Origin: an uncultured Saprospiraceae bacterium
GTDB taxonomy: Bacteria > Bacteroidota > Bacteroidia > Chitinophagales > Saprospiraceae
Length of the DNA stretch: 64,000 nucleotides
Reading direction: 5' to 3'
Assembly (NCBI GenBank): GCA_964486185.1
Contig: CAZALD010000013.1
Span: 34,897 to 98,896, forward strand
The notes under the pieces: generated by a model
Told to the model about the DNA's origin: nothing
The model's database searches: none
What the model saw: the letters and a program-made list of their open reading frames with translations, nothing else
Shown: in pieces, positions 1 through 64,000 of the stretch
How positions within the stretch are numbered: position 1 is the stretch's first letter
How the letters are laid out: every line of letters starts with the position of its first letter
Program-made: the position numbers and the translations under genes

Positions 1-37
1 AATCGCGTAAATAAATTTATTCTGATAAAAAGTTTTG

Positions 38-82
38 TTATCATAATCGAAAGCCGCATCATGCGGCTTTCGATTATGATAA
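38..82 (-). terminator. Long perfect hairpin downstream of the SdpI-like gene (19 bp perfect stem 40-58/62-80, 3-nt loop)
   Basis: atcataatcgaaagccgca / tgcggctttcgattatgat are exact reverse complements. The hairpin lies 16 nt past the stop of the minus-strand CDS. Confidence 0.55.
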
Positions 83-97
83 TACTATTCGTTTAAA

Positions 98-748
98 TCA
101 TAAATCCCGCTCTTTCCTAAATTCAAAATAAGAATACACTATGGGTATTAAAGCCATTATGCTAACCATTATGATAAATAAAATCACAAACAATTGATTG
201 TTGCTGATCAACATAGCTAATAGAATAATCAGCACGCCTCCTAACATCCAGATCTTACCTCCCATCTGGTGCGTTTTTTTCCAGACATTTTCACTTTCCA
301 AAGTCCAGGGCGTGCGTATGCCAAGAAAATAATTTGGCCGGATGGTTTGAAAATAATTTCCAAGCATGGCAAATAAAAAGCCTATTAATCCCAGAAGTAA
401 ATTGGGATTATTCATATCGCCGGCTTTGCTAAGATAGATTAGATAGATGGCCAAAATGGAAAAAAATGCCGTGAGCATAAATCTCAGGGAATAATATTTA
501 TCTCCCATCTGCTCTATTTTACGCTTTGGATCCAGTTTTGGAATCCACAACAACAACAAATACATCCCTATACACATGGCACCCGGAATCCATAACAAGG
601 CTGTTTTGGAAGACCAGTCATCGGCTTCACCGCTGATATTAAAATGGGTAGGTACCTGATCCGGCAATGTATCCCAGATTAAAGCCAGATATACATACGG
701 CAAGGCTATAAAAAGCCACAAAATGAGTTCTTTAAAATAGTTATTCAT
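98..748 (-). CDS. SdpI/DUF1648-family integral membrane (immunity-like) protein
   Basis: Multi-TM ORF with the DUF1648-like N-terminal motif LPDQVPTHFNISGEADDWSSK. I moved the start to the ATG at 748 (MNNYFKEL), 4 nt after the stop of the upstream ArsR/SdpR gene. Confidence 0.6.
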   Translation of the reverse strand: MNNYFKELILWLFIALPYVYLALIWDTLPDQVPTHFNISGEADDWSSKTALLWIPGAMCIGMYLLLLWIPKLDPKRKIEQMGDKYYSLRFMLTAFFSILAIYLIYLSKAGDMNNPNLLLGLIGFLFAMLGNYFQTIRPNYFLGIRTPWTLESENVWKKTHQMGGKIWMLGGVLIILLAMLISNNQLFVILFIIMVSIMALIPIVYSYFEFRKERDL

Positions 749-752
749 GGTC

Positions 753-1007
753 TTATTTTTTGAAAGTGAGAATATATTGTAATAAATCATCGACAATGGT
801 AGTATTGATAGAATACATCACAAACTGGCCCTGTTTAATGGTGGTAACAAGTCCTGCTCGTTTGAGCTTATCCAGATGATGCGAAATACTGGGCGCCGAC
901 ATCTCAAACCTGGCCGCAATATCTCCGGCAGTCATATCCCCTTCACGCAGCATGCTTAAAATTTCCCTCCGTGTAGGATCATTGAGCGCTTTAAAAATAT
1001 CATTCAT
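753..1007 (-). CDS. ArsR/SdpR-family winged-helix transcriptional repressor
   Basis: ALNDPTRREILSML..GDMTAGDIA..MSAPSISHHLDKLKRAGLV is a classic ArsR HTH. The 145-aa track ORF is trimmed to the internal ATG at 1007 (84 aa). Confidence 0.75.
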   Translation of the reverse strand: MNDIFKALNDPTRREILSMLREGDMTAGDIAARFEMSAPSISHHLDKLKRAGLVTTIKQGQFVMYSINTTIVDDLLQYILTFKK

Positions 1008-1293
1008 TTTTTTTTGAATCTGCTTTTCGATATTTATATAATTAGACAAATGTCTAATTAAACTACCAAATAACCAAACTTTTTTTAAAATTATTTTCTT
1101 GCTTAATATAATATGTTGATAATCAATCATTAATATTTTGATGTACTTTAGGGAACCTAAAAAGCATCTTGATTCCTTTTCATAACTCATTTCTTCGATT
1201 TAAGCTTTTTTTGCGTTTCTTTGTTTCCAATCTGATTGATCCAAATCTCAGAAATAACCATAGCCACGATTCATTTTTTAAATTAAGACCTTA

Positions 1294-2631
1294 TTGGATA
1301 CACAGAAAACTCATAGTACAGATCAAAAGACCATAACCGGGTTTTCGAAACTTTCCAAACGTGGTAAGATTAAATGGATTGTTGAGAATTTTTTTAAAGA
1401 CCCGGAAAATGTGATGCACGAACTGATGAGCTACTGGCATCACAATGAAGAGCAGCAAAACATACTTGACGGTTTTAGTGAAAACACAATCACCAATTTT
1501 CCCCTGCCATTTAGCGTTGCACCTAATTTTTATATCAATGGTAAAACGTATTGTGTTCCTATGGTCACTGAAGAAAGCAGTGTCGTCGCAGCTGCTTCAT
1601 CTGCTGCTAAATTCTGGATGGACAGAGGTGGGATCCAGGCTAAAATAATCAGCACAAAAAAACTAGGGCAAATTCATTTTTTGTGGAATGGCCATTCTGA
1701 ATTGTTGCAACAGCTTCTACCTGAGCTGCAAAGCATCATGCTGTATGAAGCCAAAGACATTATGCAAAATATGATTCAACGGGGTGGGGGCGTTTTAGAA
1801 ATGCAGCTAAAAAAACTGGACGACATTCCAAATTATCACCAGCTATTGGTATCTTTTAATACCTGCAACTCGATGGGTGCCAACTTTATCAATTCCTGCC
1901 TGGAATCATTCAGTACAACTCTTGAAAAATTTATTACACAAACTGATCATTTACATGATGACCAGCGGGAAGTTGAAATTATCATGTCGATTTTGTCTAA
2001 TTACACTCCGGAATGTCTGGTAAAAGCATGGGTATCCTGTCCGGTGTCATCACTAGGTGAGTTTAACGGAAACCTGAATGCAGAAGAGTTTGCAGAAAAA
2101 TTTTATACGGCAGTTCAGATTGCACATCAGGATCCTTACCGGGCTGTAACTCATAATAAAGGCATCTTCAATGGTGTGGACGCAGTCGTTATCGCCACCG
2201 CCAATGATTTTCGGGCTGTGGAAGCATGTGGTCATGCCTACGCAGCCAGGTCCGGAACCTACAAGAGCCTCAGTGATTGTCAGATTGAAAACAATACATT
2301 TACATTCAGTCTGGAAATTCCATTGTCACTTGGCACTGTCGGCGGATTAACGGCTATCCATCCAATGGCAAAACGATCACTGGAATTACTCGAAAATCCG
2401 ACTGCAGAAGAACTCATGATGATTACGGCAGCAACAGGATTGGCACAAAATTTTGCTGCAGTCCGCTCCCTTATAACCACAGGTATTCAACATGGGCATA
2501 TGAAAATGCATCTCGCAAACATCTTACAGCAACTAAACGCCAATGCAAAACAAACCAATTTAGCTAAGGAATATTTCGCTGATAAAAAAGTCAGTTTTAA
2601 TCTGGTAAGAGCTTATCTCGAGTCTATATAA
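1294..2631 (+). CDS. Hydroxymethylglutaryl-CoA reductase, class II
   Basis: Motifs TEESSVVAAAS, NSMGANFIN, LGTVGG and HMKMH. The length fits class II enzymes. TTG start as in the track. Confidence 0.85.
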   Translation: MDTQKTHSTDQKTITGFSKLSKRGKIKWIVENFFKDPENVMHELMSYWHHNEEQQNILDGFSENTITNFPLPFSVAPNFYINGKTYCVPMVTEESSVVAAASSAAKFWMDRGGIQAKIISTKKLGQIHFLWNGHSELLQQLLPELQSIMLYEAKDIMQNMIQRGGGVLEMQLKKLDDIPNYHQLLVSFNTCNSMGANFINSCLESFSTTLEKFITQTDHLHDDQREVEIIMSILSNYTPECLVKAWVSCPVSSLGEFNGNLNAEEFAEKFYTAVQIAHQDPYRAVTHNKGIFNGVDAVVIATANDFRAVEACGHAYAARSGTYKSLSDCQIENNTFTFSLEIPLSLGTVGGLTAIHPMAKRSLELLENPTAEELMMITAATGLAQNFAAVRSLITTGIQHGHMKMHLANILQQLNANAKQTNLAKEYFADKKVSFNLVRAYLESI

Positions 2632-2713
2632 TAATCTTTTTCTAAAGATGAAAAAATAAGGTTTTTAAACTTTTTAGTACATTCGTAGTCTACCTCCTTA
2701 TAAAATTATAAGT

Positions 2714-3574
2714 ATGAAATCAATAATCACTTCTTTCGTCGTTACACTATTCCTGACTTTTCAAATCGCATCTGTAAAAGCTCAGGATGCCGATTCTACT
2801 GGTTTACCCGGCGATCATTTTAGTCTCCAGGGCGCATTGCAAATGTTTCAAAAAGCAGGTTCTCCGGAAGAATTTGAAAAACTAATCAACAACGAAGACA
2901 ATCATGTCAATAACCTGGATCTCAATGAAGATGGTGAAACAGATTACATCCGTATAATCAGCAAATCAGAAGGAACTGCTCATGCATTTGTTCTTCAAGC
3001 TATCATCTCAGAATCTGAAGATCAGGATATAGCTGTCATCGAACTTGAGAAAACGGGAGATAATACGGCTGTGATACAGATAATAGGCGACGAAGATATT
3101 TTTGGCGAACAGCTTATTGTCGAACCTGTGGATGAATCTGATTCAGATCGGCTGGAACCTGAAAAAAAATCAGGCCCCAATGCCTGGTATGAAGAAGAAG
3201 ATTTCGGAATCGTAGTGAATGTATGGCTATGGCCCAGCGTCCGGTTTGTGTATGGACCTGCCTATCGTCCTTGGGTTTCTTCAGTGCGCTGGAGAGTTTA
3301 TCCCGGATGGTACAAACCCTGGAGACCACTCGGCTGGAGGGTGTTTCATCCCTTTCATCTCAGACATCATCGCGGATTTGGAGTTGCACGTACACACCGT
3401 GTAATACATGCACATCGCATTTATACTCCCCATCGCACTTATTCCAAAACTGTTAAAGTGCGCCATTCCAATTCAATTAGTAAATACCGCGTAACTCGCA
3501 CAAAAACTACTATCACAGGTCCTAAAGGAAACGTGAAAAAAACCAGAACAACGACCCGGATTAAAAAGAGATAA
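2714..3574 (+). CDS. Secreted hypothetical protein with an EF-hand-like loop and a basic W/R/H/P-rich tail
   Basis: Signal peptide ending VKAQD, Ca-loop-like DLNEDGETDYIR, acidic middle region, and a C-terminal tail rich in RPW/HR/TR. Confidence 0.5.
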   Translation: MKSIITSFVVTLFLTFQIASVKAQDADSTGLPGDHFSLQGALQMFQKAGSPEEFEKLINNEDNHVNNLDLNEDGETDYIRIISKSEGTAHAFVLQAIISESEDQDIAVIELEKTGDNTAVIQIIGDEDIFGEQLIVEPVDESDSDRLEPEKKSGPNAWYEEEDFGIVVNVWLWPSVRFVYGPAYRPWVSSVRWRVYPGWYKPWRPLGWRVFHPFHLRHHRGFGVARTHRVIHAHRIYTPHRTYSKTVKVRHSNSISKYRVTRTKTTITGPKGNVKKTRTTTRIKKR

Positions 3575-3661
3575 ATTATTTTGTTTTTTGAGAATAGTAC
3601 CTGGGTGTTCTGATTTTTTTGTATCGCCCATTCTCAACCGTGTCCTGTTTAAAATTGGAAA

Positions 3662-4843
3662 TTATTCAACCAATAAAACAAGTCCTTTCAGATAAGATCC
3701 TTCTGGATGAAACAGACTCACCGGATGATCGGGTCCCTGCGACAATTTATGCAGTATCCTGATGTTGCGTTGACTCTCGATTCCGGCCGACACAATAGTG
3801 TGGTAAAATAAATTTTCATCCACTACCTGTGAGCAAGAAAAAGTAAAAAGCAAACCATTTGCGGCGATTTTTTTTAGCGCCATTAGATTAATGCGTTTAT
3901 AAGCTTGTACAGCGGTGTGTCTTTTCGCAATACTTTTAGCGAATGCCGGAGGATCCAATATGATTAAATCATATTTTCCTGATTCCATGGATTGAAGATA
4001 GGTATTGACATCTTCACATATCGATTCATGCGATTTAGTTGTCAAATTATTCAACTCCAAATTATGGAGTAATAAATCAAGTGCTTTTTTAGAAACATCG
4101 ACAGAATCGACATGTTTTGCTTCATTAGCTAAAGCATACATGCTAAAACCGCCGCTATAACAATAAGCATTCAGTATATTTCTGTCCTTGGCATACTCAG
4201 AAACCAACTTTCTGTTGTCCCGTTGGTCCAGAAAAAACCCGGTCTTTTGACCCGTCAGACAATCTACCTTAAATCGAAAACCATTTTCCATACAAATCAA
4301 TTCGTCAGTCCATTCGCCGAGCCATACTTTATTTTGAATGGACAGGGCATATTCTGACGGTAAACTGTCTTTACTTTTGTCGATAATACCTGATAATCCA
4401 GCACCCATAATTTTTTTAATGGCCAGGATCAGCTGATCCAGATGACGGTGCATACCAATGGTATGGCATTGGATGACCACATACCGGTCAAATACATCAA
4501 TAATTAAACCGGGCAATTGGTCGCCTTCTCCATGAACCCATCTGTAGCAATTGCTGAGCTGGCGCTCAAAATGCCAGGATGATCGCAGCATAAAAGCCTG
4601 TTGAAGCCTTTCAAACCAAAATTCGTCTGTGTAATCTCTGCTACCAAAGGATAATAGCTTGATAGCAATACTGCCATTGTGATAATGACCAAAGCCTAGT
4701 CGATTTCCGTTAGCATCCTGCAAATAGACGGTTTCTCCATCTTCAGGAAGGTCCTGCTTTTCCATTAACGCTCCTGAAAAAACCCAGGGATGTTTTCGGT
4801 AAATATTGATTTCTTTATTTTTTTTTAACTTGAGGCTTTTCAT
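3662..4843 (-). CDS. rlmI: 23S rRNA (cytosine-C5)-methyltransferase, RlmI-like (PUA + class I SAM MTase)
   Basis: About 390 aa, with a PUA-like N-terminus (KHPWVFSGA), the motif YDLIILDPPAFAKS, and FTFSCS. Confidence 0.75.
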   Translation of the reverse strand: MKSLKLKKNKEINIYRKHPWVFSGALMEKQDLPEDGETVYLQDANGNRLGFGHYHNGSIAIKLLSFGSRDYTDEFWFERLQQAFMLRSSWHFERQLSNCYRWVHGEGDQLPGLIIDVFDRYVVIQCHTIGMHRHLDQLILAIKKIMGAGLSGIIDKSKDSLPSEYALSIQNKVWLGEWTDELICMENGFRFKVDCLTGQKTGFFLDQRDNRKLVSEYAKDRNILNAYCYSGGFSMYALANEAKHVDSVDVSKKALDLLLHNLELNNLTTKSHESICEDVNTYLQSMESGKYDLIILDPPAFAKSIAKRHTAVQAYKRINLMALKKIAANGLLFTFSCSQVVDENLFYHTIVSAGIESQRNIRILHKLSQGPDHPVSLFHPEGSYLKGLVLLVE

Positions 4844-4902
4844 GAGCTATAAAACCAAGAGTCTGCAATTTCCGTAAATCCTTCAAACTAAAGCCATAAA
4901 TA

Positions 4903-5862
4903 ATGAAAAAAGCCATTAAAATTGTCGTTTATCTAGCCCTGGTTGTTGCCAGTCTTATTTTATTATTCGTTGGGTATATTCATTTTAAAGGGATTCCCAC
5001 TTACGATCCACCAGTTATCAAGGAATTAAATATCCAGGTAACTCCTGAAAAAATTGAGGAAGGAGCCCGGATTTCATCCTTATTGTGCAGCAGTTGTCAT
5101 TTAGGCAAAGATGGCCGCCTTAGTGGTGGATTAATGAGAGATCTTGACCCGTCTTTTGGAAAAGTTTGGGTTCCTAATATTACCAATCATCCGACATATG
5201 GTATTGGTAAATGGACATCAGGAGAATTAGCTCATTTTTTACGTACAGGTTTACGTGCTGATGGAAGGTATGCACCGATCTGGATGCCTAAATTTCCGCG
5301 GCTTTCTGATGAGGACCTGGAGTCGATTATTTGTTTTTTGAAATCCGATATGCCTTTATTACAGGCTTCTGAAGCAGCACATCCGGCCAATCAACCCAGC
5401 TTTTTGAGTAAATTTCTCTGTAATGTGGTCTTTAAACCGATGGCCCTGCCAGAAAAACCGATTATCGCACCAGATACCAATGACCTGGTCGCTTATGGCA
5501 AATATGTGGCTCTTGGAAAAATAGAATGTTTTGCCTGCCATTCGGCAGATTTTACTAAACTCGATATGGACCATCCGGAAAAATCCCTGGGCTTTATGGG
5601 CGGAGGTAATAAATTGATTGACCTCGATGGTAAAACAGTACTTTCTGCCAATATTACCATGGATAAAACGACAGGAATTGGCAACTGGACCTATGACGAT
5701 TTTTACCGGGCCATGAAAGAGGCGAAACGGCCAGATGGTAAACCCATACGCTATCCTATGCTTCCTATGGGTAATCTCAAAGATTATGAAATCAAAGGCC
5801 TGTGGGCTTATTTACAAACAGTTCCAACGATTCAAAATACCGTTGAGAAAGTGTACGAATAA
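4903..5862 (+). CDS. Membrane-anchored di-haem cytochrome c
   Basis: N-terminal TM helix and two CxxCH motifs (CSSCH, CFACH). Confidence 0.75.
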   Translation: MKKAIKIVVYLALVVASLILLFVGYIHFKGIPTYDPPVIKELNIQVTPEKIEEGARISSLLCSSCHLGKDGRLSGGLMRDLDPSFGKVWVPNITNHPTYGIGKWTSGELAHFLRTGLRADGRYAPIWMPKFPRLSDEDLESIICFLKSDMPLLQASEAAHPANQPSFLSKFLCNVVFKPMALPEKPIIAPDTNDLVAYGKYVALGKIECFACHSADFTKLDMDHPEKSLGFMGGGNKLIDLDGKTVLSANITMDKTTGIGNWTYDDFYRAMKEAKRPDGKPIRYPMLPMGNLKDYEIKGLWAYLQTVPTIQNTVEKVYE

Positions 5863-6029
5863 CAAATTAAGACCTTTAATTTATTTATAAAGGCATACAT
5901 GCCACAACGGCAAGCAGGATGCATAAAATCCTATCGGGGATCTTATTTTGATCAATCTGTTTCGTATATAATGCAATCCTTCCGGTACTCTGGCAAATGC
6001 ACCGAAAGTCATTAAACAGATTGTCCAGG

Positions 6030-6302
6030 TCAAACTTTCAATTTCAGACTATAGTCCAGGACTTTTTGAATGCTGTCGGGATGTGCAGAAAAAAGTGCTT
6101 TTGGAACTGAGCGACTGGATTCTGTCAGCATAGTCAATTCTTGAGTTAAAGAATCATCCGAAGCAATACATTCTTCCAGAATTTGAGATTCTGTGGAACT
6201 GCAGTCATGATAAATAAAGCGAATTAATTGAAGAGATGTAAAATTAATAACCATAGGCGTAAATTCTTTCTTTAAATAAATAGTAAACAGCCTTCTTTTC
6301 AT
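6030..6302 (-). CDS. Small hypothetical protein (the start may be the internal ATG at 6254)
   Basis: ORF only. LIRFIYHDCSSTESQILEECIASDDSL resembles a small conserved Bacteroidota protein type I recall but cannot name. Confidence 0.35.
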   Translation of the reverse strand: MKRRLFTIYLKKEFTPMVINFTSLQLIRFIYHDCSSTESQILEECIASDDSLTQELTMLTESSRSVPKALFSAHPDSIQKVLDYSLKLKV

Positions 6303-6642
6303 CTTTATTGTTTGGCGATATTCTTATTTTTTAATTATTTTTTAAGCCTTTTTTAATTTCCGAAAGACAATTAACAGATTTTTTCGGTAAAAAATAAGGA
6401 GGCGATAATTTGTGTTCTATTTCCTTTAGAATTGAATCATAAACCGCCATTTTTAGGCATTCTGGCCAAATTTTAGGGAGTATTTACTTTCTTGCTTATT
6501 AACTGATTTTTGAAGTTTATTAAAAATATTTTTGACATTTATAACAAAGTTGGCATAGTATTAGAATAATATGTTATATGAATGATTAACAACCAATGCA
6601 AAATATAAAAGAAGTAGTTTTCTTTATTTGAGACCTTTAGAC

Positions 6643-6676
6643 ACCTGTAGATACGCCGGTATTTACAGGTTTTTTT
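6643..6676 (+). terminator. Strong orphan rho-independent terminator (12-bp stem, 4-nt loop, T6)
   Basis: acctgtagatac-gccg-gtatttacaggt followed by tttttt. The nearest upstream plus-strand CDS ends 780 nt away. Confidence 0.6.
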
Positions 6677-6805
6677 ATATAGATATACGAATACATCTGG
6701 ATCTGAAAAAGTGATTTTTAAAATTGTATTTGATGAAAAAATGAATTAAAAAAAACAAAACAATTAAAGTATAAACTAGCCGGCAACTGTTTCTGACATG
6801 CCCTG

Positions 6806-7558
6806 TTATTCAGGCTTCCATAAACAATCATCAAATTCCTGAACTTTGTAATTTTTAATTTTCACGCCTTCTTTTTTCAGGAGTTTTCCCATCCGTTCAC
6901 CGGCTTCTCCAAATTTTAACCGCCCGCTTAATTCACCTTTTGCATTGACTACTCTATGGGCAGGAACATCTGTAACATGACCTTCCAATTGATTTAAAGC
7001 CCATCCCACCATCCGGGCGGAACCCAGGCTCAGGAAATCGGCAATAAGACCATAGGTGCATACCTTACCTCTGGGAATACAACGCACCACATCATAGACC
7101 TGGTCAAAATAATGATTTTCCTTTAGGAACTCGTTGCGGTACTGCTTTAAAGCCTCGTCTTCAGCTGTACGCATTTGTTTCACCTGGCTTTCGCTTTTAT
7201 CGTCATAACCCAGAAAATGCAATACACCATGAATAATAACCCTCAATAACTCCCATTCAAAATCTATTTTTAACTCCCTTGCATTTTCTTTTACCCTGTC
7301 GATACTTATATACAACTCGCCTCCGATAACTTCCATACCCAATGGAAAACTTAGAATATCTGTGTAATAATCGTGATTTAAAAACTTCTTATTTAACTTC
7401 CTCAAATAGGCGTCACGACAAAAAATAATTTGAATATCACCCGCAATCTTCTGATGTTGTACCACAATGGCTTCAATCCACAAACGTATTTTGCGTGTGT
7501 TTATCTCAAAAGGATCGAGGTTGTAATGAAACTGTATATTGGCTTTCTTTTTCATCAT
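6806..7558 (-). CDS. ybeY: Fusion protein: rRNA maturation endoribonuclease YbeY (N-terminal) plus alkyltransferase-like/MGMT-family DNA-binding domain (C-terminal)
   Basis: N-terminal half carries the YbeY zinc motif HGVLHFLGYDD. C-terminal half carries CIPRGKVCTYGLIA...ARMVGWAL...VPAHRVVNAKGELSG, which is the MGMT fold with PAHRV in place of PCHRV. Confidence 0.75.
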   Translation of the reverse strand: MMKKKANIQFHYNLDPFEINTRKIRLWIEAIVVQHQKIAGDIQIIFCRDAYLRKLNKKFLNHDYYTDILSFPLGMEVIGGELYISIDRVKENARELKIDFEWELLRVIIHGVLHFLGYDDKSESQVKQMRTAEDEALKQYRNEFLKENHYFDQVYDVVRCIPRGKVCTYGLIADFLSLGSARMVGWALNQLEGHVTDVPAHRVVNAKGELSGRLKFGEAGERMGKLLKKEGVKIKNYKVQEFDDCLWKPE

Positions 7559-8265
7559 GTTTTAGAATATGCAAAGAAACTGAATTTTGAGATGGTCGGT
7601 TTAAACTTATTTTGTCAGAATTCTGATTTGAATGCTCTGTAGTAGAATACCTGTCCCGATCTGGTTGCTCTTTCATGCTTGCCCTGAGCATGGCATTCCG
7701 TCTTTTTGGAAACATATGGAATGGTTTACTGACAAAATTGAAATGGTTTGTAAATCTTTGATCGAATGGAAATCTCTTATTTTAACAATAGGTAATTACA
7801 TAAATACAAACAAAAATATTTTTTAAAGATGATGTTATAAATCGGAAGTTCATGAAAAAGATGGTGGATATGGACTATTTACCAAGTACCTTATCATTTT
7901 ATTAGCCAGTAATTGAGCCGAATGATTATTAGTTTAGTTGCAGACAGTAAGACTTATAATTAAAATCTATAGATTTAAAAGCAATATTTTCAGGAAATTA
8001 ATTTATAGTAAAATTGAAATAAATATCGATTGCGCTGATGCTATCATCATCCGAATATACCAAAGGCAACCAAATGCATATTTGAGAAAAACAAAAGTCT
8101 GGATGTCTTTTAATACAATCTGTAAAAAAAAGAAGAAAAGCTGGTCAATGACCTGTGGTAATTCGGGATTAACATGCCAGTGACCATCAGGGACCACAGA
8201 TAAATTTGCTGGAAATAGAAAGGTTTTGAACAAGAATTTAGCTTATTAAGAAACAAGCTAAATAA

Positions 8266-8652
8266 TCAAATCATAAATTTTATTTCGACGGTACGTCCAT
8301 GATCGTGAAAGATGACGCGATCCGATAGTTTTTGCATTAAAAAGACACCCCGTCCACCGCAGTTTTCCAGATTTTCCGGAAGAGTAGGATCCGGGATGGA
8401 GGCTGGATCAAAACCAGGTCCTTCGTCAGATATTCTAAAGCAGATATGTTTTTTTTGTCGGGTTGTTTTGACGCAGACGTATTTTGTGCAATCTGATTTA
8501 TTGCCATGAAGTATGGCATTGTTAACAGCTTCTGTAAGAGATACCAATACATTGGGATATAGTTTATTATCCAACTGGTAGTCGGTAAATATTTTTCTTA
8601 AATATTCTTCTACCATACAAATATTGGCCGGTATGGAAGCAATTTTAATCAT
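8266..8652 (-). CDS. HATPase_c-type anti-sigma regulatory kinase (RsbW/SpoIIAB-like)
   Basis: N-box NAILHGN, G1 box DEGPGFD, and GGRGVFL. The start is set to the ATG at 8652, which overlaps the TGA of the upstream gene (ATGA). Confidence 0.7.
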   Translation of the reverse strand: MIKIASIPANICMVEEYLRKIFTDYQLDNKLYPNVLVSLTEAVNNAILHGNKSDCTKYVCVKTTRQKKHICFRISDEGPGFDPASIPDPTLPENLENCGGRGVFLMQKLSDRVIFHDHGRTVEIKFMI

Positions 8653-11600
8653 CCCTGCTTTTTGAGGCTTTGATAATATTGTTCGACCAGTTTCTTGTAA
8701 AAAGGCTGTAAATCCGGAGAAACTTGTTTGAACCATTCTGTTTCAGCCTGTCGGGCTTTGATGTATTCTTCCAGGCTTGGTGGTATTTTACGAACAATAT
8801 TCGTACCAGTTTCTGATTTTCGTTTTTCATCCAGGTCTCTTTCACGGTCTGATTTCTCAGCTTCCAACAGTCTGGTGGTGATTTCCTGTTGTCTTTTTAG
8901 CATTTCGTTGGTTAGTTTTTTATTGACGAGTTGCTTTTCCATCTGATTCATTTCTTCGATCAGTTCCTGAGCTTGTTTGCTGCCGCCTCCGGTTTCTTTC
9001 TTTTCATTTTCAAGATCCTGAAGCATTTTCCTGAGTTTAGCTTGCTTTGCAGCCATTTCTGCAAATTCTTTGGAGCTTCCCTGCTGCCCGTTGCGCATTT
9101 TTTCCAGCACCTCTTTCATGCCTTTTTCCAGCGCTTTTTGACCTTCGGCCATTTTATCTTTGGGTACCTTACCGGCTTTGCCATTGCCACCTTTACCTGG
9201 TTTTTTACAGGCTTTGCTGCCCGGTTTGTTACAGGAGCTGTTGCATTCCTTTTGTTTTTGATCCAAAGCTTCCGACAACATGACAGCCAGGTCATTCATG
9301 TTTTTCATTACACGGCGCTGATTATTGGAGGCTTCTCCGTTTTGCCGGTCTTCCAGCAGAGAAATGCCGGTTTTAAAATTTTGATTGATTTCGCCCACTT
9401 TTTCCATGACAAATGACTGAATCTCGACCAGTCGTTTGCTGAGTACTTCCAAAGTATCTTCGACGATCTTAAAATTTTCTTTGACTCTAAATTGATCCTG
9501 CAGAAGGGTCAGGTAGCGGGGTGTTTGAGGATTCATATTCGCCATTTCGCCCACGATTTTTTCCTGATCATAAGAAAGACCTACCAGGTTTTCGAGTAAT
9601 TGACGCAACATACGTGCGTCTTCCTGAGCCTGTTCCTGATCTGAATCGGCCATTTCCTGTTCGATCTGATTGGCCATATCTTTCATTTTACCGGAAGCAT
9701 CTTTTTGCTTTTTAGAAGCTTTGCCATTGTTTTCTTTGCCGAGTTCATCTTTGGAATCCTTTAGATCTTTCTTTATATCGTTTTGTTGCTCTTTCCGGTC
9801 TTCCATCTGCCTTGGAGTATTGAGCCCATCATTTTTCTTTTTAATTTCTTCTTGTTTTTTAGCAATTTCTTCAAATTTTTTATTGATTTCTTCCTGTTGT
9901 TTTTTCAGATCTTCAGCTGATTCCGATTTTTGTTCTGTTTTTTCTGATAAAGCATCCTGTTGTTCAGCCAGTTTATTGAGCTCTTTGACCTGATCTTTTA
10001 GATTTTTTTCAAGCTCCAGTTGTTTAAATAATTGTAGCAGACGATCCATTTCTTTGGTAACATCGGCATTTTTATCCTGAAACTTTTCAGTCATCTCGAT
10101 TGCCTGATCTTTATTCATTTCATTCATCAACTCCTGAATCTGTTGCATCAACTTATTCATTTCCTCATTGGCTGCATCATCAAACAATTTTTTAAGTTGT
10201 TCCTGTTTGTTTAAAAGATCTTCATCGGGATTCTTTTGACGTTGTAAATTTTCATCAAACTTCTTTTTGGCATCTTCAAATTGTTTCTGAAGTTTTTGCT
10301 GTTGCTCCATCATTTTTTCAAGGTCCTTTTTATTTTGCCATTCAATATCTTTTTTCTGGCGTACCTTGTTTTTATAATCATCTAGTTTTTCCTGAAGTTT
10401 TTTGGCTTCCCTCAGCGCCTCTTCCATTTTATCTTTGATGTCTTCATTATTGAGCTCTTCCATTTTCGCCAATTGCTCATCTGTGATTTCTTTGTATTCG
10501 AGAATCTGGCTGCGGGAAGATTTACTGCCATTTATAGCATCATTATCCCACACTTCAAAATAATAAGAGATGGATTCTCCTGCCTGCAATTCAAAATCAC
10601 GAGCATCAAAAACATAAGTAAAAGATCCTGCTTTGGCAGAACCTTCCTGCGGTATGTTTTTTGTTTTTAAACCATCTTCATTTCCATTGGATCGTTTGAT
10701 GATATAATTAAAACTGAGATGACGGATTCCGTAATCATCAGAAAATTCTCCGGCAAAATACTTGCGTTTCCAATCCATACTGTCGGCAAATGCTTCAATA
10801 TGTATCTGGGGATATTGATCAGGAATAACACTGACATAATATTGAATGGATTCCATATTATCCAGCTGATTGTTTTTTAAAAACAAAGTATAGTTCTGAT
10901 CCTGTTTAAAATTTCTGGAATAACTAAATTCATTTTTTGTATTGCGCTGGATTTCAATTTTCTCCGGATCAACTGAGCCCTGATAATAAAAATGATCCGT
11001 ATGATCGGAATTAAAACTCCAGCTGACTTTGGTGCCTGCCGGAATAATCAGATCGCCGGTATTTTGTAATCGTTCATTTTTTCGTCCGGTATATCGGGGA
11101 TAATCCAGTTGTACCTCAAAAGAATGAATAAATGGTTTCATGATAACATTCAAAACATATTCCGGAGATTTTATATTTCCTGAAAAAATAGTGAAGGGAA
11201 GATTTTGCTGTACATTATTAAAAGTATAGGAAAATTCTTCAGCACTTTCTTTTCTGAGCCGGTACTGGAAGTGATCTACATCAATGAAGACCTCTGAGGG
11301 TATGGCGTTTCCTTCAGTGCGAATTTTTAACGTAAAATCTCCGTTTTGGATCACATTGAGATCTTCTTTTTCAAGGATAAAAGTAAAAGGTGCTTCTTTT
11401 TCAAAATCTTTATCGACCTGTATTAATCGCTGAGTAGGATTTTGAATAAGTCCGGGTGCCCAAACCAATAAGGAACACAATACGAGTAATGGTGCTGCAG
11501 CGTATTGCAGGTATTTGCGGTTTTTCTGCAGATCAATGGCTTGCACAAAAGGTACCGGCGTGAGTTCAATGGATTTTTGTTGAATGCTGGCTTCTATCAG

Positions 11601-11987
11601 ACTTCGGTCGGTGTAGTTAATGGATTGTGATTTTAACTGAAGGACATTTAACAATTTATCTTTTACATCGCCAAAATGGGTACCTATAATCCTGGCAGCT
11701 TCTTCATGGGAAATCAGCTTACCTAAATTAAAATAATGCAGTAATGGCCTGAAGATCCAATACCAAAAACTGGCAATAAATAACAGGATATAGGAAGAGC
11801 TTAGAATTTTACGAAATGATTTGCCAAAATAAAATTGACTTTCGAGTAAATTATACGCCAGAAATACAAGAGTCAGTAAACCGGTAAAATAAAGGCTTCC
11901 CCGGATCAGCTGATTTATATAATATTTTCGGGTAAATTGATCAATCTTCTGAATCAGCTGATGGTAATAATTTTCATTCATGGTCAT
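8649..11987 (-). CDS. Large membrane-anchored coiled-coil protein (DUF4175-like)
   Basis: 1112 aa with N-terminal TM helices and a beta-rich middle region. About 550 aa are K/E/Q-rich predicted coiled coil, followed by the Cys/Lys/Gly patch CNSSCNKPGSKACKKPGKGGNGKAGK. Confidence 0.6.
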   Translation of the reverse strand: MTMNENYYHQLIQKIDQFTRKYYINQLIRGSLYFTGLLTLVFLAYNLLESQFYFGKSFRKILSSSYILLFIASFWYWIFRPLLHYFNLGKLISHEEAARIIGTHFGDVKDKLLNVLQLKSQSINYTDRSLIEASIQQKSIELTPVPFVQAIDLQKNRKYLQYAAAPLLVLCSLLVWAPGLIQNPTQRLIQVDKDFEKEAPFTFILEKEDLNVIQNGDFTLKIRTEGNAIPSEVFIDVDHFQYRLRKESAEEFSYTFNNVQQNLPFTIFSGNIKSPEYVLNVIMKPFIHSFEVQLDYPRYTGRKNERLQNTGDLIIPAGTKVSWSFNSDHTDHFYYQGSVDPEKIEIQRNTKNEFSYSRNFKQDQNYTLFLKNNQLDNMESIQYYVSVIPDQYPQIHIEAFADSMDWKRKYFAGEFSDDYGIRHLSFNYIIKRSNGNEDGLKTKNIPQEGSAKAGSFTYVFDARDFELQAGESISYYFEVWDNDAINGSKSSRSQILEYKEITDEQLAKMEELNNEDIKDKMEEALREAKKLQEKLDDYKNKVRQKKDIEWQNKKDLEKMMEQQQKLQKQFEDAKKKFDENLQRQKNPDEDLLNKQEQLKKLFDDAANEEMNKLMQQIQELMNEMNKDQAIEMTEKFQDKNADVTKEMDRLLQLFKQLELEKNLKDQVKELNKLAEQQDALSEKTEQKSESAEDLKKQQEEINKKFEEIAKKQEEIKKKNDGLNTPRQMEDRKEQQNDIKKDLKDSKDELGKENNGKASKKQKDASGKMKDMANQIEQEMADSDQEQAQEDARMLRQLLENLVGLSYDQEKIVGEMANMNPQTPRYLTLLQDQFRVKENFKIVEDTLEVLSKRLVEIQSFVMEKVGEINQNFKTGISLLEDRQNGEASNNQRRVMKNMNDLAVMLSEALDQKQKECNSSCNKPGSKACKKPGKGGNGKAGKVPKDKMAEGQKALEKGMKEVLEKMRNGQQGSSKEFAEMAAKQAKLRKMLQDLENEKKETGGGSKQAQELIEEMNQMEKQLVNKKLTNEMLKRQQEITTRLLEAEKSDRERDLDEKRKSETGTNIVRKIPPSLEEYIKARQAETEWFKQVSPDLQPFYKKLVEQYYQSLKKQG

Positions 11988-12373
11988 AAAATCGTACTAT
12001 AAGTTTAACAAACGCAAATTACGCTAAAATAAGTTCAAGAAACAGGGTGTATACCCGATAAAATTAAGTTAAAGTCCCTTTTTGAACTTCGCTCAAGCTT
12101 ATCTGGCATAAAATTTTTTAAAAGTTCGTTTCTCATCGTCAACGTGTTGTTGTGTCAGCTTAATGGTATAAGCAAGCTGCTGCAGTAAAACAAGGCTGAA
12201 CGGTCAGGGTTTAAATAAATTGATTTTAGCCCTTATCAGGGTCCCTGAATGAGTCGGGTAATGGCCTGAAAATTGAAAAAAAATAAACATATTAAAGTAT
12301 TTTATACATTATAAAACATTATAAATCAGATATAAATATATTCAGACCCTTCAAGTGAATTAAAAATTGGTAT

Positions 12374-12381
12374 TATTTTTG
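12374..12381 (+). promoter_or_regulatory. Bacteroidota -7 box TAnnTTTG (TATTTTTG) upstream of the glucosaminidase gene
   Basis: Exact match to TAnnTTTG, 28 nt before the ATG at 12409. Confidence 0.4.
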
Positions 12382-12408
12382 TGTTGCTTTAGGCAAATGC
12401 CTGTAAAA

Positions 12409-13140
12409 ATGAAATCTGTATTTTCAATTCGCTTAATTAAATGGAGTCTGATCTTATCGGGATCATGTATGTTTTTTGTTTCATCCCGCCCTGTATCGAT
12501 GCAGGAAATTTATATCGAGCAATATAAACTGGTTGCGATCAGTGAAATGGAGAGGTCGGGTATTCCGGCCAGTATTAAAATGGCTCAGGCTCTTTTAGAA
12601 TCGGGTTCCGGAAAAAGTGAATTAGCTAAAAATGCGAATAACCACTTTGGTATTAAATGTAAAAATAACTGGACCGGAGGTATCTATTATTATCATGATG
12701 ACGACCGCAACAGTGAAGGTGAATTAATTGCTTCATGTTTTCGTCTGTACCCGGATGCTTTAGATTCGTATCGCGACCATAGTGATTTTCTGGTCAACAG
12801 ACCACGCTATAAAGAATTATTCAGCCTCGAAAAAACAGATTATGTCGGTTGGGCTCAGGGATTAAAGCGTTGTGGATATGCTACAGATCCCAATTATGCC
12901 AATCTTCTTATCAAGACAGTAAAAAAGTACAATCTGGACAATCTGGATTACATCAGCAGTTCGAATGTACAAAAGTCAGAAACTAAAAAAGATTCACTTG
13001 TTGAATTACGTGTAGATAAGCCTGTATTGCCGATAGCTCCTAAGACGGCGACACTAAGTATTCCGAAAAGTATTCCAAAGAATATGATAAAGCCAAGTCA
13101 GAAATCGCTTAAAAAGCACAAGCGTAAAAGGAGAAATTAG
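12409..13140 (+). CDS. GH73 N-acetylglucosaminidase-domain peptidoglycan hydrolase (FlgJ-like domain)
   Basis: IPASIKMAQALLESGSGKSELAKNANNHFGIKC and GYATDPNYA. The start is moved to MKSVFSI, which has a signal/anchor sequence. Confidence 0.75.
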   Translation: MKSVFSIRLIKWSLILSGSCMFFVSSRPVSMQEIYIEQYKLVAISEMERSGIPASIKMAQALLESGSGKSELAKNANNHFGIKCKNNWTGGIYYYHDDDRNSEGELIASCFRLYPDALDSYRDHSDFLVNRPRYKELFSLEKTDYVGWAQGLKRCGYATDPNYANLLIKTVKKYNLDNLDYISSSNVQKSETKKDSLVELRVDKPVLPIAPKTATLSIPKSIPKNMIKPSQKSLKKHKRKRRN

Positions 13141-13219
13141 TAGATTTGCCCCTGCCAAAGTTGTCAGGGTCTAAGTAAACCAATCTCAAACCTGGACGAA
13201 TGATTTTAGCGTGATGAAC

Positions 13220-14278
13220 CTACTCGCTCAATTCTTCTGATAGCTTTGGCCTTTTTTTCAAGACATTTTGATGCATTTCTTTATAACCTTTTCGTTGCAT
13301 CACAATATCCTTAGCCATATAGATAGCATGTAACATTGAAGCTGGATCTGCTTCATTTTTACCGGCCAGTTCAAATCCGGTACCATGATCCGGAGAGGTT
13401 CTTACAAAAGACAGTCCTGCCGTATAATTCACACCCTGATAATATGCCAGTGTTTTAAATGGAATGAGTCCCTGATCGTGATACATGGCCAGGATTCCAT
13501 CAAATTTATCAAATTGACCCGATCCAAAAAAACCATCAGATGAGTAAGGTCCGGCAACAAACACTCCGGCTTTTTTGGCTTCAATTATAGCCGGTCGCAC
13601 AATTTCTTCGTCTTCTGAGCCCAGGAGTCCTTCTTCGCCGGCATGTGGATTGAGTCCCAGGACAGCTATATGAGGTTTTTCAATACCAAAATCCAGCATC
13701 AGGGATTGTTCCATAATTCTGATTTTTGATAAGATACTATCCTTTGTTATGGCTTTGCTGATATCAGCTACAGGAATATGGTCGGTGACCAGTCCAACTT
13801 TGATCCGGTCAGATACCATAAACATCAGGCAATCCTGAGCGCCCGATTTATCGCGTAAATAACCGGTATGTCCCAGGTGTTCGAAGCCTGCCATCCGCAT
13901 GGATAATTTATGTACCGGACCTGTAACAATAGCGTCGATTTCTCCTTTCATCACATCGTCGATTGCACTATCCAGAGCGAGTTGGGCGTATTTACCTCCA
14001 TCCGGACTGGCTTTTCCCAGGGTGATGGTTACATTGTCATTCCAGCAATTAACCATGTTGATTCGTCCGGGCCTTGGCCGTTCACCCTGAGCTAAAACAT
14101 TGAAGCTCAGGTTTTCGAGTTGCACAATATTTTTATGATAAGAAGCTATTTTCACATTGCCATAAATAATGGGTATGATGTTTTTTAAGACAGATTCATT
14201 ATTTAAGGCCTTTAAAATGACCTCCAGACTAATACTATTAATGTCACCACAGGTAATGCCTATTTTAATTTTTTCCAT
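13220..14278 (-). CDS. pdxA: 4-hydroxythreonine-4-phosphate dehydrogenase
   Basis: GLNPHAGE, HTGYL, SPDHGT. The start is moved to MEKIKIGIT. Confidence 0.85.
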   Translation of the reverse strand: MEKIKIGITCGDINSISLEVILKALNNESVLKNIIPIIYGNVKIASYHKNIVQLENLSFNVLAQGERPRPGRINMVNCWNDNVTITLGKASPDGGKYAQLALDSAIDDVMKGEIDAIVTGPVHKLSMRMAGFEHLGHTGYLRDKSGAQDCLMFMVSDRIKVGLVTDHIPVADISKAITKDSILSKIRIMEQSLMLDFGIEKPHIAVLGLNPHAGEEGLLGSEDEEIVRPAIIEAKKAGVFVAGPYSSDGFFGSGQFDKFDGILAMYHDQGLIPFKTLAYYQGVNYTAGLSFVRTSPDHGTGFELAGKNEADPASMLHAIYMAKDIVMQRKGYKEMHQNVLKKRPKLSEELSE

Positions 14279-14545
14279 AGTTTTTTGTGCATTGCAGGTT
14301 GCGAAGATAAGAGGAAACCGCTGCTTCTTGTAGCCTGTTCGCAATACAGAACGGATATGATTCGCTAAAGGCTTGATTCAGAGAGTATCAGCAACTTATT
14401 TGACCTAAACCCAGGGCTCTGGTAAAAAGCATCAGATACCGGGTAATTTGAGTAATTATGCCAAATTTTCATTGTTTTTCAATCAGTTATAAAAAAATTA
14501 ACGAAAAAAAATGATATTTTATAAACTAGTTTAAGACTCTGCAAT

Positions 14546-14553
14546 TACCTTTG
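14546..14553 (+). promoter_or_regulatory. -7 box TAnnTTTG (TACCTTTG) upstream of rplM
   Basis: Exact motif match, 45 nt before the GTG start of rplM. Confidence 0.4.
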
Positions 14554-14598
14554 TCGCCGCTTTCAAAAAAAGCCATCTTTCATTTAAAATTAAATAAA

Positions 14599-15042
14599 GT
14601 GAATACATTGAGTTACAAAACGATGCATACCCGTCCTCAGGACGTCAAGCGTAAATGGTATGTTATCGACGCAGAAGCCATGGTCGTCGGACGCATGTGT
14701 TCAAAAATTGCAGCCTTGCTGGCAGGTAAACACAAAGTTGATTACAGTACCCATGTGGATGTAGGAGATCATGTGATTGTCGTCAATGCCGGAAAAGTAC
14801 GCTTTACAGGCAATAAGCTTAATGATAAAGTGTATCTGACATACTCAGGTTATCCCGGAGGTCAGAAAAGTGCAACTCCTAAAGAGTTACTGGCAAAACA
14901 CCCAACGCGTATTGTGGAAGTGGCTGTTCGTAAAATGCTGCCTAAAAATAAATTAGGCGATGCAATGTTTGGAAAACTATTTGTTTATGCAGGTCCTGAG
15001 CATCCACACGCTGCTCAAAAACCTGAAACGTATACTATATAA
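14599..15042 (+). CDS. rplM: 50S ribosomal protein L13
   Basis: NTLSYKT...KWYVIDAEAMVVGRM is the typical L13 N-terminus. I infer a GTG start at 14599. Confidence 0.9.
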   Translation: MNTLSYKTMHTRPQDVKRKWYVIDAEAMVVGRMCSKIAALLAGKHKVDYSTHVDVGDHVIVVNAGKVRFTGNKLNDKVYLTYSGYPGGQKSATPKELLAKHPTRIVEVAVRKMLPKNKLGDAMFGKLFVYAGPEHPHAAQKPETYTI

Positions 15043-15049
15043 TTTATTT

Positions 15050-15445
15050 ATGGAAACAATTAACGCAATTGGTAGAAGGAAAGCCGCTGTTGCCAGGGTG
15101 TATTTTCGCAAAGGCTCATCTGCAAATACAGATGTCACAGTTAACGGCCGCCCGTTAAATGAATATTTTCCCATCAAGGATATTGCTCAAAAAGTAATGG
15201 ATCCGATTCAGATCGTAGGCGGAGATACTTCCTACTCGATTACGGCCAGCATCCGGGGTGGTGGTTTGAAAGGTCAGGCAGAAGCCTTACGTCTGGCAAT
15301 CTCCAGAGCATTTTGTAAAATAGATGGTGAAAACAGATCTCCTCTAAAAGAACGGAAGTTTTTAACCCGTGATGCCAGAGAGGTTGAACGCAAAAAATTT
15401 GGATTACGCAAAGCGCGTAAAAACTCACAGTTCTCTAAACGTTAA
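15050..15445 (+). CDS. rpsI: 30S ribosomal protein S9
   Basis: GRRKAAVARV...GGGLKGQAEALRLAISRA...RKKFGLRKARK..QFSKR. Confidence 0.92.
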   Translation: METINAIGRRKAAVARVYFRKGSSANTDVTVNGRPLNEYFPIKDIAQKVMDPIQIVGGDTSYSITASIRGGGLKGQAEALRLAISRAFCKIDGENRSPLKERKFLTRDAREVERKKFGLRKARKNSQFSKR

Positions 15446-15475
15446 TTTTTACATTTTTCTAATTATCCGCTAATC

Positions 15476-16192
15476 ATGGAAAAACCTACTTATAATCAGA
15501 TGTTGGACGCCGGTGTTCATTTTGGTCACTTGAGAAGAAAGTGGAATCCCAAAATGCGCAAATTCATATTTAAAGAACACAAGGGTGTTCACCTGATCGA
15601 TTTAAATCGTACCAGCGAATGCCTTGAAAAGGCCGGTCAAGCTATGAAACAAATTGCCAAATCCGGTAAAAAAATTATGTTTGTAGCCACTAAAAAACAA
15701 GCCAGAGATATCGTAGCGGAAGCTGCAAAAAGTGTTAGCATGCCTTATGTAACTGACCGTTGGTTGGGTGGCATGATGACCAACTTTAGTACGATCAGAC
15801 GTTCCGTAAAAAAAATGAACAATATCGACCGCATGCTTTCTGATAGTACTGTCACGACAATCACTAAAAAAGAACGTCTTACCCTTAGCCGCGAACGCGA
15901 AAAAATGGAACGCGTTTTAGGTGGGGTTGCCAATTTAAACAGATTACCTTCTGCGGTATTTATTGTGGATATTCTAAATGAGCATCTCGCAGTCTATGAA
16001 TCCGAAAAACTAGGTATCAGAACCTTCGCCATGGTTGATACAAACAGTGATCCCAATCAGGTGGATTTTCCAATACCCGCCAATGATGATTCTTCCAAAT
16101 CCATTGCAATCATTACCAAATACATCGTAGATGCTATTAAAGAAGGTCTTGACGAACGCAATGCAGAAGTAAAAGAAGAAGCTACTGCTTAA
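15476..16192 (+). CDS. rpsB: 30S ribosomal protein S2
   Basis: LDAGVHFGHLRRKWNPKM and the conserved S2 core. Confidence 0.92.
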   Translation: MEKPTYNQMLDAGVHFGHLRRKWNPKMRKFIFKEHKGVHLIDLNRTSECLEKAGQAMKQIAKSGKKIMFVATKKQARDIVAEAAKSVSMPYVTDRWLGGMMTNFSTIRRSVKKMNNIDRMLSDSTVTTITKKERLTLSREREKMERVLGGVANLNRLPSAVFIVDILNEHLAVYESEKLGIRTFAMVDTNSDPNQVDFPIPANDDSSKSIAIITKYIVDAIKEGLDERNAEVKEEATA

Positions 16193-16222
16193 AAATTATT
16201 TTAGAATATTAAACAGGGAAAT

Positions 16223-17059
16223 ATGAGTTTTACTTTATCAGCAGCTGATGTAAAAAATTTAAGAGACGCTACCGGTGCAGGAATGATGGATTGCAAAGCC
16301 GCTTTAACAGAAGCTGAAGGCGATTTTGAAAAAGCCATTGAAGTTCTTCGCAAAAAAGGTCAGAAGCTATCTTTAAAACGTGCAGACCGCGAGGCAAAAG
16401 AAGGTGTGGTCATTGCCAAAGTAAATGATGCTAAAACCAAAGGCGTTGTAGTTAAATTGAGCAGTGAAACAGACTTCGTTTCCAAAAATGAAGATTTTGT
16501 AAACACCACCATAAAAATTGCGGAAATCGCCCTCAACAACTTTCCCGATAACCTGGAAGACTTACTAGCGCTTAGCTTTGAAGGCAATACCAGCATAGGA
16601 GAAAAAGTAACCGATATGGTTGCAGCAATTGGCGAAAAAATTGAACTGACCAATTATGAAAAACTGGAAGCTGCTCAGGTAGAGCAATATATCCACATGG
16701 GTAATAAAGCGGGTGTATTGGTGGGCCTGAATAAAGCCGGAAATGAATATACAGATGCCGGTCGTGATGTGGCCATGCAAGTAGCAGCCATGAAACCTGT
16801 AGCTCTGGACAAAGGAGATGTCGATCCAAGTGTCATCCAGAAAGAAATAGAAATCGGTAAAGAACAAGCTCGTGCAGAAGGTAAACCAGAGCCGATGCTG
16901 GAAAAAATTGCCATGGGTAAACTTGAAAAATTTTATAAAGAAAGTACCCTGCTCAATCAGCAATTTGTAAAAGATGGAGGATTATCCATATCCGCTTACC
17001 TCAAATCCATTGATAAGGATCTAACGGTGACCGGATTTAAACATGTCAAATTAGGTTAA
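16223..17059 (+). CDS. tsf: Translation elongation factor Ts
   Basis: VKNLRDATGAGMMDCKAALTEA (UBA-like N-terminus) and synteny after rpsB. Confidence 0.92.
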   Translation: MSFTLSAADVKNLRDATGAGMMDCKAALTEAEGDFEKAIEVLRKKGQKLSLKRADREAKEGVVIAKVNDAKTKGVVVKLSSETDFVSKNEDFVNTTIKIAEIALNNFPDNLEDLLALSFEGNTSIGEKVTDMVAAIGEKIELTNYEKLEAAQVEQYIHMGNKAGVLVGLNKAGNEYTDAGRDVAMQVAAMKPVALDKGDVDPSVIQKEIEIGKEQARAEGKPEPMLEKIAMGKLEKFYKESTLLNQQFVKDGGLSISAYLKSIDKDLTVTGFKHVKLG

Positions 17060-17076
17060 ACCCGATATAAAAAAAA

Positions 17077-17103
17077 GCGAATGACTTATCATTCGCTTTT
17101 TTT
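17077..17103 (+). terminator. Rho-independent terminator after tsf
   Basis: gcgaatga-ctta-tcattcgc followed by T7. An A-run upstream makes it potentially bidirectional. Confidence 0.7.
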
Positions 17104-17200
17104 ATGCAATGCAATAAACTCTGCTTAGAATTAAATCATAAAATGGATAAACTAGCTGATGAAATAGCCTCCATTTTAAAAAGTTCTGTGTAGGTTTGAA

Positions 17201-17208
17201 CATATTTA
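17201..17208 (+). promoter_or_regulatory. -7 box TAnnTTTG (TAGGTTTG) upstream of pyrH
   Basis: Exact motif match, 18 nt before the ATG at 17227. Confidence 0.4.
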
Positions 17209-17226
17209 CATGAAAAGAAATACTCC

Positions 17227-17934
17227 ATGCCTAAGTACAAACGAATTCTTCTCAAATTAAGTGGTGAATCCCTGATGGGCGAACAAGCCTACGGTATCGA
17301 TCCCAAAATGTTAAAATATTATGCCAGTCAGATAAAAATGGCCGTGGGTCACAAAATTGAATTAGCGGTCGTCATCGGAGGTGGAAATATTTTCAGAGGG
17401 ATGGATGGAGAAGGATCCGGCATTGAACGGGTGCAGGGTGACTATATGGGTATGTTGGCGACCTGTATCAATGGTATGGCACTTCAGAGTGCATTGGAAA
17501 CTATTGGAGTTTATACACGACTCATTACAGCCATCGAAATGCGGCAAATTGCAGAACCTTATATCCGGAGACGGGCGATCCGACATCTTGAAAAAGGCCG
17601 CGTGATCATTTTTGCCGCAGGCTCCGGAAATCCTTACTTTACGACAGATTCGGCTGCTGCTTTACGCGCCAGTGAATTAAATGTGGAAGTGATATTAAAA
17701 GGTACCCGCGTCGACGGAATCTATGATAAGGATCCTCTCAAACACAAGGATGCCAAAAAATTTGAATCCCTGAGTTTTACTGAAGTCATAGCCAAAGATC
17801 TCGAGATTATGGATATGACCGCATTTACCATGTGTAAGGAAAATAATATTCCCATTATTGTATTTGATATTAATCAACCGGATAATTTTGAACGGATTAT
17901 CAAAGGTGAAAATATTGGAACCCTTGTAAAATAA
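17227..17934 (+). CDS. pyrH: UMP kinase
   Basis: KRILLKLSGE, GGGNIFRG, and synteny after tsf. Confidence 0.9.
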   Translation: MPKYKRILLKLSGESLMGEQAYGIDPKMLKYYASQIKMAVGHKIELAVVIGGGNIFRGMDGEGSGIERVQGDYMGMLATCINGMALQSALETIGVYTRLITAIEMRQIAEPYIRRRAIRHLEKGRVIIFAAGSGNPYFTTDSAAALRASELNVEVILKGTRVDGIYDKDPLKHKDAKKFESLSFTEVIAKDLEIMDMTAFTMCKENNIPIIVFDINQPDNFERIIKGENIGTLVK

Positions 17935-18097
17935 ATATCTCTCCCATTTTTAGAAAGCCACAGAAGCCTTTCCGGCATGGCCATTTGATTTCCGTAATTC
18001 GTTTTCAAAATGATTTGAATGACCTGACTAAAATCCGGATAGTTTGATTTCACTATCTTTATAAAGCAATTACCAGAATATTAAATGATACAATGAA

Positions 18098-19204
18098 ATG
18101 AAAAAACCTACCCTTGCAATCATCACTTGTCTTCTCATTTTAAATTTAGAAATGGTATCCACCCAGTTGGATTCTATTTTGCACCAGGGGATTTACAGAA
18201 CATTTATCGTTCACATTCCCAAAAATTTTCCTACCAAACCTGTTCCACTGGTTTTGAATTTTCATGGTTTGAATTCAAATGCAGCACAACAGGAATTGTA
18301 TTCTCAATTTAACAGAGTAGCTGACAGTCTTGGATTTATTGTGGTATATCCAAATGCGGTGAATGGATCCTGGAATTTTTCTTCAGATAAGGATGTGGAT
18401 TTTATTTCTAAACTTATTGATACCATTCGTCCACGCTATTCAATCTCTGGTTGCTTGTTCCTGACCGGAATGTCGATGGGTGGGTTTATGTGTTACCATT
18501 TGGCGTGTAGCCTGAATAAAGAAATTACAGCGATTGCTGTTGTAGCCGGCAATATGCTGCATGTGCAGCAACGATTCTGTAATCCTCTTAAAGGTTTACC
18601 GGTGCTGCATTTCCACGGTACGATGGATGCCATTGTGAGTTACCAGGGTGCATCGGGTATTCCTCCGGTTGACAGTACCATACAATGGTGGGTACAACAA
18701 AATAATTGTAATCCCGATCCAGTAGTTTTTGTGCTTCCGGATCTCGATCCTACCGATCGCTGCCACGTACTTGACTACATGTTTAAAGCTGGACGAGACA
18801 ACAGCGAGGTACGACTTTATAAAATAATCGATGGAGGTCATACCTGGCCAGGTGCTTTTCCGGTACCAGCACTTGGACCGACCAATCAGGATATTCAAGC
18901 AAGCCAGATCATTGGTGGCTTTTTTAGGCAACACTGCCAGGGCACAACAAATCAGCAGAATAGTAAAAATGATGTATTACCATACATAATCCCCAATCCG
19001 GCAAATCTATTCCTGCAAATCAAATGGGCAGATCAAAACTATGCAATCCGGATATGGGATATTAACGGAAACATTCTTATTCAACAAAAACAAATGATCC
19101 TGGATCACGACATTGACCTTAGTATATTAACAAATGGGATTTACTTTCTCGAACTTTATAATCAAGACATTCGTATTCGAAGTAAAATTTTTGTTATCCA
19201 TTAA
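18098..19204 (+). CDS. Secreted PHB-depolymerase-family esterase with a type A T9SS C-terminal sorting domain
   Basis: Signal peptide, alpha/beta-hydrolase nucleophile elbow GMSMGG, and the C-terminal Por-type tail PNPANLFLQI...LTNGIYFLELYN...KIFVIH. Confidence 0.7.
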   Translation: MKKPTLAIITCLLILNLEMVSTQLDSILHQGIYRTFIVHIPKNFPTKPVPLVLNFHGLNSNAAQQELYSQFNRVADSLGFIVVYPNAVNGSWNFSSDKDVDFISKLIDTIRPRYSISGCLFLTGMSMGGFMCYHLACSLNKEITAIAVVAGNMLHVQQRFCNPLKGLPVLHFHGTMDAIVSYQGASGIPPVDSTIQWWVQQNNCNPDPVVFVLPDLDPTDRCHVLDYMFKAGRDNSEVRLYKIIDGGHTWPGAFPVPALGPTNQDIQASQIIGGFFRQHCQGTTNQQNSKNDVLPYIIPNPANLFLQIKWADQNYAIRIWDINGNILIQQKQMILDHDIDLSILTNGIYFLELYNQDIRIRSKIFVIH

Positions 19205-19241
19205 TCTATTTGCAAGTCTCGTTTTTATTTACCTCAAGGGA

Positions 19242-20678
19242 TTATTTCTTTGACTCCAGAAGCTCTTTAAACGAAATCATCCGGAAGCTCAGGGATAGAA
19301 TAAACAAGGCGAGCATGGTCAGGGCAATTTTAAGCATCCACAAAAGTGGCAGATAATAAATAGCCAAACCGATTGCTGCAGACGATAATGAAAACAAGAA
19401 CAAGCAATATATAAACTGCCTATCGATATGAAGAAACTTCTTTTGACGAATGTAGAAAATCTGAATCAGCATAATCATTGTATGAACAATAACCGCTGTA
19501 TAGGCTGCACCAATCAGTTTCCATTGTGTTATAAAAATTAAGTTGAGTACTACACTGAGTAAACTTCCCCAAAAATAAATCTGATACAATTTATGTTCCT
19601 GGTGAACAGCTGGTAAAAGGGCACCCAAAATATAGTTTATACTGGCTGGTAAAAAAGATATCATAATCAGACCAAAAGTTTGAGACCAATACGGATCTGT
19701 TTGATGATATAATAATAGTATGATTTCTTTGGAATAAAGGACGGAAACCAATACAATGCATACCGTGATTACATAAAGTAAATTCAGGGAAACTTTGAAT
19801 AAATCACTAAGTTTTGAGACATCCAGATATACTGCAGAAAACATCGCCAATAATAAACTGCCAAACGCTAAAGAAATCATGCTGCCGGCTTCAAACAATC
19901 TCATGGATGCCGCATAAATGCCAGCTTCATGGTCACCGTCTTGCAGTAGTTTTCCAATCAATACCACATCCATTTTTATATACACGGAATTAAATAAATA
20001 GATCAGGGCAAAAGGCAGACAAGCTATAAGGATTTTTTTAATTTGATTAAATTCGATATTCCAAAATGCAAGGCGAATGTGTTGGCTTTTTATAAAAACC
20101 AGTACGGCGCACAGGGTGATAAACAGAGAAATTGATTGAATCCATACAAAAGATTCAATCGAAATCCAACTACTGAAATAGGGATGCCATAACAAAATGG
20201 AACCCAGAATAATTAAAAGCAGCCGGTCAAGGATGGAAAAAAAACTATCCGTCTTATAAAAACCCAGTCCGGAAATATTGGATCTTATAAAAAATATAAA
20301 ACTGACAAGTATTTGATTACAGGCCAGGTGAAATATAAAAGGATACAATGCTGCATCATAATTCATTGCCCATACAAAAAGAAAAACAGCAAAAATATAG
20401 ACCAACGACAAGGCAATTTTTACTCCGGCAAAATCCTTATGACGGAGTTTTATTTCTTCCCGGTTTTGACTTGCAAATCGATTTGTATAATTCTGAATAC
20501 CGAAATCATTGATAAATTGAAATATCAGAGTTATGTTGAATAAAGTATAATAAAGACCATATTCCTGGGTACCTACTGCAATTTGCATAGACCTGTCTAT
20601 ACCCAGTAAATAGAAAGCTTTAACGCAAAGATTTGCCAGCAGCAGCAGGACGATATTAATGGCAAACTCTCTTTTCAT
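19242..20678 (-). CDS. Polysaccharide flippase-like polytopic membrane protein (MOP/Wzx-type)
   Basis: 478 aa with at least 12 hydrophobic segments, the size and topology typical of Wzx-like exporters. No catalytic motif to anchor the call. Confidence 0.5.
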   Translation of the reverse strand: MKREFAINIVLLLLANLCVKAFYLLGIDRSMQIAVGTQEYGLYYTLFNITLIFQFINDFGIQNYTNRFASQNREEIKLRHKDFAGVKIALSLVYIFAVFLFVWAMNYDAALYPFIFHLACNQILVSFIFFIRSNISGLGFYKTDSFFSILDRLLLIILGSILLWHPYFSSWISIESFVWIQSISLFITLCAVLVFIKSQHIRLAFWNIEFNQIKKILIACLPFALIYLFNSVYIKMDVVLIGKLLQDGDHEAGIYAASMRLFEAGSMISLAFGSLLLAMFSAVYLDVSKLSDLFKVSLNLLYVITVCIVLVSVLYSKEIILLLYHQTDPYWSQTFGLIMISFLPASINYILGALLPAVHQEHKLYQIYFWGSLLSVVLNLIFITQWKLIGAAYTAVIVHTMIMLIQIFYIRQKKFLHIDRQFIYCLFLFSLSSAAIGLAIYYLPLLWMLKIALTMLALFILSLSFRMISFKELLESKK

Positions 20679-20808
20679 TCAGACCGAAAGATACAAATGA
20701 GAATGCTCAATTGTCTTTTTCCCGTAAAATAGAGGATTGCAAAAAGTCTTCCGAAAATATGTTCGGGGAATAAGCGGTTTTAATTAATTTGGCCTGTATT
20801 TCAAGCAA

Positions 20809-23214
20809 ATGAATCCAGAAAAAATGATTTTTAGCAGATATATTTTCATATTCAGCCTGATCTTTATGTGTATCGGGCTTTCAGCCCAGCATATACGGTT
20901 TCAGAAAACGTATTCGCCTGAAACGTATAAAAGTGGAGTAAAAAATAAGGAAGCAACATTTTATGATGTAGAAACCCTCTCTGATGACGGCTTTGCTACT
21001 TTGGGATTCCTCACAGACAGTACCAATAATTCACAGGGATTTATGGCGCGATACGATTGTACAGGTAAAGTTATCTGGACGAAACAACTTGGATTTTCCG
21101 GCTCGCCAACCAATACAAATGCAGGTATTGTGGAAGCAGATAATGGAGATATTGTATTTAGTTTTAATCTCGGTACCGGTTTTTTCAGAGCCTCTATTTT
21201 ATGTGGACGGATAAATACAGCCGGGCAGGTTGTCTGGATGAAGCGCATTGGCAACAATACAGAATTTGGCCGGGATATCGCAAAAACCCGGGATGGAGGG
21301 TTTATCGTGGCTGGGAGTACCGCTTTTTATGGTACGGATAATACAGCGGCAGATATCTATCTTTTTAAACTCGATGCTAATGGAAATATACTTTGGACAA
21401 AAGCCTTTGGCAATCCTGCTGGTACTTATGATGAAGCGTATTCCGTTAAAATAGATTCCAGAGATTTTATTATAGTGGGTGGCCGGTGCATTGCAGATGG
21501 AACCTTCCAGGCATTTATTTTAAAAGCAGATCCAAACGGGAATCCGGTAGGTTTTAAAACTTACGGGTATAATAATCAGCGAACCAATTCATTTGATCTG
21601 ATTGTGGATAAAAATGACAATTATCTGATCACCGGTTTTACTACCATTCTGGAAATTGATCATACCAGTTCTGAAAGCGATCCTTTTTTAATCAAAGTAG
21701 ACTCTGCTTTAAATACTCAGTTTGCCAATGTGTATGAAGTCAACCGGGGTACCGACAACAGTACAATAGGAGAAGGTCTTTGTCAGCTTGAAAACGGGGA
21801 TTATGCTATCGGTGTAAGCAGCCTGGCTTTTTCCACACATAATATTTCAGGTCCGAATGCGCCCAATAAAAATGCATTGTACATCATTCAGAATAATGGC
21901 AATCTGCGAAAAGCTTTTTTGTATAATCGCCATGCTTCTCAATATACCCGCGTCAGAAACAGTAGTTTTGGATCCGTGTTATTAAGTGGTTTTTCGAGAG
22001 CATATACCGATAAAATTCATAGCCAGGGATTAATTATCAAAACCGACAATCAATTTCTCACAGGTTGTTTTGACATCGATGTAAGCGGGGAAATTAATGT
22101 ATTTAAACCTGTATGGCAAATTGCAGACTTTAATTATCAAATGAGATCTGGTACCAGATCGGTTGATTATCTCAGTTATAATGATACCGCACTAACTGAA
22201 ACAGTTCTTTGTGAAGAAATTCCTGTTCTGACTCCCGACTTTGAAGGCCCTGATACAATCTGTGCCGGTAATGCCGTGTTTACCGATCTTTCTGCCGGTC
22301 CGGGAGCCCGATTTTGGCTGGTTAATAATGACACTATACATCAATCTGGTGATCTGAATTATTTTTTTTCACCGGGTACACACACCATAACAAGAGTTTT
22401 GAAGTTTTCGTGTATCGTGAAAGAATTTTCCAAAACCCTGGTCGTTTCCGATGCCTATATGGACACTTTCCGCATCGTACTCTGTCAAGGTCAAAGATAT
22501 ACCTTCAGAGATTCCAGTTACAGTGCAAGCGGATTTCATCAGTATATCGCCTCAGGAAATGGAGCCTGTGATTCAATTTTTACTCTTCAACTGTCGATTC
22601 AAAATTCTCAGATACTAAATGAATCCTTTAGTTATTGTGGAACCGATACCACCCTTTATGGTAAAACATTTGACAAGGCAGGAGATTATTCCATTGTTTT
22701 AAAAAACAGGAATGATTGTGACAGTGTACAAATCAATCTGAAACTATCAATACGGTATTCAAGCAGTCATGAAGATTTAAAAGAACAGTTTTTCTGCGAT
22801 TCGTTTGTCTATGAAAAATTAATACTAAAACGTCCAGGCGACTATAAAAATATTCCGGTAGATACCACGGCAGATTGTACCATAAAATATATTTCTGTAA
22901 ACCTGAAGGAAAATTGCGATTGCCTTGAATTTCCAAATGTATTTACTCCGGAAAATGGCGATGATCTCAATAATGATTTTTTACCTCATAATCCCTGCGG
23001 TGATGATGTATTTGATTATAAAATGGTAATATACAACCGCTGGGGACAAAAAGTATTTGAATCTACCGATGTTCAGTCTGGATGGAATGGCCGTTATAAG
23101 GGAGATCCGGCACCAATGGAAACTTACTTATATGTTTCTGATTATAAAATCCGTTATAATGATACATTTATTAAATCAAAATCCAAAAAAGCTACGGTAA
23201 CTTTAATCAGATAA
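20809..23214 (+). CDS. Large secreted protein with a type B T9SS sorting domain (gliding motility-associated C-terminal domain)
   Basis: Signal peptide. The C-terminus FPNVFTPENGDDLNNDF...MVIYNRWGQKVFES...WNGRYKG...ETYLYV...KATVTLIR matches the CHU_C/type B CTD consensus. Confidence 0.85.
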   Translation: MNPEKMIFSRYIFIFSLIFMCIGLSAQHIRFQKTYSPETYKSGVKNKEATFYDVETLSDDGFATLGFLTDSTNNSQGFMARYDCTGKVIWTKQLGFSGSPTNTNAGIVEADNGDIVFSFNLGTGFFRASILCGRINTAGQVVWMKRIGNNTEFGRDIAKTRDGGFIVAGSTAFYGTDNTAADIYLFKLDANGNILWTKAFGNPAGTYDEAYSVKIDSRDFIIVGGRCIADGTFQAFILKADPNGNPVGFKTYGYNNQRTNSFDLIVDKNDNYLITGFTTILEIDHTSSESDPFLIKVDSALNTQFANVYEVNRGTDNSTIGEGLCQLENGDYAIGVSSLAFSTHNISGPNAPNKNALYIIQNNGNLRKAFLYNRHASQYTRVRNSSFGSVLLSGFSRAYTDKIHSQGLIIKTDNQFLTGCFDIDVSGEINVFKPVWQIADFNYQMRSGTRSVDYLSYNDTALTETVLCEEIPVLTPDFEGPDTICAGNAVFTDLSAGPGARFWLVNNDTIHQSGDLNYFFSPGTHTITRVLKFSCIVKEFSKTLVVSDAYMDTFRIVLCQGQRYTFRDSSYSASGFHQYIASGNGACDSIFTLQLSIQNSQILNESFSYCGTDTTLYGKTFDKAGDYSIVLKNRNDCDSVQINLKLSIRYSSSHEDLKEQFFCDSFVYEKLILKRPGDYKNIPVDTTADCTIKYISVNLKENCDCLEFPNVFTPENGDDLNNDFLPHNPCGDDVFDYKMVIYNRWGQKVFESTDVQSGWNGRYKGDPAPMETYLYVSDYKIRYNDTFIKSKSKKATVTLIR

Positions 23215-23215
23215 G

Positions 23216-26200
23216 ATGAATTATAAGATATTATTTGTTTTGATCTGTATCTTTTTTATTTCTGCGGATACAGATGCACAATATTTTGGAAGAAATAAAC
23301 CAAAGTATAATGATTTGCAGTTTAAGATTTTTGAAACAGCTCATTTTAGTATTTACTATTATGATCTGGATTCAAGTATGATTTCAAAATATGCTTCCTG
23401 GTTTGAAACCTGGTATGAAATTCATTCCAACGTTCTTGATGAAAAATTTATTGGCCGCAATCCGGTTGTACTATATAATAATCATGGAGACTTTCAGCAA
23501 AATTTTATCATCGGAGGTAATGTGGATGTTGGCACAGGTGGTGTGACAGAAGGGATGAGAAACCGGATTGTTTTACCAATCGCTTTAACCAATGATCAGA
23601 GTTTTCATGTCATAGGTCACGAGCTTGTACACGCTTTTCAATATAACATGATTCTGCGGGGTGATTCTTTATCCATACAATCTTTACAGAACTATCCTCT
23701 ATGGATTATTGAAGGACTTGCAGAATATTTATCAAAAGGCAGGGAAGACGTTCATACTGCCATGTGGATGAGGGATGCCGTAATTCAGAAGGAGTTACCT
23801 CCATTATCAAAATTGGACAGACCTGAATATTTTCCGTACCGGTTTGGACAAGCGTTCTGGTCATTTTTTGCCGGCATGTTTGGAGATGATAAAATCAAAC
23901 CATTTTTTCTGTCAATTGGTAAGTATGGATTAAATATTGCCAGCCAGGATGTATTGGGGATTCAGCTGGATACTTTATCCAATATCTGGCAGCGAACTCT
24001 GACTGAACATTATACTAAGCAATTTCCCAATTCATATCTTCCCGGTAAAAAAATTATCACAGACGATAATTCGGGCCGAATTAATATTTCTCCATCACTA
24101 AGTCCTAATGGAAAGTATATCTGTTATCTTTCTGAAAAAAATTTATTTACCACCGATCTGTTTATAGCAGAAGCAGGCAATGGAAAAATTATTAAAAAAT
24201 TATTCAGCACGGCGAAAGAAGGACATATTGATAATTTGAATAGTCTGGAATCTGCCGGTACCTGGTCTCCTGATTCAAAGCGCTTTGCCTTTGCCGCATT
24301 TAAAAAAGGACGGAGTACCCTTATTATTAAAGATGTGGAAAAAGGAAAAACAACAGAGGAAATAACTTTTAAAGAATTACCCTATTTTAGTAATCCTGCA
24401 TGGTCGCCAGATGGTAAACAAATACTGGTTTCCGGATTGAAAAACGGACAAACCGATTTATATCTCTATACTTTAAAAACCAAAACTTTAAACCAATTAA
24501 CCAACTCAGTTTATTCTGAAATTCATCCTGATTGGTCTCCGGATGGCCGGCAGATTGTTTTTGCCACAGATGAAATTTCATTTCAGAAAAAACCTGTAAA
24601 TGGTTATTGGCATTATAATCTTGCGATAATGGATTTGGATACCCGCTTGATACATCACCGACAATTTTTTCCAGGTACGAATAATTTAAATCCACAGTTT
24701 AGCCGTAATGGTAATATACTTTTTTTAAGTGATCGCGATGGCAGCAATAATATTTATGAATATGTAGCGGATTCAGCCACGATAAATCAACTAAGTTATT
24801 CTCGTACAGGGGTAAGTAGTTTGACTCCATTTGGTCCGGCAATATCTGTTTCCGGCAATAGAGATCGCCTGGTATATAGCTATTATACCGGAAATAGTTT
24901 TCAGATTCATCAGTTGTCTCTTGACCGGATAGAAAGAAGGACGGTGGATTCTACAGAAATTAACCGAAGTGAAGCTGTACTGCCATTAATAAATCCAAGA
25001 CGTATTGATCAGGTTAATACTCAAATCAATAGTTTGAATGATGTTTCTGTTTCAACAGATAGTTTCAGAATAAAACCATACAAATCAAAATTTGCACTGG
25101 CGTATGTGGGCGCCAATGGCGGTGCCGGATATGGCGGAAATTATATATCCGGTGGCGTGGGATTAAATGGTGGAGTCGATTTATTATTTAATGATATGCT
25201 GGGCAATCATCAGTTGTACACGGGTCTGGCATTAAATGGAGAGGTCTCAGATATTTCTGCTGCTTTATCATATATCAACAGAAGTAAAACTTTGCCCTGG
25301 GGTGCCACTATACAGCATCAACCCAATCGATTTTTAAATTATGTGCCGGGTTTTACCCGTCAGAATTTTGTCGATGACAGAGGTAATCAATTTTCTGCAT
25401 ACGCAGATACTACTGAAGTTTTGCGAATATTTGAAGATCAGATAGGACTCTTTACACAGTATCCATTATCTGTTACACAGCGTTTTGAAATCGGTGCCGG
25501 TACTTCTTATCGGTTTTTTAGTCTGGAGCGCATCTATGATTTTTATGATGACATCAATAAGTTTTTTTATATCGGTAGCCAACGTGAAAAAATTCCATTA
25601 GGTTCCAGTATTAATCTGGGTAATTATCGGATTGAAAAAGGTTGGTTATCCAATTTGAATGCAGCCTGGGTAGGCGATAATTCGTATTTCGGATTGACCT
25701 CACCCATGCTTGGTTATCGTTACCGCGTAGGTATTGAAAAATATTTCGGGCAATATGATTTTCTCGCCAGTACGCTGGACGGCCGTAAATATTACTGGAT
25801 TAAACCGTTTACACTGGCATTTCGAGTATTGCAATATTCCAGATACGGAAAAGATGCAGCCAATTTTTATCCGACGCTGTTGGGTCAGTATGGTTTGATG
25901 CATGGGTATGGTTTTAATCAACTGGATGAGTTGCGCACAAAGCATGGAATATTATATGAACAAATCAGCGGATCCAAAATCGCTATGGCTTCTTTTGAAT
26001 TCCGCTTGCCACTTACCGGACCAAAGCGTTTTGCCTTATTGCCATTTGCATTCTTACCCATTGAGTTGAATATCTTTTTGGATGGCGGCGTGGCCTGGGA
26101 TGATTTTCGCGATTTTACATCAGATCTTGAGTTTTTACAACCGCTACCGGTATTTAGTGCAGGATTTGGATTCCGCGTCAATCTGTTTGGAGCCATAGTA

Positions 26201-26278
26201 CTCGAACCCTATTTTGCCTGGCCTCTGCTCAAAAACAGTTCGGCAGAATTTGGTTTAAACTTTTTTCCGGGGTGGTAA
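23216..26278 (+). CDS. Chimeric outer-membrane protein: HExxH metallopeptidase-like domain, PD40/TolB beta-propeller repeats, and a C-terminal beta-barrel
   Basis: Signal peptide, then HELVHAFQ ... EGLAEYL. There are at least 5 PD40 signatures (SPNGKY, WSPDSKRF, WSPDGKQI, WSPDGRQI, FSRNGN). A Gly-rich alternating C-terminal 400 aa ends in FFPGW. Confidence 0.65.
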   Translation: MNYKILFVLICIFFISADTDAQYFGRNKPKYNDLQFKIFETAHFSIYYYDLDSSMISKYASWFETWYEIHSNVLDEKFIGRNPVVLYNNHGDFQQNFIIGGNVDVGTGGVTEGMRNRIVLPIALTNDQSFHVIGHELVHAFQYNMILRGDSLSIQSLQNYPLWIIEGLAEYLSKGREDVHTAMWMRDAVIQKELPPLSKLDRPEYFPYRFGQAFWSFFAGMFGDDKIKPFFLSIGKYGLNIASQDVLGIQLDTLSNIWQRTLTEHYTKQFPNSYLPGKKIITDDNSGRINISPSLSPNGKYICYLSEKNLFTTDLFIAEAGNGKIIKKLFSTAKEGHIDNLNSLESAGTWSPDSKRFAFAAFKKGRSTLIIKDVEKGKTTEEITFKELPYFSNPAWSPDGKQILVSGLKNGQTDLYLYTLKTKTLNQLTNSVYSEIHPDWSPDGRQIVFATDEISFQKKPVNGYWHYNLAIMDLDTRLIHHRQFFPGTNNLNPQFSRNGNILFLSDRDGSNNIYEYVADSATINQLSYSRTGVSSLTPFGPAISVSGNRDRLVYSYYTGNSFQIHQLSLDRIERRTVDSTEINRSEAVLPLINPRRIDQVNTQINSLNDVSVSTDSFRIKPYKSKFALAYVGANGGAGYGGNYISGGVGLNGGVDLLFNDMLGNHQLYTGLALNGEVSDISAALSYINRSKTLPWGATIQHQPNRFLNYVPGFTRQNFVDDRGNQFSAYADTTEVLRIFEDQIGLFTQYPLSVTQRFEIGAGTSYRFFSLERIYDFYDDINKFFYIGSQREKIPLGSSINLGNYRIEKGWLSNLNAAWVGDNSYFGLTSPMLGYRYRVGIEKYFGQYDFLASTLDGRKYYWIKPFTLAFRVLQYSRYGKDAANFYPTLLGQYGLMHGYGFNQLDELRTKHGILYEQISGSKIAMASFEFRLPLTGPKRFALLPFAFLPIELNIFLDGGVAWDDFRDFTSDLEFLQPLPVFSAGFGFRVNLFGAIVLEPYFAWPLLKNSSAEFGLNFFPGW

Positions 26279-26565
26279 ACACTCCGTTGCTTTAAATTAT
26301 AGAAATTTAATTAAAAGGTTTATTAAAATTCTTTTCCTGACTATTATACAAAAAGACATACATGCTATACGATTCAGGATCTCTGCTCAATAAATGCTTA
26401 TTATGATAAGAGTATTTAGTCAATTATAATTTTATGTTCCGAATTATTGATTCTCTCTTTAAAACAATTTGAAACCATTCTTTAGGAAAAACCAATACCT
26501 TTTTAATTTGAAAATTCTCTACCTTTAAGGCGTAACTCAAATTTTATTAACGAAAAACTCAAATT

Positions 26566-27066
26566 ATGTCTATTAATTGGTTAGTGGTATTAGGATCAGG
26601 ATTGATTCCTTTACTTATTGGTTTTGTCTGGTATCATCCCAAAGTTTTTGGTACGGTTTGGTTTCAATTGTCAGGGGTATCTGAAGAAAAAGCTAAAACA
26701 GCTAATATGCCTTTGATTTTTGGATTAACTGTGGTGTTTGGTATTTTTCTGGCATTCGCCATGATGATGATGAGCATTCATCAGATGCACATGATGTCCA
26801 CCCTGATGAATGTTCCGGGATTCGGACAGGAAGGGACCGAAGTCAATAATTATTATCTCGATTTTATGACGAAGTACGGCAATGAATTCAGAACATTTAA
26901 ACATGGCGCAGCACACGGTTTGCTCGGAGGACTAATTACGGTCTTACCTGTGATTGCCGTAAATGGTTTGTTCGAACAAAAAAGTTTTAAGTATATACTG
27001 ATCAATACAGGCTACTGGGTTTGTTGTATGATCCTGATGGGCGGATTTATTTGCGCGTATGCATAA
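26566..27066 (+). CDS. DUF1761-like small membrane protein
   Basis: Four hydrophobic segments. The N-terminus LIGFVWYHPKVFGTVW resembles DUF1761. Confidence 0.5.
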   Translation: MSINWLVVLGSGLIPLLIGFVWYHPKVFGTVWFQLSGVSEEKAKTANMPLIFGLTVVFGIFLAFAMMMMSIHQMHMMSTLMNVPGFGQEGTEVNNYYLDFMTKYGNEFRTFKHGAAHGLLGGLITVLPVIAVNGLFEQKSFKYILINTGYWVCCMILMGGFICAYA

Positions 27067-27106
27067 AAGTTAAGATACACATAAAAAGCAATAAGCTTTT
27101 AACAAG

Positions 27107-27150
27107 AAATGGGGATTTCGTCCGACTGGATGTAAATCCCCATTTTTTTT
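27107..27150 (+). terminator. Rho-independent terminator after the DUF1761 gene
   Basis: aaatggggattt ... aaatccccattt (12-bp stem) followed by a T-run. Confidence 0.65.
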
Positions 27151-27168
27151 ATTTTTGGAATGTCAGAT

Positions 27169-27789
27169 CTACGGAGATTTTATTTTTTTCAGTTTGATGC
27201 GGTAATAGACATATACCATACTCGAGCTCAATAATGCCAGGGCCATATCCTTATGGGCATCCCAGATATCACCTTGCTGACCATTGTAATTTTCCGTGGA
27301 TTCGGGCGACAAAAGAATCGAGACATACCATTCCATGACTTCATAAAGCATGCCTAAGGTTTGTATCGCCAACCAACCAACCAGGTTAGCCACCGGCATC
27401 GATAGTTTTACCCTGCGCCGATAATATTCTAATAAATACGGATAGAATAAAAATCCGGAAACGAAGTGGACAAAACGATCGTATTGATTGCGTGTAAAAC
27501 CAAAATACGCATTTATATCCCAGCCAAAGAGCGAAACGGCCCAGTCATTATAAGGCACATACGAATACAACCAGTGCGCTCCAATAATATGAAACACATT
27601 AAACAGGGCTATACATACGAATGCAAAAAACGAAAGAAACTCATTCCGGATATCAGCTGCCAGAATAATCAGAATGATCAATGTCCCGATGTGATGTAAC
27701 ATGACATCTTTTGGATATGCCACATCAAAACAAGACAATAGGGCAAGCAGTACTAAAATCGTCCAAACTATTTTTTTCCTGGAAAACAT
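27169..27789 (-). CDS. DUF2238/YjdF-like integral membrane protein
   Basis: Polytopic membrane ORF of 206 aa. The family assignment is from memory only. Confidence 0.45.
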   Translation of the reverse strand: MFSRKKIVWTILVLLALLSCFDVAYPKDVMLHHIGTLIILIILAADIRNEFLSFFAFVCIALFNVFHIIGAHWLYSYVPYNDWAVSLFGWDINAYFGFTRNQYDRFVHFVSGFLFYPYLLEYYRRRVKLSMPVANLVGWLAIQTLGMLYEVMEWYVSILLSPESTENYNGQQGDIWDAHKDMALALLSSSMVYVYYRIKLKKIKSP

Positions 27790-27914
27790 AAAACCAAGTT
27801 TAGCTAATAGAATCCTTCGCTATGCGAATAGCTTCCATAAAATTACAAATCGTTTTCTCAGCTTTTAATTTGTTGTATCCTCTTTCATGAATTCTCCTTA
27901 GCGGATACCAGGTA

Positions 27915-28604
27915 TTACCGGCTATGAGATCCTAAGGATTTAGACTTGCAGAGATTATCGATAAATGCTTCATCAAATTTAATGGCTTTAAATGGCAATT
28001 CCCGTTCTGTCAGTCTGGTAATAGTACCAGTCATGGTGTAGTTTTTAAATTTGTGTACAGACTTCAGGATCAATCCACCATTGGTCATTTTGCCGTAAAA
28101 TGACCAGTTATAGGCTTTGTGATTTTTATAGGTGTCTGGCGCAATGCGTATTAATTGGCTAATGTAATACCGGGTCCAGAAATATTTGGATTGAATTTCA
28201 AGAATGGTACAGGGATGTCCGAAAATTAATTCATCGCTGGGATACATGGTGTAATGTAACACAGAATCTGTCTCAACTCCATAATCCTCGCATTCATAAT
28301 TTTTTTTGCCGTTTGTTTCTGAAATACAGAGATTCGAAGTTCCGGAATATGAGTAGCTGACAGTCTCTTTCCCAATAAACGTGCTTTGATAATTTTTCAG
28401 ATCATACCGGAAAATACTTTTTCTGTATTTGCAGGCTCTGAGGGAATCCTGATTTAATACATCCGAGCTGTAGGAATAACTGTACTCGAGTTCGCCGATA
28501 AAAATATCGGGATCTGGTTCACTGATTTCCTGTGAAGAAATATCAACCGGAAAAAACATCCGGGATAAATAAACTACCGATAGCAGAAATAGGTTCTTCA
28601 TCAC
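27915..28604 (-). CDS. Secreted hypothetical protein
   Basis: Long ORF with an N-terminal signal-like hydrophobic segment. No recognisable motif. Confidence 0.45.
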   Translation of the reverse strand: MMKNLFLLSVVYLSRMFFPVDISSQEISEPDPDIFIGELEYSYSYSSDVLNQDSLRACKYRKSIFRYDLKNYQSTFIGKETVSYSYSGTSNLCISETNGKKNYECEDYGVETDSVLHYTMYPSDELIFGHPCTILEIQSKYFWTRYYISQLIRIAPDTYKNHKAYNWSFYGKMTNGGLILKSVHKFKNYTMTGTITRLTERELPFKAIKFDEAFIDNLCKSKSLGSHSR

Positions 28605-28955
28605 TTAGTTCATTTTAGTAAACAAATAGATACTCTCAAATTTGAAAAATACCTCTTTCAGGTGATTAGGATTATAATGAATCAATAGCCTAATTTAGTA
28701 TAAATTATCCACAAAATCAACAAAGTCTTGAATATCAAGGCATTTTCAAGAATTACCCCATGCCGAAATTTGAATATAGACCAGGTCTGACGGTGTCAAC
28801 TGAAGGGGTGATTGCAAACTATTAAATAATACACCTTAGCCATCTTAAGTAATTGATAATCTGATAGTAAATTGAATTCATAACTAAAATAAATACCAGT
28901 CTAAAATAAAAATTAGACAAGACTAATAAATTAAGACAAGAAGAGAGAATTACAG

Positions 28956-28963
28956 TATCTTTG
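28956..28963 (+). promoter_or_regulatory. -7 box TAnnTTTG (TATCTTTG) upstream of sucB
   Basis: Exact motif match, 42 nt before the ATG at 29006. This argues against the longer track start at 28961. Confidence 0.4.
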
Positions 28964-29005
28964 CCTTCGAAATTTTTTACAAAAAAATACCTGTATCTCA
29001 ATTCT

Positions 29006-30229
29006 ATGAGTCTTATTGATCTTAAAGTACCGTCTATCGGGGAGTCTATAACCGAAGTTACCCTATCCAAATGGCTAAAACCCGATGGTGCCATAGTGGC
29101 TGTCGATGAAGCCTTGTGTGAATTTGAATCGGATAAAGCCACATTGGAATTTCCTGCTGAAGCAAATGGAAAATTAATCCATATTGCCAAGGAAGGAGAT
29201 GACCTTCCCATTGGTGCTTTAGTCGCTCAACTGGATACTTCATTTTCCCATTCAGCTACTTCGAAACAGCCTCAGGCAGTGATTGATCTTCCTGAATCCG
29301 AGAAATCCAGAGAAACGGTAACAATTCATGAATCACAAATTCAAACTTCTCCAGTTGCCGCACGCATTCTTGCAGAATCTAATTTGAAAGCTGAAAATAT
29401 AATAGGTACTGGACCTCATGGAAAAATAACCAAAACAGATGCCCTGGAAGCCCTGGCCAAAAAGGAAAAAGCACCATTGGAAGCTATACCCAGAATGGAA
29501 TCTCCAAAATCCCAATCAGTAACAGGTACGAGAAATCAAAGGCGCGTCAAACTCAGCAGAATGCGTCGCACCATTGCAAAACGCCTGGTTTCAGCACAGA
29601 ACGAAACGGCGATGCTGACTACTTTTAATGAAGTGGATATGTCGGCCATCATGGAATTGCGCAATACCTATAATGAGGCCTTTCAAAAAAAGTATGGGAT
29701 TAAAATTGGATTTATGTCTTTGTTTGCAAAGGCCTGCAGTACCGTTCTGTTGCAGATGCCTGAAGTCAATGCACGTCTGGACGGCGAGGATCTGATTTTT
29801 CATGATTATGTCGATATCTCGCTTGCCATCTCTACTTCCAATGGATTAGTCGTACCACCCATACGCAATGTAGAATCATTGAAATTGCACGAATTTGAAC
29901 TTCAGTTAAAAAATCTGGCCGAAAAAGCCAGAACCGGAAAACTAAGCATGGACGAAATGACCGGAGGTACATTTACCATAACCAATGGCGGCGTCTTCGG
30001 CTCGATGATGAGTACACCGATTATTAATGAACCCCAATCTGCTATACTGGGCATGCATAATATAAAGGAACGGGCCGTGGTCATTAATGGAAAAATTGAA
30101 ATCCGGCCAATGATGTATCTTGCTCTATCATATGATCACAGGGTCATAGATGGTTCTTCTTCAGTTACTTTTTTAGTCAAGCTCATTGAGTTGCTGGAAG
30201 ATCCGATGAAATTATTTTTAGAAATTTAA
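29006..30229 (+). CDS. sucB: Dihydrolipoamide succinyltransferase, the E2 component of 2-oxoglutarate dehydrogenase
   Basis: Lipoyl domain ([11 protein letters not shown]), E3-binding domain ([13 protein letters not shown]), and catalytic DHRVIDG. Confidence 0.85.
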
Positions 30230-30241
30230 ACATCACAGCTT

Positions 30242-30748
30242 ATGACACTGCAGCAACTTTTTGACTGGATTCAAATGAAACCCATGGTCGTTGTCTATTA
30301 TTACTTAGTCATATTGGCTTTAACGGTTCTTGCATCTCAATTTGCCAAAGAAGAAGCGCATCTGGCTCCCTGGAATATGTTCTATGCGGTAATCATTTAT
30401 TTGGTGTGCATACCCGGAATATTTGCAGTTACGCTAAGCATTTATTTCTTCTTATTTGAAAAACGAAGTATCATGGAGACGGAATTGATCCTTCAGGTAT
30501 TGCCTGTTTTTATGATGATTGTCATTCTCTTACTCATTCGAAAAACGATAGATTTTGATCTTATACCTGGCTTCGATAAGATCAGTAATCTAATGGTGAT
30601 CATTGCAGTTTTATTATCCCTGATGTGGATCATCGACCGCACGCATTTATATGCCATCAGTTTTGTACCATTTTACCTGGTTTTTATCATTATTGTTGGA
30701 GGTATTTTTGCTATGCGCATGGCCTTTAAAAAGATGATCAGGTTTTGA
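30242..30748 (+). CDS. Hypothetical polytopic membrane protein
   Basis: 168 aa with 4-5 hydrophobic helices, 12 nt after sucB. Confidence 0.45.
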   Translation: MTLQQLFDWIQMKPMVVVYYYLVILALTVLASQFAKEEAHLAPWNMFYAVIIYLVCIPGIFAVTLSIYFFLFEKRSIMETELILQVLPVFMMIVILLLIRKTIDFDLIPGFDKISNLMVIIAVLLSLMWIIDRTHLYAISFVPFYLVFIIIVGGIFAMRMAFKKMIRF

Positions 30749-31217
30749 CATGGAAATGCTAAACACTTATTTCTTAGAAATTGGTTATGTAGAATGCAGG
30801 TATTTATCCAAACAAGGGAAGTTCTGCAAAACTTTGAAACTACTTGTTAATAGTTTGTCATTCCGTTGAAAAATGGAAGATCTAATTAGTTGATTCTGAA
30901 TTCGTTGAAAAAATTAGTACCAATTCAAACACAACCCTTTTATAACTTTTTTGTTGTAATGCGTAAACCTCAAGATTTCACTTGATTACGTATAGTAAAA
31001 AATTAATTCTTTGATTCTTAATGAATTAGCAAAAAATTAATTGTAGAATCACATTAAAGTTGCGATCTTTGTAAGGTACTTTGATACAGGGCTGATACAC
31101 ATTTCATAAATTTAATATACAGATGGATTAATTTGATAGATGGACAACTATGTTTTCATTTGTCAAAATTTCAGGCTCCATTGAAATGAGTAAGTTTCCC
31201 GCTAACTGATACGATAT

Positions 31218-32267
31218 ATGAAAAACTTTGTTATGCAACAAAACACTTTTTATAAAGTGATAATTCAGGGACGTTTTGAATTTGGGAGTAAACGATCATT
31301 TAATAAAGTCCTGGCACTTTATACCCAACGTGCTGAAACTCTATATAAGAACGAAATCTTGTTTAAAGTACCCGAAGAAATATTTTTGGAAAAAGAATAC
31401 TCTTTTTATATCGGTAGATTTATTGGTAACTCATCAGAAAAAGTTTGGAAAAACACCATCAGTCTGATTGAATATTGTTCTCAATTTTCGCTTTCAGGAA
31501 GTATCAATGCCTGGATGACAGATAATGGCAAAATATTAAAACATTTTCATATTGAGCCTTTAGTGGAAAAATCTTCTGTGATGTTATATCAGGAAGGTAA
31601 AAAAATGGCTGAACAAATCGGAAAAGAAAAAGAAGCCATGCAGTTATTGACCGAAGCAATTGAAAAATATGACAGGCACTCTCAGGCTTATGAAAAAAGA
31701 GGATATATCAATTTTCATTTAAAGAATTATGAAGATGCAATTTATGATTTTAAAAAAAGCATCAAATTTGATCACATGAATGCCTCTTCTCATTATGGTT
31801 TAGCAAGAACGCTGATGGTCAAAAAAGAATTTAAAGAAGCCATTCATTGCCTGGATGAAACAACAAAACAATCTATTGCTCTTCAATCCATTTATTGGGC
31901 TGCAAGACGGATTAAAGGAAATTGTCATCTGGAATTAAACCAGTTTAAAGAAGCCGCATTTGAGTACAAATTATTTACCAGCAGATCATTTCCAGAAGGT
32001 GATCCTAATTTAAAACATATGTCCATAACCTGGTTTAATTATGGGAAGACTTTGTTTGCATTAGGTCAGATGGATCAGGCTCTCGAAGCATTTGACCATA
32101 GTCTGGCCGCGTTGGAATCAGAAAAAGAAAATAATCAGGCTGAAATATTTATGCACCGGGGTATGGCCAGGAAAGCTGCAGGTAAAGCCGATTATATCCT
32201 GGATATAAAAAAGGCTGCTGAATTAGGCCTCAACTCCGCGACATTATTATTGGAAGAACAAAATTAA
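31218..32267 (+). CDS. TPR-repeat protein
   Basis: Repeated 34-aa A/Y/G/F patterns, for example AYEKRGYINFHLKNYEDAIYDFKKSIKFD. Confidence 0.6.
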   Translation: MKNFVMQQNTFYKVIIQGRFEFGSKRSFNKVLALYTQRAETLYKNEILFKVPEEIFLEKEYSFYIGRFIGNSSEKVWKNTISLIEYCSQFSLSGSINAWMTDNGKILKHFHIEPLVEKSSVMLYQEGKKMAEQIGKEKEAMQLLTEAIEKYDRHSQAYEKRGYINFHLKNYEDAIYDFKKSIKFDHMNASSHYGLARTLMVKKEFKEAIHCLDETTKQSIALQSIYWAARRIKGNCHLELNQFKEAAFEYKLFTSRSFPEGDPNLKHMSITWFNYGKTLFALGQMDQALEAFDHSLAALESEKENNQAEIFMHRGMARKAAGKADYILDIKKAAELGLNSATLLLEEQN

Positions 32268-32314
32268 TTTCCAATATTAATCTTCTCTCTTTGATCGTTT
32301 TAGGAGAAAAATTT

Positions 32315-34240
32315 ATGAAGTTTGCTTTATCAGCACTATTGATGTTTGTATTTAGTCAATGTATTTTTTCTCAAAGCTATTATACAAAAAAAAACGCTCC
32401 TAAACAAGCCCTGAAACTCTTTCAAAAAGCTCAGCAGTATTATCATACTAATCAGTTTGACAAAGCCATACTTTATTTTGAAAAAGCCTTGTCAAAAGAA
32501 CCTGATTTTATCGATGCCGAACTGCAATGGGCTTCAGTATGTTTTGATATAAAAGATTATTCATGTGCTGAAATTCATTTGCAAAAGGTTTTACAGTTGG
32601 ATTCTTTTTATAATCTTAAAATTTTTTATACTCTGGCTCTTGTGCAATACCATTTGGATCATTTTGATCAGGCACATAAAAATATTTCTTATTTTCTTTC
32701 TGCAGATTATGACAATATTGATATACAGAACAAAGCAAAATCATTGTCGAAAAACATCATTTTTGCCGATTCTGCTTATCAACATCCTCTGCAGATTCAA
32801 CCCATTTTTTTAGATGCCTTAAATTCTGAATATTCAGAATATATGCCTTCTGTTTCAGCAGATGGGAATACAGCAGTATTTACCCGCCGTTCTATTCGTG
32901 GAGATGAAGACTTGTTTATTTCATTTTTTCAAGATTCGGCCTGGACAGTTGCTGAGCCTATTGTCGACCTCAATACTCCATTCAATGAAGGTTCACCGGC
33001 TTTATCTCAAGATGGTACTAAACTGATGTACACTATTTGTGATCGCAAGTATTCGTTTGGGGGATGTGATTTGTATTTATCTGAATACAAAAATGATTCA
33101 TGGACAGAACCATACAATATGGGAGATATCATAAATACAGCAGCTTATGAATCGAATGCCTGTTTTGCCGATAATGGAAATGCAGTTTATTTTACCAGCA
33201 ACCGGAAAGGTACACTCGGGGGTTATGATATCTGGATGAGCAAGATGAAACCAGATAAAAGCTGGTCTGTACCAAAGAACCTGGGAGATCAAATTAATAC
33301 TGCCGGAAATGAAGTTAGTCCGTTTGTTCATCCAAATAATAAAGTGCTCTATTTTTCTTCAGATTATTTTCCGGGTATGGGTGGCAGAGATCTGTTTTAT
33401 TCAATAGCGGACGAATCTGGCAAGTGGCAAAGCCCCGTAAATCTGGGCTACCCAATAAATTCCAAAGGTGACGAATCTTCTTTTGTCGTTTTTCCAGATG
33501 GCAAAAAAGCCTGGATGGCCAGTGATAAAAAGTATTTTGAAAAAATGTATTCACATCTAAGACCTAATCTGGATCTGTATGAATTGATTCTTCCTGTCGA
33601 ACTCAGAGTAATACCTTCTACTTATGTAGAAATCACAGTAAGTGATTTACATACCGGGAAACCGGTAAAAGCGTTTGTTAGTGTCTTTAATTTAAATACA
33701 AATCAATATTATTTTCAAAATGAAACCAATGAAAAAGGAAAACTCCTGATTGCTTTACCATCCGGTGCAGATTATGCCATGCATGTCTATCACAAGGATT
33801 ATATTTTTATACCAGAACAGTTTCGATGTTCTGAAGCAAATATTAAATTACATCCTTTTATTATTCATAAAAAACTCAGCAGAACAAATCAATTCAAGGA
33901 TACTGCTTATGTTTTGAAAAATATTTTTTTTGAAACGGCTTCAGCTGTGCTAAAATCACAAAGTAAGTTTGAACTTGAAACATTGTTTAAATTTTTAAAA
34001 GAACATCCGGAGCTCCGATTAAAAATTACAGGACACACCGATAATGTCGGTGCAGAAAACGACAATTTGGCATTATCAGAACAACGGGCACTTGCAGTTA
34101 TCAATTATTTAATGCGTTTGGGTATTCAAAATAGCCGCCTGATTCATGAAGGTAAAGGAGAATCTGAACCCCTAAATGATAATTCTACAGAAGAGCTACG
34201 ACAGGAAAACAGGAGAATTGAATTCAGGATAATCAAATAA
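32315..34240 (+). CDS. OmpA-family protein with N-terminal TPR and PD40/TolB-like repeats
   Basis: Signal peptide after the moved start MKFALSAL and repeated SP..s.DG motifs. The C-terminal OmpA domain reads TGHTDNVGAENDNLALSEQRALAVINYL...NRRIEF. Confidence 0.75.
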   Translation: MKFALSALLMFVFSQCIFSQSYYTKKNAPKQALKLFQKAQQYYHTNQFDKAILYFEKALSKEPDFIDAELQWASVCFDIKDYSCAEIHLQKVLQLDSFYNLKIFYTLALVQYHLDHFDQAHKNISYFLSADYDNIDIQNKAKSLSKNIIFADSAYQHPLQIQPIFLDALNSEYSEYMPSVSADGNTAVFTRRSIRGDEDLFISFFQDSAWTVAEPIVDLNTPFNEGSPALSQDGTKLMYTICDRKYSFGGCDLYLSEYKNDSWTEPYNMGDIINTAAYESNACFADNGNAVYFTSNRKGTLGGYDIWMSKMKPDKSWSVPKNLGDQINTAGNEVSPFVHPNNKVLYFSSDYFPGMGGRDLFYSIADESGKWQSPVNLGYPINSKGDESSFVVFPDGKKAWMASDKKYFEKMYSHLRPNLDLYELILPVELRVIPSTYVEITVSDLHTGKPVKAFVSVFNLNTNQYYFQNETNEKGKLLIALPSGADYAMHVYHKDYIFIPEQFRCSEANIKLHPFIIHKKLSRTNQFKDTAYVLKNIFFETASAVLKSQSKFELETLFKFLKEHPELRLKITGHTDNVGAENDNLALSEQRALAVINYLMRLGIQNSRLIHEGKGESEPLNDNSTEELRQENRRIEFRIIK

Positions 34241-35646
34241 TGAGTAAATCTAAACCCAAAATTGCAGAGTTGGAAATAACCGGTCTGGCACATAAAGGCC
34301 TGGCGGTTGGCAGAACAGATGACGGCATGGTTGTCTTTGTCAATGATGCTGTTCCTGGAGACCGTGTACAGGTTATGTTAACCCGAAAACGAAAAGGTGC
34401 CTGGTTTGCCCATCTGATCAGTATTTTAAGGCATTCAATTCACCGGACAGAGCCTGTATGCTCACATTTTGGAATTTGTGGGGGATGCAGTTGGCAAAAT
34501 CTCAATTATTCAGAACAATTAAAACAAAAGGAAACATTGGTGCGGGATGCCTTATGTCGTATCGGTAAAATTTCAGATCAGCTCATTGAATCCATATTAC
34601 CAGCATTACACACGGAATATTACCGGAATAAAATGGAATATACTTTCTCAAATTACCGGTGGTTAACTGAATTGGAAATCAGTCAATCTGATCAGATAGT
34701 GAATCAAAAAGCATTAGGTTTTCACCGACCGGGAAATTTTAATAAAATTGTGGATATACATAAATGTCATCTTCAAATTGACAGCACGAATTCTATCCGA
34801 AACTTCATCAGGGATTATTCATTAAAACTGAATCTTGAATTCTATGATATTAAATTACAGCAAGGTTTACTCAGGAATGTTATCATTAAAAGTAATTCGA
34901 AATCAGAAATTATGTGTATTCTGGTGTTTCATTATGAAGACCAAAATAGTATAAAAGGGTTTGTCAAACATTTGCATACCGAATTTCCAGAAATAGTATC
35001 TATTTATTACGTAATCAATCCAAAGAAAAATGACAGCTATTTTGATTTAAATTTTATAAAGTTGTTTGGTTTGGATTATTTAACAGAGTATTTGGATCAT
35101 GCAAAATTTTTAATTGGTCCAAAATCGTTTTTTCAGACAAATCCAGAGCAGGCTGCAAGACTTTATCAAATCGTGCTGGAGTTTTGTGATCTTAAAGGCA
35201 ATGAAATAATTTATGATCTTTATTGCGGGGTAGGAAGTATCGGTATTTATCTGGCAAAAAATGCTTTTAAGGTAATTGGTATTGAGGAAGTGAAAGAAGC
35301 TATTGATGATGCAAGAATCAATGCCAGAGAAAATGATCTGGAAAATTGTCATTTTTATATTTCTGATGCAAAAGATATTGATGCACTTGAGTTGCAAAAA
35401 AATCATGGCAAACCTGATGTTTTAATTGTAGATCCACCCAGAGCAGGTTTACACCTTAGCGTTGTGAACCAAATATTAAGCTTGTCACCTGCGAAACTTG
35501 TTTATGTTAGCTGCAATCCGGCTACTCAGGCACGAGATATTCTATTATTAAGTGAAAAATATCTGGTTAAAAGAATTAAACCCGTGGATATGTTTCCTCA
35601 TACAAATCATGTAGAATCTGTAGCATTATTATCTTTGCAAAAATGA
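34240..35646 (+). CDS. rlmD: 23S rRNA (uracil-C5)-methyltransferase RlmD/RumA family
   Basis: TRAM-like N-terminus, Fe-S cysteines CSHFGICGGCSWQ, VLIVDPPRAGL, and YVSCNPAT. Confidence 0.8.
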   Translation: MSKSKPKIAELEITGLAHKGLAVGRTDDGMVVFVNDAVPGDRVQVMLTRKRKGAWFAHLISILRHSIHRTEPVCSHFGICGGCSWQNLNYSEQLKQKETLVRDALCRIGKISDQLIESILPALHTEYYRNKMEYTFSNYRWLTELEISQSDQIVNQKALGFHRPGNFNKIVDIHKCHLQIDSTNSIRNFIRDYSLKLNLEFYDIKLQQGLLRNVIIKSNSKSEIMCILVFHYEDQNSIKGFVKHLHTEFPEIVSIYYVINPKKNDSYFDLNFIKLFGLDYLTEYLDHAKFLIGPKSFFQTNPEQAARLYQIVLEFCDLKGNEIIYDLYCGVGSIGIYLAKNAFKVIGIEEVKEAIDDARINARENDLENCHFYISDAKDIDALELQKNHGKPDVLIVDPPRAGLHLSVVNQILSLSPAKLVYVSCNPATQARDILLLSEKYLVKRIKPVDMFPHTNHVESVALLSLQK

Positions 35647-36026
35647 ACACACAATTTGATAAATACCTACAGTTGGAAGATGATTTAAGACGATATCGAA
35701 AAGCTTTAAATAATGCTTTGGATATTATGTTGGATCAGGAAATTAGTAATTATCCAATATTCGTTTTGCATCAGCAGGAACTGGCTATGGGAGTTTCAGT
35801 CATAGAAGCTGGCGACCAAACAGGTGTCTGGTCTGTAAATGCATCCAGCCTGGAAGAATTTGCCCTTAAAGAAATAATAGAATCGGCCAAAATAGAAGAG
35901 TTTAAGAAAGTATATAAATCTCATACAGACAGTTTCTGCTTATTTGTTTTGTCAGAATTAGGAGCACAGTTTATTTTTTATCCAAGAACAGATCATCTTT
36001 ATACAGAATATGGAAATCTCAATTGA
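35643..36026 (+). CDS. Hypothetical protein, translationally coupled to rlmD (ATGA overlap)
   Basis: ORF only, 127 aa, no recognised motif. Confidence 0.4.
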   Translation: MNTQFDKYLQLEDDLRRYRKALNNALDIMLDQEISNYPIFVLHQQELAMGVSVIEAGDQTGVWSVNASSLEEFALKEIIESAKIEEFKKVYKSHTDSFCLFVLSELGAQFIFYPRTDHLYTEYGNLN

Positions 36027-36357
36027 TTTAAAATTAATGCACGAAATTGTTTTCCGCGATAATGCTCTGTTAATAGAAATGCTGGAAGAATGGATGGAAG
36101 ATAGTAATTCAAAAATACAGGCAATCGAACAACGATTTGCTGATAAATTATGGTCAGGCCTCTTTAATAAAATACATGAGTTGAAAACCAATTTTTCAAT
36201 GATTCATTGTTATGCCGGAATTCAGTGTTGCGAAAAATCAATTGAGCTAATTTCAATTGAAAATACACTTCAAAACTCTCATATTGAAACATTAAAGGAA
36301 ATTGTAGAAAAGGTAAATTTGGAAATACTAAAAATTCTGGATCAAAAGAAAGGATAA
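36010..36357 (+). CDS. Small helical protein with an HPt-like (histidine phosphotransfer) signature
   Basis: KIHELKTNFSMIHCYAGI resembles the HxLKGxxxxxG phosphotransfer helix. It overlaps the previous ORF by 17 nt. Confidence 0.35.
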   Translation: MEISIDLKLMHEIVFRDNALLIEMLEEWMEDSNSKIQAIEQRFADKLWSGLFNKIHELKTNFSMIHCYAGIQCCEKSIELISIENTLQNSHIETLKEIVEKVNLEILKILDQKKG

Positions 36358-36399
36358 CAGAAAATTGATATAATATTTAATCGAGTATAATTATACAAA

Positions 36400-37272
36400 A
36401 TGAAAGGAATAATTTTAGCTGGAGGACAAGGGACAAGATTGTATCCGATTACACTTGCCATGAGTAAACAATTAATGCCGGTATATGATAAACCTATGAT
36501 CTATTATCCGTTGTCTACTTTAATGCTCGCAGGAATTAAGGAGATACTAATTATTTCAACACCTCATGATCTTCCGCAATTTAAAAATTTATTAAATGAC
36601 GGTTCGGCATTGGGCATTCAGATAAGTTATAAAGAGCAATTGGTGCCAAATGGTTTGGCGCAGGCATTTGTATTGGGAAAAGAGTTTATTGGTAATGATT
36701 CAGTTTGTTTAATTCTTGGAGATAATATTTTCTATGGGCATAAACTCGTGGATTTGTTGAGAGAAAGTACTAAACCAGATGGAGGTATTATTTTTGCATA
36801 TTCTGTCTCAGACCCGGAACGATACGGAGTAGTTGAATTTGATGATGATTTACATGCACTAAGTATAGAAGAAAAGCCAAAACATCCAAAATCAAATTAT
36901 GCAGTACCGGGAATTTATTTTTACGATAATTCTGTAATAAAAATTGCTGAAGATTTGAAGCCCTCGGCCCGAGGAGAATACGAAATTACAGACGTAAATA
37001 AAGTCTTCCTGAATCTGAAAAAATTAAAAGTAGGCGTATTAGGTAGAGGAGTTGCCTGGCTGGATACCGGAACCACAGAATCGCTGATGCAGGCTTCTCA
37101 GTTTATTCAAGTTATCGAACAACGTCAAGGTCTGAAAATTGGGTGTATCGAAGAGGTAGCTTACTTGATGGGATTTATCACCCTGGAACAATTAAAAAAA
37201 CATGCAGAAATTTTACAAAAAAGCTCATACGGCGAGTACATCTTAAAAATTAGCAAATTGGCTAAATCCTAG
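36400..37272 (+). CDS. rfbA: Glucose-1-phosphate thymidylyltransferase
   Basis: [18 protein letters not shown], the YDKPMIYYP family core, and a length of 290 aa. Confidence 0.9.
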
Positions 37273-37427
37273 TAAAATCTAATTCTACTTTAAAAAACAG
37301 AGTTGTTAAATCTTTGCCAATTCGAAAACAGGCCAAGGATAAAAAATAAATTTGTCCAGTTCAAAAAAAATTTGTACTAAAGTTGACAAATCTATAGCCT
37401 TTTTTTGGCTAATTTCAACCAGGACTA

Positions 37428-38144
37428 TTATCGTTTGGATATCTGAATTGCAACTCTTCTGTTAAGAGCTCTTCCTTCTTCGTGAGTATTATCTGCTATT
37501 GGATACGTATTTCCAAACCCTTTTGCCTGTAACCGATTGGATTCAATCCCCAATTCGATTAAAGCATTTTTAATTGTATTTGCCCGTTCCTGGGATAATT
37601 TTAAATTTTCAGATTCATTTCCCTGATTGTCGGTATATCCTCCTATGATATATTCTGAAGATGGAATGGCTTTCATAATAAAGGCAATATTTTGTAATTG
37701 CTCATTGGAAACAGCGTTTAATTTAGAACTGCCGGGTTCAAATAAAATTCTGTCAAAATTAAACCAGTTGGTTTTATCAATTTTATTTTTTTGGTTTTTT
37801 AACCAGTTGACCAATTTCATTTCAAGTCCGTATTCCGGTATCGAAACTTCATTTTCATCAGCAAGTTTTACTGTGATATATTTACCAAGTGCTTTCCAGT
37901 TTGATTTAAATGAAACTGCAAGGCTATCCAGACTTTCTTTAACCGATTTGGCATCTTTTTCTGCTTCTGCTGAGATGGAGTCTATTGCGTTTTCCGCATT
38001 TTTAAGCCCGGCATTCAGATTTTGACGTATCGAATCTTGTTTACATGATTTTACGCAATACATTAATCCGCCTATCAATGCCAGAAAGGAAATGTAAGTA
38101 ATCCAGCTGGAAATTGATTTTGTGTGGTTAGTTTCCTGATTCAT
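37428..38144 (-). CDS. OmpA-family protein with an N-terminal membrane anchor
   Basis: GGYTDNQGNESENLKLSQERANTIKNALIELG...NRRVAIQI. Confidence 0.75.
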   Translation of the reverse strand: MNQETNHTKSISSWITYISFLALIGGLMYCVKSCKQDSIRQNLNAGLKNAENAIDSISAEAEKDAKSVKESLDSLAVSFKSNWKALGKYITVKLADENEVSIPEYGLEMKLVNWLKNQKNKIDKTNWFNFDRILFEPGSSKLNAVSNEQLQNIAFIMKAIPSSEYIIGGYTDNQGNESENLKLSQERANTIKNALIELGIESNRLQAKGFGNTYPIADNTHEEGRALNRRVAIQISKR

Positions 38145-38366
38145 TTATTTTTTTGAATAATTATTGGGCAAAGTTATAAATCAAACAGGGCCAAAAGAGT
38201 CAATCAATTGTTATTGCTTTTTAAAGATGTCGTAATTTTTACCACCCGGTTTCTGATTAGAGGGATTTACAGAAGATTTGTATGGCTTTTTTAAAAGTTT
38301 TTTACAAATGCAACTTCTCTATCCGAAATTTGTATCTTCAGAGATAGTTTATTAAATAGCGTAATC

Positions 38367-38897
38367 ATGAACCTGGACGATTTAAAATACCCCATAGGAA
38401 AATGGACAAAACAAGCTGATTATCAGCCTGAAACAATCAAAAAGTGCATTCAGGATATCAGCGAATTTCCGGATCTTTTCACTGAAATTGTCTGTAATTT
38501 ACCAGAAGCTTCTTTTGCATTCCGATACCGGCCAGATGGTTGGACCATACGTCAATTAAGCCATCATGTTGTAGATAGCCATTTGAATGCTTATTTACGG
38601 CATAAACTGGCTTATACGGCGGACCAGCCTACAATAAACCCCTATAATGAATCTCGCTGGGCTGAATTGGAAGATGTCAGGTCGGTACCGGTAACTTGTT
38701 CACTTCAACTTTTAAAAGATTTACATCTTCGATGGTGTGTCTTTTTAAATTCACTGGATCCGATATCTTTAAAAAGATCTTTCATTCATCCTGAACATAA
38801 TCGGCTTATAACGATCGAAGAATCGATCAGTATGTATTCATGGCATTGCAGACACCACCTGGCACATGCACAATTAGCTGTTAAGAATCCCTATTAG
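38367..38897 (+). CDS. DinB/YfiT-family metal-dependent protein (putative thiol transferase)
   Basis: His triad context [11 protein letters not shown] ... WHCRHHLAH, which is a YfiT-like layout. Confidence 0.6.
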
Positions 38898-38923
38898 TAT
38901 GGTTCATTTTGCTGCTGAAATCC

Positions 38924-38931
38924 TATTTTTG
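38924..38931 (+). promoter_or_regulatory. -7 box TAnnTTTG (TATTTTTG) only 7 nt before the prfC ATG
   Basis: Exact motif match. Its position implies a very short or absent 5' UTR. Confidence 0.35.
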
Positions 38932-38938
38932 CGGCCTT

Positions 38939-40519
38939 ATGAGTTTTTTAAAGGAATTAAAAAAGCGGAGGACCTTTGGGATTGTCTCCCATCCCGATGC
39001 CGGAAAAACCACACTTACTGAAAAACTGCTTCTATTTGGAGGAGCCATTCAGACAGCTGGGGCCGTAAAATCTAATAAAATTAAAAAACATGCAACGTCC
39101 GATTTTATGGAAATCGAACGGCAACGTGGTATTTCGGTAGCTACCAGTGTTATGGCGTTTCCATATAAAGACTTGCAAATAAATATTCTCGATACTCCCG
39201 GGCACAAAGATTTTGCTGAAGATACCTTCCGCACCTTAACTGCGGTAGACAGCGTTATCGTCGTGATTGATGTTGCGAAAGGTGTTGAAGAGCAAACCGA
39301 AAAATTAGTCGAAGTTTGTCGCATGCGTCGCACTCCAGTCATTGTGTTTATTAATAAACTGGATCGTGAAGGCAAGGATGCTTTTGATTTGTTGGATGAA
39401 GTAGAAACCAAACTCCATCTAAAGGTGACTCCTCTTTCCTGGCCGATTGGCATGGGAAAAAACTTTCAGGGTGTTTATAGCTTGTTTGAAAAAAAATTCA
39501 TTCACTTCAGACCGCATGGAAAACAAGATGCTGAAGATGTGATTTCAATCTCTGATTTACATGATGAATATTTTCGTAAGCTGATTGGCACGAAAGAACA
39601 TACGCAATTCATGGAAGAGATTCAAACAATTCATTCTGTATATCCTGATTTTATAAGGGAAGATTATCTCAACGGGAAGATCAGTCCGGTCTTTTATGGC
39701 AGTGCGGTGAATAATTTTGGAGTGCGTGAACTTTTAGATTGTTTCGTAGAAATTGCTCCTGAGCCCTTGCTTCGGGAGACAGAAGAGCGTATTGTAAAGC
39801 CTGAAGAAGAAAAACTGACAGGATTTATTTTTAAAATACACGCTAATATGGATCCAAAACACCGGGATCGCATTGCCTTTTTCAGAATATGCTCGGGTGT
39901 TTTCAAAAGAAACACTAATTATTTTCATGTACGTCTTAACAGACAATTTAAATTTTCTAATCCAACTTCATTTATGGCTGCCAAAAAAGAAGTCGTAGAT
40001 GAAGCTTATCCAGGCGATGTCGTTGGACTTTTTGATACAGGAAACTTTAAGATAGGTGACGTCCTGACTGAAGGTGAAACATTGCATTTTAAGGGAATTC
40101 CAAGGTTTTCGCCTGAAATTTTCAGATATGTCAACAATTCAGATCCTTCTAAATTTAAACAATTTGCTAAAGGGCTTGATCAACTTATGGACGAAGGTGT
40201 TGCACAAATGTTTATCAAAGAGGACAATCAGAGAAAAATAATCGGAGTGGTTGGCGCATTGCAGTTTGATGTGATACAGTATAGAATGGAACATGAATAC
40301 AATGCTGCTTGTAGCTACGATCCGGTAAATCTTCATAAAGCTTGTTGGGTTGAATGTACTGATCAGAAAATGCTGGATGAGTTTACGCTGCGAAGAAAAA
40401 AAGACCTTGCCAGAGATAAAGATGGGAAATTAATTTTTTTGGCTGAATCTGCCTGGACTTTGAAATTAGTCCAAGAAAATTATCCGTCCATTCAATTCCA
40501 TTTAAGTTCAGAGTTCTGA
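38939..40519 (+). CDS. prfC: Peptide chain release factor 3
   Basis: [34 protein letters not shown]. The start is moved to MSFLKELKK. Confidence 0.9.
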
Positions 40520-40570
40520 ACAATTAAGCTATAAAAGTCATTGGAATACGAACGATTCCTGTTATCAAAT

Positions 40571-40606
40571 AAATAAATGAGGCAATTTCTTGCCTCATTT
40601 ATTTTT
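40571..40606. terminator. Bidirectional terminator hairpin between convergent genes (15-bp stem, 4-nt loop)
   Basis: aaataaatgaggcaa-tttc-ttgcctcatttattt, flanked by A/T runs. Confidence 0.7.
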
Positions 40607-40653
40607 AGTCTCTGAATTTATTTCAGAAAGCTGGTAATCTCGCGACGTTTTTA

Positions 40654-41046
40654 TTAAAAATTATGATATTCTACATCATTGCCTGCTTTTAAACGAAGGC
40701 GATATTGTTTTCCCGCAGGTAATTTTCCAGCATCTATAGTTAATTCGCCATTGGAATTAATACTAAAACTGCTGGAACCATTGGGTACCAAACCACCATT
40801 CGGATCCAAAACATCATAGCTTAAGTCAATGCCCTGATGCCTTCCTCCGAAGGGTCTTGTTGTTAAGGTCTTGGTTGAGGCATCCTGGCCCATTTGTGCA
40901 GGGTAGCTGACATAAATAGCCGCACAACATTTCAAATCACTGATTGATGTTCTGGTTTTGGAACCCGTCGTGTTTACCTGTGCCAATAAACTACCTGTAA
41001 ACATCATGGCCAGAAACGCCATTGTACATAAAATTGCTTTTTTCAT
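40654..41046 (-). CDS. Small secreted hypothetical protein
   Basis: Signal peptide MKKAILCTMAFLAMMFTGSLLAQ followed by a beta-rich 130-aa ORF. Confidence 0.5.
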   Translation of the reverse strand: MKKAILCTMAFLAMMFTGSLLAQVNTTGSKTRTSISDLKCCAAIYVSYPAQMGQDASTKTLTTRPFGGRHQGIDLSYDVLDPNGGLVPNGSSSFSINSNGELTIDAGKLPAGKQYRLRLKAGNDVEYHNF

Positions 41047-41737
41047 AATTTATACATTTTTGATTAAATAAGTTAATTGTATTTCTGTTGATATGATAAT
41101 AGTACATAGTCGGATGTTAAAATAGTTATCAGAAAAAGAATTAAAAAAATGAATCCTTCCCGATTGAATAAATATAGCCATAATTTATTATTTGGTATGA
41201 AATTTCTGAATATTTTGACATAAAAGTTAAATTAACATGAAAAGTAGTGAATTGATTAAGTTAACTTAGAGTGTTGCAGATCTTTTTTAGTAAAGGGAAC
41301 CTCTAAAAATCTACTTATACTTCGTTATGCAAATTTTTTAAATACCTCATTTACAGAAGTAAAATCGGAATTTAAAAAATTTACATGCCTCGTCTAAGCG
41401 ATTTTTAGAGATTCCCTAAAGTATTAGCTTTAGAGATGCTGATCCGGTAAAATTGACAAATTCTAAATCCATAGCTGCAATTTCGTTAATCAGAAGATGA
41501 TTTATTCTATAATCCGGGGATAATCTTATGACGGATTTCAACAGTTTCAGTGGTAAAGAATTATAATATCTTTCTTATCTTTGTTAGTAACGATTTTTGA
41601 CATAAACTACTGGATAGAGTTACAATTATCAAATTTTCATTTTATAATTTAAGGGTGATAACAAAAACAACGGACCCACTATATTATCATACTAGACTGG
41701 ATTTAAATTCAAGTCAACGATATTAATTTTAGTAATT

Positions 41738-43732
41738 ATGAACTACTTAGGTGTACTTTTTTTCTTAATTTGTATCCTTTCCAGGTTATCAGGGCAAACC
41801 GGATCAGAGAAAAAAGCATTACTTATTGGTATTGGCAAATACCCGGCATCAGGAGGTTGGGCCAGTTTAAGTTCCTCTAATGATATTAAAATAATAAATG
41901 ATGCCCTGATAAAACAAGGATTTAAATCAGAAAATATAAAAGTGGTTTCTGATGAAAATGCAACCCGTCAAAATATTATAGATGCTATAAAAAAAGAATT
42001 GGTTTCCAGCGTAAAAAAAGGCGATATAGCTTATTTTCATTTTTCTGGTCATGGTCAGCAAAAACCAGATCAAGATGGAGATGAAATTGATGGTTATGAT
42101 GAATGCCTGGTGCCTTATGATTCTCCTAAAAAATTCCAGGCAGGTGTCAATGAAGGTCAGTTTCTGATAACTGATGATGAAATCGATGTGTTATTAACCG
42201 ATGTTAGAATACAACTGGGTACTAAAGGACATCTGTTTGTTTCTCTGGATGCTTGTCATTCCGGAACCGGAACACGCGGATCCGCGGTTGGCAGAGGCAG
42301 CACAGAACCTATGGCCGCACCTGATTATATTCAAAAATTGGCCCGGAATAAAAATTTAAAAGAAAATAATAACCTGAGTACTCGTGTTGTCAATTCCTCG
42401 GAAATTGCTCCAATGATTGCTTTTTTTGGGTCTTCTCAAAATCAAATTAATTATGAAATGACCAATGATCAGGGTGAACAATTTGGTTCGTTGAGTTATG
42501 CACTTTCAAAGCATTTGGTTTTATCAAAAAGTGGTGAATCGTATCGGGGCTTATTTGATAAAATTAAAGTAGAGATGGGATCAATTGCTCCAATGCAATT
42601 ACCCCAGGTTGAAGGCGATCTGGATCTGGAAATACTTAATGGTAAGTTATTAGGTTCGCCTGTATATTTTAATGTAATCTCAGCATCTGATGACGATAAC
42701 ATTATGATCAATGGTGGATTTTTGCAGGATCTCAGTGAAGGTTCAAAGCTTGGATTTTATCCAAGTGATACCAGGGAATTGGAAAAAGCCAAAGCTTTGG
42801 TTACCGGAACTATTTCTCAATGTAATCCAACTACTTCTGTAATAAGTCTGGATTCAATTGTCGAACCTCAATTATTAAAAAATTGCTGGGTTTATCTGTT
42901 GGAAAAAAACATGGGCAATTTGGTAGTCAACATTGCAATTGATGTAAAAGATCCTGTCGCAAAAGAAAAGATAAGTGCAAAATTATTATCCTATTCTTTT
43001 ATCAAAGAAAATAATTTAAATTCATCGTTGCTGATTGGCGAAGGTATTCTGGGTAATGGCGAAGCTTATATCTATTTGCGGACCAATCTGGGATATACCT
43101 TGGATAGTTTCAAATTAAAAATGATGAGCCAGGGCGCTATAATTCGGTTTAGTAAAAAAATCTTAGCATATCTTAAAGGGAGTGCATTACGTAAGCTTTC
43201 GCTTCAAAGTGAAGATTACCGACTTAGCTTTAAAATTGTTAAAATTAAAAATGGGAACGTACAATACAACGACAAATCCGAAATCATTACGCTTAAAGAA
43301 GATAATAGCGGCATGAAAAGTATGACTATTGGTGATACTTTTCAAATTCTGATTAAGAATGAAGGAATGCGTCCGGCTTATTTTACACTTATAGATATTC
43401 AGCCAGATAATATGATCACGATATTACTTCCCTCAGATTATCAGACTCCTGAAGAAATGAAAATTCTTCCTGGTATGGAAAAATTGATACCTAATTTCTG
43501 GCAGGTAGGGGAGCCCTTAGGAAATGAAGTATTTAAATTAATATCTTCGAGCAAAGCGATGGATTTAAAATCAACTTATGGTTCCCGTGGTGGCATTTCC
43601 AAAAATCCATTTGAAAAAATGATAGAAGATCTTGAAACCGAAGAATTTTACAGTACCCGGGGAAGCAAACCCGTTTCTACCGGGAGCGTTGAAATAAATA
43701 TGTATTCAGATTCATTTATAATAGTTAAATAA
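41738..43732 (+). CDS. Exported caspase-family (peptidase C14) protein with a DUF4384-like C-terminal region
   Basis: Signal peptide. Catalytic dyad contexts YFHFSGHGQQ (His105) and SLDACHSGTG (Cys173, codon 42254-42256). The C-terminal segment PAYFTLIDIQPDNMITILLPS...GNEVFKLISS resembles DUF4384. Confidence 0.8.
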   Translation: MNYLGVLFFLICILSRLSGQTGSEKKALLIGIGKYPASGGWASLSSSNDIKIINDALIKQGFKSENIKVVSDENATRQNIIDAIKKELVSSVKKGDIAYFHFSGHGQQKPDQDGDEIDGYDECLVPYDSPKKFQAGVNEGQFLITDDEIDVLLTDVRIQLGTKGHLFVSLDACHSGTGTRGSAVGRGSTEPMAAPDYIQKLARNKNLKENNNLSTRVVNSSEIAPMIAFFGSSQNQINYEMTNDQGEQFGSLSYALSKHLVLSKSGESYRGLFDKIKVEMGSIAPMQLPQVEGDLDLEILNGKLLGSPVYFNVISASDDDNIMINGGFLQDLSEGSKLGFYPSDTRELEKAKALVTGTISQCNPTTSVISLDSIVEPQLLKNCWVYLLEKNMGNLVVNIAIDVKDPVAKEKISAKLLSYSFIKENNLNSSLLIGEGILGNGEAYIYLRTNLGYTLDSFKLKMMSQGAIIRFSKKILAYLKGSALRKLSLQSEDYRLSFKIVKIKNGNVQYNDKSEIITLKEDNSGMKSMTIGDTFQILIKNEGMRPAYFTLIDIQPDNMITILLPSDYQTPEEMKILPGMEKLIPNFWQVGEPLGNEVFKLISSSKAMDLKSTYGSRGGISKNPFEKMIEDLETEEFYSTRGSKPVSTGSVEINMYSDSFIIVK

Positions 43733-43738
43733 AAAAAT

Positions 43739-45283
43739 ATGAAAGCGATTAATCTTGTAATTTTTGTTCTGCTTGCCATGTCGGTCAAGGCTCAGGATCT
43801 TCACATTTATTATGATGTGCATAATGACAGTATGTGGTATATGAAAAACAATGAAATTATCGAAGAGCCTATTGTTAAAAAAGGTAAACAAGTCTACTTT
43901 CACCTGGTTGAATTTAATAATTACATTTATCATGCAAAATTTAAGGCTTCGCAAAGTACGGTTCCATTTGGTACACATGTACCCAGTAATAGTTTGGTAA
44001 AAGGATTGTTCTCCGGTTTAATGAGTAGCTTTCTACCTGGTGCTGGAATGGCATTAATGGGCGGAAATCCATTGTTTGGAAATATATTAGGAATGATTCC
44101 AGGAATGAATGGTAACAATGCATCAAGGGGCGGTAATGATGAATTGCAGGCATTTGAATCAAAATTAAAAGAACTAGAAATTGCGAAAGAAGAAATCAAT
44201 AATTTAACTGTAGAAATCAATAATCGCAAAAAATCTGTTACCGCACTCAATACAACTTATGAATTTACCAATTCACTTTGTATGAATAAAAATGTGGCGC
44301 CTTCCAAAATAAAGGAGCTTTTATTAAATCATTGTAGTGAAATATTTTTAAAACCGTCAACTGAAAATATAGGGTTGGATGAAATTCCGAAGCTTAATGC
44401 TAAATTAATTGAAATTCCGGTCTTGGAAAAAACGCTTCAGAAAAAAATTGGTGATTATGCCATTAGTTTAAATGATTTAAAAAATCATCGGCTGCGATTA
44501 CAGCAAATAGATCATGGTGTAGATGCACTTTATCCGTTGATGAAAAAACTTGAGTCTACTGAAAATCAATATGAAAATTCTGTTAAGTTGATCGCTACGC
44601 AGATTGAAAATCAATGTGCAGTTCCTGATCCAAATACTAAATCAGATTATACAAGCCAGATTCAACAATTTTATTTTAAGTACCACGAAATCAAAGACAA
44701 TTCATTTTCTTATACACATCATGCTGAAGCTGAGCAAAAATACCTGATTTATGAGTTGGATTTATTTCAACAAGACAGTATGAGTTTAAAATCAGATGCA
44801 GATAAGAAAAGTATCAAACACATCGAGGTCAAGGTAAAAACATATGGAGGAACGCAGTTTGGAATGAGTGTAGGATTAACAGGTTCAAAGTATAACGAAG
44901 CACCTCAAAGTTATTACATACGCAATGATCTTATTTTTGCTACGGATGATGATAAATATGTCCCATTTATTACTTCTCTATTTAACCTGAGTTATGATGT
45001 GGGATCCTATTTATCCCCGGCAATTTCTTTGGGCATCGGGATACCAATTACCAAATCAGAAAGTATTGATAACATTGCCATTTTTGCAGGCCCCGGAGTA
45101 TACCTTGGCAGGAAACAAGCTTTTATGGTTTCGGCTGGAACCATGTTTTCAAAAGTCAATAGCTTGAGAAATGGTTTTAAAGTAGGCGATAAAATAAGTT
45201 TAGGTGATGGGGACATTCCGACATCTAAAAAATACAGTGTTGGTTACTTTATTAGCTTGACCTACAATATTTCTGCAATGTAA
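43739..45283 (+). CDS. Exported hypothetical protein: Gly/Met-rich segment, coiled coil and a beta-rich C-terminus
   Basis: Signal peptide ending VKAQD, then GLFSGLMSSFLPGAGMALMGGNPLFGNILGMIPGMNG and a heptad-like 150-aa region. The C-terminal 170 aa have an alternating pattern. The start is 6 nt after the caspase stop. Confidence 0.55.
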   Translation: MKAINLVIFVLLAMSVKAQDLHIYYDVHNDSMWYMKNNEIIEEPIVKKGKQVYFHLVEFNNYIYHAKFKASQSTVPFGTHVPSNSLVKGLFSGLMSSFLPGAGMALMGGNPLFGNILGMIPGMNGNNASRGGNDELQAFESKLKELEIAKEEINNLTVEINNRKKSVTALNTTYEFTNSLCMNKNVAPSKIKELLLNHCSEIFLKPSTENIGLDEIPKLNAKLIEIPVLEKTLQKKIGDYAISLNDLKNHRLRLQQIDHGVDALYPLMKKLESTENQYENSVKLIATQIENQCAVPDPNTKSDYTSQIQQFYFKYHEIKDNSFSYTHHAEAEQKYLIYELDLFQQDSMSLKSDADKKSIKHIEVKVKTYGGTQFGMSVGLTGSKYNEAPQSYYIRNDLIFATDDDKYVPFITSLFNLSYDVGSYLSPAISLGIGIPITKSESIDNIAIFAGPGVYLGRKQAFMVSAGTMFSKVNSLRNGFKVGDKISLGDGDIPTSKKYSVGYFISLTYNISAM

Positions 45284-45337
45284 TTTTAGAATTATAATCT
45301 TTCCTCCAGACTAAACAAAGAATAACAGATTAATACT

Positions 45338-45382
45338 CCAGGAATAGAATTTACTTTATAAATTGAAAAATTCTATTCCTGG
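45338..45382. terminator. 15-bp perfect hairpin between convergent genes
   Basis: ccaggaatagaattt ... aaattctattcctgg with a 15-nt loop. There is no strong T-run, so terminator function is uncertain. Confidence 0.45.
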
Positions 45383-45462
45383 TATATTCTAAAAGCAATC
45401 TTTTATTTAGTATAGTAAAGTTCAGAAATTCAAAGGGTCTATAAATACAATCGTATAGTTTT

Positions 45463-46842
45463 TTAATGCTGAAAAATTATTTTACCAGATGAAAAATCAC
45501 TTTGCAATTTTTCATAGATGGATTTTAATTCAGATTCTGTCCATTCATATTTTTCATCAAGACAAATTTTACTCAAAAGCATATCCTGCTTACGTCCCTG
45601 TATCATGGCATCCCTGTATCTGATATCAGGTCTGAATGTTACCATGGCATACTTTGAATAATACTCCGGAAAAAGTTTTTCAAGCTGCAGCTCAAGAATT
45701 CGCTTGCGTTGGAACACAGGATCAGCAACTTTATCTCTCATTTCTAAAAAATTATCTTCAGCAAGATCAGCTATGGCGTCTGCATCTGGTTTTCTCAGAC
45801 TTGAAAAATCTTCAAATAAAGTAAGCCAATCAGAATAGTTATTCAGCATATTATCAAAAACCAAAACATCTTCAAAGCCGCAATTCATTCCCTGACCGTA
45901 AAATGGAATTAATGCGTGTGCGGCATCCCCCATTAATAAAATGCGATCATCAAAATGCCAGGGTTCACATTTGACAGTATATAAATGACCCGTTGGGTTT
46001 TCAAAAAACTCCTGATGAAGATCAGGAATCCACTGAATGGCATCTGGAAAATTAATTTTAAAAAATTGATTTAGTGCATCTTTATTTTCCAAAGAATCAA
46101 ATCCATCATTTCCTTTGTAAGGTAAAAACAGGGTGGCTGTATAGGTTGCATCCGGATTGGGTAAAGCAATCATCATAAAATGCCCTCTGGGCCAGATATG
46201 TAATGCATTTTTCTCAATAACAAATGCATTGTTAGGACCCGGTGGAATAGTTAGTTCCTTATAACCATAATTTTGAAAAACCTGGCTATAATTAAATCTT
46301 AATTGTGGTGTGAAATCATATAGTAATTTTCGGGCAACAGATGATGCACCATCCGTTCCAATTAAGACACAATTTTCTTCAGTAATAAAAGTTTCTTCCT
46401 TTGTTTCAAAAATAAATTTTTGAAAATGATCTTCCTGAGAGACAAGCCGTGTTTTAAAATGGATAGCATTGGGTTTTATTTTTTCTATGGCATCCATCAA
46501 AATTTCGTTTAAAGTTTTTCTGGATATCGAATTAATATGTTCACCTGGACGACTGCTGTATTCCTGATAATTTAAATTACCCTGAATCGAATGAATCATC
46601 CGTCCTTTCATTTGAATTGCATGACTTAATATGTCTTTGTCGATTCCTGCCAGTTTTAAAGCCACAATACCGCGATGCGATAAAGCAAGATTTATAGATC
46701 GTCCGGCACTCATTTGTTCTTTTCTCAGATCGCTGCGGGATTCATAAATACTTACATCAAATCCCCGTTGCAATAATCGTAAACCCAGCAGACTGCCTAC
46801 CAAACCAGAGCCGGCAATAACAATTTTTTGTTTATGATCCAT
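45463..46842 (-). CDS. kmo: Kynurenine 3-monooxygenase (FAD-dependent)
   Basis: N-terminal dinucleotide fold IAGSGLVGSLLGL, the LMGDAAHA motif, about 460 aa, and an 11-nt overlap with kynureninase. Confidence 0.75.
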   Translation of the reverse strand: MDHKQKIVIAGSGLVGSLLGLRLLQRGFDVSIYESRSDLRKEQMSAGRSINLALSHRGIVALKLAGIDKDILSHAIQMKGRMIHSIQGNLNYQEYSSRPGEHINSISRKTLNEILMDAIEKIKPNAIHFKTRLVSQEDHFQKFIFETKEETFITEENCVLIGTDGASSVARKLLYDFTPQLRFNYSQVFQNYGYKELTIPPGPNNAFVIEKNALHIWPRGHFMMIALPNPDATYTATLFLPYKGNDGFDSLENKDALNQFFKINFPDAIQWIPDLHQEFFENPTGHLYTVKCEPWHFDDRILLMGDAAHALIPFYGQGMNCGFEDVLVFDNMLNNYSDWLTLFEDFSSLRKPDADAIADLAEDNFLEMRDKVADPVFQRKRILELQLEKLFPEYYSKYAMVTFRPDIRYRDAMIQGRKQDMLLSKICLDEKYEWTESELKSIYEKLQSDFSSGKIIFQH

Positions 46843-48100
46843 TTTTTAAGACTTCTTTTACAATTTGGACAAAATCATAGACTTCCGTAAATGTATTGTA
46901 AAATGGTACCGGTGCAATCCTGATTACATCGGGCTCACGCCAGTCTGCTACAACACCCCGTTTAGTGACTTGATCAAATACATTGCGGTTAGCATTTTTT
47001 ATTTTTATGGAAATCTGACATCCTCGTTCTGATTCATTTGAAGGAGTAATGATCGAAATATCCGGGTTATTTAACTCTTCTAGCAGTTCAAATAATAGTT
47101 TACTCAGAGCCATTGATTTATTTCTGAGATTGCCAATGCCGGCTTTAGTAAAAAGTTCAAAAGAAGCATTCAGACAAGCCATTGGTAAAATGGGAGGATT
47201 GCTAAGCTGCCATGCTTCAGCACCAACCATGGGTTCAAATTGAGCCTGCATCTTAAATCGTGTTTTCTTATTATGTCCCCACCATCCGCAAAATCTGGGA
47301 AGTTGGGTATTTTGAGAATGACGCTCATGAATAAAACATCCCGCCAGGCTACCTGGTCCGCCATTTAAATATTTATATCCGCACCAGATTGCAAAGTCAG
47401 GACCACTTTCATGCAAATTCAAAAGTAAATTTCCTGCACCGTGTGCCAAATCAAAACCAATCCTGCATCCGGATTGATGTGCCAGTCTGGTCATATGTGT
47501 AATAGGATACGCCTGGCCGGTATAATAATTTACTGAGCCAATTAGCGCCAGGGCAATTTGATTTCCTTCTTTTTGAAAAACATTTTCAATATTTTGAAGG
47601 GAAATATAATCCGTTCCGGCATCCGGTTCTAAAATAATTAATGAATCTTTCGGATCATATCCATGAAACCTGATTTGAGATTCTACCGCATATCTGTCTG
47701 ATGGGAAACTACTATATTCGATTAATATTTTATGTCGATTTTGAGTTGGCTTATAAAAAGAAACCATCATCAAATGAAGATTTACAGTCAAAGTATTCAT
47801 GACAATAGTTTCGATAGGTTTTGCACCTACAATCTCAGCCATGCGCTCAGTTAATAATTCATGGTAACTATACCATGGGTTTTTTGCTTTATGATGGCCT
47901 TCCACTCCATAAGCTGCCCAATCTGATAATTCCTGCACAACAAAATCTTTGGTACTGCGGGGTTGCAAACCCAGGGAATTACCACAGAAATAGATCAATT
48001 CTTTATTATCATTGGATTTTGGAATTAGAAATTCATTTCGAAACGATTTTAAAGAATCCGCTTCATCCAGCATTAATGCATCCGATCTTTGAAAATTCAT
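46832..48100 (-). CDS. kynU: Kynureninase (PLP-dependent)
   Basis: Conserved GYKYLNGGPG PLP-lysine region and WWGH. I prefer the ATG at 48100 over the TTG at 48118. Confidence 0.8.
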   Translation of the reverse strand: MNFQRSDALMLDEADSLKSFRNEFLIPKSNDNKELIYFCGNSLGLQPRSTKDFVVQELSDWAAYGVEGHHKAKNPWYSYHELLTERMAEIVGAKPIETIVMNTLTVNLHLMMVSFYKPTQNRHKILIEYSSFPSDRYAVESQIRFHGYDPKDSLIILEPDAGTDYISLQNIENVFQKEGNQIALALIGSVNYYTGQAYPITHMTRLAHQSGCRIGFDLAHGAGNLLLNLHESGPDFAIWCGYKYLNGGPGSLAGCFIHERHSQNTQLPRFCGWWGHNKKTRFKMQAQFEPMVGAEAWQLSNPPILPMACLNASFELFTKAGIGNLRNKSMALSKLLFELLEELNNPDISIITPSNESERGCQISIKIKNANRNVFDQVTKRGVVADWREPDVIRIAPVPFYNTFTEVYDFVQIVKEVLKNGS

Positions 48101-48306
48101 AAACAACTTTGAGCTCAAATTTAAGTAATTTGAATACAGGACAAGCTTCTGGTAGCTGACAAAGAAAAAATTATCTTTACTTTATTGAATATCAATTATT
48201 TAAAATAAATATACCCTGTCAAATTCGGCGGGTTTATTCATTGGCACTTGCTTTTATGCTTTATATGACTATGGTCATTTGTAAAGATTCCAATTAAATT
48301 CGCACT

Positions 48307-49233
48307 ATGGATTGGCATTCTGCAGTTACCGGATTTAAAAATTATCTGATTTTAGAAAAATCACTTGCTCCTAATTCCGTGGAAGCCTATTTGAGAGATG
48401 TGGATAAGCTTCAAATTTTTGCCGAACAGCAAGTGCCTAAACTGCACCCAGAATCTATTAAATTAAATAACATTGAAGATTTTTTAAGCTGGCTTCAGGA
48501 ATTTCATCTTGAAGACAGAACTCAGGCCCGAATAATAACAGGAATAAAAGCCTTTTATAAATTTCTAATATTGGAAGATCTCATTATGGATAATCCAGCT
48601 GAGCTCATTGATTCTCCAAAAATCAAACAAAAGATTCCGGATGTATTAAGTATTGACGATATTGATCAAATTATAAACGCTGTGGATCTTAGCGTGCCTC
48701 ATGGACATCGCAATAAAGCCATTTTGGAAACATTGTATTCCTGTGGTTTGCGTGTCAGTGAGCTATGCAATTTGCTGATGTCAAACATCCACGAAGATTC
48801 AGGGTTTATAAAAGTAATTGGAAAAGGTGATAAAGAGCGACTTGTTCCAATTGGCGAACAGGCTTTACAAGAAATTAATTTATACAAACAACATTTTCGC
48901 AAACAATTACCTGTGGTAAAGGGTCATGAAGATTATCTGTTTTTAAATCGTTTCGGAAAAAAAATATCGCGAATTACCATTTTTGAAATCGTCAAAGAAA
49001 ATACAGCAAAAGCAGGCATTCGCAAAGACGTCAGTCCGCATACTTTCAGACATTCTTTTGCTACACATCTTATCGAAGGAGGCGCCAGTTTAAGGGCAGT
49101 ACAGGAAATGCTGGGTCATGAAAGTATTACAACAACTGAAATTTACACACATCTCGACTTACACTATTTACGCGAAACTGTCATGAGATTTCATCCGATG
49201 AATCAAAAAAATACAAAAACTTCTGATCTTTAA
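48307..49233 (+). CDS. xerD: Tyrosine site-specific recombinase XerD-like
   Basis: SAM-like N-domain, GLRVSEL, and HTFRHSFATHLIEGGASLRAVQEMLGHESITTTEIYTH. Confidence 0.8.
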   Translation: MDWHSAVTGFKNYLILEKSLAPNSVEAYLRDVDKLQIFAEQQVPKLHPESIKLNNIEDFLSWLQEFHLEDRTQARIITGIKAFYKFLILEDLIMDNPAELIDSPKIKQKIPDVLSIDDIDQIINAVDLSVPHGHRNKAILETLYSCGLRVSELCNLLMSNIHEDSGFIKVIGKGDKERLVPIGEQALQEINLYKQHFRKQLPVVKGHEDYLFLNRFGKKISRITIFEIVKENTAKAGIRKDVSPHTFRHSFATHLIEGGASLRAVQEMLGHESITTTEIYTHLDLHYLRETVMRFHPMNQKNTKTSDL

Positions 49234-49264
49234 ATGATGCAATTGATTGAATTCGGGTTTGTAC

Positions 49265-49699
49265 TCAGGATCTTTTTCTGACAAATGTCAGAATCAGTAA
49301 AATCACGGAAGCAAATTTTACTAAATTAACCATAAGAAATAATGGAAAAGAAAGTCGTTCTGCATCCAAAGGTTCGCTCCAATACCTGAAATGTGGATAA
49401 TACTTTATCGGTATTGTTATTTTGGAAGAAAGACTTCCCTTACACCGGTCGTTTTCAGGAATTTTAAAATCAAGGACTTGATTATAGCCATCATAGCGTT
49501 GCTGATAAAGGATATTTTGAATTGAGTACTCATATAAGTACACCCTGTCGCCTTCACAACTGTGATTATAAATTTCGGCTTGACCTTTAATGGCAAAAAA
49601 TCGGAGGGCAATTGACCGGAAAGGATCTTCTACTCTGAAAAATGGTAAAATAAAAAAACAGGAAATAAAAAAAACAATAAGACGTAAGAACCAGATCAT
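49265..49699 (-). CDS. Hypothetical membrane protein (N- and C-terminal TM helices, DUF3592-like layout)
   Basis: ORF and topology only. Confidence 0.35.
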   Translation of the reverse strand: MIWFLRLIVFFISCFFILPFFRVEDPFRSIALRFFAIKGQAEIYNHSCEGDRVYLYEYSIQNILYQQRYDGYNQVLDFKIPENDRCKGSLSSKITIPIKYYPHFRYWSEPLDAERLSFPLFLMVNLVKFASVILLILTFVRKRS

Positions 49700-49743
49700 C
49701 TTTGATTATTATTTCCCAAAAGTATATAAATTTGACCATAGTA

Positions 49744-50517
49744 ATGAACCTCAAAGAAATCATAATTTCAACAAGTGGTAGAATCAAGCTGTCGGTTTTC
49801 AGGCTTTTGTCGAAATACAAACCCCTGGCCTGGTATTACAAGGGCTGTGTGTGGCTTGTGCTTTTTATTTTATTGCATTTTGTTTATCTGCTAGCCTTGA
49901 TATTGGTTTTTCCACCATTGACCACTACCCAATTCGGTAGTTTAATTAAAGGTGATGGACTAAAAAGAGACTATGTCAGTTTAAAAAATATTTCTTCTAA
50001 TGCGGTATTAGCAGTAATTGGTACAGAAGACCAATTATTTATGGAACATTATGGATTTGATATTGAGAGCATTGAAAAAGCTATTGAGCACAATAAGAAA
50101 CGTACTAAGAAAAAGCGTGGTGCATCATCAATCAGTCAACAGGTGGCAAAAAATGTATTTCTGTGGCAAGGCCGTTCCTGGATTCGCAAAGGTCTGGAAG
50201 TTTATTTTACATTAATGATCGAGACTTTATGGTCTAAAAAACGAATTATGGAAATGTATTTAAATGTTGCAGAAATGGGCCAGGGTATTTATGGAATTCA
50301 GGCAGCATCCAAATTGTATTTTAATAAAAATGCTAGTGAATTAAACAGGGAGGAGGCCGCTAAAATTGCAGCATGTTTGCCCAATCCAAAACGCTACAAA
50401 GTAAAACCCTTGTCTTCTTATGTTGCATATCGCTTGCCCTGGGTTTTACAACAAATGGATCAATTGGAATACGATGAAAATATTATGAAGTTATTAAAAA
50501 AAGCCAATTACAAATAA
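49744..50517 (+). CDS. mtgA: Monofunctional peptidoglycan glycosyltransferase (GT51)
   Basis: EDQLFMEHYGFD, GASSISQQVAKN, RKGLEVYFTLMIE. The start is moved to MNLKEII. Confidence 0.85.
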   Translation: MNLKEIIISTSGRIKLSVFRLLSKYKPLAWYYKGCVWLVLFILLHFVYLLALILVFPPLTTTQFGSLIKGDGLKRDYVSLKNISSNAVLAVIGTEDQLFMEHYGFDIESIEKAIEHNKKRTKKKRGASSISQQVAKNVFLWQGRSWIRKGLEVYFTLMIETLWSKKRIMEMYLNVAEMGQGIYGIQAASKLYFNKNASELNREEAAKIAACLPNPKRYKVKPLSSYVAYRLPWVLQQMDQLEYDENIMKLLKKANYK

Positions 50518-50520
50518 ATA

Positions 50521-51237
50521 CTATCGATTAAACTGTTGCATCAGTTTATTAAGTTTGTCCTCATCAATTTCCTCTGACGTACCTAAATCCATAATCTTAT
50601 CTTTTTCGACTGATTGATTTTTTCTAAGAGATGCATGAAATCGCTTGATGCCCGTGCGACTCAGAATTTCAGATACATTGCTATGATCAATTCCTCCTCC
50701 AGCCATAAATTGAATATGTTTTCCAAAAGTTTCATTCCATTTTCTAAGTGTGGAAATGCCCTGAAATGCAGATGAAGTTTGACCAGAGCTTAGTATTCTA
50801 TCAATTTGTAAATCAATTAGATGTTGAATTAATGGTTCTGGATCTACAGCAATGTCAATGGCTCTGTGAAAAACAATAACCGAGCCTTGAGAGATATCGA
50901 TTATTTTTTCTAAAAAGGAAACATCCAGATAGTGATTTTTTGTAAGTCCTCCGGCTACAATTGTATCAACTCCGGAATCCAGGGCACTTTGTATATCCAG
51001 AAGAATAATCTTCTGTTCAGATTCAGAATAGACAAAATTCCCGTTCCTTGGTCTAAAAAAGACAGCCATTTCTTTTTTAAAGAGTTGCCTTGACTTGCGA
51101 ATCATGCCGGTTGATGGAGTGAGTCCTCCGTGACTTAGATCAACACAAAGTTCAATTGCGTCGGCACCATAATATTGTGCCAGTTCAACAGAATAGATAT
51201 CTGAACAACAAATTTCAATAGTGATATCAGAACCCAT
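50521..51237 (-). CDS. cutC: CutC-family copper homeostasis protein
   Basis: TIM-barrel-like pattern IEICCSD...GADAIELC...GGLTPS...HRAID.... Confidence 0.7.
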   Translation of the reverse strand: MGSDITIEICCSDIYSVELAQYYGADAIELCVDLSHGGLTPSTGMIRKSRQLFKKEMAVFFRPRNGNFVYSESEQKIILLDIQSALDSGVDTIVAGGLTKNHYLDVSFLEKIIDISQGSVIVFHRAIDIAVDPEPLIQHLIDLQIDRILSSGQTSSAFQGISTLRKWNETFGKHIQFMAGGGIDHSNVSEILSRTGIKRFHASLRKNQSVEKDKIMDLGTSEEIDEDKLNKLMQQFNR

Positions 51238-51271
51238 GGGTATCTGAATAAAAATATAACATTAAAAAGGA

Positions 51272-51880
51272 TTATTGCAATTTTTTGTATCGTTTTTCAG
51301 CAGTATCCCAATTTACTACATTAAAAAACCCGGAGACATAATCTGGGCGACGGTTTTGATATAAAAGATAGTAGGCATGCTCCCAGACATCTAATCCAAT
51401 GACTGGCGATCCGCCACAACCAGTATTAGGCATGAGTGGATTATCCTGATTTGGTGTGGAGCAGATTTCAAGTTGACCACCTGCATGAACGCATAGCCAG
51501 GCCCAACCCGAACCAAACCTGCTAATTGCAGCTGCGGTAAATTTTTCTTTGAAGGCATCAAAGCTTGAAAAATCGCGATTAATGGCTGATGCCAGAGATC
51601 CAGTTGGATTACCACCGCCATGAGGAGACATGATTTCCCAGAACAGGCAATGATTATAATAGCCACCACCATTATTGCGAAGCGGCATATTATTCATATC
51701 CATGTTTTTAAGAATATCCTCGATACTCATCTGATCCAAAGCCGTATCCTTAATGGCAGCATTCAAATTATTGGTATAAGCGGCATGATGCTTTCCATGA
51801 TGGATTTCCATGGTTCGTGTGTCGATGTAGGGTTCAAGTGCTTGATGTGGATAAGGTAATTCAGGAAGTGAAAATGGCAT
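51272..51880 (-). CDS. Fe/Mn superoxide dismutase
   Basis: HHGKHHAAY and DVWEHAYYL metal-ligand motifs. Confidence 0.9.
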
Positions 51881-51976
51881 ATGTAAGTTGTTTCTGATTG
51901 TAAAAGTAAAACACTGTTTCTAAAGCAATTGTTTTTATTCCAAAAATTTAAGTTCTGGAGTTCATATTTTTTTTGC

Positions 51977-52873
51977 TTATATATTTAATGTTTTTTTTTC
52001 CAATTTGTTTTTAATAACTGGATGTAAAAAAACACTGATCAAAATAAGAGCTACACCCAAATAAAATTGGGTATTCAGTTCTTTATGTTCTTTTAGCAGA
52101 ACAATAGCCACAATAATTCCGTAAACTGGTTCTAAATTAAATGTTAGCATTACAGAAAAAGCACTCAATTCTTTTAATGCTTTAATAGCTAAAATATAAG
52201 CAATATACGTACAAATAAATGAAAGAATGATTAAGTACAACAGATCAGAACCCGATGGCCAGAAAGGCAGATCAGCTTGGAAATAAAAGAGAAAAGGTAA
52301 AATGCAACTCAAAAATACCCACACAGAAAATAACTCCAGCCATGTAATATTTGCCGGATTGGCGTAATGAATATATTTTTTATTTAATGTTGCAAAACTG
52401 GCTGATAATAAAGCAGAAAGTATTCCGACAAAAAAGCCAATCTGATAACTCAGATCAATATTTTGCAAAATCAGCCACATTCCCGGTAAACACAAAAAAC
52501 CGATTAATATATCCAGGGATTGTAATTTGGATTTATTAAATATTGAATCAAAAAACGCAGTAAAAATGGGTATGAATGCAAGACAAATCATACCAATGGA
52601 GGAGTTGGATAATTTAATTGAACCATAAAAGCACAACCAATGCAGAGCTACCAATACTCCAATAAACATAAATATCTTAAAGCTCTTAGCGTCGAGTTCT
52701 TTAAAACCGGATTTTCCTAACATGTGTGGAATCATCAATACCCAGGTCAGCAAAGCCCTCCACCAGACTAGTATGAGGGCTGGCAACATGATTAACTTAC
52801 CTAAAATACCGGTAAAACCGAATAAAAAGACGGCTATATGTAAATAAATCAAAGCTTTTTTAAATCTATCCAT
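51977..52873 (-). CDS. DMT-superfamily (EamA-like) transporter
   Basis: About 10 TM segments with a duplicated EamA-like layout. The start is moved to the ATG at 52873. Confidence 0.6.
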   Translation of the reverse strand: MDRFKKALIYLHIAVFLFGFTGILGKLIMLPALILVWWRALLTWVLMIPHMLGKSGFKELDAKSFKIFMFIGVLVALHWLCFYGSIKLSNSSIGMICLAFIPIFTAFFDSIFNKSKLQSLDILIGFLCLPGMWLILQNIDLSYQIGFFVGILSALLSASFATLNKKYIHYANPANITWLELFSVWVFLSCILPFLFYFQADLPFWPSGSDLLYLIILSFICTYIAYILAIKALKELSAFSVMLTFNLEPVYGIIVAIVLLKEHKELNTQFYLGVALILISVFLHPVIKNKLEKKTLNI

Positions 52874-52902
52874 CCAGGATTTTGAATATGACAACAAATA
52901 TC

Positions 52903-52910
52903 TATTTTTG
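52903..52910 (+). promoter_or_regulatory. -7 box TAnnTTTG (TATTTTTG) upstream of the peroxiredoxin gene
   Basis: Exact motif match, 21 nt before the ATG at 52932. Confidence 0.4.
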
Positions 52911-52931
52911 TGCCCTCTTTAAAGTAATTAT

Positions 52932-53405
52932 ATGAGTAATCTGCAAATTGGCGAAAAAGCACCTGGATTTATGCTTGTTTCGTCAGAAAAAAATGAAATA
53001 AATCTTTCCGATTTTAAAGGAAAAAGTGTACTAATTCTATTTTTTCCATTTGCATTTAGCGGTACTTGTACCAAAGAATTATGCCAGATGCGGGATGATT
53101 TAGCTATTTATGAAAATCTGAAAGCTGAGATTTTAGCTATTTCGGTAGATTCACCTCATGCTTTAAATAAATTTAAAGAATTAAATCAACTTCCGTTTCT
53201 GCTGCTGTCTGATTTTAATAAAACTGCCTGTAAAGCATATGATTGTATGCATGAAGAATTTTCCCTTGGATTAAAAGGTGTTGCAAAACGCTCCGCATTT
53301 ATTATTGATAAAGAAGGTAATTTAAGATATCAGGAAATTTTGGAAAATCCTGGAAGTTTACCTAACTTCGACGCTATAAATAAAGTTTTAACTAATTTAA
53401 ATTAA
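52932..53405 (+). CDS. Peroxiredoxin (AhpC/TSA, Bcp-like)
   Basis: FPFAFSGTCTKELC peroxidatic-Cys context, 157 aa. Confidence 0.8.
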   Translation: MSNLQIGEKAPGFMLVSSEKNEINLSDFKGKSVLILFFPFAFSGTCTKELCQMRDDLAIYENLKAEILAISVDSPHALNKFKELNQLPFLLLSDFNKTACKAYDCMHEEFSLGLKGVAKRSAFIIDKEGNLRYQEILENPGSLPNFDAINKVLTNLN

Positions 53406-53412
53406 TTCGACC

Positions 53413-53715
53413 ATGATGCAATCAAATCCTGGAACCTGGGAAGCCATAGAAGAAGAAGTATTATTGGAAGAATCTTCAGGTGAAATTTCAGAATTAATTG
53501 TGTTCAATGATGATGTAAATACCTTTGATTGGGTCATTGAAAGCCTTATGGATATTTGCAATCATACATTCGAACAAGCCGAACAACTATCGCTGATAGT
53601 ACATTTTAAAGGAAAAGCTATAGTCAAAACAGCCGATCTCAATACACTGCTTCCAATGAAAAATGGACTTTGTGACAGAGGTCTTTCTGCTGTGATTGAT
53701 ACAATAAAAGTTTAA
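53413..53715 (+). CDS. clpS: ATP-dependent Clp protease adaptor ClpS
   Basis: VFNDDVNTFDWVIESLMDICNHTFEQAEQLSLIVHFKGKA. Confidence 0.85.
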   Translation: MMQSNPGTWEAIEEEVLLEESSGEISELIVFNDDVNTFDWVIESLMDICNHTFEQAEQLSLIVHFKGKAIVKTADLNTLLPMKNGLCDRGLSAVIDTIKV

Positions 53716-53719
53716 AGAA

Positions 53720-54403
53720 TTGCCTGTTTATCAGATTCCTGATGAACACATTATTTTTCCAGATCCAAGGGATGCAAATCCAGACGGACTGCTTGGTATT
53801 GGAGGAGACTTAAATCCTCAACGATTAATTCTCGCCTATCAAAATGGTATCTTCCCCTGGTATTCAGCCGGCGAGTTCATTCAATGGTGGTGTCTGATTC
53901 CCAGGTTGATTTTATTCCCTGGTAAAATAAAAATATCCCGCAGCATGCAGTCTGTTTTAAATCATGCTGATTTTCATTACACGTTGGATCAGGATTTTTT
54001 GTCTGTTATGTTGCATTGTAAAACAATCCAAAGACCAAATCAGTCTGGCTCCTGGATTCATCAGGATATCCTCGATGCATTCCTTCAATTACACCAATTG
54101 GGAATAGCCCATTCTGTGGAAGTTTGGCAAAAAAATGTGCTGGTCGGAGGTTTATATGGATTGGCAATTGGAAAAATGTTTTGTGGCGAATCTATGTTTG
54201 CCCGGAGCAACAATGCTTCTAAGTTTGCCTTGATTCATTTGTGCAAAGAACTCATAAAAAAAGAATTTCACTTTATAGATTGCCAGCAGGATACGCCCCA
54301 TCTGAGAAGTATGGGTGCTGAAATTTATACTAAAGATGATTTCTTTAATATGCTTGAACACAATAAAAAATATCCTGTATTGGGTGAAAAATGGTCTGCT
54401 TAA
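53720..54403 (+). CDS. aat: Leucyl/phenylalanyl-tRNA--protein transferase
   Basis: GIFPWY and FCGESMF motifs. It sits directly after clpS. TTG start. Confidence 0.8.
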   Translation: MPVYQIPDEHIIFPDPRDANPDGLLGIGGDLNPQRLILAYQNGIFPWYSAGEFIQWWCLIPRLILFPGKIKISRSMQSVLNHADFHYTLDQDFLSVMLHCKTIQRPNQSGSWIHQDILDAFLQLHQLGIAHSVEVWQKNVLVGGLYGLAIGKMFCGESMFARSNNASKFALIHLCKELIKKEFHFIDCQQDTPHLRSMGAEIYTKDDFFNMLEHNKKYPVLGEKWSA

Positions 54404-54528
54404 ATTGATACTCTTAATTTTCTGACGGGTTAAATAGGACAAACCAATACCTTTACATCTATGTAATTACTGGAAGTAAGCTGTAAAACTTAAAACAAGT
54501 ACCAAGATTTATAAATCAATGTAAATTG

Positions 54529-55815
54529 ATGAATTATAAAGAGACAATTCAGTATATGTATAATGCCTTGCCGATGTTTCACCGGCAAGGTGCAGTCGCT
54601 TATAAAAAAGACCTGACCAATATTCTGGCTTTATGTCAGGCTATGGGAAATCCACATTTAAAATTAAAGTGCTTTCATATTGCAGGTACCAATGGAAAAG
54701 GATCCGTTACCCATTTGCTTGCAGCGGTCTTTCAGGCGCATGGCTATAAAACCGGAGTGTATGTTTCTCCTCATTATAAAGATTTCAGGGAGCGTGTAAA
54801 AATAAATGGCGAATATATTTCAAAGGCTTACGTATGCAGATTTATCCAAACATACCAAGCTTTGTTTGAACAAATAAAACCATCTTTTTTTGAAATGACC
54901 GTCGCATTGGCTTTCTGTTGGTTTGAATTTCAAAAAGTAGATTTTGCCATCATTGAAACTGGACTTGGAGGTCGCCTGGATTCTACAAACATTGTAACTC
55001 CTTTATTAAGTATTATTACCAATATTAGTTGGGATCATAGTGATATTTTAGGTGATACGCTTGAAAAAATCGCCGCAGAAAAAGCTGGTATCATAAAAAA
55101 AAATATTCCTGTTTTGATTGGTCGCAAACAAGAACAAACCCGTGATATTTTTACCAATGTGAGTAACAAAAATCAATCTGAAATCTTTTATGCGGAAGAT
55201 CTGGTGGCTGATTTTCAATATGACAATTCAAATCTAGGCTTAAATCGATTGCAGTTTTCAGTACTACATTCAAAAAAAAATCTCATTCCTTCTCTTAAAG
55301 GATTATATCAATGGGAAAATATCCGTACCGTACTGGCAGCTTGTGAAATAATACATCATAAGTTATCTATACCATTAGAAGTTGATCGGATAGCTTATGC
55401 CCTGGAAAAGACAAAAGAGCTCACTAATATTATTGGCCGTTGGCAGATTATTTCCAGCACTCCATTGATAATTGGTGAAAGTGCACACAATGAAGATGGT
55501 ATTGATTATTTAAATTTTCAATTGAATCAAATGCAGTATCAGAATCTGCATATTGTCTTTGGATTTGTAAAAGAAAAACCTCTTGATAAAATTTTTACTA
55601 AATTACCTAAAGAAGCCTTATATTATTTTGTGAAAGCAAAAATACCCAGGGCCATGGATGCAACTGAGCTACAGGAAAAAGCCAGTTCTTATGGTTTAAG
55701 GGGTCAGCCATATACCAGCGTTTTAAAAGCACTTTCTGCGGCCAGGAAGCGATCAAAAGAAAATGATTTAATTCTTATTACTGGAAGTATTTTTGTAGTA
55801 GCTGAAGCTTTGTAA
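54529..55815 (+). CDS. folC: Bifunctional folylpolyglutamate synthase/dihydrofolate synthase
   Basis: Mur-ligase P-loop HIAGTNGKGS, and ETGLGGRLDSTN. Confidence 0.85.
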   Translation: MNYKETIQYMYNALPMFHRQGAVAYKKDLTNILALCQAMGNPHLKLKCFHIAGTNGKGSVTHLLAAVFQAHGYKTGVYVSPHYKDFRERVKINGEYISKAYVCRFIQTYQALFEQIKPSFFEMTVALAFCWFEFQKVDFAIIETGLGGRLDSTNIVTPLLSIITNISWDHSDILGDTLEKIAAEKAGIIKKNIPVLIGRKQEQTRDIFTNVSNKNQSEIFYAEDLVADFQYDNSNLGLNRLQFSVLHSKKNLIPSLKGLYQWENIRTVLAACEIIHHKLSIPLEVDRIAYALEKTKELTNIIGRWQIISSTPLIIGESAHNEDGIDYLNFQLNQMQYQNLHIVFGFVKEKPLDKIFTKLPKEALYYFVKAKIPRAMDATELQEKASSYGLRGQPYTSVLKALSAARKRSKENDLILITGSIFVVAEAL

Positions 55816-55825
55816 AGTAATTATT

Positions 55826-56377
55826 ATGAAAATTGTTATAGCGATTGCAGGCGCAAGCGGTGCAATTTATGCCCGTACCTTGCTGGAGACATTAAAATCT
55901 GCCGCATCTCATGAAGTATCTTATGTGTTGAGTGACAATGCAGAAATTAACTGGAAATTAGAAAATCCGGATCATTTGTTGGATGATTTTCCGTTTAAAC
56001 GATTTTCCAAAAATGATTTTAATGCGCCCTTTGCTTCAGGTTCTGCGCAGTATGAAGCCATGATTGTTTGTCCATGTTCGGCAGGCTTGTTAGGTCGTAT
56101 CGCAAATGGAATTTCAAATGATTTAATCACCAGGGCAGCCGATGTGATGTTGAAAGAAAGAAGAAAGTTGATATTGGTTTTTCGGGAAACACCACTAAAC
56201 CTGATTCACATCGAAAACATGAAAACCCTTACACTGGCAGGTGGTATCATTTGTCCGGCAATTCCTTCTTTTTATTCTCATCCAAAAACACCAGATGATA
56301 TTGCCAGAACAGTATCCAATCGTGCCCTGGAATTGATTGGAGTGGATACAGGAAGTTTTAAATGGGGTCAAAGCTAA
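55826..56377 (+). CDS. ubiX: Flavin prenyltransferase UbiX
   Basis: IAIAGASGAIYA, MIVCPCS, LVFRETPL. Confidence 0.85.
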   Translation: MKIVIAIAGASGAIYARTLLETLKSAASHEVSYVLSDNAEINWKLENPDHLLDDFPFKRFSKNDFNAPFASGSAQYEAMIVCPCSAGLLGRIANGISNDLITRAADVMLKERRKLILVFRETPLNLIHIENMKTLTLAGGIICPAIPSFYSHPKTPDDIARTVSNRALELIGVDTGSFKWGQS

Positions 56378-56383
56378 AATGCC

Positions 56384-57022
56384 ATGCCATTATTTTTGGA
56401 AAAACATCAGATTCAGCTTGCATCCATATATTTTTGGAAAATTGATGAACCAGCCTCCTTCTTTATAAATAATATGCCATGGAATCCTAAACAATTGGAA
56501 TGGCTGAATTCAATACATAAATTAAAACGATTAGAATATCTGGCTTCCCGGTATCTTATATACCAGATAACCGGAAAATTGGATAGTCATTTATTTAAAG
56601 ATGAATCGGGAAAATTACATTTGGACGATTCAAATCAACATCTGTCTATTTCTCATTCAGATGCCTATATTGGTTTGGCCTTGTCTGAAAAAGTAATTGG
56701 ATTTGATTTACAAAAATCGGCTTCTAAAATAAACAGGATTGCAAAAAGGTTTTTGTCGGATAAGGAAAATGATACTTTAAAAGCTTGGAATTCTGAAAAA
56801 AATATGATTCAGGCATGGACTATTAAAGAAGCTGTTTATAAGGCATATGGTAAAAAGGGAATTTTGTTTTCTTCTCAAATTCAATTAGATTTATCAAAAC
56901 TTGTTGACCATCAATTTAAAATTACTCAATCTACATTAAAATTACCGGATTATGAAAAATCATATAGAATTCATCATGAATGGATCGAAGATTTTGGCTG
57001 GGCACTTGCAACCGAACTATAA
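56384..57022 (+). CDS. 4'-phosphopantetheinyl transferase (Sfp-type)
   Basis: LSISHSD and WTIKEAVYKAYG motifs. Confidence 0.7.
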   Translation: MPLFLEKHQIQLASIYFWKIDEPASFFINNMPWNPKQLEWLNSIHKLKRLEYLASRYLIYQITGKLDSHLFKDESGKLHLDDSNQHLSISHSDAYIGLALSEKVIGFDLQKSASKINRIAKRFLSDKENDTLKAWNSEKNMIQAWTIKEAVYKAYGKKGILFSSQIQLDLSKLVDHQFKITQSTLKLPDYEKSYRIHHEWIEDFGWALATEL

Positions 57023-57023
57023 T

Positions 57024-57485
57024 GTGTATTCAGCACTTTTATTTATTTTGATTTTCAATATATCCTGTAAGCCAGGTGACGGCAAACAACTTGGAAAAAA
57101 TGAAGACAACCATTATGATATTGAAAATAATGAACTTAAACAATTGCCTTCTGATTTTCAGAAATTCTATCGTGAGTTTCACGCTGATAGTACTTTTCAA
57201 ATGAATCATATCGATTTTCCTTTACAGGGTATTCCAGATCAGGCAGATCCGGATGATATTAAAAACAACGAATATTATTTTACAGCCGATCAATGGTCGC
57301 TCCATAAAGAATTTGATTTGAGTAAATTTAAAATGAGCTATCTGCAGATTGGAGATGTTTTGATTGAAGAGCGAATTGTCGAAAAGCAGCATCAGTTAAT
57401 GGTAATCCGGCGATTTGCAAAAAATGCAAGGGGTTGGCGTTTGATTTATTATGCCGGTGTTAATAAATACAAAACCCGTGAATAA
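57024..57485 (+). CDS. Hypothetical lipoprotein
   Basis: An in-frame GTG at 57024 gives VYSALLFILIFNISC, a lipobox-like signal, and removes the 70-nt overlap of the track ORF with the upstream gene. Confidence 0.4.
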   Translation: MYSALLFILIFNISCKPGDGKQLGKNEDNHYDIENNELKQLPSDFQKFYREFHADSTFQMNHIDFPLQGIPDQADPDDIKNNEYYFTADQWSLHKEFDLSKFKMSYLQIGDVLIEERIVEKQHQLMVIRRFAKNARGWRLIYYAGVNKYKTRE

Positions 57486-57541
57486 TCAGGATTCTGACAC
57501 GAAGTAATCGAATCAAAACAAGGTAATGATCTGTTGGCAGG

Positions 57542-57615
57542 TCGGGATGACTGGATTCGAACCAGCGGCCTCTTCGTCCCGAACGAAGCGCGCTACCAGG
57601 CTGCGCTACATCCCG
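57542..57615 (-). tRNA. tRNA-Pro (anticodon CGG), CCA not encoded
   Basis: I folded the cloverleaf by hand: acceptor CGGGATG/CATCCCG, D-stem GCGC/GCGC, anticodon stem CTTCG/CGAAG with loop TTCGGGA, T-arm GCTGG-TTCGAAT-CCAGT. Length 74 nt. Confidence 0.92.
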
Positions 57616-57625
57616 AATTCGGCAT

Positions 57626-57806
57626 GGGTGTGGGTGTGGGTGTGGGTGTGATTTGGGTGTGGGTGTGAGTGTGGGTGTGAGTGTGAGTGTGGGTGTGATT
57701 TGGGTGTGGGTGTGAGTGTGATTTGGGTGTGAGTTTGGGTGTGGGTGTGGGTGTGATTTGGGTGTGAGTGTGAGTGTGATTTTGGTGTGAGTGTGGGTGT
57801 GAGTGT
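57626..57806 (+). repeat. Imperfect hexanucleotide tandem array G(G/A)GTGT, about 26 units, punctuated by five GATTT(T) spacers
   Basis: Direct reading gives 16x GGGTGT, 8x GAGTGT and 2 degenerate units. There is no cytosine on the plus strand across the whole array, and it starts 10 nt from the tRNA-Pro 5' end. Confidence 0.95.
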
Positions 57807-57977
57807 TGGTTGATGATCAATCTGAGATTGTTTCAAAAGCATAATTCGACTTAAAAACAGTATATACAATATACTGGATGATTGATCTAACAGGATTCAA
57901 ACTCGATTGATTGATTCTGATAGGAATCCAGACAAAATTAATCACAAAGTAAAGAATGGGAACAGAAGTGAATACAT

Positions 57978-58006
57978 AAAAAAAGGCCGCATCTTGAAAT
58001 GCGGCC
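57978..58006 (-). terminator. Rho-independent terminator of the sigma-factor gene
   Basis: On the minus strand, ggccgc-atttcaagat-gcggcc is followed by T7. Confidence 0.7.
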
Positions 58007-58129
58007 CCCCTAATCCCTGTGGGAAAACATATCCCGATTTTAAACGAAGCCTAAAAAACTCTCATTTTGATACAAAACGATGAAAATCCTTGGTTGGTTC
58101 ACAATTTTTGTTAAGATTTTACTAAAGCT

Positions 58130-58711
58130 CTATTGAAGTACCATTTTGCGCTCATCCATCATTTTACGGATGTTTATTAAAGCATAACGCATACGACCCA
58201 AAGCTGTATTGATACTTACACGGGTTAAAGCGGCAATATCTTTAAAGCTCATATCAGCATAATGACGCAATATCACGACTTCCTTTTGTTCGTCTGGTAA
58301 CGAATCGACTAATTGACGAATTTTATCATGAGTTTCGGATCGGATCATTTGATCCTCCCTATTTTCATCTGGTAATTCCAGAATATCAAATATATCAAAA
58401 TCATCCCCACCGCTTACTTTGTTCCGGCGTTTGTTCCGGCGAAACTGATCAACGCACATATTGTACGCAATACGGATAGCCCATTGAGAAAATTTTCCCT
58501 CATGATTGTAGTTACCCTTTCTAAGGGTATCAATAATTTTAATAAAAACATCCTGAAATAAATCCTCTGCCAGCTCTCTATCTTTGACAAACAAATAGAT
58601 AGATGTGTAGATTTTTTGTTCGTGTCTTCGGATTAATTCTGCAAAGGCGGATTCACTTCCTTGTAAATACTCATTGATCAATGCCTGATCACTTTGATTA
58701 ATAACTTGCAT
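58130..58711 (-). CDS. Sigma-70 family (ECF-type) RNA polymerase sigma factor
   Basis: Region 2 (LAEDLFQDVFIKI...WAIRIAYNMCVDQFR) and region 4 HTH (SFKDIAALTRVSINTALGRMRYAL). Confidence 0.8.
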   Translation of the reverse strand: MQVINQSDQALINEYLQGSESAFAELIRRHEQKIYTSIYLFVKDRELAEDLFQDVFIKIIDTLRKGNYNHEGKFSQWAIRIAYNMCVDQFRRNKRRNKVSGGDDFDIFDILELPDENREDQMIRSETHDKIRQLVDSLPDEQKEVVILRHYADMSFKDIAALTRVSINTALGRMRYALINIRKMMDERKMVLQ

Positions 58712-58974
58712 ACCCTAATGTTTTTAAAAATTAATTAAGTGTAGAAGTTATAATCTATAGGCTAAGAGTTAGTGAATTAATTTGAAATACGTGATAAAGA
58801 TATGATAAGTGCCTTTGTTGCTGCCAGGGAATTGTCCATTTAACGAAATTTTAACCGCAACAAGTGCTAACTTCTACAAATATATCAAAAAAAATGCCAA
58901 TTTCAGTTTCTTTTTTTCAGGTTTCTTGAGGAATTGGTCAATTTTGTTTCTTTTTGCAGGTTTATTTTCAGCGA

Positions 58975-61800
58975 ATGACCAAACCAAAAGCCATAGATTC
59001 CAGGCAATTTATCGAAATAAAAGGTGCACGGGCAAATAATTTAAATAATATTGATGTCCAGCTGCCTAAAAATAAACTAGTGGTTGTGACCGGGGTATCG
59101 GGTTCTGGTAAATCGTCATTAATTATAGATACCCTGTACGCTGAAGGACAGAGACGTTATGTGGAAAGTCTCTCGGCGTATGCCCGGCAATTTCTCAACC
59201 GAATGAAAAAGCCGGATGTTGATTATATTAAAGGACTTTGTCCGGCCATTGCCATCGAACAAAGGGTAACTACCAGCAATGCGCGTTCTACAGTTGGCTC
59301 ATTAACAGAGATTTATGATTTTTTGAGGTTATTATTTGCTCGTTTGGGAAGGACCTATTCACCTGAAAGCGGCATCGAAGTAAAAAAACATGAAGTCCGG
59401 GATGTCGTAGATTTTGTAATTGGTCAGGAAAAAAAGAAAAAAGTCTATATAGCCTTTAAAATTCAACAACAATATCCTGAACGAAAATTTGAAAAAGAAC
59501 TAAATGTGCTTTCTCAAAAAGGATTTTCCAGGATTTTCTGGAATCAGCAACTTCAACAAATAGATGAAGTCCTCAAGTCGAAAACCCCTGAATTAAAAAA
59601 ATCAGTAACCGATGTCTTGATTAATACTTGTGCTATCGTAGTTGACAGGATTATTGTCAATGAGGTCGATGAGGAGTTTAAAAAAAGAATTGCGGATTCT
59701 ATACTTACGGCGTTTGCAGAGAGCCAGGGAGAATGTCTGATCATCATCGATGAGCTTCAGGTTTATCCATTTTCCTCCCGTTTTGAATTGGATGGTATCA
59801 TCTTTCCGGAGCCGACCCCACAGTTTTTTAATTATAATAATTCATATGGTGCCTGTCCGGTTTGTGAAGGATATGGTCGAATCATTGGTATTGATGAAAA
59901 CAAGGTCATTCCAGATCCATCAAAAACGATATATGAAGGGGCAATAGCCTGTTGGTCTGGTGAAAAAGTCAGTGAATGGCTCGATCCGTTATTTGGTATT
60001 GCTTCCAAAATTAATTTTCCTTTACACCTGCCTTACCGTAAATTGGACAAAAACCAAATAGACATTCTCTGGCATGGTAAAGATTCATTTAAAGGGATTT
60101 ATGCCTTTTTTAAAGAACTTGAAGAGAAGTTGTATAAAATCCAAAACAGAATTCTCCTGGCCCGATACAGAGGGAGAACTACTTGTACTTCCTGTGATGG
60201 TAGCCGCTTACGTCGCGAAGCACTGAATGTAAAATTTGGTGGAAAATCGTTTCAGGATTTTATGTTTGTACCAGTTGAAGAATTATTGGAATTTTTTGCA
60301 AGCTTAAAATTATCAGATCAGGATTATAATATCGGCAAAAGGCTACTTTTGGAAATTCAAAACCGTCTGCTGGTATTGCAAAAGATTGGACTGGGGTATT
60401 TGAATCTCGATCGATTATCCAGTACATTAAGCGGCGGCGAGTCACAACGCATTCATCTGACTCGGACCCTGGGATCTAATCTGACCGCCTCCTTATATAT
60501 CCTGGACGAACCCAGCATTGGCTTACATCCAAAAGACACCTCAAAGCTGGTCGAAGCTTTATGTCATTTACGGGATTTAGGCAATACCGTTGTGGTCATC
60601 GAACACGAAGAAGAGGTCATTAAAAAGGCAGACAATATACTTGATATCGGACCCGGAGCAGGCATACATGGAGGACATGTCGTTTATAATGGTACATATG
60701 CAAATTTTATCATGCAGGCTGATTCTAATTTAACAGCATCTTATATTGCCGGAAAAAGTAAAATTCCCATACCGCTTCATCGAAAAAAAAATACCGATCA
60801 GCTTATATTGGAGGACGTAAATCTGCATAATCTTAAAGATGTTAGCGTGCATTTTCCACTACAATCGATGATTTGTGTTTCCGGTGTTTCAGGATCCGGT
60901 AAAACCAGCTTGATCAAACATGTACTTTATCCTTTACTTCAGTCCAAACTACATGATGAGATTCAGGATGACCGCCCAATGGCCAGATTAAGTGGATCGT
61001 TCAAGAGACTACAGCAGGTTGAAATGGTGAATCAACAAGGTATTGGACGTTCCTCAAGAAGTAATCCTGCAACTTATCTGAAAGCTTATGACGAAATCAG
61101 GGATATCTTTAAACAGCAACCATTATCAAAACTCAGAGGGTATTTACCCAAACATTTTTCATTTAATGTGGAAGGTGGCCGTTGCGAAAATTGTAAAGGG
61201 GACGGCGAAATAGTTGTAGAAATGCAATTCCTGGCTGATGTTACCCTGCTCTGTGAGGATTGTAACGGAAAGCGGTTTACAAATGAAATTCTGGAAGTAA
61301 AATACAAGGAAAAAAATATCTATGATATTTTGGAATTAAGTGTGGAAGAAGCCATGGCGTTTTTTGCCGATAAAAAAGACATAATAAAAAAGTTAAAACC
61401 TCTTGCCGATGTAGGCCTGTCCTATTTGAAACTTGGACAATCCTCTTCAACTTTATCCGGAGGAGAAGCACAACGATTAAAACTGGCCTATTATCTGGGA
61501 CTGGAAAGTAATGCGGATCAAATTTTTTTCATCTTTGACGAACCTACCACCGGATTGCATTTTGATGATATCAAAAAGTTGTTGTTTGCCTTACATGGTT
61601 TAGTTGAAAAGGGTCATACAGTGCTGGTCATTGAACACAATATGGATGTACTCAAGACGGCAGATTGGATTATCGATTTAGGCCCTGGAGGAGGTAAACA
61701 CGGAGGTAAATTGATTTATGAAGGACCTCCCGAAGGCTTGATACAAGTCAACGAATCCCACACCGGACGATATTTAAAAGATAAGTTGAATCTCGTATGA
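58975..61800 (+). CDS. uvrA: Excinuclease ABC subunit A
   Basis: Two ABC modules (GVSGSGKSSL twice, LSGGESQR/LSGGEAQR) and zinc modules (CPVCEGYG, CENCKGDG). The start is moved to the ATG at 58975. Confidence 0.92.
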   Translation: MTKPKAIDSRQFIEIKGARANNLNNIDVQLPKNKLVVVTGVSGSGKSSLIIDTLYAEGQRRYVESLSAYARQFLNRMKKPDVDYIKGLCPAIAIEQRVTTSNARSTVGSLTEIYDFLRLLFARLGRTYSPESGIEVKKHEVRDVVDFVIGQEKKKKVYIAFKIQQQYPERKFEKELNVLSQKGFSRIFWNQQLQQIDEVLKSKTPELKKSVTDVLINTCAIVVDRIIVNEVDEEFKKRIADSILTAFAESQGECLIIIDELQVYPFSSRFELDGIIFPEPTPQFFNYNNSYGACPVCEGYGRIIGIDENKVIPDPSKTIYEGAIACWSGEKVSEWLDPLFGIASKINFPLHLPYRKLDKNQIDILWHGKDSFKGIYAFFKELEEKLYKIQNRILLARYRGRTTCTSCDGSRLRREALNVKFGGKSFQDFMFVPVEELLEFFASLKLSDQDYNIGKRLLLEIQNRLLVLQKIGLGYLNLDRLSSTLSGGESQRIHLTRTLGSNLTASLYILDEPSIGLHPKDTSKLVEALCHLRDLGNTVVVIEHEEEVIKKADNILDIGPGAGIHGGHVVYNGTYANFIMQADSNLTASYIAGKSKIPIPLHRKKNTDQLILEDVNLHNLKDVSVHFPLQSMICVSGVSGSGKTSLIKHVLYPLLQSKLHDEIQDDRPMARLSGSFKRLQQVEMVNQQGIGRSSRSNPATYLKAYDEIRDIFKQQPLSKLRGYLPKHFSFNVEGGRCENCKGDGEIVVEMQFLADVTLLCEDCNGKRFTNEILEVKYKEKNIYDILELSVEEAMAFFADKKDIIKKLKPLADVGLSYLKLGQSSSTLSGGEAQRLKLAYYLGLESNADQIFFIFDEPTTGLHFDDIKKLLFALHGLVEKGHTVLVIEHNMDVLKTADWIIDLGPGGGKHGGKLIYEGPPEGLIQVNESHTGRYLKDKLNLV

Positions 61801-62208
61801 TCCGAACACCTGGTTGGTCGTAAACTTTCTTTTCTGTTATTTTAATCCGGTGGATGCAAGCCATCGAAGGCGTGACCATCCCAAAATAGTCATTAGAAAT
61901 CTATTCCAAGCCACTGAAAATTCAAACTATGATCACTTTTTGACATTCTGGCCTGGTGAAATTAAGACTTGGATACTTCACTGATTTCTAACGAGGAGCC
62001 TGGTCTTTATTACTTAATGGACTCCCACTATTTAGCCTGATCACAATTTTGGGAAAAATAGAAAAATGAAATTGAATCAAATGAATGTCAATTAGTTTTA
62101 TTTAATTAAATTTAGATATTATATTGATAAACAATAGCATATATATTATAAAATAAAAATTATAAAAAAATTATGTAAAAAAACTTGGTAATCTCGGCGC
62201 AGTTGTGA

Positions 62209-62216
62209 TACATTTG
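62209..62216 (+). promoter_or_regulatory. -7 box TAnnTTTG (TACATTTG), with TTG at 62185-62187, upstream of the ABC operon
   Basis: Exact motif match, 38 nt before the ATG at 62255, with an upstream TTG 21 nt away. Confidence 0.4.
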
Positions 62217-62254
62217 CAGTGTACTAATATTCTAATACACTAAAACAATAGTAT

Positions 62255-63073
62255 ATGATACAAGTTAACGATTTGAGTTTTGGTTACCAAAAAAAGAACG
62301 CTCCATTATTTGCATCCTTGAATCTTGAGCTTCAGGATGGAACCATTTGTGGTATATTAGGTAAAAACGGAGCTGGTAAAACTACTTTTTTGAGATTGGT
62401 TTCCGGATTATTATTTCCACAACAAGGTACAGCCCGGATCAATGATCAATTAAGTAAGGATCGCCATGTGGAAATGTTGACAGATTTATTTTATGTACAA
62501 GAAGAGTATATTCTTCCCGATGTACGGATGAATACTTATGTCGAATTGAATTCCAGTTTTTATCCTAAATGGGATGATGCCAAATTCCGTAATATATTGC
62601 TTGATTTTGAATTGCCGGTCAATAAAAAAATCAAAGAATTATCCTTTGGTCAGAAGAAGAAATTTTTAATAGCTTTTGCGCTTGCAACAAATTGCAGACT
62701 GTTAATACTGGACGAACCGACCAATGGTTTAGACATTCCTTCTAAAACTATTTTCAGAAAAGTAGTTTCCGCTTCGCTGCAGGAAGATCAGTGTATTTTG
62801 ATATCGACTCATCAGGTCAATGATGTTTCCAATTTATTGGATCGCATTGTAGTCATAGAAGGTGGGAAGGTAATTTTTAATCAGGATCTGTATAGCATAT
62901 CTGACAGTTACCGTTTTGAATTTTTTCCAGGTTCAACCAAACCATCGGAATATCTCTATGCGGAGCAAGTACCTGGAGGTTATATGGTCGTTACTGCAAA
63001 TACCCTGAAAACTAAAAATACGGATGTCTCTATAGAAATCCTGTTTAATGCAATTATTTCAAAATCAATTTAA
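62255..63073 (+). CDS. ABC transporter ATP-binding protein
   Basis: Walker A GKNGAGKTT, signature LSFGQKKK, Walker B LLILDEPTNGLD. Confidence 0.85.
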   Translation: MIQVNDLSFGYQKKNAPLFASLNLELQDGTICGILGKNGAGKTTFLRLVSGLLFPQQGTARINDQLSKDRHVEMLTDLFYVQEEYILPDVRMNTYVELNSSFYPKWDDAKFRNILLDFELPVNKKIKELSFGQKKKFLIAFALATNCRLLILDEPTNGLDIPSKTIFRKVVSASLQEDQCILISTHQVNDVSNLLDRIVVIEGGKVIFNQDLYSISDSYRFEFFPGSTKPSEYLYAEQVPGGYMVVTANTLKTKNTDVSIEILFNAIISKSI

Positions 63074-63093
63074 TAAAATAAAAATCTGTTGAT

Positions 63094-63861
63094 ATGAATC
63101 AAACTTTTAATATCAAACGAATTGGATGGTTAAGTAAAAAAGAATTTTACGAATCATTTCTGCCACATTTTAAAATACTGACTATTGTTGTTAGTGCCAT
63201 CGTACTAATACGATGTGTAGTCGAATATTTTACTCCATCAAACAGCACAGGAGGTGATTTCAACTATGAATCTATGTTTATCATATTCGGCTTTATTTAT
63301 ACAATTAATTCATTTCAGGAATTAAAATTACTACCGACGCGAACTGACTTTTTGGTATTGCCAGCCAGTGCTGCAGAAAAAGTTTTCGCCAAATGGTTTT
63401 TTAGTACGGTCCTATACTGGTTGGCGGTAATTATCATTTTTACCTTGTTTTATTTTATACAGAAAATCATAATCGGCGGTTTTATGGGTAAGCCATTTGA
63501 AACCTATGATTTATTATCTAAAGTAAACTTTAGCGGACTTCATTTCATAATCGTGGTCTTTAGTGTTTTCTTTTTTGGAGCCGCAACATTTAATACCGGA
63601 GCATGGTACAAAGTTATTTTATCAGCTATTTTATTAAGCCTTGTTTATCTTGCTCTGGTATTTATTTTTGCTTATATCCTATTTCCGGAAGTCAGATCGG
63701 TAATACATGGAGAATTTGAAAATGTAAAAAATTCGGCTCCTGTAGATTTGCTTCTTGAAGATTTCTGGGTCATCAAATTTGCTAAGTTTTTTCTTATATA
63801 CCTCGCTGCACCTTTCTTCTGGTATATGTCTTATTTAAAAATCAAAGAAAAGGAGGTTTAA
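63094..63861 (+). CDS. Hypothetical polytopic membrane protein (probable permease partner of the ABC ATPase)
   Basis: 6 hydrophobic segments and its position in the operon. Confidence 0.5.
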   Translation: MNQTFNIKRIGWLSKKEFYESFLPHFKILTIVVSAIVLIRCVVEYFTPSNSTGGDFNYESMFIIFGFIYTINSFQELKLLPTRTDFLVLPASAAEKVFAKWFFSTVLYWLAVIIIFTLFYFIQKIIIGGFMGKPFETYDLLSKVNFSGLHFIIVVFSVFFFGAATFNTGAWYKVILSAILLSLVYLALVFIFAYILFPEVRSVIHGEFENVKNSAPVDLLLEDFWVIKFAKFFLIYLAAPFFWYMSYLKIKEKEV

Positions 63862-63863
63862 TA

Positions 63864-64000
63864 TGGAATTTAAAAAATCATTATCAATATTCGAACAGAT
63901 AGGTATGTCAGTTCAGGAAAACATCATCAACAAAGAATGGCAGGAAGGCGAACGAATTCCTTCCGTCAGGGATTTTGCAACCAGTATTCAGGTAAATCCA
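63864..64000 (+). CDS. GntR-family (YtrA-like) transcriptional regulator, 5' partial at the window edge
   Basis: I translated it by hand from the ATG at 63864: MEFKKSLSIFEQIGMSVQENIINKEWQEGERIPSVRDFATSIQVNP. ERIPSVRDFA..VN is the GntR HTH signature. Confidence 0.7.

Follow-up and report, generated by a model that had tools for sequence, protein, structure and literature searches.

The analysis supports two adjacent genes in a 64-kb stretch of Saprospiraceae DNA (the whole stretch analysed, hereafter the window) as a genuine, conserved pair encoding an exported metacaspase-type protease and an exported partner protein. In the reading preferred here, to which a probability of roughly 0.45 is attached, a periplasmic, Arg-specific protease controlled by an ECF sigma factor would act on or with an outer-membrane partner, the likeliest event being cleavage of the partner between Arg130 and Gly131. 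The protease gene occupies positions 41738-43732 of the plus strand (664 aa) and the partner gene positions 43739-45283 of the same strand (514 aa), with a spacer of 6 nt; coordinates and lengths agree exactly with the initial annotation of the sequence. The hairpin recorded there at 45338-45382 (no strand assigned) is also real, with a 15-bp stem in an intergenic region of z-score -3.1; lying where the partner gene and the kynurenine 3-monooxygenase gene converge, it probably terminates transcription in both directions. An Rfam search of the leader and operon returned nothing credible, and at the hairpin only a sub-threshold palindrome match. The genes flanking the pair in the ORF listing of the window are of housekeeping type and form no defence island.

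The protease was matched by the Pfam families Peptidase_C14 (PF00656; residues 25-293, E 1.2e-20, 74.7 bits against a cut-off of 21.4) and DUF4384 (PF14326; residues 531-606, E 8.1e-8, 32.7 bits against a cut-off of 27). Both scores exceed the curated cut-offs, so the original assignment of a C14 protease with a DUF4384-like segment holds, and precomputed DUF4384 annotation is also found on many protease homologues. Read along 41738-43732 (plus strand), the product comprises a signal peptide (aa 1-19), the C14 domain (aa 25-300), a beta domain (aa 311-402) and an alpha/beta domain (aa 406-486) that are both folded in the AF2 model, the DUF4384 domain (aa 496-606) and a tail at the C-terminus in which two Arg-Gly loops are conserved. 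The middle region that had been left unassigned at about 350 aa is thus reduced to about 190 aa, occupied by the two folded domains. The His/Cys dyad described for the protein is intact: His105 of the SGHG motif (codon 42050-42052) and Cys173 of the DACHSG motif (codon 42254-42256) are invariant in 44 homologues, as is Asp171. Yeast metacaspase Yca1 (4f6o) aligned with the protease at E 1.4e-13, and the HxSGHG..DGDExDGxDE and DxCHSGT motifs fall within this alignment. The AF2 model (pLDDT 86, pTM 0.84) gave its best Foldseek matches to GSU0716 (3bij) and to plant and yeast metacaspases at E ~1e-13; metacaspases 9 and 4 are among the targets, and target TM-scores reach 0.71. The protease is of metacaspase type. 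It has the common fold and His-Cys dyad of the metacaspases and orthocaspases (C14B: Yca1 4f6o, Trypanosoma MCA2 4af8, Geobacter GSU0716 3bij and Microcystis MaOC1), and their HxSGHG, DGDExDGxDE and DxCHSG motifs. It differs from them in its Sec signal peptide and extracytoplasmic placement, in the two extra folded domains between C14 and DUF4384, in four conserved Arg-Gly loops, and in an obligatory neighbour gene lacking a family assignment. The caspase-DUF4384 architecture has already been catalogued in cyanobacteria (PMC8283722, PMC7475262). Characterised non-caspase C14 enzymes all cleave after Arg or Lys (PMC5756287), and the protease described here is predicted to be Arg-specific.

Signal peptides had been proposed for both proteins, and the pattern behind the proposal is conserved across relatives, as judged by a sequence-pattern heuristic rather than by SignalP. 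A hydrophobic N-terminus followed by a small-x-small↓Gln cleavage-site pattern (LSG↓Q in the protease, VKA↓Q in the partner) recurs in 106 of the 112 relatives of the partner and in 32 of the 43 relatives of the caspase, and in both proteins it fits the Q-rule for Bacteroidetes signal peptides (PMC5837995). Neither protein carries a T9SS C-terminal sorting domain (Por_Secre_tail or type B) in Pfam or NCBIfam, nor a lipoprotein box in its sequence. The Sec signal peptide places the protease outside the cytoplasm, and a periplasmic location is predicted. The contrast that had been drawn with cytoplasmic caspase modules overlooked two precedents: Myxococcus DdvA carries a periplasmic TPR-CHAT domain (PMC11506125), and exported metacaspases have been noted computationally before (PMC3501461).

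The partner falls into no well-characterised family, as had been supposed from its sequence: searches of Pfam, NCBIfam and PADLOC gave no family match and coiled-coil noise only, and a PDB sequence profile search with 112 partner relatives likewise returned coiled-coil noise only. Its family, unnamed in Pfam and NCBIfam, comprises at least 193 sequence clusters at E <1e-30. Along 43739-45283 (plus strand) are arranged a signal peptide (aa 1-18), a conserved beta domain (aa 19-75) that is the best-conserved section of the protein, a disordered linker (aa 78-131), a helical bundle (aa 133-320) and a beta region (aa 324-512) with a Gly-rich C-terminal part. The Gly/Met/Pro stretch remarked on initially is real and constitutes the linker, which ends in an invariant Arg-Gly and is modelled as disordered (pLDDT <50 at residues 78-130); the long coiled coil is instead modelled as a multi-helix bundle at residues 133-320.

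The C-terminus of the partner (44807-45274, plus strand; aa 357-512) is probably a small outer-membrane beta-barrel of the OmpA/OmpX/OmpW-like kind, to judge from the modelled strands and their composition. Long strands are joined by short turns in the structure model, charges within strands are few, and Gly makes up 13.6% of the region. In the strands at 372-385, 425-436, 443-456 and 495-510, one face is 0.69-0.83 hydrophobic and the opposite face is 0.55-0.78 Gly/Ser/Thr/Asn/Gln. Foldseek matches of the partner were mostly outer-membrane barrels (FadL, OmpA, NspA, OmpW, Ail), all weak at E 2e-3 or worse and accompanied by a few unrelated folds (STAT cores, lysenin), with low TM-scores because the whole protein was used as the query. 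No known barrel family was matched by sequence in Pfam or the PDB. Classical outer-membrane proteins end in an aromatic residue. The partner has no C-terminal aromatic residue (its sequence ends ...GYFISLTYNISAM); its family ends 1-4 residues past a conserved Y/F-N-[IL], and the last strand is rich in aromatics.

Co-occurrence of the two families in other genomes, on which the initial annotation had made the pairing depend, was found: at 24 of 25 genome loci the partner gene has a caspase-family gene next to it or close by, and a caspase gene is nearby in most metagenome loci with flanks. This adjacency persists from 85% down to ~25% partner identity in neighbourhoods that otherwise differ. 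The pair had been described as sitting alone; in most relatives it opens a larger cluster, together with genes for an ECF sigma factor and its TPR-type anti-sigma factor, an exported HExxH/TPR protease, a DUF928-like protein and a membrane protein of CHASE2 type. The sigma and anti-sigma genes lie directly 3' of the pair in at least 13 relatives, and histidine kinases are linked to the pair at relatives' loci as well. Direct Pfam searches with the g308 proteins gave nothing; this family aligns, in profile comparison only, with a protein bearing a sub-threshold DUF928 match. A 556-aa gene 3' of a paralogous caspase (L009) was rejected as a partner homologue; it belongs to the HExxH/TPR family. 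Sigma, anti-sigma, CHASE2 and HExxH genes of the cluster were all absent from the 64-kb window, where nothing remains of the cluster but the pair, the promoter motif and a small divergent gene for an exported protein.

That divergent gene, up130 (40654-41046, minus strand; 130 aa), is a conserved companion of the pair, which accordingly does not sit alone as had been thought. Identified as an ORF with homologues at related loci, it encodes a Gln-ending signal peptide, a low-complexity segment, a Lys-Cys-Cys motif that is conserved, and a domain of ~90 aa rich in beta structure, with no Pfam match. At 12 loci its homologues adjoin the caspase and partner genes or end the larger cluster. What had been taken for a 690-bp non-coding leader is a divergent promoter region bearing the promoter motif of the cluster. 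On the plus strand, a candidate ECF-type operon promoter, TGATAAC-N17-TATA, is located at 41656-41683, 81 nt before the ATG; it is the sole exact match in the 64 kb on both strands, occupies an equivalent position in at least 13 loci, and, when seven upstream regions are aligned, is the sole block conserved. On the minus strand, a candidate sigma-dependent promoter for up130, TGATAAC-N16-TATG, is located at 41105-41131, starting 84 nt before the ATG; its position is common to relatives and its -10 part is a near match only. TGATAAC is found 5' of 9 of 13 up130 family members, and TGATAAC-N16/17-TAyA precedes g308 as well as up130 genes. ECF-type promoters have a -35 element ending in AAC, and the sigma factor reading TGATAAC-N16/17-TAyA would be of this type.

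A candidate cleavage site in the partner is provided by the Arg130-Gly131 codons (44126-44131, plus strand), located where the linker, modelled as disordered as far as residue 130, ends. Arg130 is the sole invariant Arg of the partner, and Arg130-Gly131 is invariant in 23 relatives. All partners adjoining DUF4384-type caspases carry the Arg-Gly linker motif, those adjoining TPR- or WD40-type caspases carry Gly-Phe-Gly in its place, and across the wider family a linker Arg-Gly is present in 50 of 112 members (~45%). Since TPR-type caspases also retain Asp-Ala-Cys, this co-variation of motif and protease type maps to no obvious change in the specificity pocket. The protease is itself enriched in Arg-Gly, with 5 occurrences against 1.35 expected (a count attained in 184 of 20,000 shuffles) and, across its family, 270 observed against 84 expected. 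The conserved occurrences at R180, R617 and R641 lie in low-confidence loops of the model, and that at R186 lies in a Gly-rich stretch beside R180 modelled with moderate confidence. The conserved Arg-Gly at R270 sits in a modelled helix, so an Arg-Gly need not mark a cleavage site. The anti-sigma factor was rejected as a caspase substrate: no conserved Arg-Gly is found near its membrane segment, and a direct link from protease to sigma release is therefore unsupported. An envelope substrate of the protease is a plausible role for the partner, with Arg130-Gly131 as the concrete candidate site at which it is possibly cleaved.

Under the preferred reading, the locus would hold three members of an envelope regulon, namely the leftward gene for a small exported protein and the rightward two-gene operon, under an ECF-type sigma factor encoded outside the window. 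The protease, Sec-exported and metacaspase-type, would be expected to cut after Arg or Lys in the periplasm. The partner would be anchored in the outer membrane by its small C-terminal beta-barrel, with the helical bundle and the flexibly tethered, conserved N-terminal beta domain facing the periplasm; a cut in the linker at Arg130-Gly131 would most likely free this domain, and self-processing of the protease at its conserved Arg-Gly loops is probable too. In relatives the pair would be co-transcribed with the sigma factor, TPR anti-sigma factor, HExxH/TPR protease, CHASE2 and DUF928-like genes, which would place it within a circuit for sensing or proteolysis in the envelope. Within this explanation the pair is neither a stand-alone toxin nor a nutrient-degrading enzyme.

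The alternative that survives best, possible if less probable, is that the partner is a dock or regulator at the outer membrane rather than a substrate, holding the protease (for example via DUF4384 or the partner's N-terminal beta domain) within cutting reach of other targets in the envelope, for instance the regulon's small, Cys-containing exported proteins. Synteny gives coupling and not direction, the strong conservation of the N-terminal domain is as expected of a binding surface, up130-type genes have the same promoter motif and neighbourhood, and the linker motif is not always Arg-Gly in the wider family. An invariant Arg-Gly at the end of a poorly conserved, disordered linker is nevertheless hard to explain by docking alone. 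An extension of the cleavage reading, in which the partner would be a new outer-membrane signal transducer and its clipped N-terminal domain a diffusible periplasmic messenger to the CHASE2, DUF928-like and anti-sigma machinery, is regarded as speculative and rather unlikely.

It is improbable that the pair serves to degrade proteins at the cell surface or outside the cell, whether for feeding or for attacking other cells, with the partner as an anchor or export aid. Both proteins are exported, and Saprospiraceae genomes are very rich in metacaspase genes (28 in Haliscomenobacter; PMC3501461), but the lack of a T9SS C-terminal domain or lipoprotein box in either protein speaks against such a role, a small barrel would be unable to export a 70-kDa protein, and the sigma/anti-sigma, CHASE2 and histidine kinase linkage points to signalling. 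A protease-activated pore or a cell-death or defence module, with the partner unleashed in a gasdermin-like manner, is more doubtful still. It is suggested by a caspase-family protease beside a membrane protein that is rich in beta structure and has an N-terminal part that could be removed, by the match of the protease in PADLOC, which was to the generic caspase model only, and by lysenin among the weak Foldseek matches. The partner, however, is unlike gasdermins or any PADLOC family, both proteins are extracytoplasmic, the flanks are housekeeping genes, and the beta region resembles a constitutive monomeric barrel; PADLOC found no gasdermin or other known caspase-linked effector beside the protease, and both proteins carry signal peptides. 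That the two genes are functionally unrelated chance neighbours is scarcely credible, being contradicted by the synteny across that range of partner identity and differing neighbourhoods and by the 6-nt spacer and single promoter common to both genes.

Among known systems, DdvA/DdvS of Myxococcus xanthus pairs an ECF sigma factor with a transmembrane anti-sigma factor that carries a periplasmic, caspase-like TPR-CHAT domain (PMC11506125). Common to both systems are a periplasmic protease of caspase fold, an ECF sigma/anti-sigma context and the proposal that a flexible linker is cleaved. The protease described here is a separate, soluble C14 enzyme, whereas DdvA is a CHAT fused to an anti-sigma factor; an outer-membrane partner, HExxH protease, CHASE2 and DUF928-like protein are added, the sigma and anti-sigma genes are not adjacent in the window, and the regulon is no defence island. 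The EACC2-caspase(-CHASE2) systems, described computationally, combine an ECF sigma factor with a TPR/DUF1822 neighbour and often DUF928 (Kaur, Burroughs, Iyer and Aravind 2021, PMC8195603), and the loci of the pair's relatives share this make-up of caspase, CHASE2, ECF sigma factor, TPR protein and DUF928-like protein. The present system differs in lacking EACC2, the caspase domain here beginning at residue 25 directly after the signal peptide, and in having caspase and CHASE2 as separate proteins with the caspase extracytoplasmic; neither the family of the outer-membrane partner nor the HExxH/TPR protease belongs to the systems as described. We rate the locus as a variant of these computationally described caspase/CHASE2/sigma envelope modules. 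FecA-FecR-FecI offers an analogy only: an outer-membrane barrel with a small N-terminal periplasmic domain and, in relatives of the pair, a linked anti-sigma/ECF sigma, but with no TonB-dependent receptor, Plug or FecR homology here, a small barrel, and a dedicated caspase-type protease.

Caspase homologues are plentiful in bacteria, above all in Saprospiraceae, but a substrate or role is known for hardly any of them. Here a candidate substrate or partner is fixed by gene linkage, cleavage is predicted at Arg130-Gly131 and a promoter is predicted as well, so that a hypothesis linking enzyme, substrate and regulator can be put directly to the test. If an outer-membrane partner is processed by a periplasmic metacaspase, an extracytoplasmic caspase homologue of bacteria would for the first time have a function, and envelope signalling through ECF sigma factors would gain a new component. 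Should the freed domain also act as a messenger, the pair would represent protease-gated cell-surface signalling without a TonB-dependent receptor.

The pair is encoded on the forward strand by two open reading frames separated by 6 nt, one for the 664-amino-acid protease (41738-43732) and one for the 514-amino-acid partner (43739-45283). GC content is even throughout this region, and nothing suggests recent acquisition. Overlapping genes for kynurenine 3-monooxygenase and kynureninase (45463-48118, minus strand) lie directly downstream, convergent with the partner gene and unrelated to the pair. The initial annotation of an exported C14/DUF4384 protease accompanied by a 514-amino-acid protein was confirmed. 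Peptidase_C14 (residues 25-293, E 1.2e-20) and DUF4384 (residues 531-606, E 8.1e-8) both exceeded the curated Pfam cut-offs. By sequence, the nearest solved structures are metacaspases, including yeast Yca1 (4f6o, E 1.4e-13); other solved relatives are Candida MCA1, Arabidopsis MC4 and MC9, Trypanosoma MCA2, and Geobacter GSU0716. The metacaspase alignment spans the motifs HxSGHG..DGDExDGxDE and DxCHSGT, and His105, Cys173, and Asp171 are invariant among 44 full-length homologues (35-72% identity). Modeled with AlphaFold2 from the alignment of these homologues (pLDDT 86, pTM 0.84), the protease comprises a C14 domain (residues 25-300), a beta domain (311-402), an alpha/beta domain (406-486), and the DUF4384 sandwich (496-604) followed by a C-terminal tail. 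For this model, Foldseek ranked GSU0716 and metacaspases (E ~1e-13) above animal caspases and legumain. Because all characterized C14 enzymes except animal caspases cleave after Arg or Lys (review, PMC5756287), family membership and motifs lead us to expect Arg/Lys specificity of this protease.

Linkage of the two genes was surveyed by looking up individual relatives and by scanning a single genome from each species, with homologues of both genes located in each locus. The scan returned 23 loci, all from Saprospiraceae or Chitinophagales, among them the cultured Flavilitoribacter nigricans DSM 23189. A DUF4384-type caspase is directly upstream of the partner in 21 of 25 evaluable loci. Three of the others carry a different caspase: a short one with the protease domain only (L030), a caspase-TPR protein (L028), and a WD40-caspase encoded on the opposite strand at a distance of two genes (L029); in the last, L022, no caspase was found near the partner. 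Adjacency is kept down to 26% partner identity among otherwise unrelated surrounding genes, most clearly in L008, for which hhalign gives a full-length match at E 7.7e-62. Certain paralogous caspases lack the partner and have other neighbors, a different exported protein in L009 and a trypsin-like protease in L007. An exported HExxH/TPR protein, in place of the partner family, is directly paired with paralogous DUF4384-type caspases in L009 (8001-11696), L011 (14-3696), and L024 (2886-6546), and this is a second recurrent caspase-plus-neighbor arrangement in the same genomes.

No credible match to the partner was found in Pfam, NCBIfam, or PADLOC, nor among PDB sequences even with a 112-sequence profile, and a literature search found no paper on the family. 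A word-index search gave 26 relatives, every one from Saprospiraceae metagenome-assembled genomes, while an exhaustive profile search gave 193 clusters at E <1e-30 and 509 at E <1e-10, nearly all of full length (500-540 amino acids). The partner thus belongs to a sizeable, unnamed family. AlphaFold2 modeling from 23 relatives (pLDDT 78) gave the partner a six-stranded beta domain (residues 21-73), a disordered stretch with pLDDT <50 (78-130), a six-helix bundle (133-320), and a meander of long strands with short turns (324-510). The disordered stretch is the Gly/Met/Leu/Pro-rich segment previously pointed out, and the single long coiled coil once proposed gives way to the helical bundle. Judged over 112 relatives, residues of the later strands fall alternately on a hydrophobic face (0.69-0.83) and on one of Gly, Ser, Thr, Asn, or Gln (0.55-0.78), charges are almost absent from the strand region, and Gly makes up 13.6% of it; its invariant residues are mostly Gly or Pro. 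The top 18 Foldseek matches were all outer-membrane barrels (FadL, OmpA, NspA, OpcA, OmpW, Ail, and porins), none of them significant (best E 2e-3), and a few STAT cores, lysenin, and secretins further down the list were likewise not significant. The model thus points to a C-terminus that is probably a small outer-membrane barrel, in which case the rest of the partner would be periplasmic.

The N-terminus of the protease, of the partner, and of the small upstream protein is in each case a hydrophobic stretch leading into small-x-small|Gln (LSG|Q, VKA|Q, and LLA|Q, respectively), a pattern shared by 106 of 112 relatives of the partner and by 32 of 43 relatives of the protease. It matches the Q-rule described for signal peptidase I substrates in Bacteroidetes (PMC5837995). 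Neither a lipoprotein box nor, in Pfam and NCBIfam, a T9SS C-terminal domain was found in the protease or partner, so the default predicted destination of both is the periplasm or outer membrane.

A candidate promoter motif, TGATAAC-N17-TATA, lies at 41656-41683 on the forward strand, 81 nt before the caspase ATG, and is the sole exact match in the window on both strands. It recurs at the same position in at least 13 loci and also precedes genes of g308, an exported family of about 310 amino acids in the larger cluster of relatives; in an alignment of seven upstream regions it was the only conserved block. The motif looks like an autoregulated ECF promoter, since the -35 element ends in AAC and the operon includes the sigma gene itself in relatives. 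TGATAAC usually also precedes genes of the up130 family of small exported proteins; in 9 of the 13, the window copy included (41131-41125, minus strand; candidate promoter 41105-41131), it stands 72-154 nt upstream. With the motif before both the caspase operon and up130, the best interpretation of what had been described as a 690-bp leader is that it holds divergent promoters serving two units of the regulon. The up130 product in the window (130 amino acids, 40654-41046, minus strand) has a conserved Lys-Cys-Cys and may be a substrate, inhibitor, or effector; members of its family turn up in 12 loci, either next to the pair or closing the larger cluster. The same motif precedes further small exported Cys-containing proteins, in L026 (13825-16540) arrays of four and in L018 (16492-17211) an up130-type protein rich in Gly, so the regulon may include families of small secreted proteins. 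A sub-threshold Rfam match to STnc40 between prfC and the 130-amino-acid gene (40573-40634, minus strand) scores 29.3 bits where the gathering score is 45 (E 0.042), and in all likelihood it marks no more than a terminator hairpin.

In more distant Saprospiraceae relatives, the pair is followed in identical order by genes for an ECF-type sigma factor of about 190 amino acids (the L008 copy exceeds the Pfam Sigma70_r2 and r4 cut-offs), a protein of about 270 amino acids whose anti-sigma-like N-terminus accompanies a single membrane segment and a TPR domain, an exported TPR-repeat protein of about 520 amino acids in which an HExxH motif is invariant, a CHASE2 membrane protein without an output domain, the exported g308 protein, and one or two copies of up130. 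Gaps of 21-101 nt between the partner and sigma genes fit a single transcript. The proposed pairing of protease and partner was supported by linkage, with a caspase-family gene adjacent or near in 24 of 25 partner loci, but its reading as an isolated unit was not, given this larger cluster. The g308 family aligns with a Flavilitoribacter protein (hhalign probability 96.8%, E 2.6e-10) whose own DUF928 match is sub-threshold. Homologues of the sigma, anti-sigma, HExxH/TPR, CHASE2, and g308 genes were all absent from the 64-kb window, and the sigma factor controlling its pair is presumably encoded elsewhere. Close relatives (L005 and L010-L014; 55-65% partner identity) are reduced in the same way, with a minus-strand up130 and then caspase and partner. 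A second partner subfamily, from metagenomes, adjoins CHASE2, g308-like, HExxH/TPR, and caspase-TPR genes, or histidine kinases. Some partner relatives are flanked by a histidine kinase and response regulator rather than the ECF sigma pair (L034, 6690-11745; L035, 542-7604), which suggests that the signaling output module has been swapped there.

The sole invariant Arg of the partner, in Arg130-Gly131, falls exactly at the junction of the disordered linker and the first helix. The linker ends in [Ala/Ser/Gly]-Arg-Gly in every partner adjoining a DUF4384-type caspase and in Gly-Phe-Gly in partners adjoining TPR- or WD40-type caspases, and the latter caspases lack DGDExDGxDE and read DAC[R/N]SGK. 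In L029 (2526-10503), from F. nigricans, a Gly-Phe-Gly-type partner is divergent from HExxH/TPR, DUF928-like, and WD40-caspase genes. Within the protease itself Arg-Gly is over-represented (5 observed, 1.35 expected, p ~0.009), as it is across the protease family (270 observed, 84 expected). Conserved among these sites are four. R180, R617, and R641 are in loops that the model, confident elsewhere, predicts with low confidence, and R186 comes just past the first such loop, in a Gly-rich stretch after the catalytic Cys. Their placement in the model is suggestive of self-processing by an Arg-specific protease, although another conserved site, R270, lies in a helix and counts against that pattern. 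Cleavage of the partner at Arg130 is a tentative proposal, somewhat less likely than not, and the presence of the linker Arg-Gly in only 50 of 112 wider family members counts against it.

The caspase-DUF4384 architecture has already been catalogued (PMC8283722, PMC7475262). In 2012, possible signal peptides on bacterial metacaspases and metacaspase-sigma operons were noted, together with a record 28 metacaspase genes in Haliscomenobacter, also of the Saprospiraceae (PMC3501461). A 2021 computational study described caspase-CHASE2 proteins with an ECF sigma factor and TPR gene nearby (PMC8195603), and the TPR-CHAT domain of Myxococcus DdvA is the only periplasmic caspase-fold domain studied experimentally in sigma signaling (PMC11506125). 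In contrast to these systems, the protease here is a free exported C14 enzyme, genetically fixed to an unnamed, probable outer-membrane partner, and in the cluster of relatives CHASE2 is a separate protein and an HExxH/TPR protease is added. F. nigricans DSM 23189 offers an organism usable for experiments. The best mechanism, which is reasonably grounded, is that an ECF-sigma-controlled periplasmic Arg-specific protease would act on or with an outer-membrane partner.

Follow-up and report, generated by a model that had tools for sequence, protein, structure and literature searches.

The locus described here raises the question of what a long hexanucleotide repeat does directly in front of a tRNA gene: how it arose there, whether it belongs to the tRNA transcript, and whether it matters to the tRNA. 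It lies in a Saprospiraceae (Bacteroidota) MAG, in a stretch of 64 kb that was analysed as a whole and is referred to below as the window. The preferred answer is that the array is probably a slippage-generated hexanucleotide microsatellite (LSSR), expanded in the transcribed leader of tRNA-Pro(CGG) and tolerated there.

Organization of the Locus and of the Array

The array stands between an ECF sigma factor gene and the tRNA-Pro(CGG) gene (Table 1). Gene order around it, folC-ubiX-ACPS-DUF4348-like-tRNA-sigma-uvrA, is identical in relatives on both flanks, and the terminator of the sigma gene is kept in them with compensatory changes. The initial annotation had placed the array downstream of this terminator and 10 nt away from the 5' end of the tRNA; the terminator was found at 58011-57980 and, by the ARAGORN coordinates, the gap is exactly 10 nt.

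Table 1. Features of the tRNA-Pro(CGG) locus; positions are counted from the first letter of the 64-kb window.
Feature	Position	Strand	Description and evidence
tRNA-Pro, anticodon CGG	57540..57615	-	ARAGORN; Rfam RF00005, 66.7 bits
Junction ATGCCGAATT	57616..57625	-	Leader positions -10 to -1, RNase P site region, between array and tRNA +1
Hexamer simple-sequence repeat	57626..57806	-	In tRNA sense (ACACCC/ACACTC)n with AAATC/AAAATC interrupts; TRF, parsing, base counts
G4 motif (GGGTGT x3 + GGG)	57626..57646	+	Sole canonical G3N1-7 x4 motif; regex scan
P2, candidate -7 box TGCTTTTG	57834..57841	-	7/8 match, 17 nt upstream of the G-free tract
P1, predicted -7 box TAATTTTG	57933..57940	-	Sole exact match between sigma gene and tRNA
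Intrinsic terminator, ECF sigma gene	57980..58011	-	Sets the sigma transcript apart from the tRNA unit
ECF sigma gene	58130..58711	-	Upstream of the tRNA unit

Direct parsing of the array, in this single MAG assembly, gives 24 perfect hexamers (16 GGGTGT and 8 GAGTGT) and two degenerate units (GAGTTT and GGTGT), i.e., 26 units arranged in blocks of 4, 7, 3, 5, 3 and 4 with five interrupts (four GATTT and one GATTTT), and the plus strand of its 181 bp has the composition A14 C0 G98 T69. The geometry that had first been read from the sequence, with about 26 hexamers, five interrupts, blocks of these sizes and a plus strand free of C, is borne out by this parsing and by TRF, which calls a repeat of period 6 at 57625-57810 (31.8 copies, score 183) as well as higher-order periods of 23 (score 184) and 35 (score 243). 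All interrupts share one flank context, which together with the periods of 23 and 35 points to the duplication of whole blocks, and an origin by slippage plus point mutation, as had been proposed, is supported by interrupts that were copied with their flanks. The C-free run extends slightly beyond the array and covers 194 nt (57624-57817), no other C-free run in the window exceeding 52 nt, and TRF finds no second comparable array within the window.

In the sense of the tRNA, the same run is a tract with 0 G and 53-54% C. The array is fully unpaired in the MFE and centroid folds, both as RNA and as DNA, with no Watson-Crick structure predicted within it, and neither array nor leader has an Rfam match at E<=1, the tRNA alone scoring. 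With head-to-tail units in the 1-11-nt range, repeated beyond chance according to TRF, and a locus that is labile among related genomes, the array belongs with the LSSRs or SSRs. A CRISPR array was rejected, as the period is 6 nt and spacers are missing, the class being defined by repeats of 24-48 nt with unique spacers of similar length. Two His/Thr/Pro-rich ORFs, of 75 aa and 87 aa, cross the array; their frames run into the tRNA, and the difference in length from the array of a related contig (L001, see below), 115 nt, cannot be divided by 3. The coding reading was therefore rejected and the array is considered non-coding.

The Array as a Probable Part of the tRNA Leader

The consensus for the -7 box that the Bacteroidota sigma-A recognizes, TAnnTTTG, and its spacing were taken from earlier work (PMC9723704). 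P1 has a counterpart, TACATTTG, at the same position of the alignment in L001, L011, L015, L016, L222, and L223; transcription from it would start at about 57928, for a leader of about 313 nt. P2 has one mismatch to the consensus in the window, and its counterpart is an exact TACTTTTG in L001 and L015; its predicted start is at about 57829, for a leader of about 214 nt. Since the tRNA-sense strand is devoid of G from 57624 to 57817, a TAnnTTTG box cannot lie inside the array. Of the two possibilities first considered, a promoter beyond the repeat or inside it, the former is thus favoured by the sole exact box at 57940-57933 and the latter was rejected. Nor is a promoter between the array and the tRNA, which had been named as an observation that would undo the finding, borne out by the 10-nt junction, where TTTG is absent. 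With conserved boxes upstream and none possible in the array, the latter is read as transcribed leader: it is almost certainly transcribed as the unstructured, CA-rich and repetitive 5' leader that the initial annotation had envisaged, to be cut off by RNase P.

The following scenario would account for these features. Transcription would begin at the conserved Bacteroidota-type P1, and possibly at P2 too, and the transcript would cross the array as some 190 nt of unstructured RNA, rich in C and A and devoid of G, before RNase P, cutting 10 nt downstream of it, removes the leader. The seed of the array may have been a short C-rich piece of the leader, CCCACNCCC-ATGCYGAATT, from which it would have grown as single units and blocks of several units were duplicated, its length and composition shifting between lineages. 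A leader without G can neither pair with the body of the tRNA nor fold on itself and would therefore leave tRNA folding and RNase P cleavage undisturbed, so that the array would be tolerated, always in the C-rich orientation, and would be close to neutral. Arguing from the DNA sequence only, a repeat of about 190 nt in a pre-tRNA leader would mean that RNase P and pre-tRNA folding in Bacteroidota must handle very long repetitive leaders.

Two further features of the leader were considered and set aside. A pairing of ACACCC with GGG(A)UGU at tRNA positions 2-8 would need a bulge and is absent from the predicted folds. A mini-ORF starting in the junction, ATG-CCG, whose second codon is the cognate codon of tRNA-Pro(CGG), was judged a coincidence, since L015 and L222 have ATGCTG, and L085, L061, and L023, which also carry arrays next to tRNA genes (see below), have no ATG.

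Turnover of the Array among Relatives

Relatives were ranked by the identity of their sigma protein to that of the window. At 96% identity, eight contigs from different samples (L001-L005, L007, L008, and L221) carry at the same site a 66-nt array of the same repeat, which is identical in all of them. No array is present at 93% (L223 and L224); at 92% (L011-L014), an unrelated array of 8-mers, (GGCTGTTA/GGATGTTA)11, is found immediately after the P1 box, with a copy number that differs between samples and contigs that break within it; at 91% (L015, L222, and L016), there is only the seed, or nothing; and at 87% and 84% (L141 and L142), the array is again missing. The orthologous site therefore holds 181 nt of repeat, 66 nt, the seed only, or none, and the array is a fast-evolving simple-sequence repeat that undergoes rapid turnover. 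The junction pattern CACCC-N(0-12)-GAATTCGGGATGTAGCGCAG had no match in a metagenome collection that evidently does not include the recent samples bearing contigs of the L001 type.

Four-fold degenerate sites are 33.6% identical between the window and L001, which corresponds to saturation and deep divergence, and the conserved leader around the array is 84.5-90.8% identical. Despite this deep split, both retain the G-free ACACCC tract, and the junction together with the adjoining (ACACCC)4 is identical at 34 of 34 positions; the junction position is occupied by CCCACTCCCATGCTGAATT in L015 and L222. Judged from this comparison, the tract appears to have persisted for longer than expected for a purely neutral microsatellite, and this counts against a model of tolerance alone.

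ACACCC Arrays at Other tRNA Genes

Short tandem arrays are common in the family to which the window belongs. In 492 kb of Saprospiraceae loci, 60 arrays (period 5-9, at least 3 copies) with many different units were found in 35 of 85 loci, so that the profusion of diverse intergenic arrays typical of STRR- or TAACTGA-type repeats is seen at the level of the family, the window itself holding a single array. In a blind pattern scan, the genomes of at least 120 species proved to contain (ACACCC)3, and the earlier impression that such DNA is very unusual in a bacterial chromosome did not hold. Among the matches listed, 6 of 14 Bacteroidota loci have a non-coding (ACACCC)n run no more than 60 nt from a tRNA gene, in several families and especially at tRNA-Pro, which (as CGG or UGG) makes up four of the upstream cases, namely three independent loci and the lineage of the window. 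Again among the matches listed, all six independent upstream runs are C-rich in the tRNA sense, and ACACCC arrays abut tRNA position +1 within 3-10 nt. This recurrence suggests that a mutational bias or a function is at work, neither of which would be predicted by tolerance alone. Of note, enrichment of arrays upstream of tRNAs in Saprospiraceae loci (4 of 9 tRNA loci, from a sample biased by selection on one gene) does not clearly exceed the high intergenic background. No paper on tRNA-linked ACACCC arrays in Bacteroidota was found, and the literature on GGGTGT or ACACCC together with tRNA or Bacteroidetes yielded primer sequences and organelle papers only.

Relation to Known Repeats

The initial annotation did not recognize the array as a described element. 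The class is nonetheless known, as LSSRs and intergenic heptamer arrays (PMC4679880). LSSRs with units of 5-11 nt occur in prokaryotes, and in Bacteroidetes and Cyanobacteria as many as 43 copies are reported (Mrazek et al., 2007, via PMC4679880). As far as LSSRs are characterized in that secondary account, the array resembles them in being a short-unit tandem repeat that is longer than chance, intergenic, slippage-made and sporadic among lineages, with copies in the reported range; it differs in that its unit has 6 nt, where the commonest has 7, that one strand is G-free, and that it precedes a tRNA, in its leader, rather than a protein start codon. Intergenic heptamer arrays include the cyanobacterial STRR and the TAACTGA repeats of Beggiatoaceae, Cyanobacteria, and Bacteroidetes (MacGregor, 2015, PMC4679880), for which RNA-binding proteins are suspected and a translational role just upstream of start codons has been proposed (PMC4679880). 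The Saprospiraceae likewise have diverse intergenic arrays that are missing from the orthologous spacer of close relatives and in which contigs end, but the array of the window has another unit sequence and period, and the gene downstream is a tRNA gene.

Phase-variable SSRs are also known from promoters and 5' UTRs, such as the AGAT repeat of Moraxella uspA2 and the SSRs of Haemophilus (PMC4679880, PMC12721329). The array would share with them its location between promoter and gene, and the array of a neighbouring lineage varies in copy number between samples; in contrast to these SSRs, it is much interrupted, the product is a tRNA and not a surface protein, and its 66-nt version is invariant in eight contigs. 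In Entamoeba, microsatellite-like short tandem repeats that vary between strains lie between or beside tRNA genes (PMC2652664), but these belong to a eukaryote, to Pol III transcription and to large tandem units of tRNA arrays, and are evolutionarily unrelated to the array described here. The latter is commonplace in kind and of interest for where it lies. Taken in isolation, it would be a microsatellite in a tolerant spot and of little import. It is worth noting that non-coding ACACCC arrays are, among the matches listed, largely from Bacteroidota, strongly concentrated at tRNA genes and fixed in orientation, and that the Saprospiraceae join the few lineages whose intergenic DNA is full of diverse arrays of 6-8-nt units.

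Alternative Explanations

Leader length, Rho loading or a G4 in the template strand may possibly affect the output of tRNA-Pro(CGG). A doubtful alternative to mere tolerance is that the C-rich, G-free and unstructured leader is a candidate site for Rho loading (rut), or a platform for another protein that binds single-stranded C. The leader would then set how much transcription reaches the tRNA or stops just after it, and this would be adjusted through the length of the array. Rut sites are described as RNA stretches of 70-80 nt or more, unstructured and untranslated, in which C outnumbers G and recurs at regular intervals (PMC6407284), and the array agrees on every point, with a tract of 194 nt, 54% C, 0% G, and C at a spacing of 6/12 nt. 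It is thus likened to rut sites, by sequence alone, as a C-rich, G-poor, unstructured and untranslated RNA of more than 78 nt with regular C spacing; unlike it, natural rut sites are non-tandem (PMC6407284). No intrinsic terminator was found downstream of tRNA-Pro, which would fit a role for Rho, as would the C-rich orientation in the RNA sense of six out of six independent upstream cases among the matches listed, and the retention of the G-free tract across a deep split, with its proximal 34 nt identical. However, close relatives have the same leader without an array, or with a G-containing 8-mer array, and some of the arrays beside tRNA genes, with 33 nt (L085) and 56 nt (L061), are not long enough for Rho. 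In addition, a Rho loader ahead of a stable RNA gene would mostly be expected to lower its expression.

More broadly, ACACCC arrays could form a Bacteroidota-wide cis-element of tRNA transcripts, which we regard as unlikely. When paired, they would give a processing stem that closes the spacer between two tRNAs, and when unpaired, they would recruit a C-binding factor or Rho and allow an evolvable tuning of tRNA-Pro. Such an element would explain why the arrays favour tRNA-Pro, are strictly oriented and abut tRNA position +1 within 3-10 nt, and why (ACACCC)4 has persisted past synonymous saturation. Should the arrays load Rho or form processing stems, they would represent a new mode of control of tRNA supply.

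The paired form is illustrated by L085, a Saprospiraceae locus with the layout tRNA-Thr(CGT)-(GGGTGT)n-130 nt-(ACACCC)5-GAATT-tRNA-Pro(CGG), whose spacer folds with a predicted 32-bp closing stem (z = -8.2), and by L033, which has the same layout with the arms GGCATGGGT...ACCCATGCC, the latter matching the junction of the window (ACCCATGCC). The spacer stems predicted for these two loci measure 25-32 bp. It is conceivable, if quite unlikely, that the array of the window is the surviving C-rich 3' arm of such an ancestral tRNA-Thr(CGT)-spacer-tRNA-Pro(CGG) stem, in which G-rich repeats following the first tRNA and C-rich repeats preceding the second paired into a processing stem, tRNA-Thr and the G-rich arm having been lost. 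The Thr-Pro pair is indeed the commoner arrangement among relatives (L011, L142, L223, and L224), but those that keep it beside the sigma gene have a spacer without arrays, L085 is not at the orthologous locus, and neither the window nor L001 has a G-rich arm or a trace of tRNA-Thr. A relic of this kind would account for the origin of the array and not for any present role.

It is very unlikely that a G-quadruplex formed by (GGGTGT)n, or the matching ACACCC i-motif, modulates transcription of tRNA-Pro, with slippage creating heritable and reversible expression states. Two perfect runs had been put forward as following the canonical quadruplex pattern: 57626-57649 does contain one such motif (57626-57646), which coincides with the tRNA-proximal (ACACCC)4 conserved in L001 and belongs to the template strand for the tRNA, but 57737-57754 has three G-tracts, and every set of G tracts outside 57626-57646 includes a loop of more than 7 nt. 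Many further GGG tracts are present, the four-unit run with the G4 motif is exactly the part conserved in L001, four or more C3 tracts also lie beside the tRNA in L085, L061, L023, and L033, and the 8-mer array of the neighbouring lineage (L011-L014) varies between samples. Placement in an ORF, a promoter spacer or a 5' UTR, as in contingency loci, would likewise apply to the array, its leader position being deduced from the -7 boxes. The suggestion of a length-variable contingency locus is weakened: length differs among lineages, but the 66-nt array is identical in eight contigs from different samples, which gives no sign of fast switching. Frequent interrupts (GAGTGT and GATTT) moreover stabilize arrays against slippage, and L015, L222, and L016 have no G4-capable tract at the same tRNA. 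We know of no precedent for on/off switching of a single minor tRNA.

A resemblance to telomeric DNA had also been pointed out. The GGGTGT composition and the one G3N3 x4 motif are indeed shared with TG1-3 telomeric repeats of the yeast type, but the array has neither a chromosome end nor a telomerase context, and the likeness is compositional only; conserved genes flank the array in the window and in relatives, at an internal locus that is syntenic on both sides, and a telomeric repeat was thus rejected.

Finally, it is extremely unlikely that the array was collapsed, expanded or made chimeric in the MAG, an artefact at a contig junction being something that the initial annotation wished to see excluded: the exact array is present in one assembly only, there is a single record of the identical sigma protein, and contigs of relatives built from short reads often end at such arrays, but gene order is shared on both sides, interrupts and variant units provide unique k-mers across the array, and assemblies of a related lineage, made independently, have a shorter version of the repeat at this very site, in eight contigs from different samples.

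Composition and setting of the array

Direct parsing of window 57626-57806 (plus strand) gives 181 bp with base counts of A14, C0, G98 and T69, arranged as 16 GGGTGT units, eight GAGTGT units and two degenerate ones (GAGTTT and GGTGT), which four GATTT and one GATTTT interrupts divide into blocks of 4, 7, 3, 5, 3 and 4 units. All five interrupts lie in an identical flank context, which indicates probable duplication of multi-unit blocks during array growth. TRF reports a period of 6 (31.8 copies, score 183), together with higher-order periods of 23 and 35, and no second comparable array across the 64-kb window; the corresponding C-free run (57624-57817) measures 194 nt, the runner-up in the 64 kb being 52 nt. 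The array lies upstream of tRNA-Pro(CGG), with 10 nt between it and tRNA position +1, and reads in the tRNA sense as (ACACCC/ACACTC)n with AAATC interrupts and zero G. The initial annotation describes the array accurately, except that there is a single canonical quadruplex motif. Predicted folds leave it wholly unpaired, both as RNA and as DNA.

By the tests for prokaryotic long simple sequence repeats (SSRs), the array is one of these, i.e., of a kind already known; it failed the tests for a telomeric repeat, for CRISPR and for any Rfam family. The likeness to telomeric DNA pointed out earlier is one of composition; the array is not at a chromosome end. Homologues of the window sigma protein come from MAGs annotated as Saprospiraceae or Chitinophagales.

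Features of the window and of the comparison loci (contigs of relatives or pattern-scan matches)
Feature or locus	Position	Strand	Description
tRNA-Pro(CGG)	57540-57615	minus	ARAGORN, Rfam
Canonical G3N1-7 x4 motif	57626-57646	plus	sole one in array
Second -7 box, TGCTTTTG	57841-57834	minus	exact TACTTTTG in L001 and L015
First -7 box, TAATTTTG	57940-57933	minus	sole exact consensus match, sigma gene to tRNA
Intrinsic terminator	58011-57980	minus	upstream of array
ECF sigma gene	58130-58711	minus	upstream of array
L001-L005, L007, L008, L221			sigma identity 96%; 66-nt array, ACACCC-type repeat as in window
L223, L224			sigma identity 93%; tRNA-Thr(CGT) first; array absent
L011-L014			sigma identity 92%; (GGCTGTTA/GGATGTTA)11 array, unrelated to window repeat
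L015, L222			sigma identity 91%; seed CCCACTCCCATGCTGAATT alone
L016			sigma identity 91%; no array, no seed
L141, L142			sigma identity 87%, 84%; no leader array or seed
Post-sigma arrays, examples	L149:3575-3675, L173:3745-3830, L168:3925-4005, L207:3575-3975, L155, L215		
L023, Prolixibacteraceae			128-nt array abutting tRNA-Pro(UGG)
L061, Saprospiraceae			56-nt array abutting tRNA-Pro(UGG)
L085, Saprospiraceae			array 5' of tRNA-Pro(CGG)
L033, Bacteroides			array 5' of a tRNA-Gly
L045			array 57 nt 5' of tRNA-Leu
L071			array adjoining tRNA-Val 3' end

Candidate promoters and probable transcribed leader

In Bacteroidota, sigma-A promoters have TAnnTTTG as their -7 box, which spans -12 to -5 (PMC9723704). 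Since the tRNA-sense strand of the array is devoid of G, such a box is impossible inside it, and none is present in the 10-nt junction ATGCCGAATT. The sigma-to-tRNA interval holds two candidate -7 boxes, the first of which has a counterpart, TACATTTG, in the matching position of L001, L011, L015, L016, L222 and L223. The distance from the second box to the tRNA (~35 nt in L016, ~95 nt in L015, ~115 nt in L001 and ~219 nt in the window) tracks leader content, so that the promoter-tRNA spacer appears to be the stretching part. We infer that the array is transcribed within a 214-313-nt leader and then removed by RNase P. Between the two candidate boxes, at window 57853-57876 (minus), a perfect hairpin rich in AT leads into T5 (CAGTATATTGTATATACTGTTTTT); it resembles an attenuator or a weak terminator and is not conserved in L001.

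A CACCC-ATG junction recurs in the window (57586-57618, minus) and in two comparison loci (L058:4383-4420 and L033:6740-6761). The window version, ATG-CCG..., starts a frame of 10 codons that extends into the tRNA and has this tRNA's cognate codon in second place; in L058, (ACACCC)4 stands immediately 5' of the ATG of an apparent (putative) protein-coding ORF. The recurrence was judged a coincidence, as L015 and L222 have ATGCTG and other loci no ATG.

Variation and constraint at the orthologous locus

Relatives, ordered by the identity of their sigma protein to that of the window, differ widely in their leaders (see the table, where the seed is the short C-rich stretch from which the array is proposed to have grown). 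The 66-nt array, CCACTCCCACACCCTCACACCCTCACTCTCTC(ACACCC)4-ATGCCGAATT-tRNA, is identical in eight contigs from different samples. The 8-mer array of L011-L014 starts ~20 nt past the first -7 box, ahead of tRNA-Thr and tRNA-Pro; units of the first type number five in L011, four in L012 and two in L013 (L011:3796-3884 and the contig ends of L012, L013 and L014), and three of the four contigs terminate within the array. The differing counts are due to genuine polymorphism in copy number or else to problems of assembly. To judge from the sequences compared, the tRNA leader is a site where tandem arrays arise, expand and disappear, in the manner of microsatellites. L007, a single contig of the L001 population, is without 63 nt that include the entire sigma terminator hairpin (L007:1100-1130 versus L001:4690-4760; intergenic length 430 versus 493 nt); this contig represents a natural variant with a deletion, or else it was misassembled.

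Four-fold degenerate sites are 33.6% identical between the window and L001 (571 sites, five shared genes), i.e., saturated, as in all sigma pairs, and the two are therefore old relatives. Despite this saturation, the sigma-to-array stretch is 84.5-90.8% identical and the 34 nt of (ACACCC)4-ATGCCGAATT are identical, which argues that the entire leader has a function, as DNA or RNA; 3' of the tRNA, the spacers of window and L001 could not be aligned. By the same comparison, the G-free ACACCC tract is a long-persistent part of the leader. Of the arguments against pure neutrality, this persistence is the chief one; it does not indicate the role of the tract, and relatives at the same tRNA manage without it.

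From the sigma stop codon to the terminator T-run, a ~100-nt block (window 57975-58075, minus; AAATGAGAGTTTTTTAGGCTTCGTTTAAAATCGGGATATGTTTTCCCACAGGGATTAGGGGGGCCGCAT...ATGCGGCCTTTTTTT) is nearly invariant in L001, L011, L015, L016, L222, L223, L224 and L141-L143, relatives with saturated synonymous sites. RNAalifold predicts three hairpins, the last being an extended terminator, in which pairs change from G-U to A-U and, once, from C-G to U-A. Rfam returned no match for this block, which could represent a small RNA or an element of the 3' UTR.

Tandem arrays in Saprospiraceae and at tRNA genes of Bacteroidota

The sequence surveyed, 492 kb in 85 loci, consists of the window, four further relatives and 80 metagenomic loci that encode relatives of the sigma protein (68-87% identity). 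It contains 60 arrays (period 5-9, three copies or more), spread over 35 of the loci and made of many different units; the array of the window fits this picture of an array-rich lineage. Inverted array pairs, predicted to form long hairpins, are found in L149 (AGTTGAAA/CTTTTCAA), L173 (TTGTTTAT/TAAACAAA) and L168 (GAATTAC/AATTCGT), the latter just 5' of a tRNA-Gly promoter, and L207 has a patchwork of six array types, ACCCACACCCACACC among them. Long SSRs with 5-11-nt units are sporadic among prokaryotes, and intergenic heptamer arrays are known from Cyanobacteria, Beggiatoaceae and a few Bacteroidetes; in such cases, close relatives lack the arrays in their orthologous spacers, contigs end within the arrays and a function is not established (PMC4679880). 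The intergenic arrays of Saprospiraceae match this class. In L141-L220, the 100-400 nt directly 3' of the sigma gene contain many different 6-8-nt tandem arrays, often as inverted pairs, whose predicted long perfect hairpins apparently act as a terminator.

A blind (ACACCC)3 scan, with one genome per species, returned at least 120 loci. Among the matches listed, 106 are non-Bacteroidota, with 63% G+C on average; 100 of these have the run within an open frame of 450 nt or more, and none has a tRNA within 1 kb of it. The Bacteroidota-type matches listed number 14, with the run non-coding in 13 and at most 60 nt from a tRNA in six. By our own estimate, roughly 1-2% of intergenic DNA lies that near tRNA genes, so that the concentration of Bacteroidota ACACCC runs at tRNAs among the listed matches is far beyond chance. 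Arrays upstream of tRNAs are C-rich in the tRNA sense at all six independent loci, drawn from the matches listed and from the window and L001 (these two counting as one), and those 3' of tRNAs, again among the matches listed, are G-rich (3/3). A literature search found no description of such tRNA-linked, orientation-fixed arrays of Bacteroidota, which, as far as it showed, are undescribed and merit genome-wide attention.

Other Bacteroidota MAGs contain array-bearing repeated modules (L032:5600-5660 and 7900-7965; L031:5180-5260; L035:900-1000). One has two near-identical copies, 2.3 kb apart, of an ACACCC array with a TATTTTTG promoter-like box and conserved downstream sequence; another has the hairpin GGAGGACCCACGTGTCCTCC and then CACCC-rich tracts at two loci.

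Proposed origin and possible role of the array

The most likely reading, which we hold with some confidence, is that of an SSR made by slippage and carried in the pre-tRNA leader. It would be tolerated, and its orientation filtered, because G-free RNA could neither pair with the tRNA nor fold, and RNase P would remove it.

A real role at the RNA level, as a candidate Rho loading site, is a lesser possibility: the tract has every sequence feature by which such sites are recognized (PMC6407284), and a terminator search found no intrinsic terminator 3' of the tRNA.

Another proposal, which concerns the origin of the array and not its role, is that it was once an arm of a stem closing the inter-tRNA spacer; this is unlikely. 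In L085:6194-6414, (GGGTGT)n after a first tRNA and (ACACCC)n before a second are predicted to form a 32-bp stem (z = -8.2), and the same paired G-rich/C-rich layout between tRNAs in L033:6588-6761 gives a predicted stem of ~25 bp (z = -5.2). Both would close the entire inter-tRNA spacer, ending 4-10 nt from the tRNA ends, in a layout resembling rRNA processing stems. The window has the C-rich arm alone, with no G-rich partner.

Less likely still is the G-quadruplex or contingency locus suggested in the initial annotation. The quadruplex pattern does hold for one canonical motif; there is no second one, the motif is on the template strand and population variation of the array was not observed.

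An assembly artefact, for instance at a contig junction as had been cautioned, is highly improbable: the order folC-ubiX-ACPS-DUF4348-like-[tRNA-Pro]-sigma-uvrA is common to the window (36% G+C) and its relatives, so that the array lies within a normal chromosomal neighbourhood and not at a junction. In this neighbourhood, the divergent uvrA-sigma spacer (window 58712-58980 versus L001:3740-4000) is 86.6% identical despite the saturated four-fold sites; by this measure, regulatory spacers at the locus change far slower than synonymous sites.
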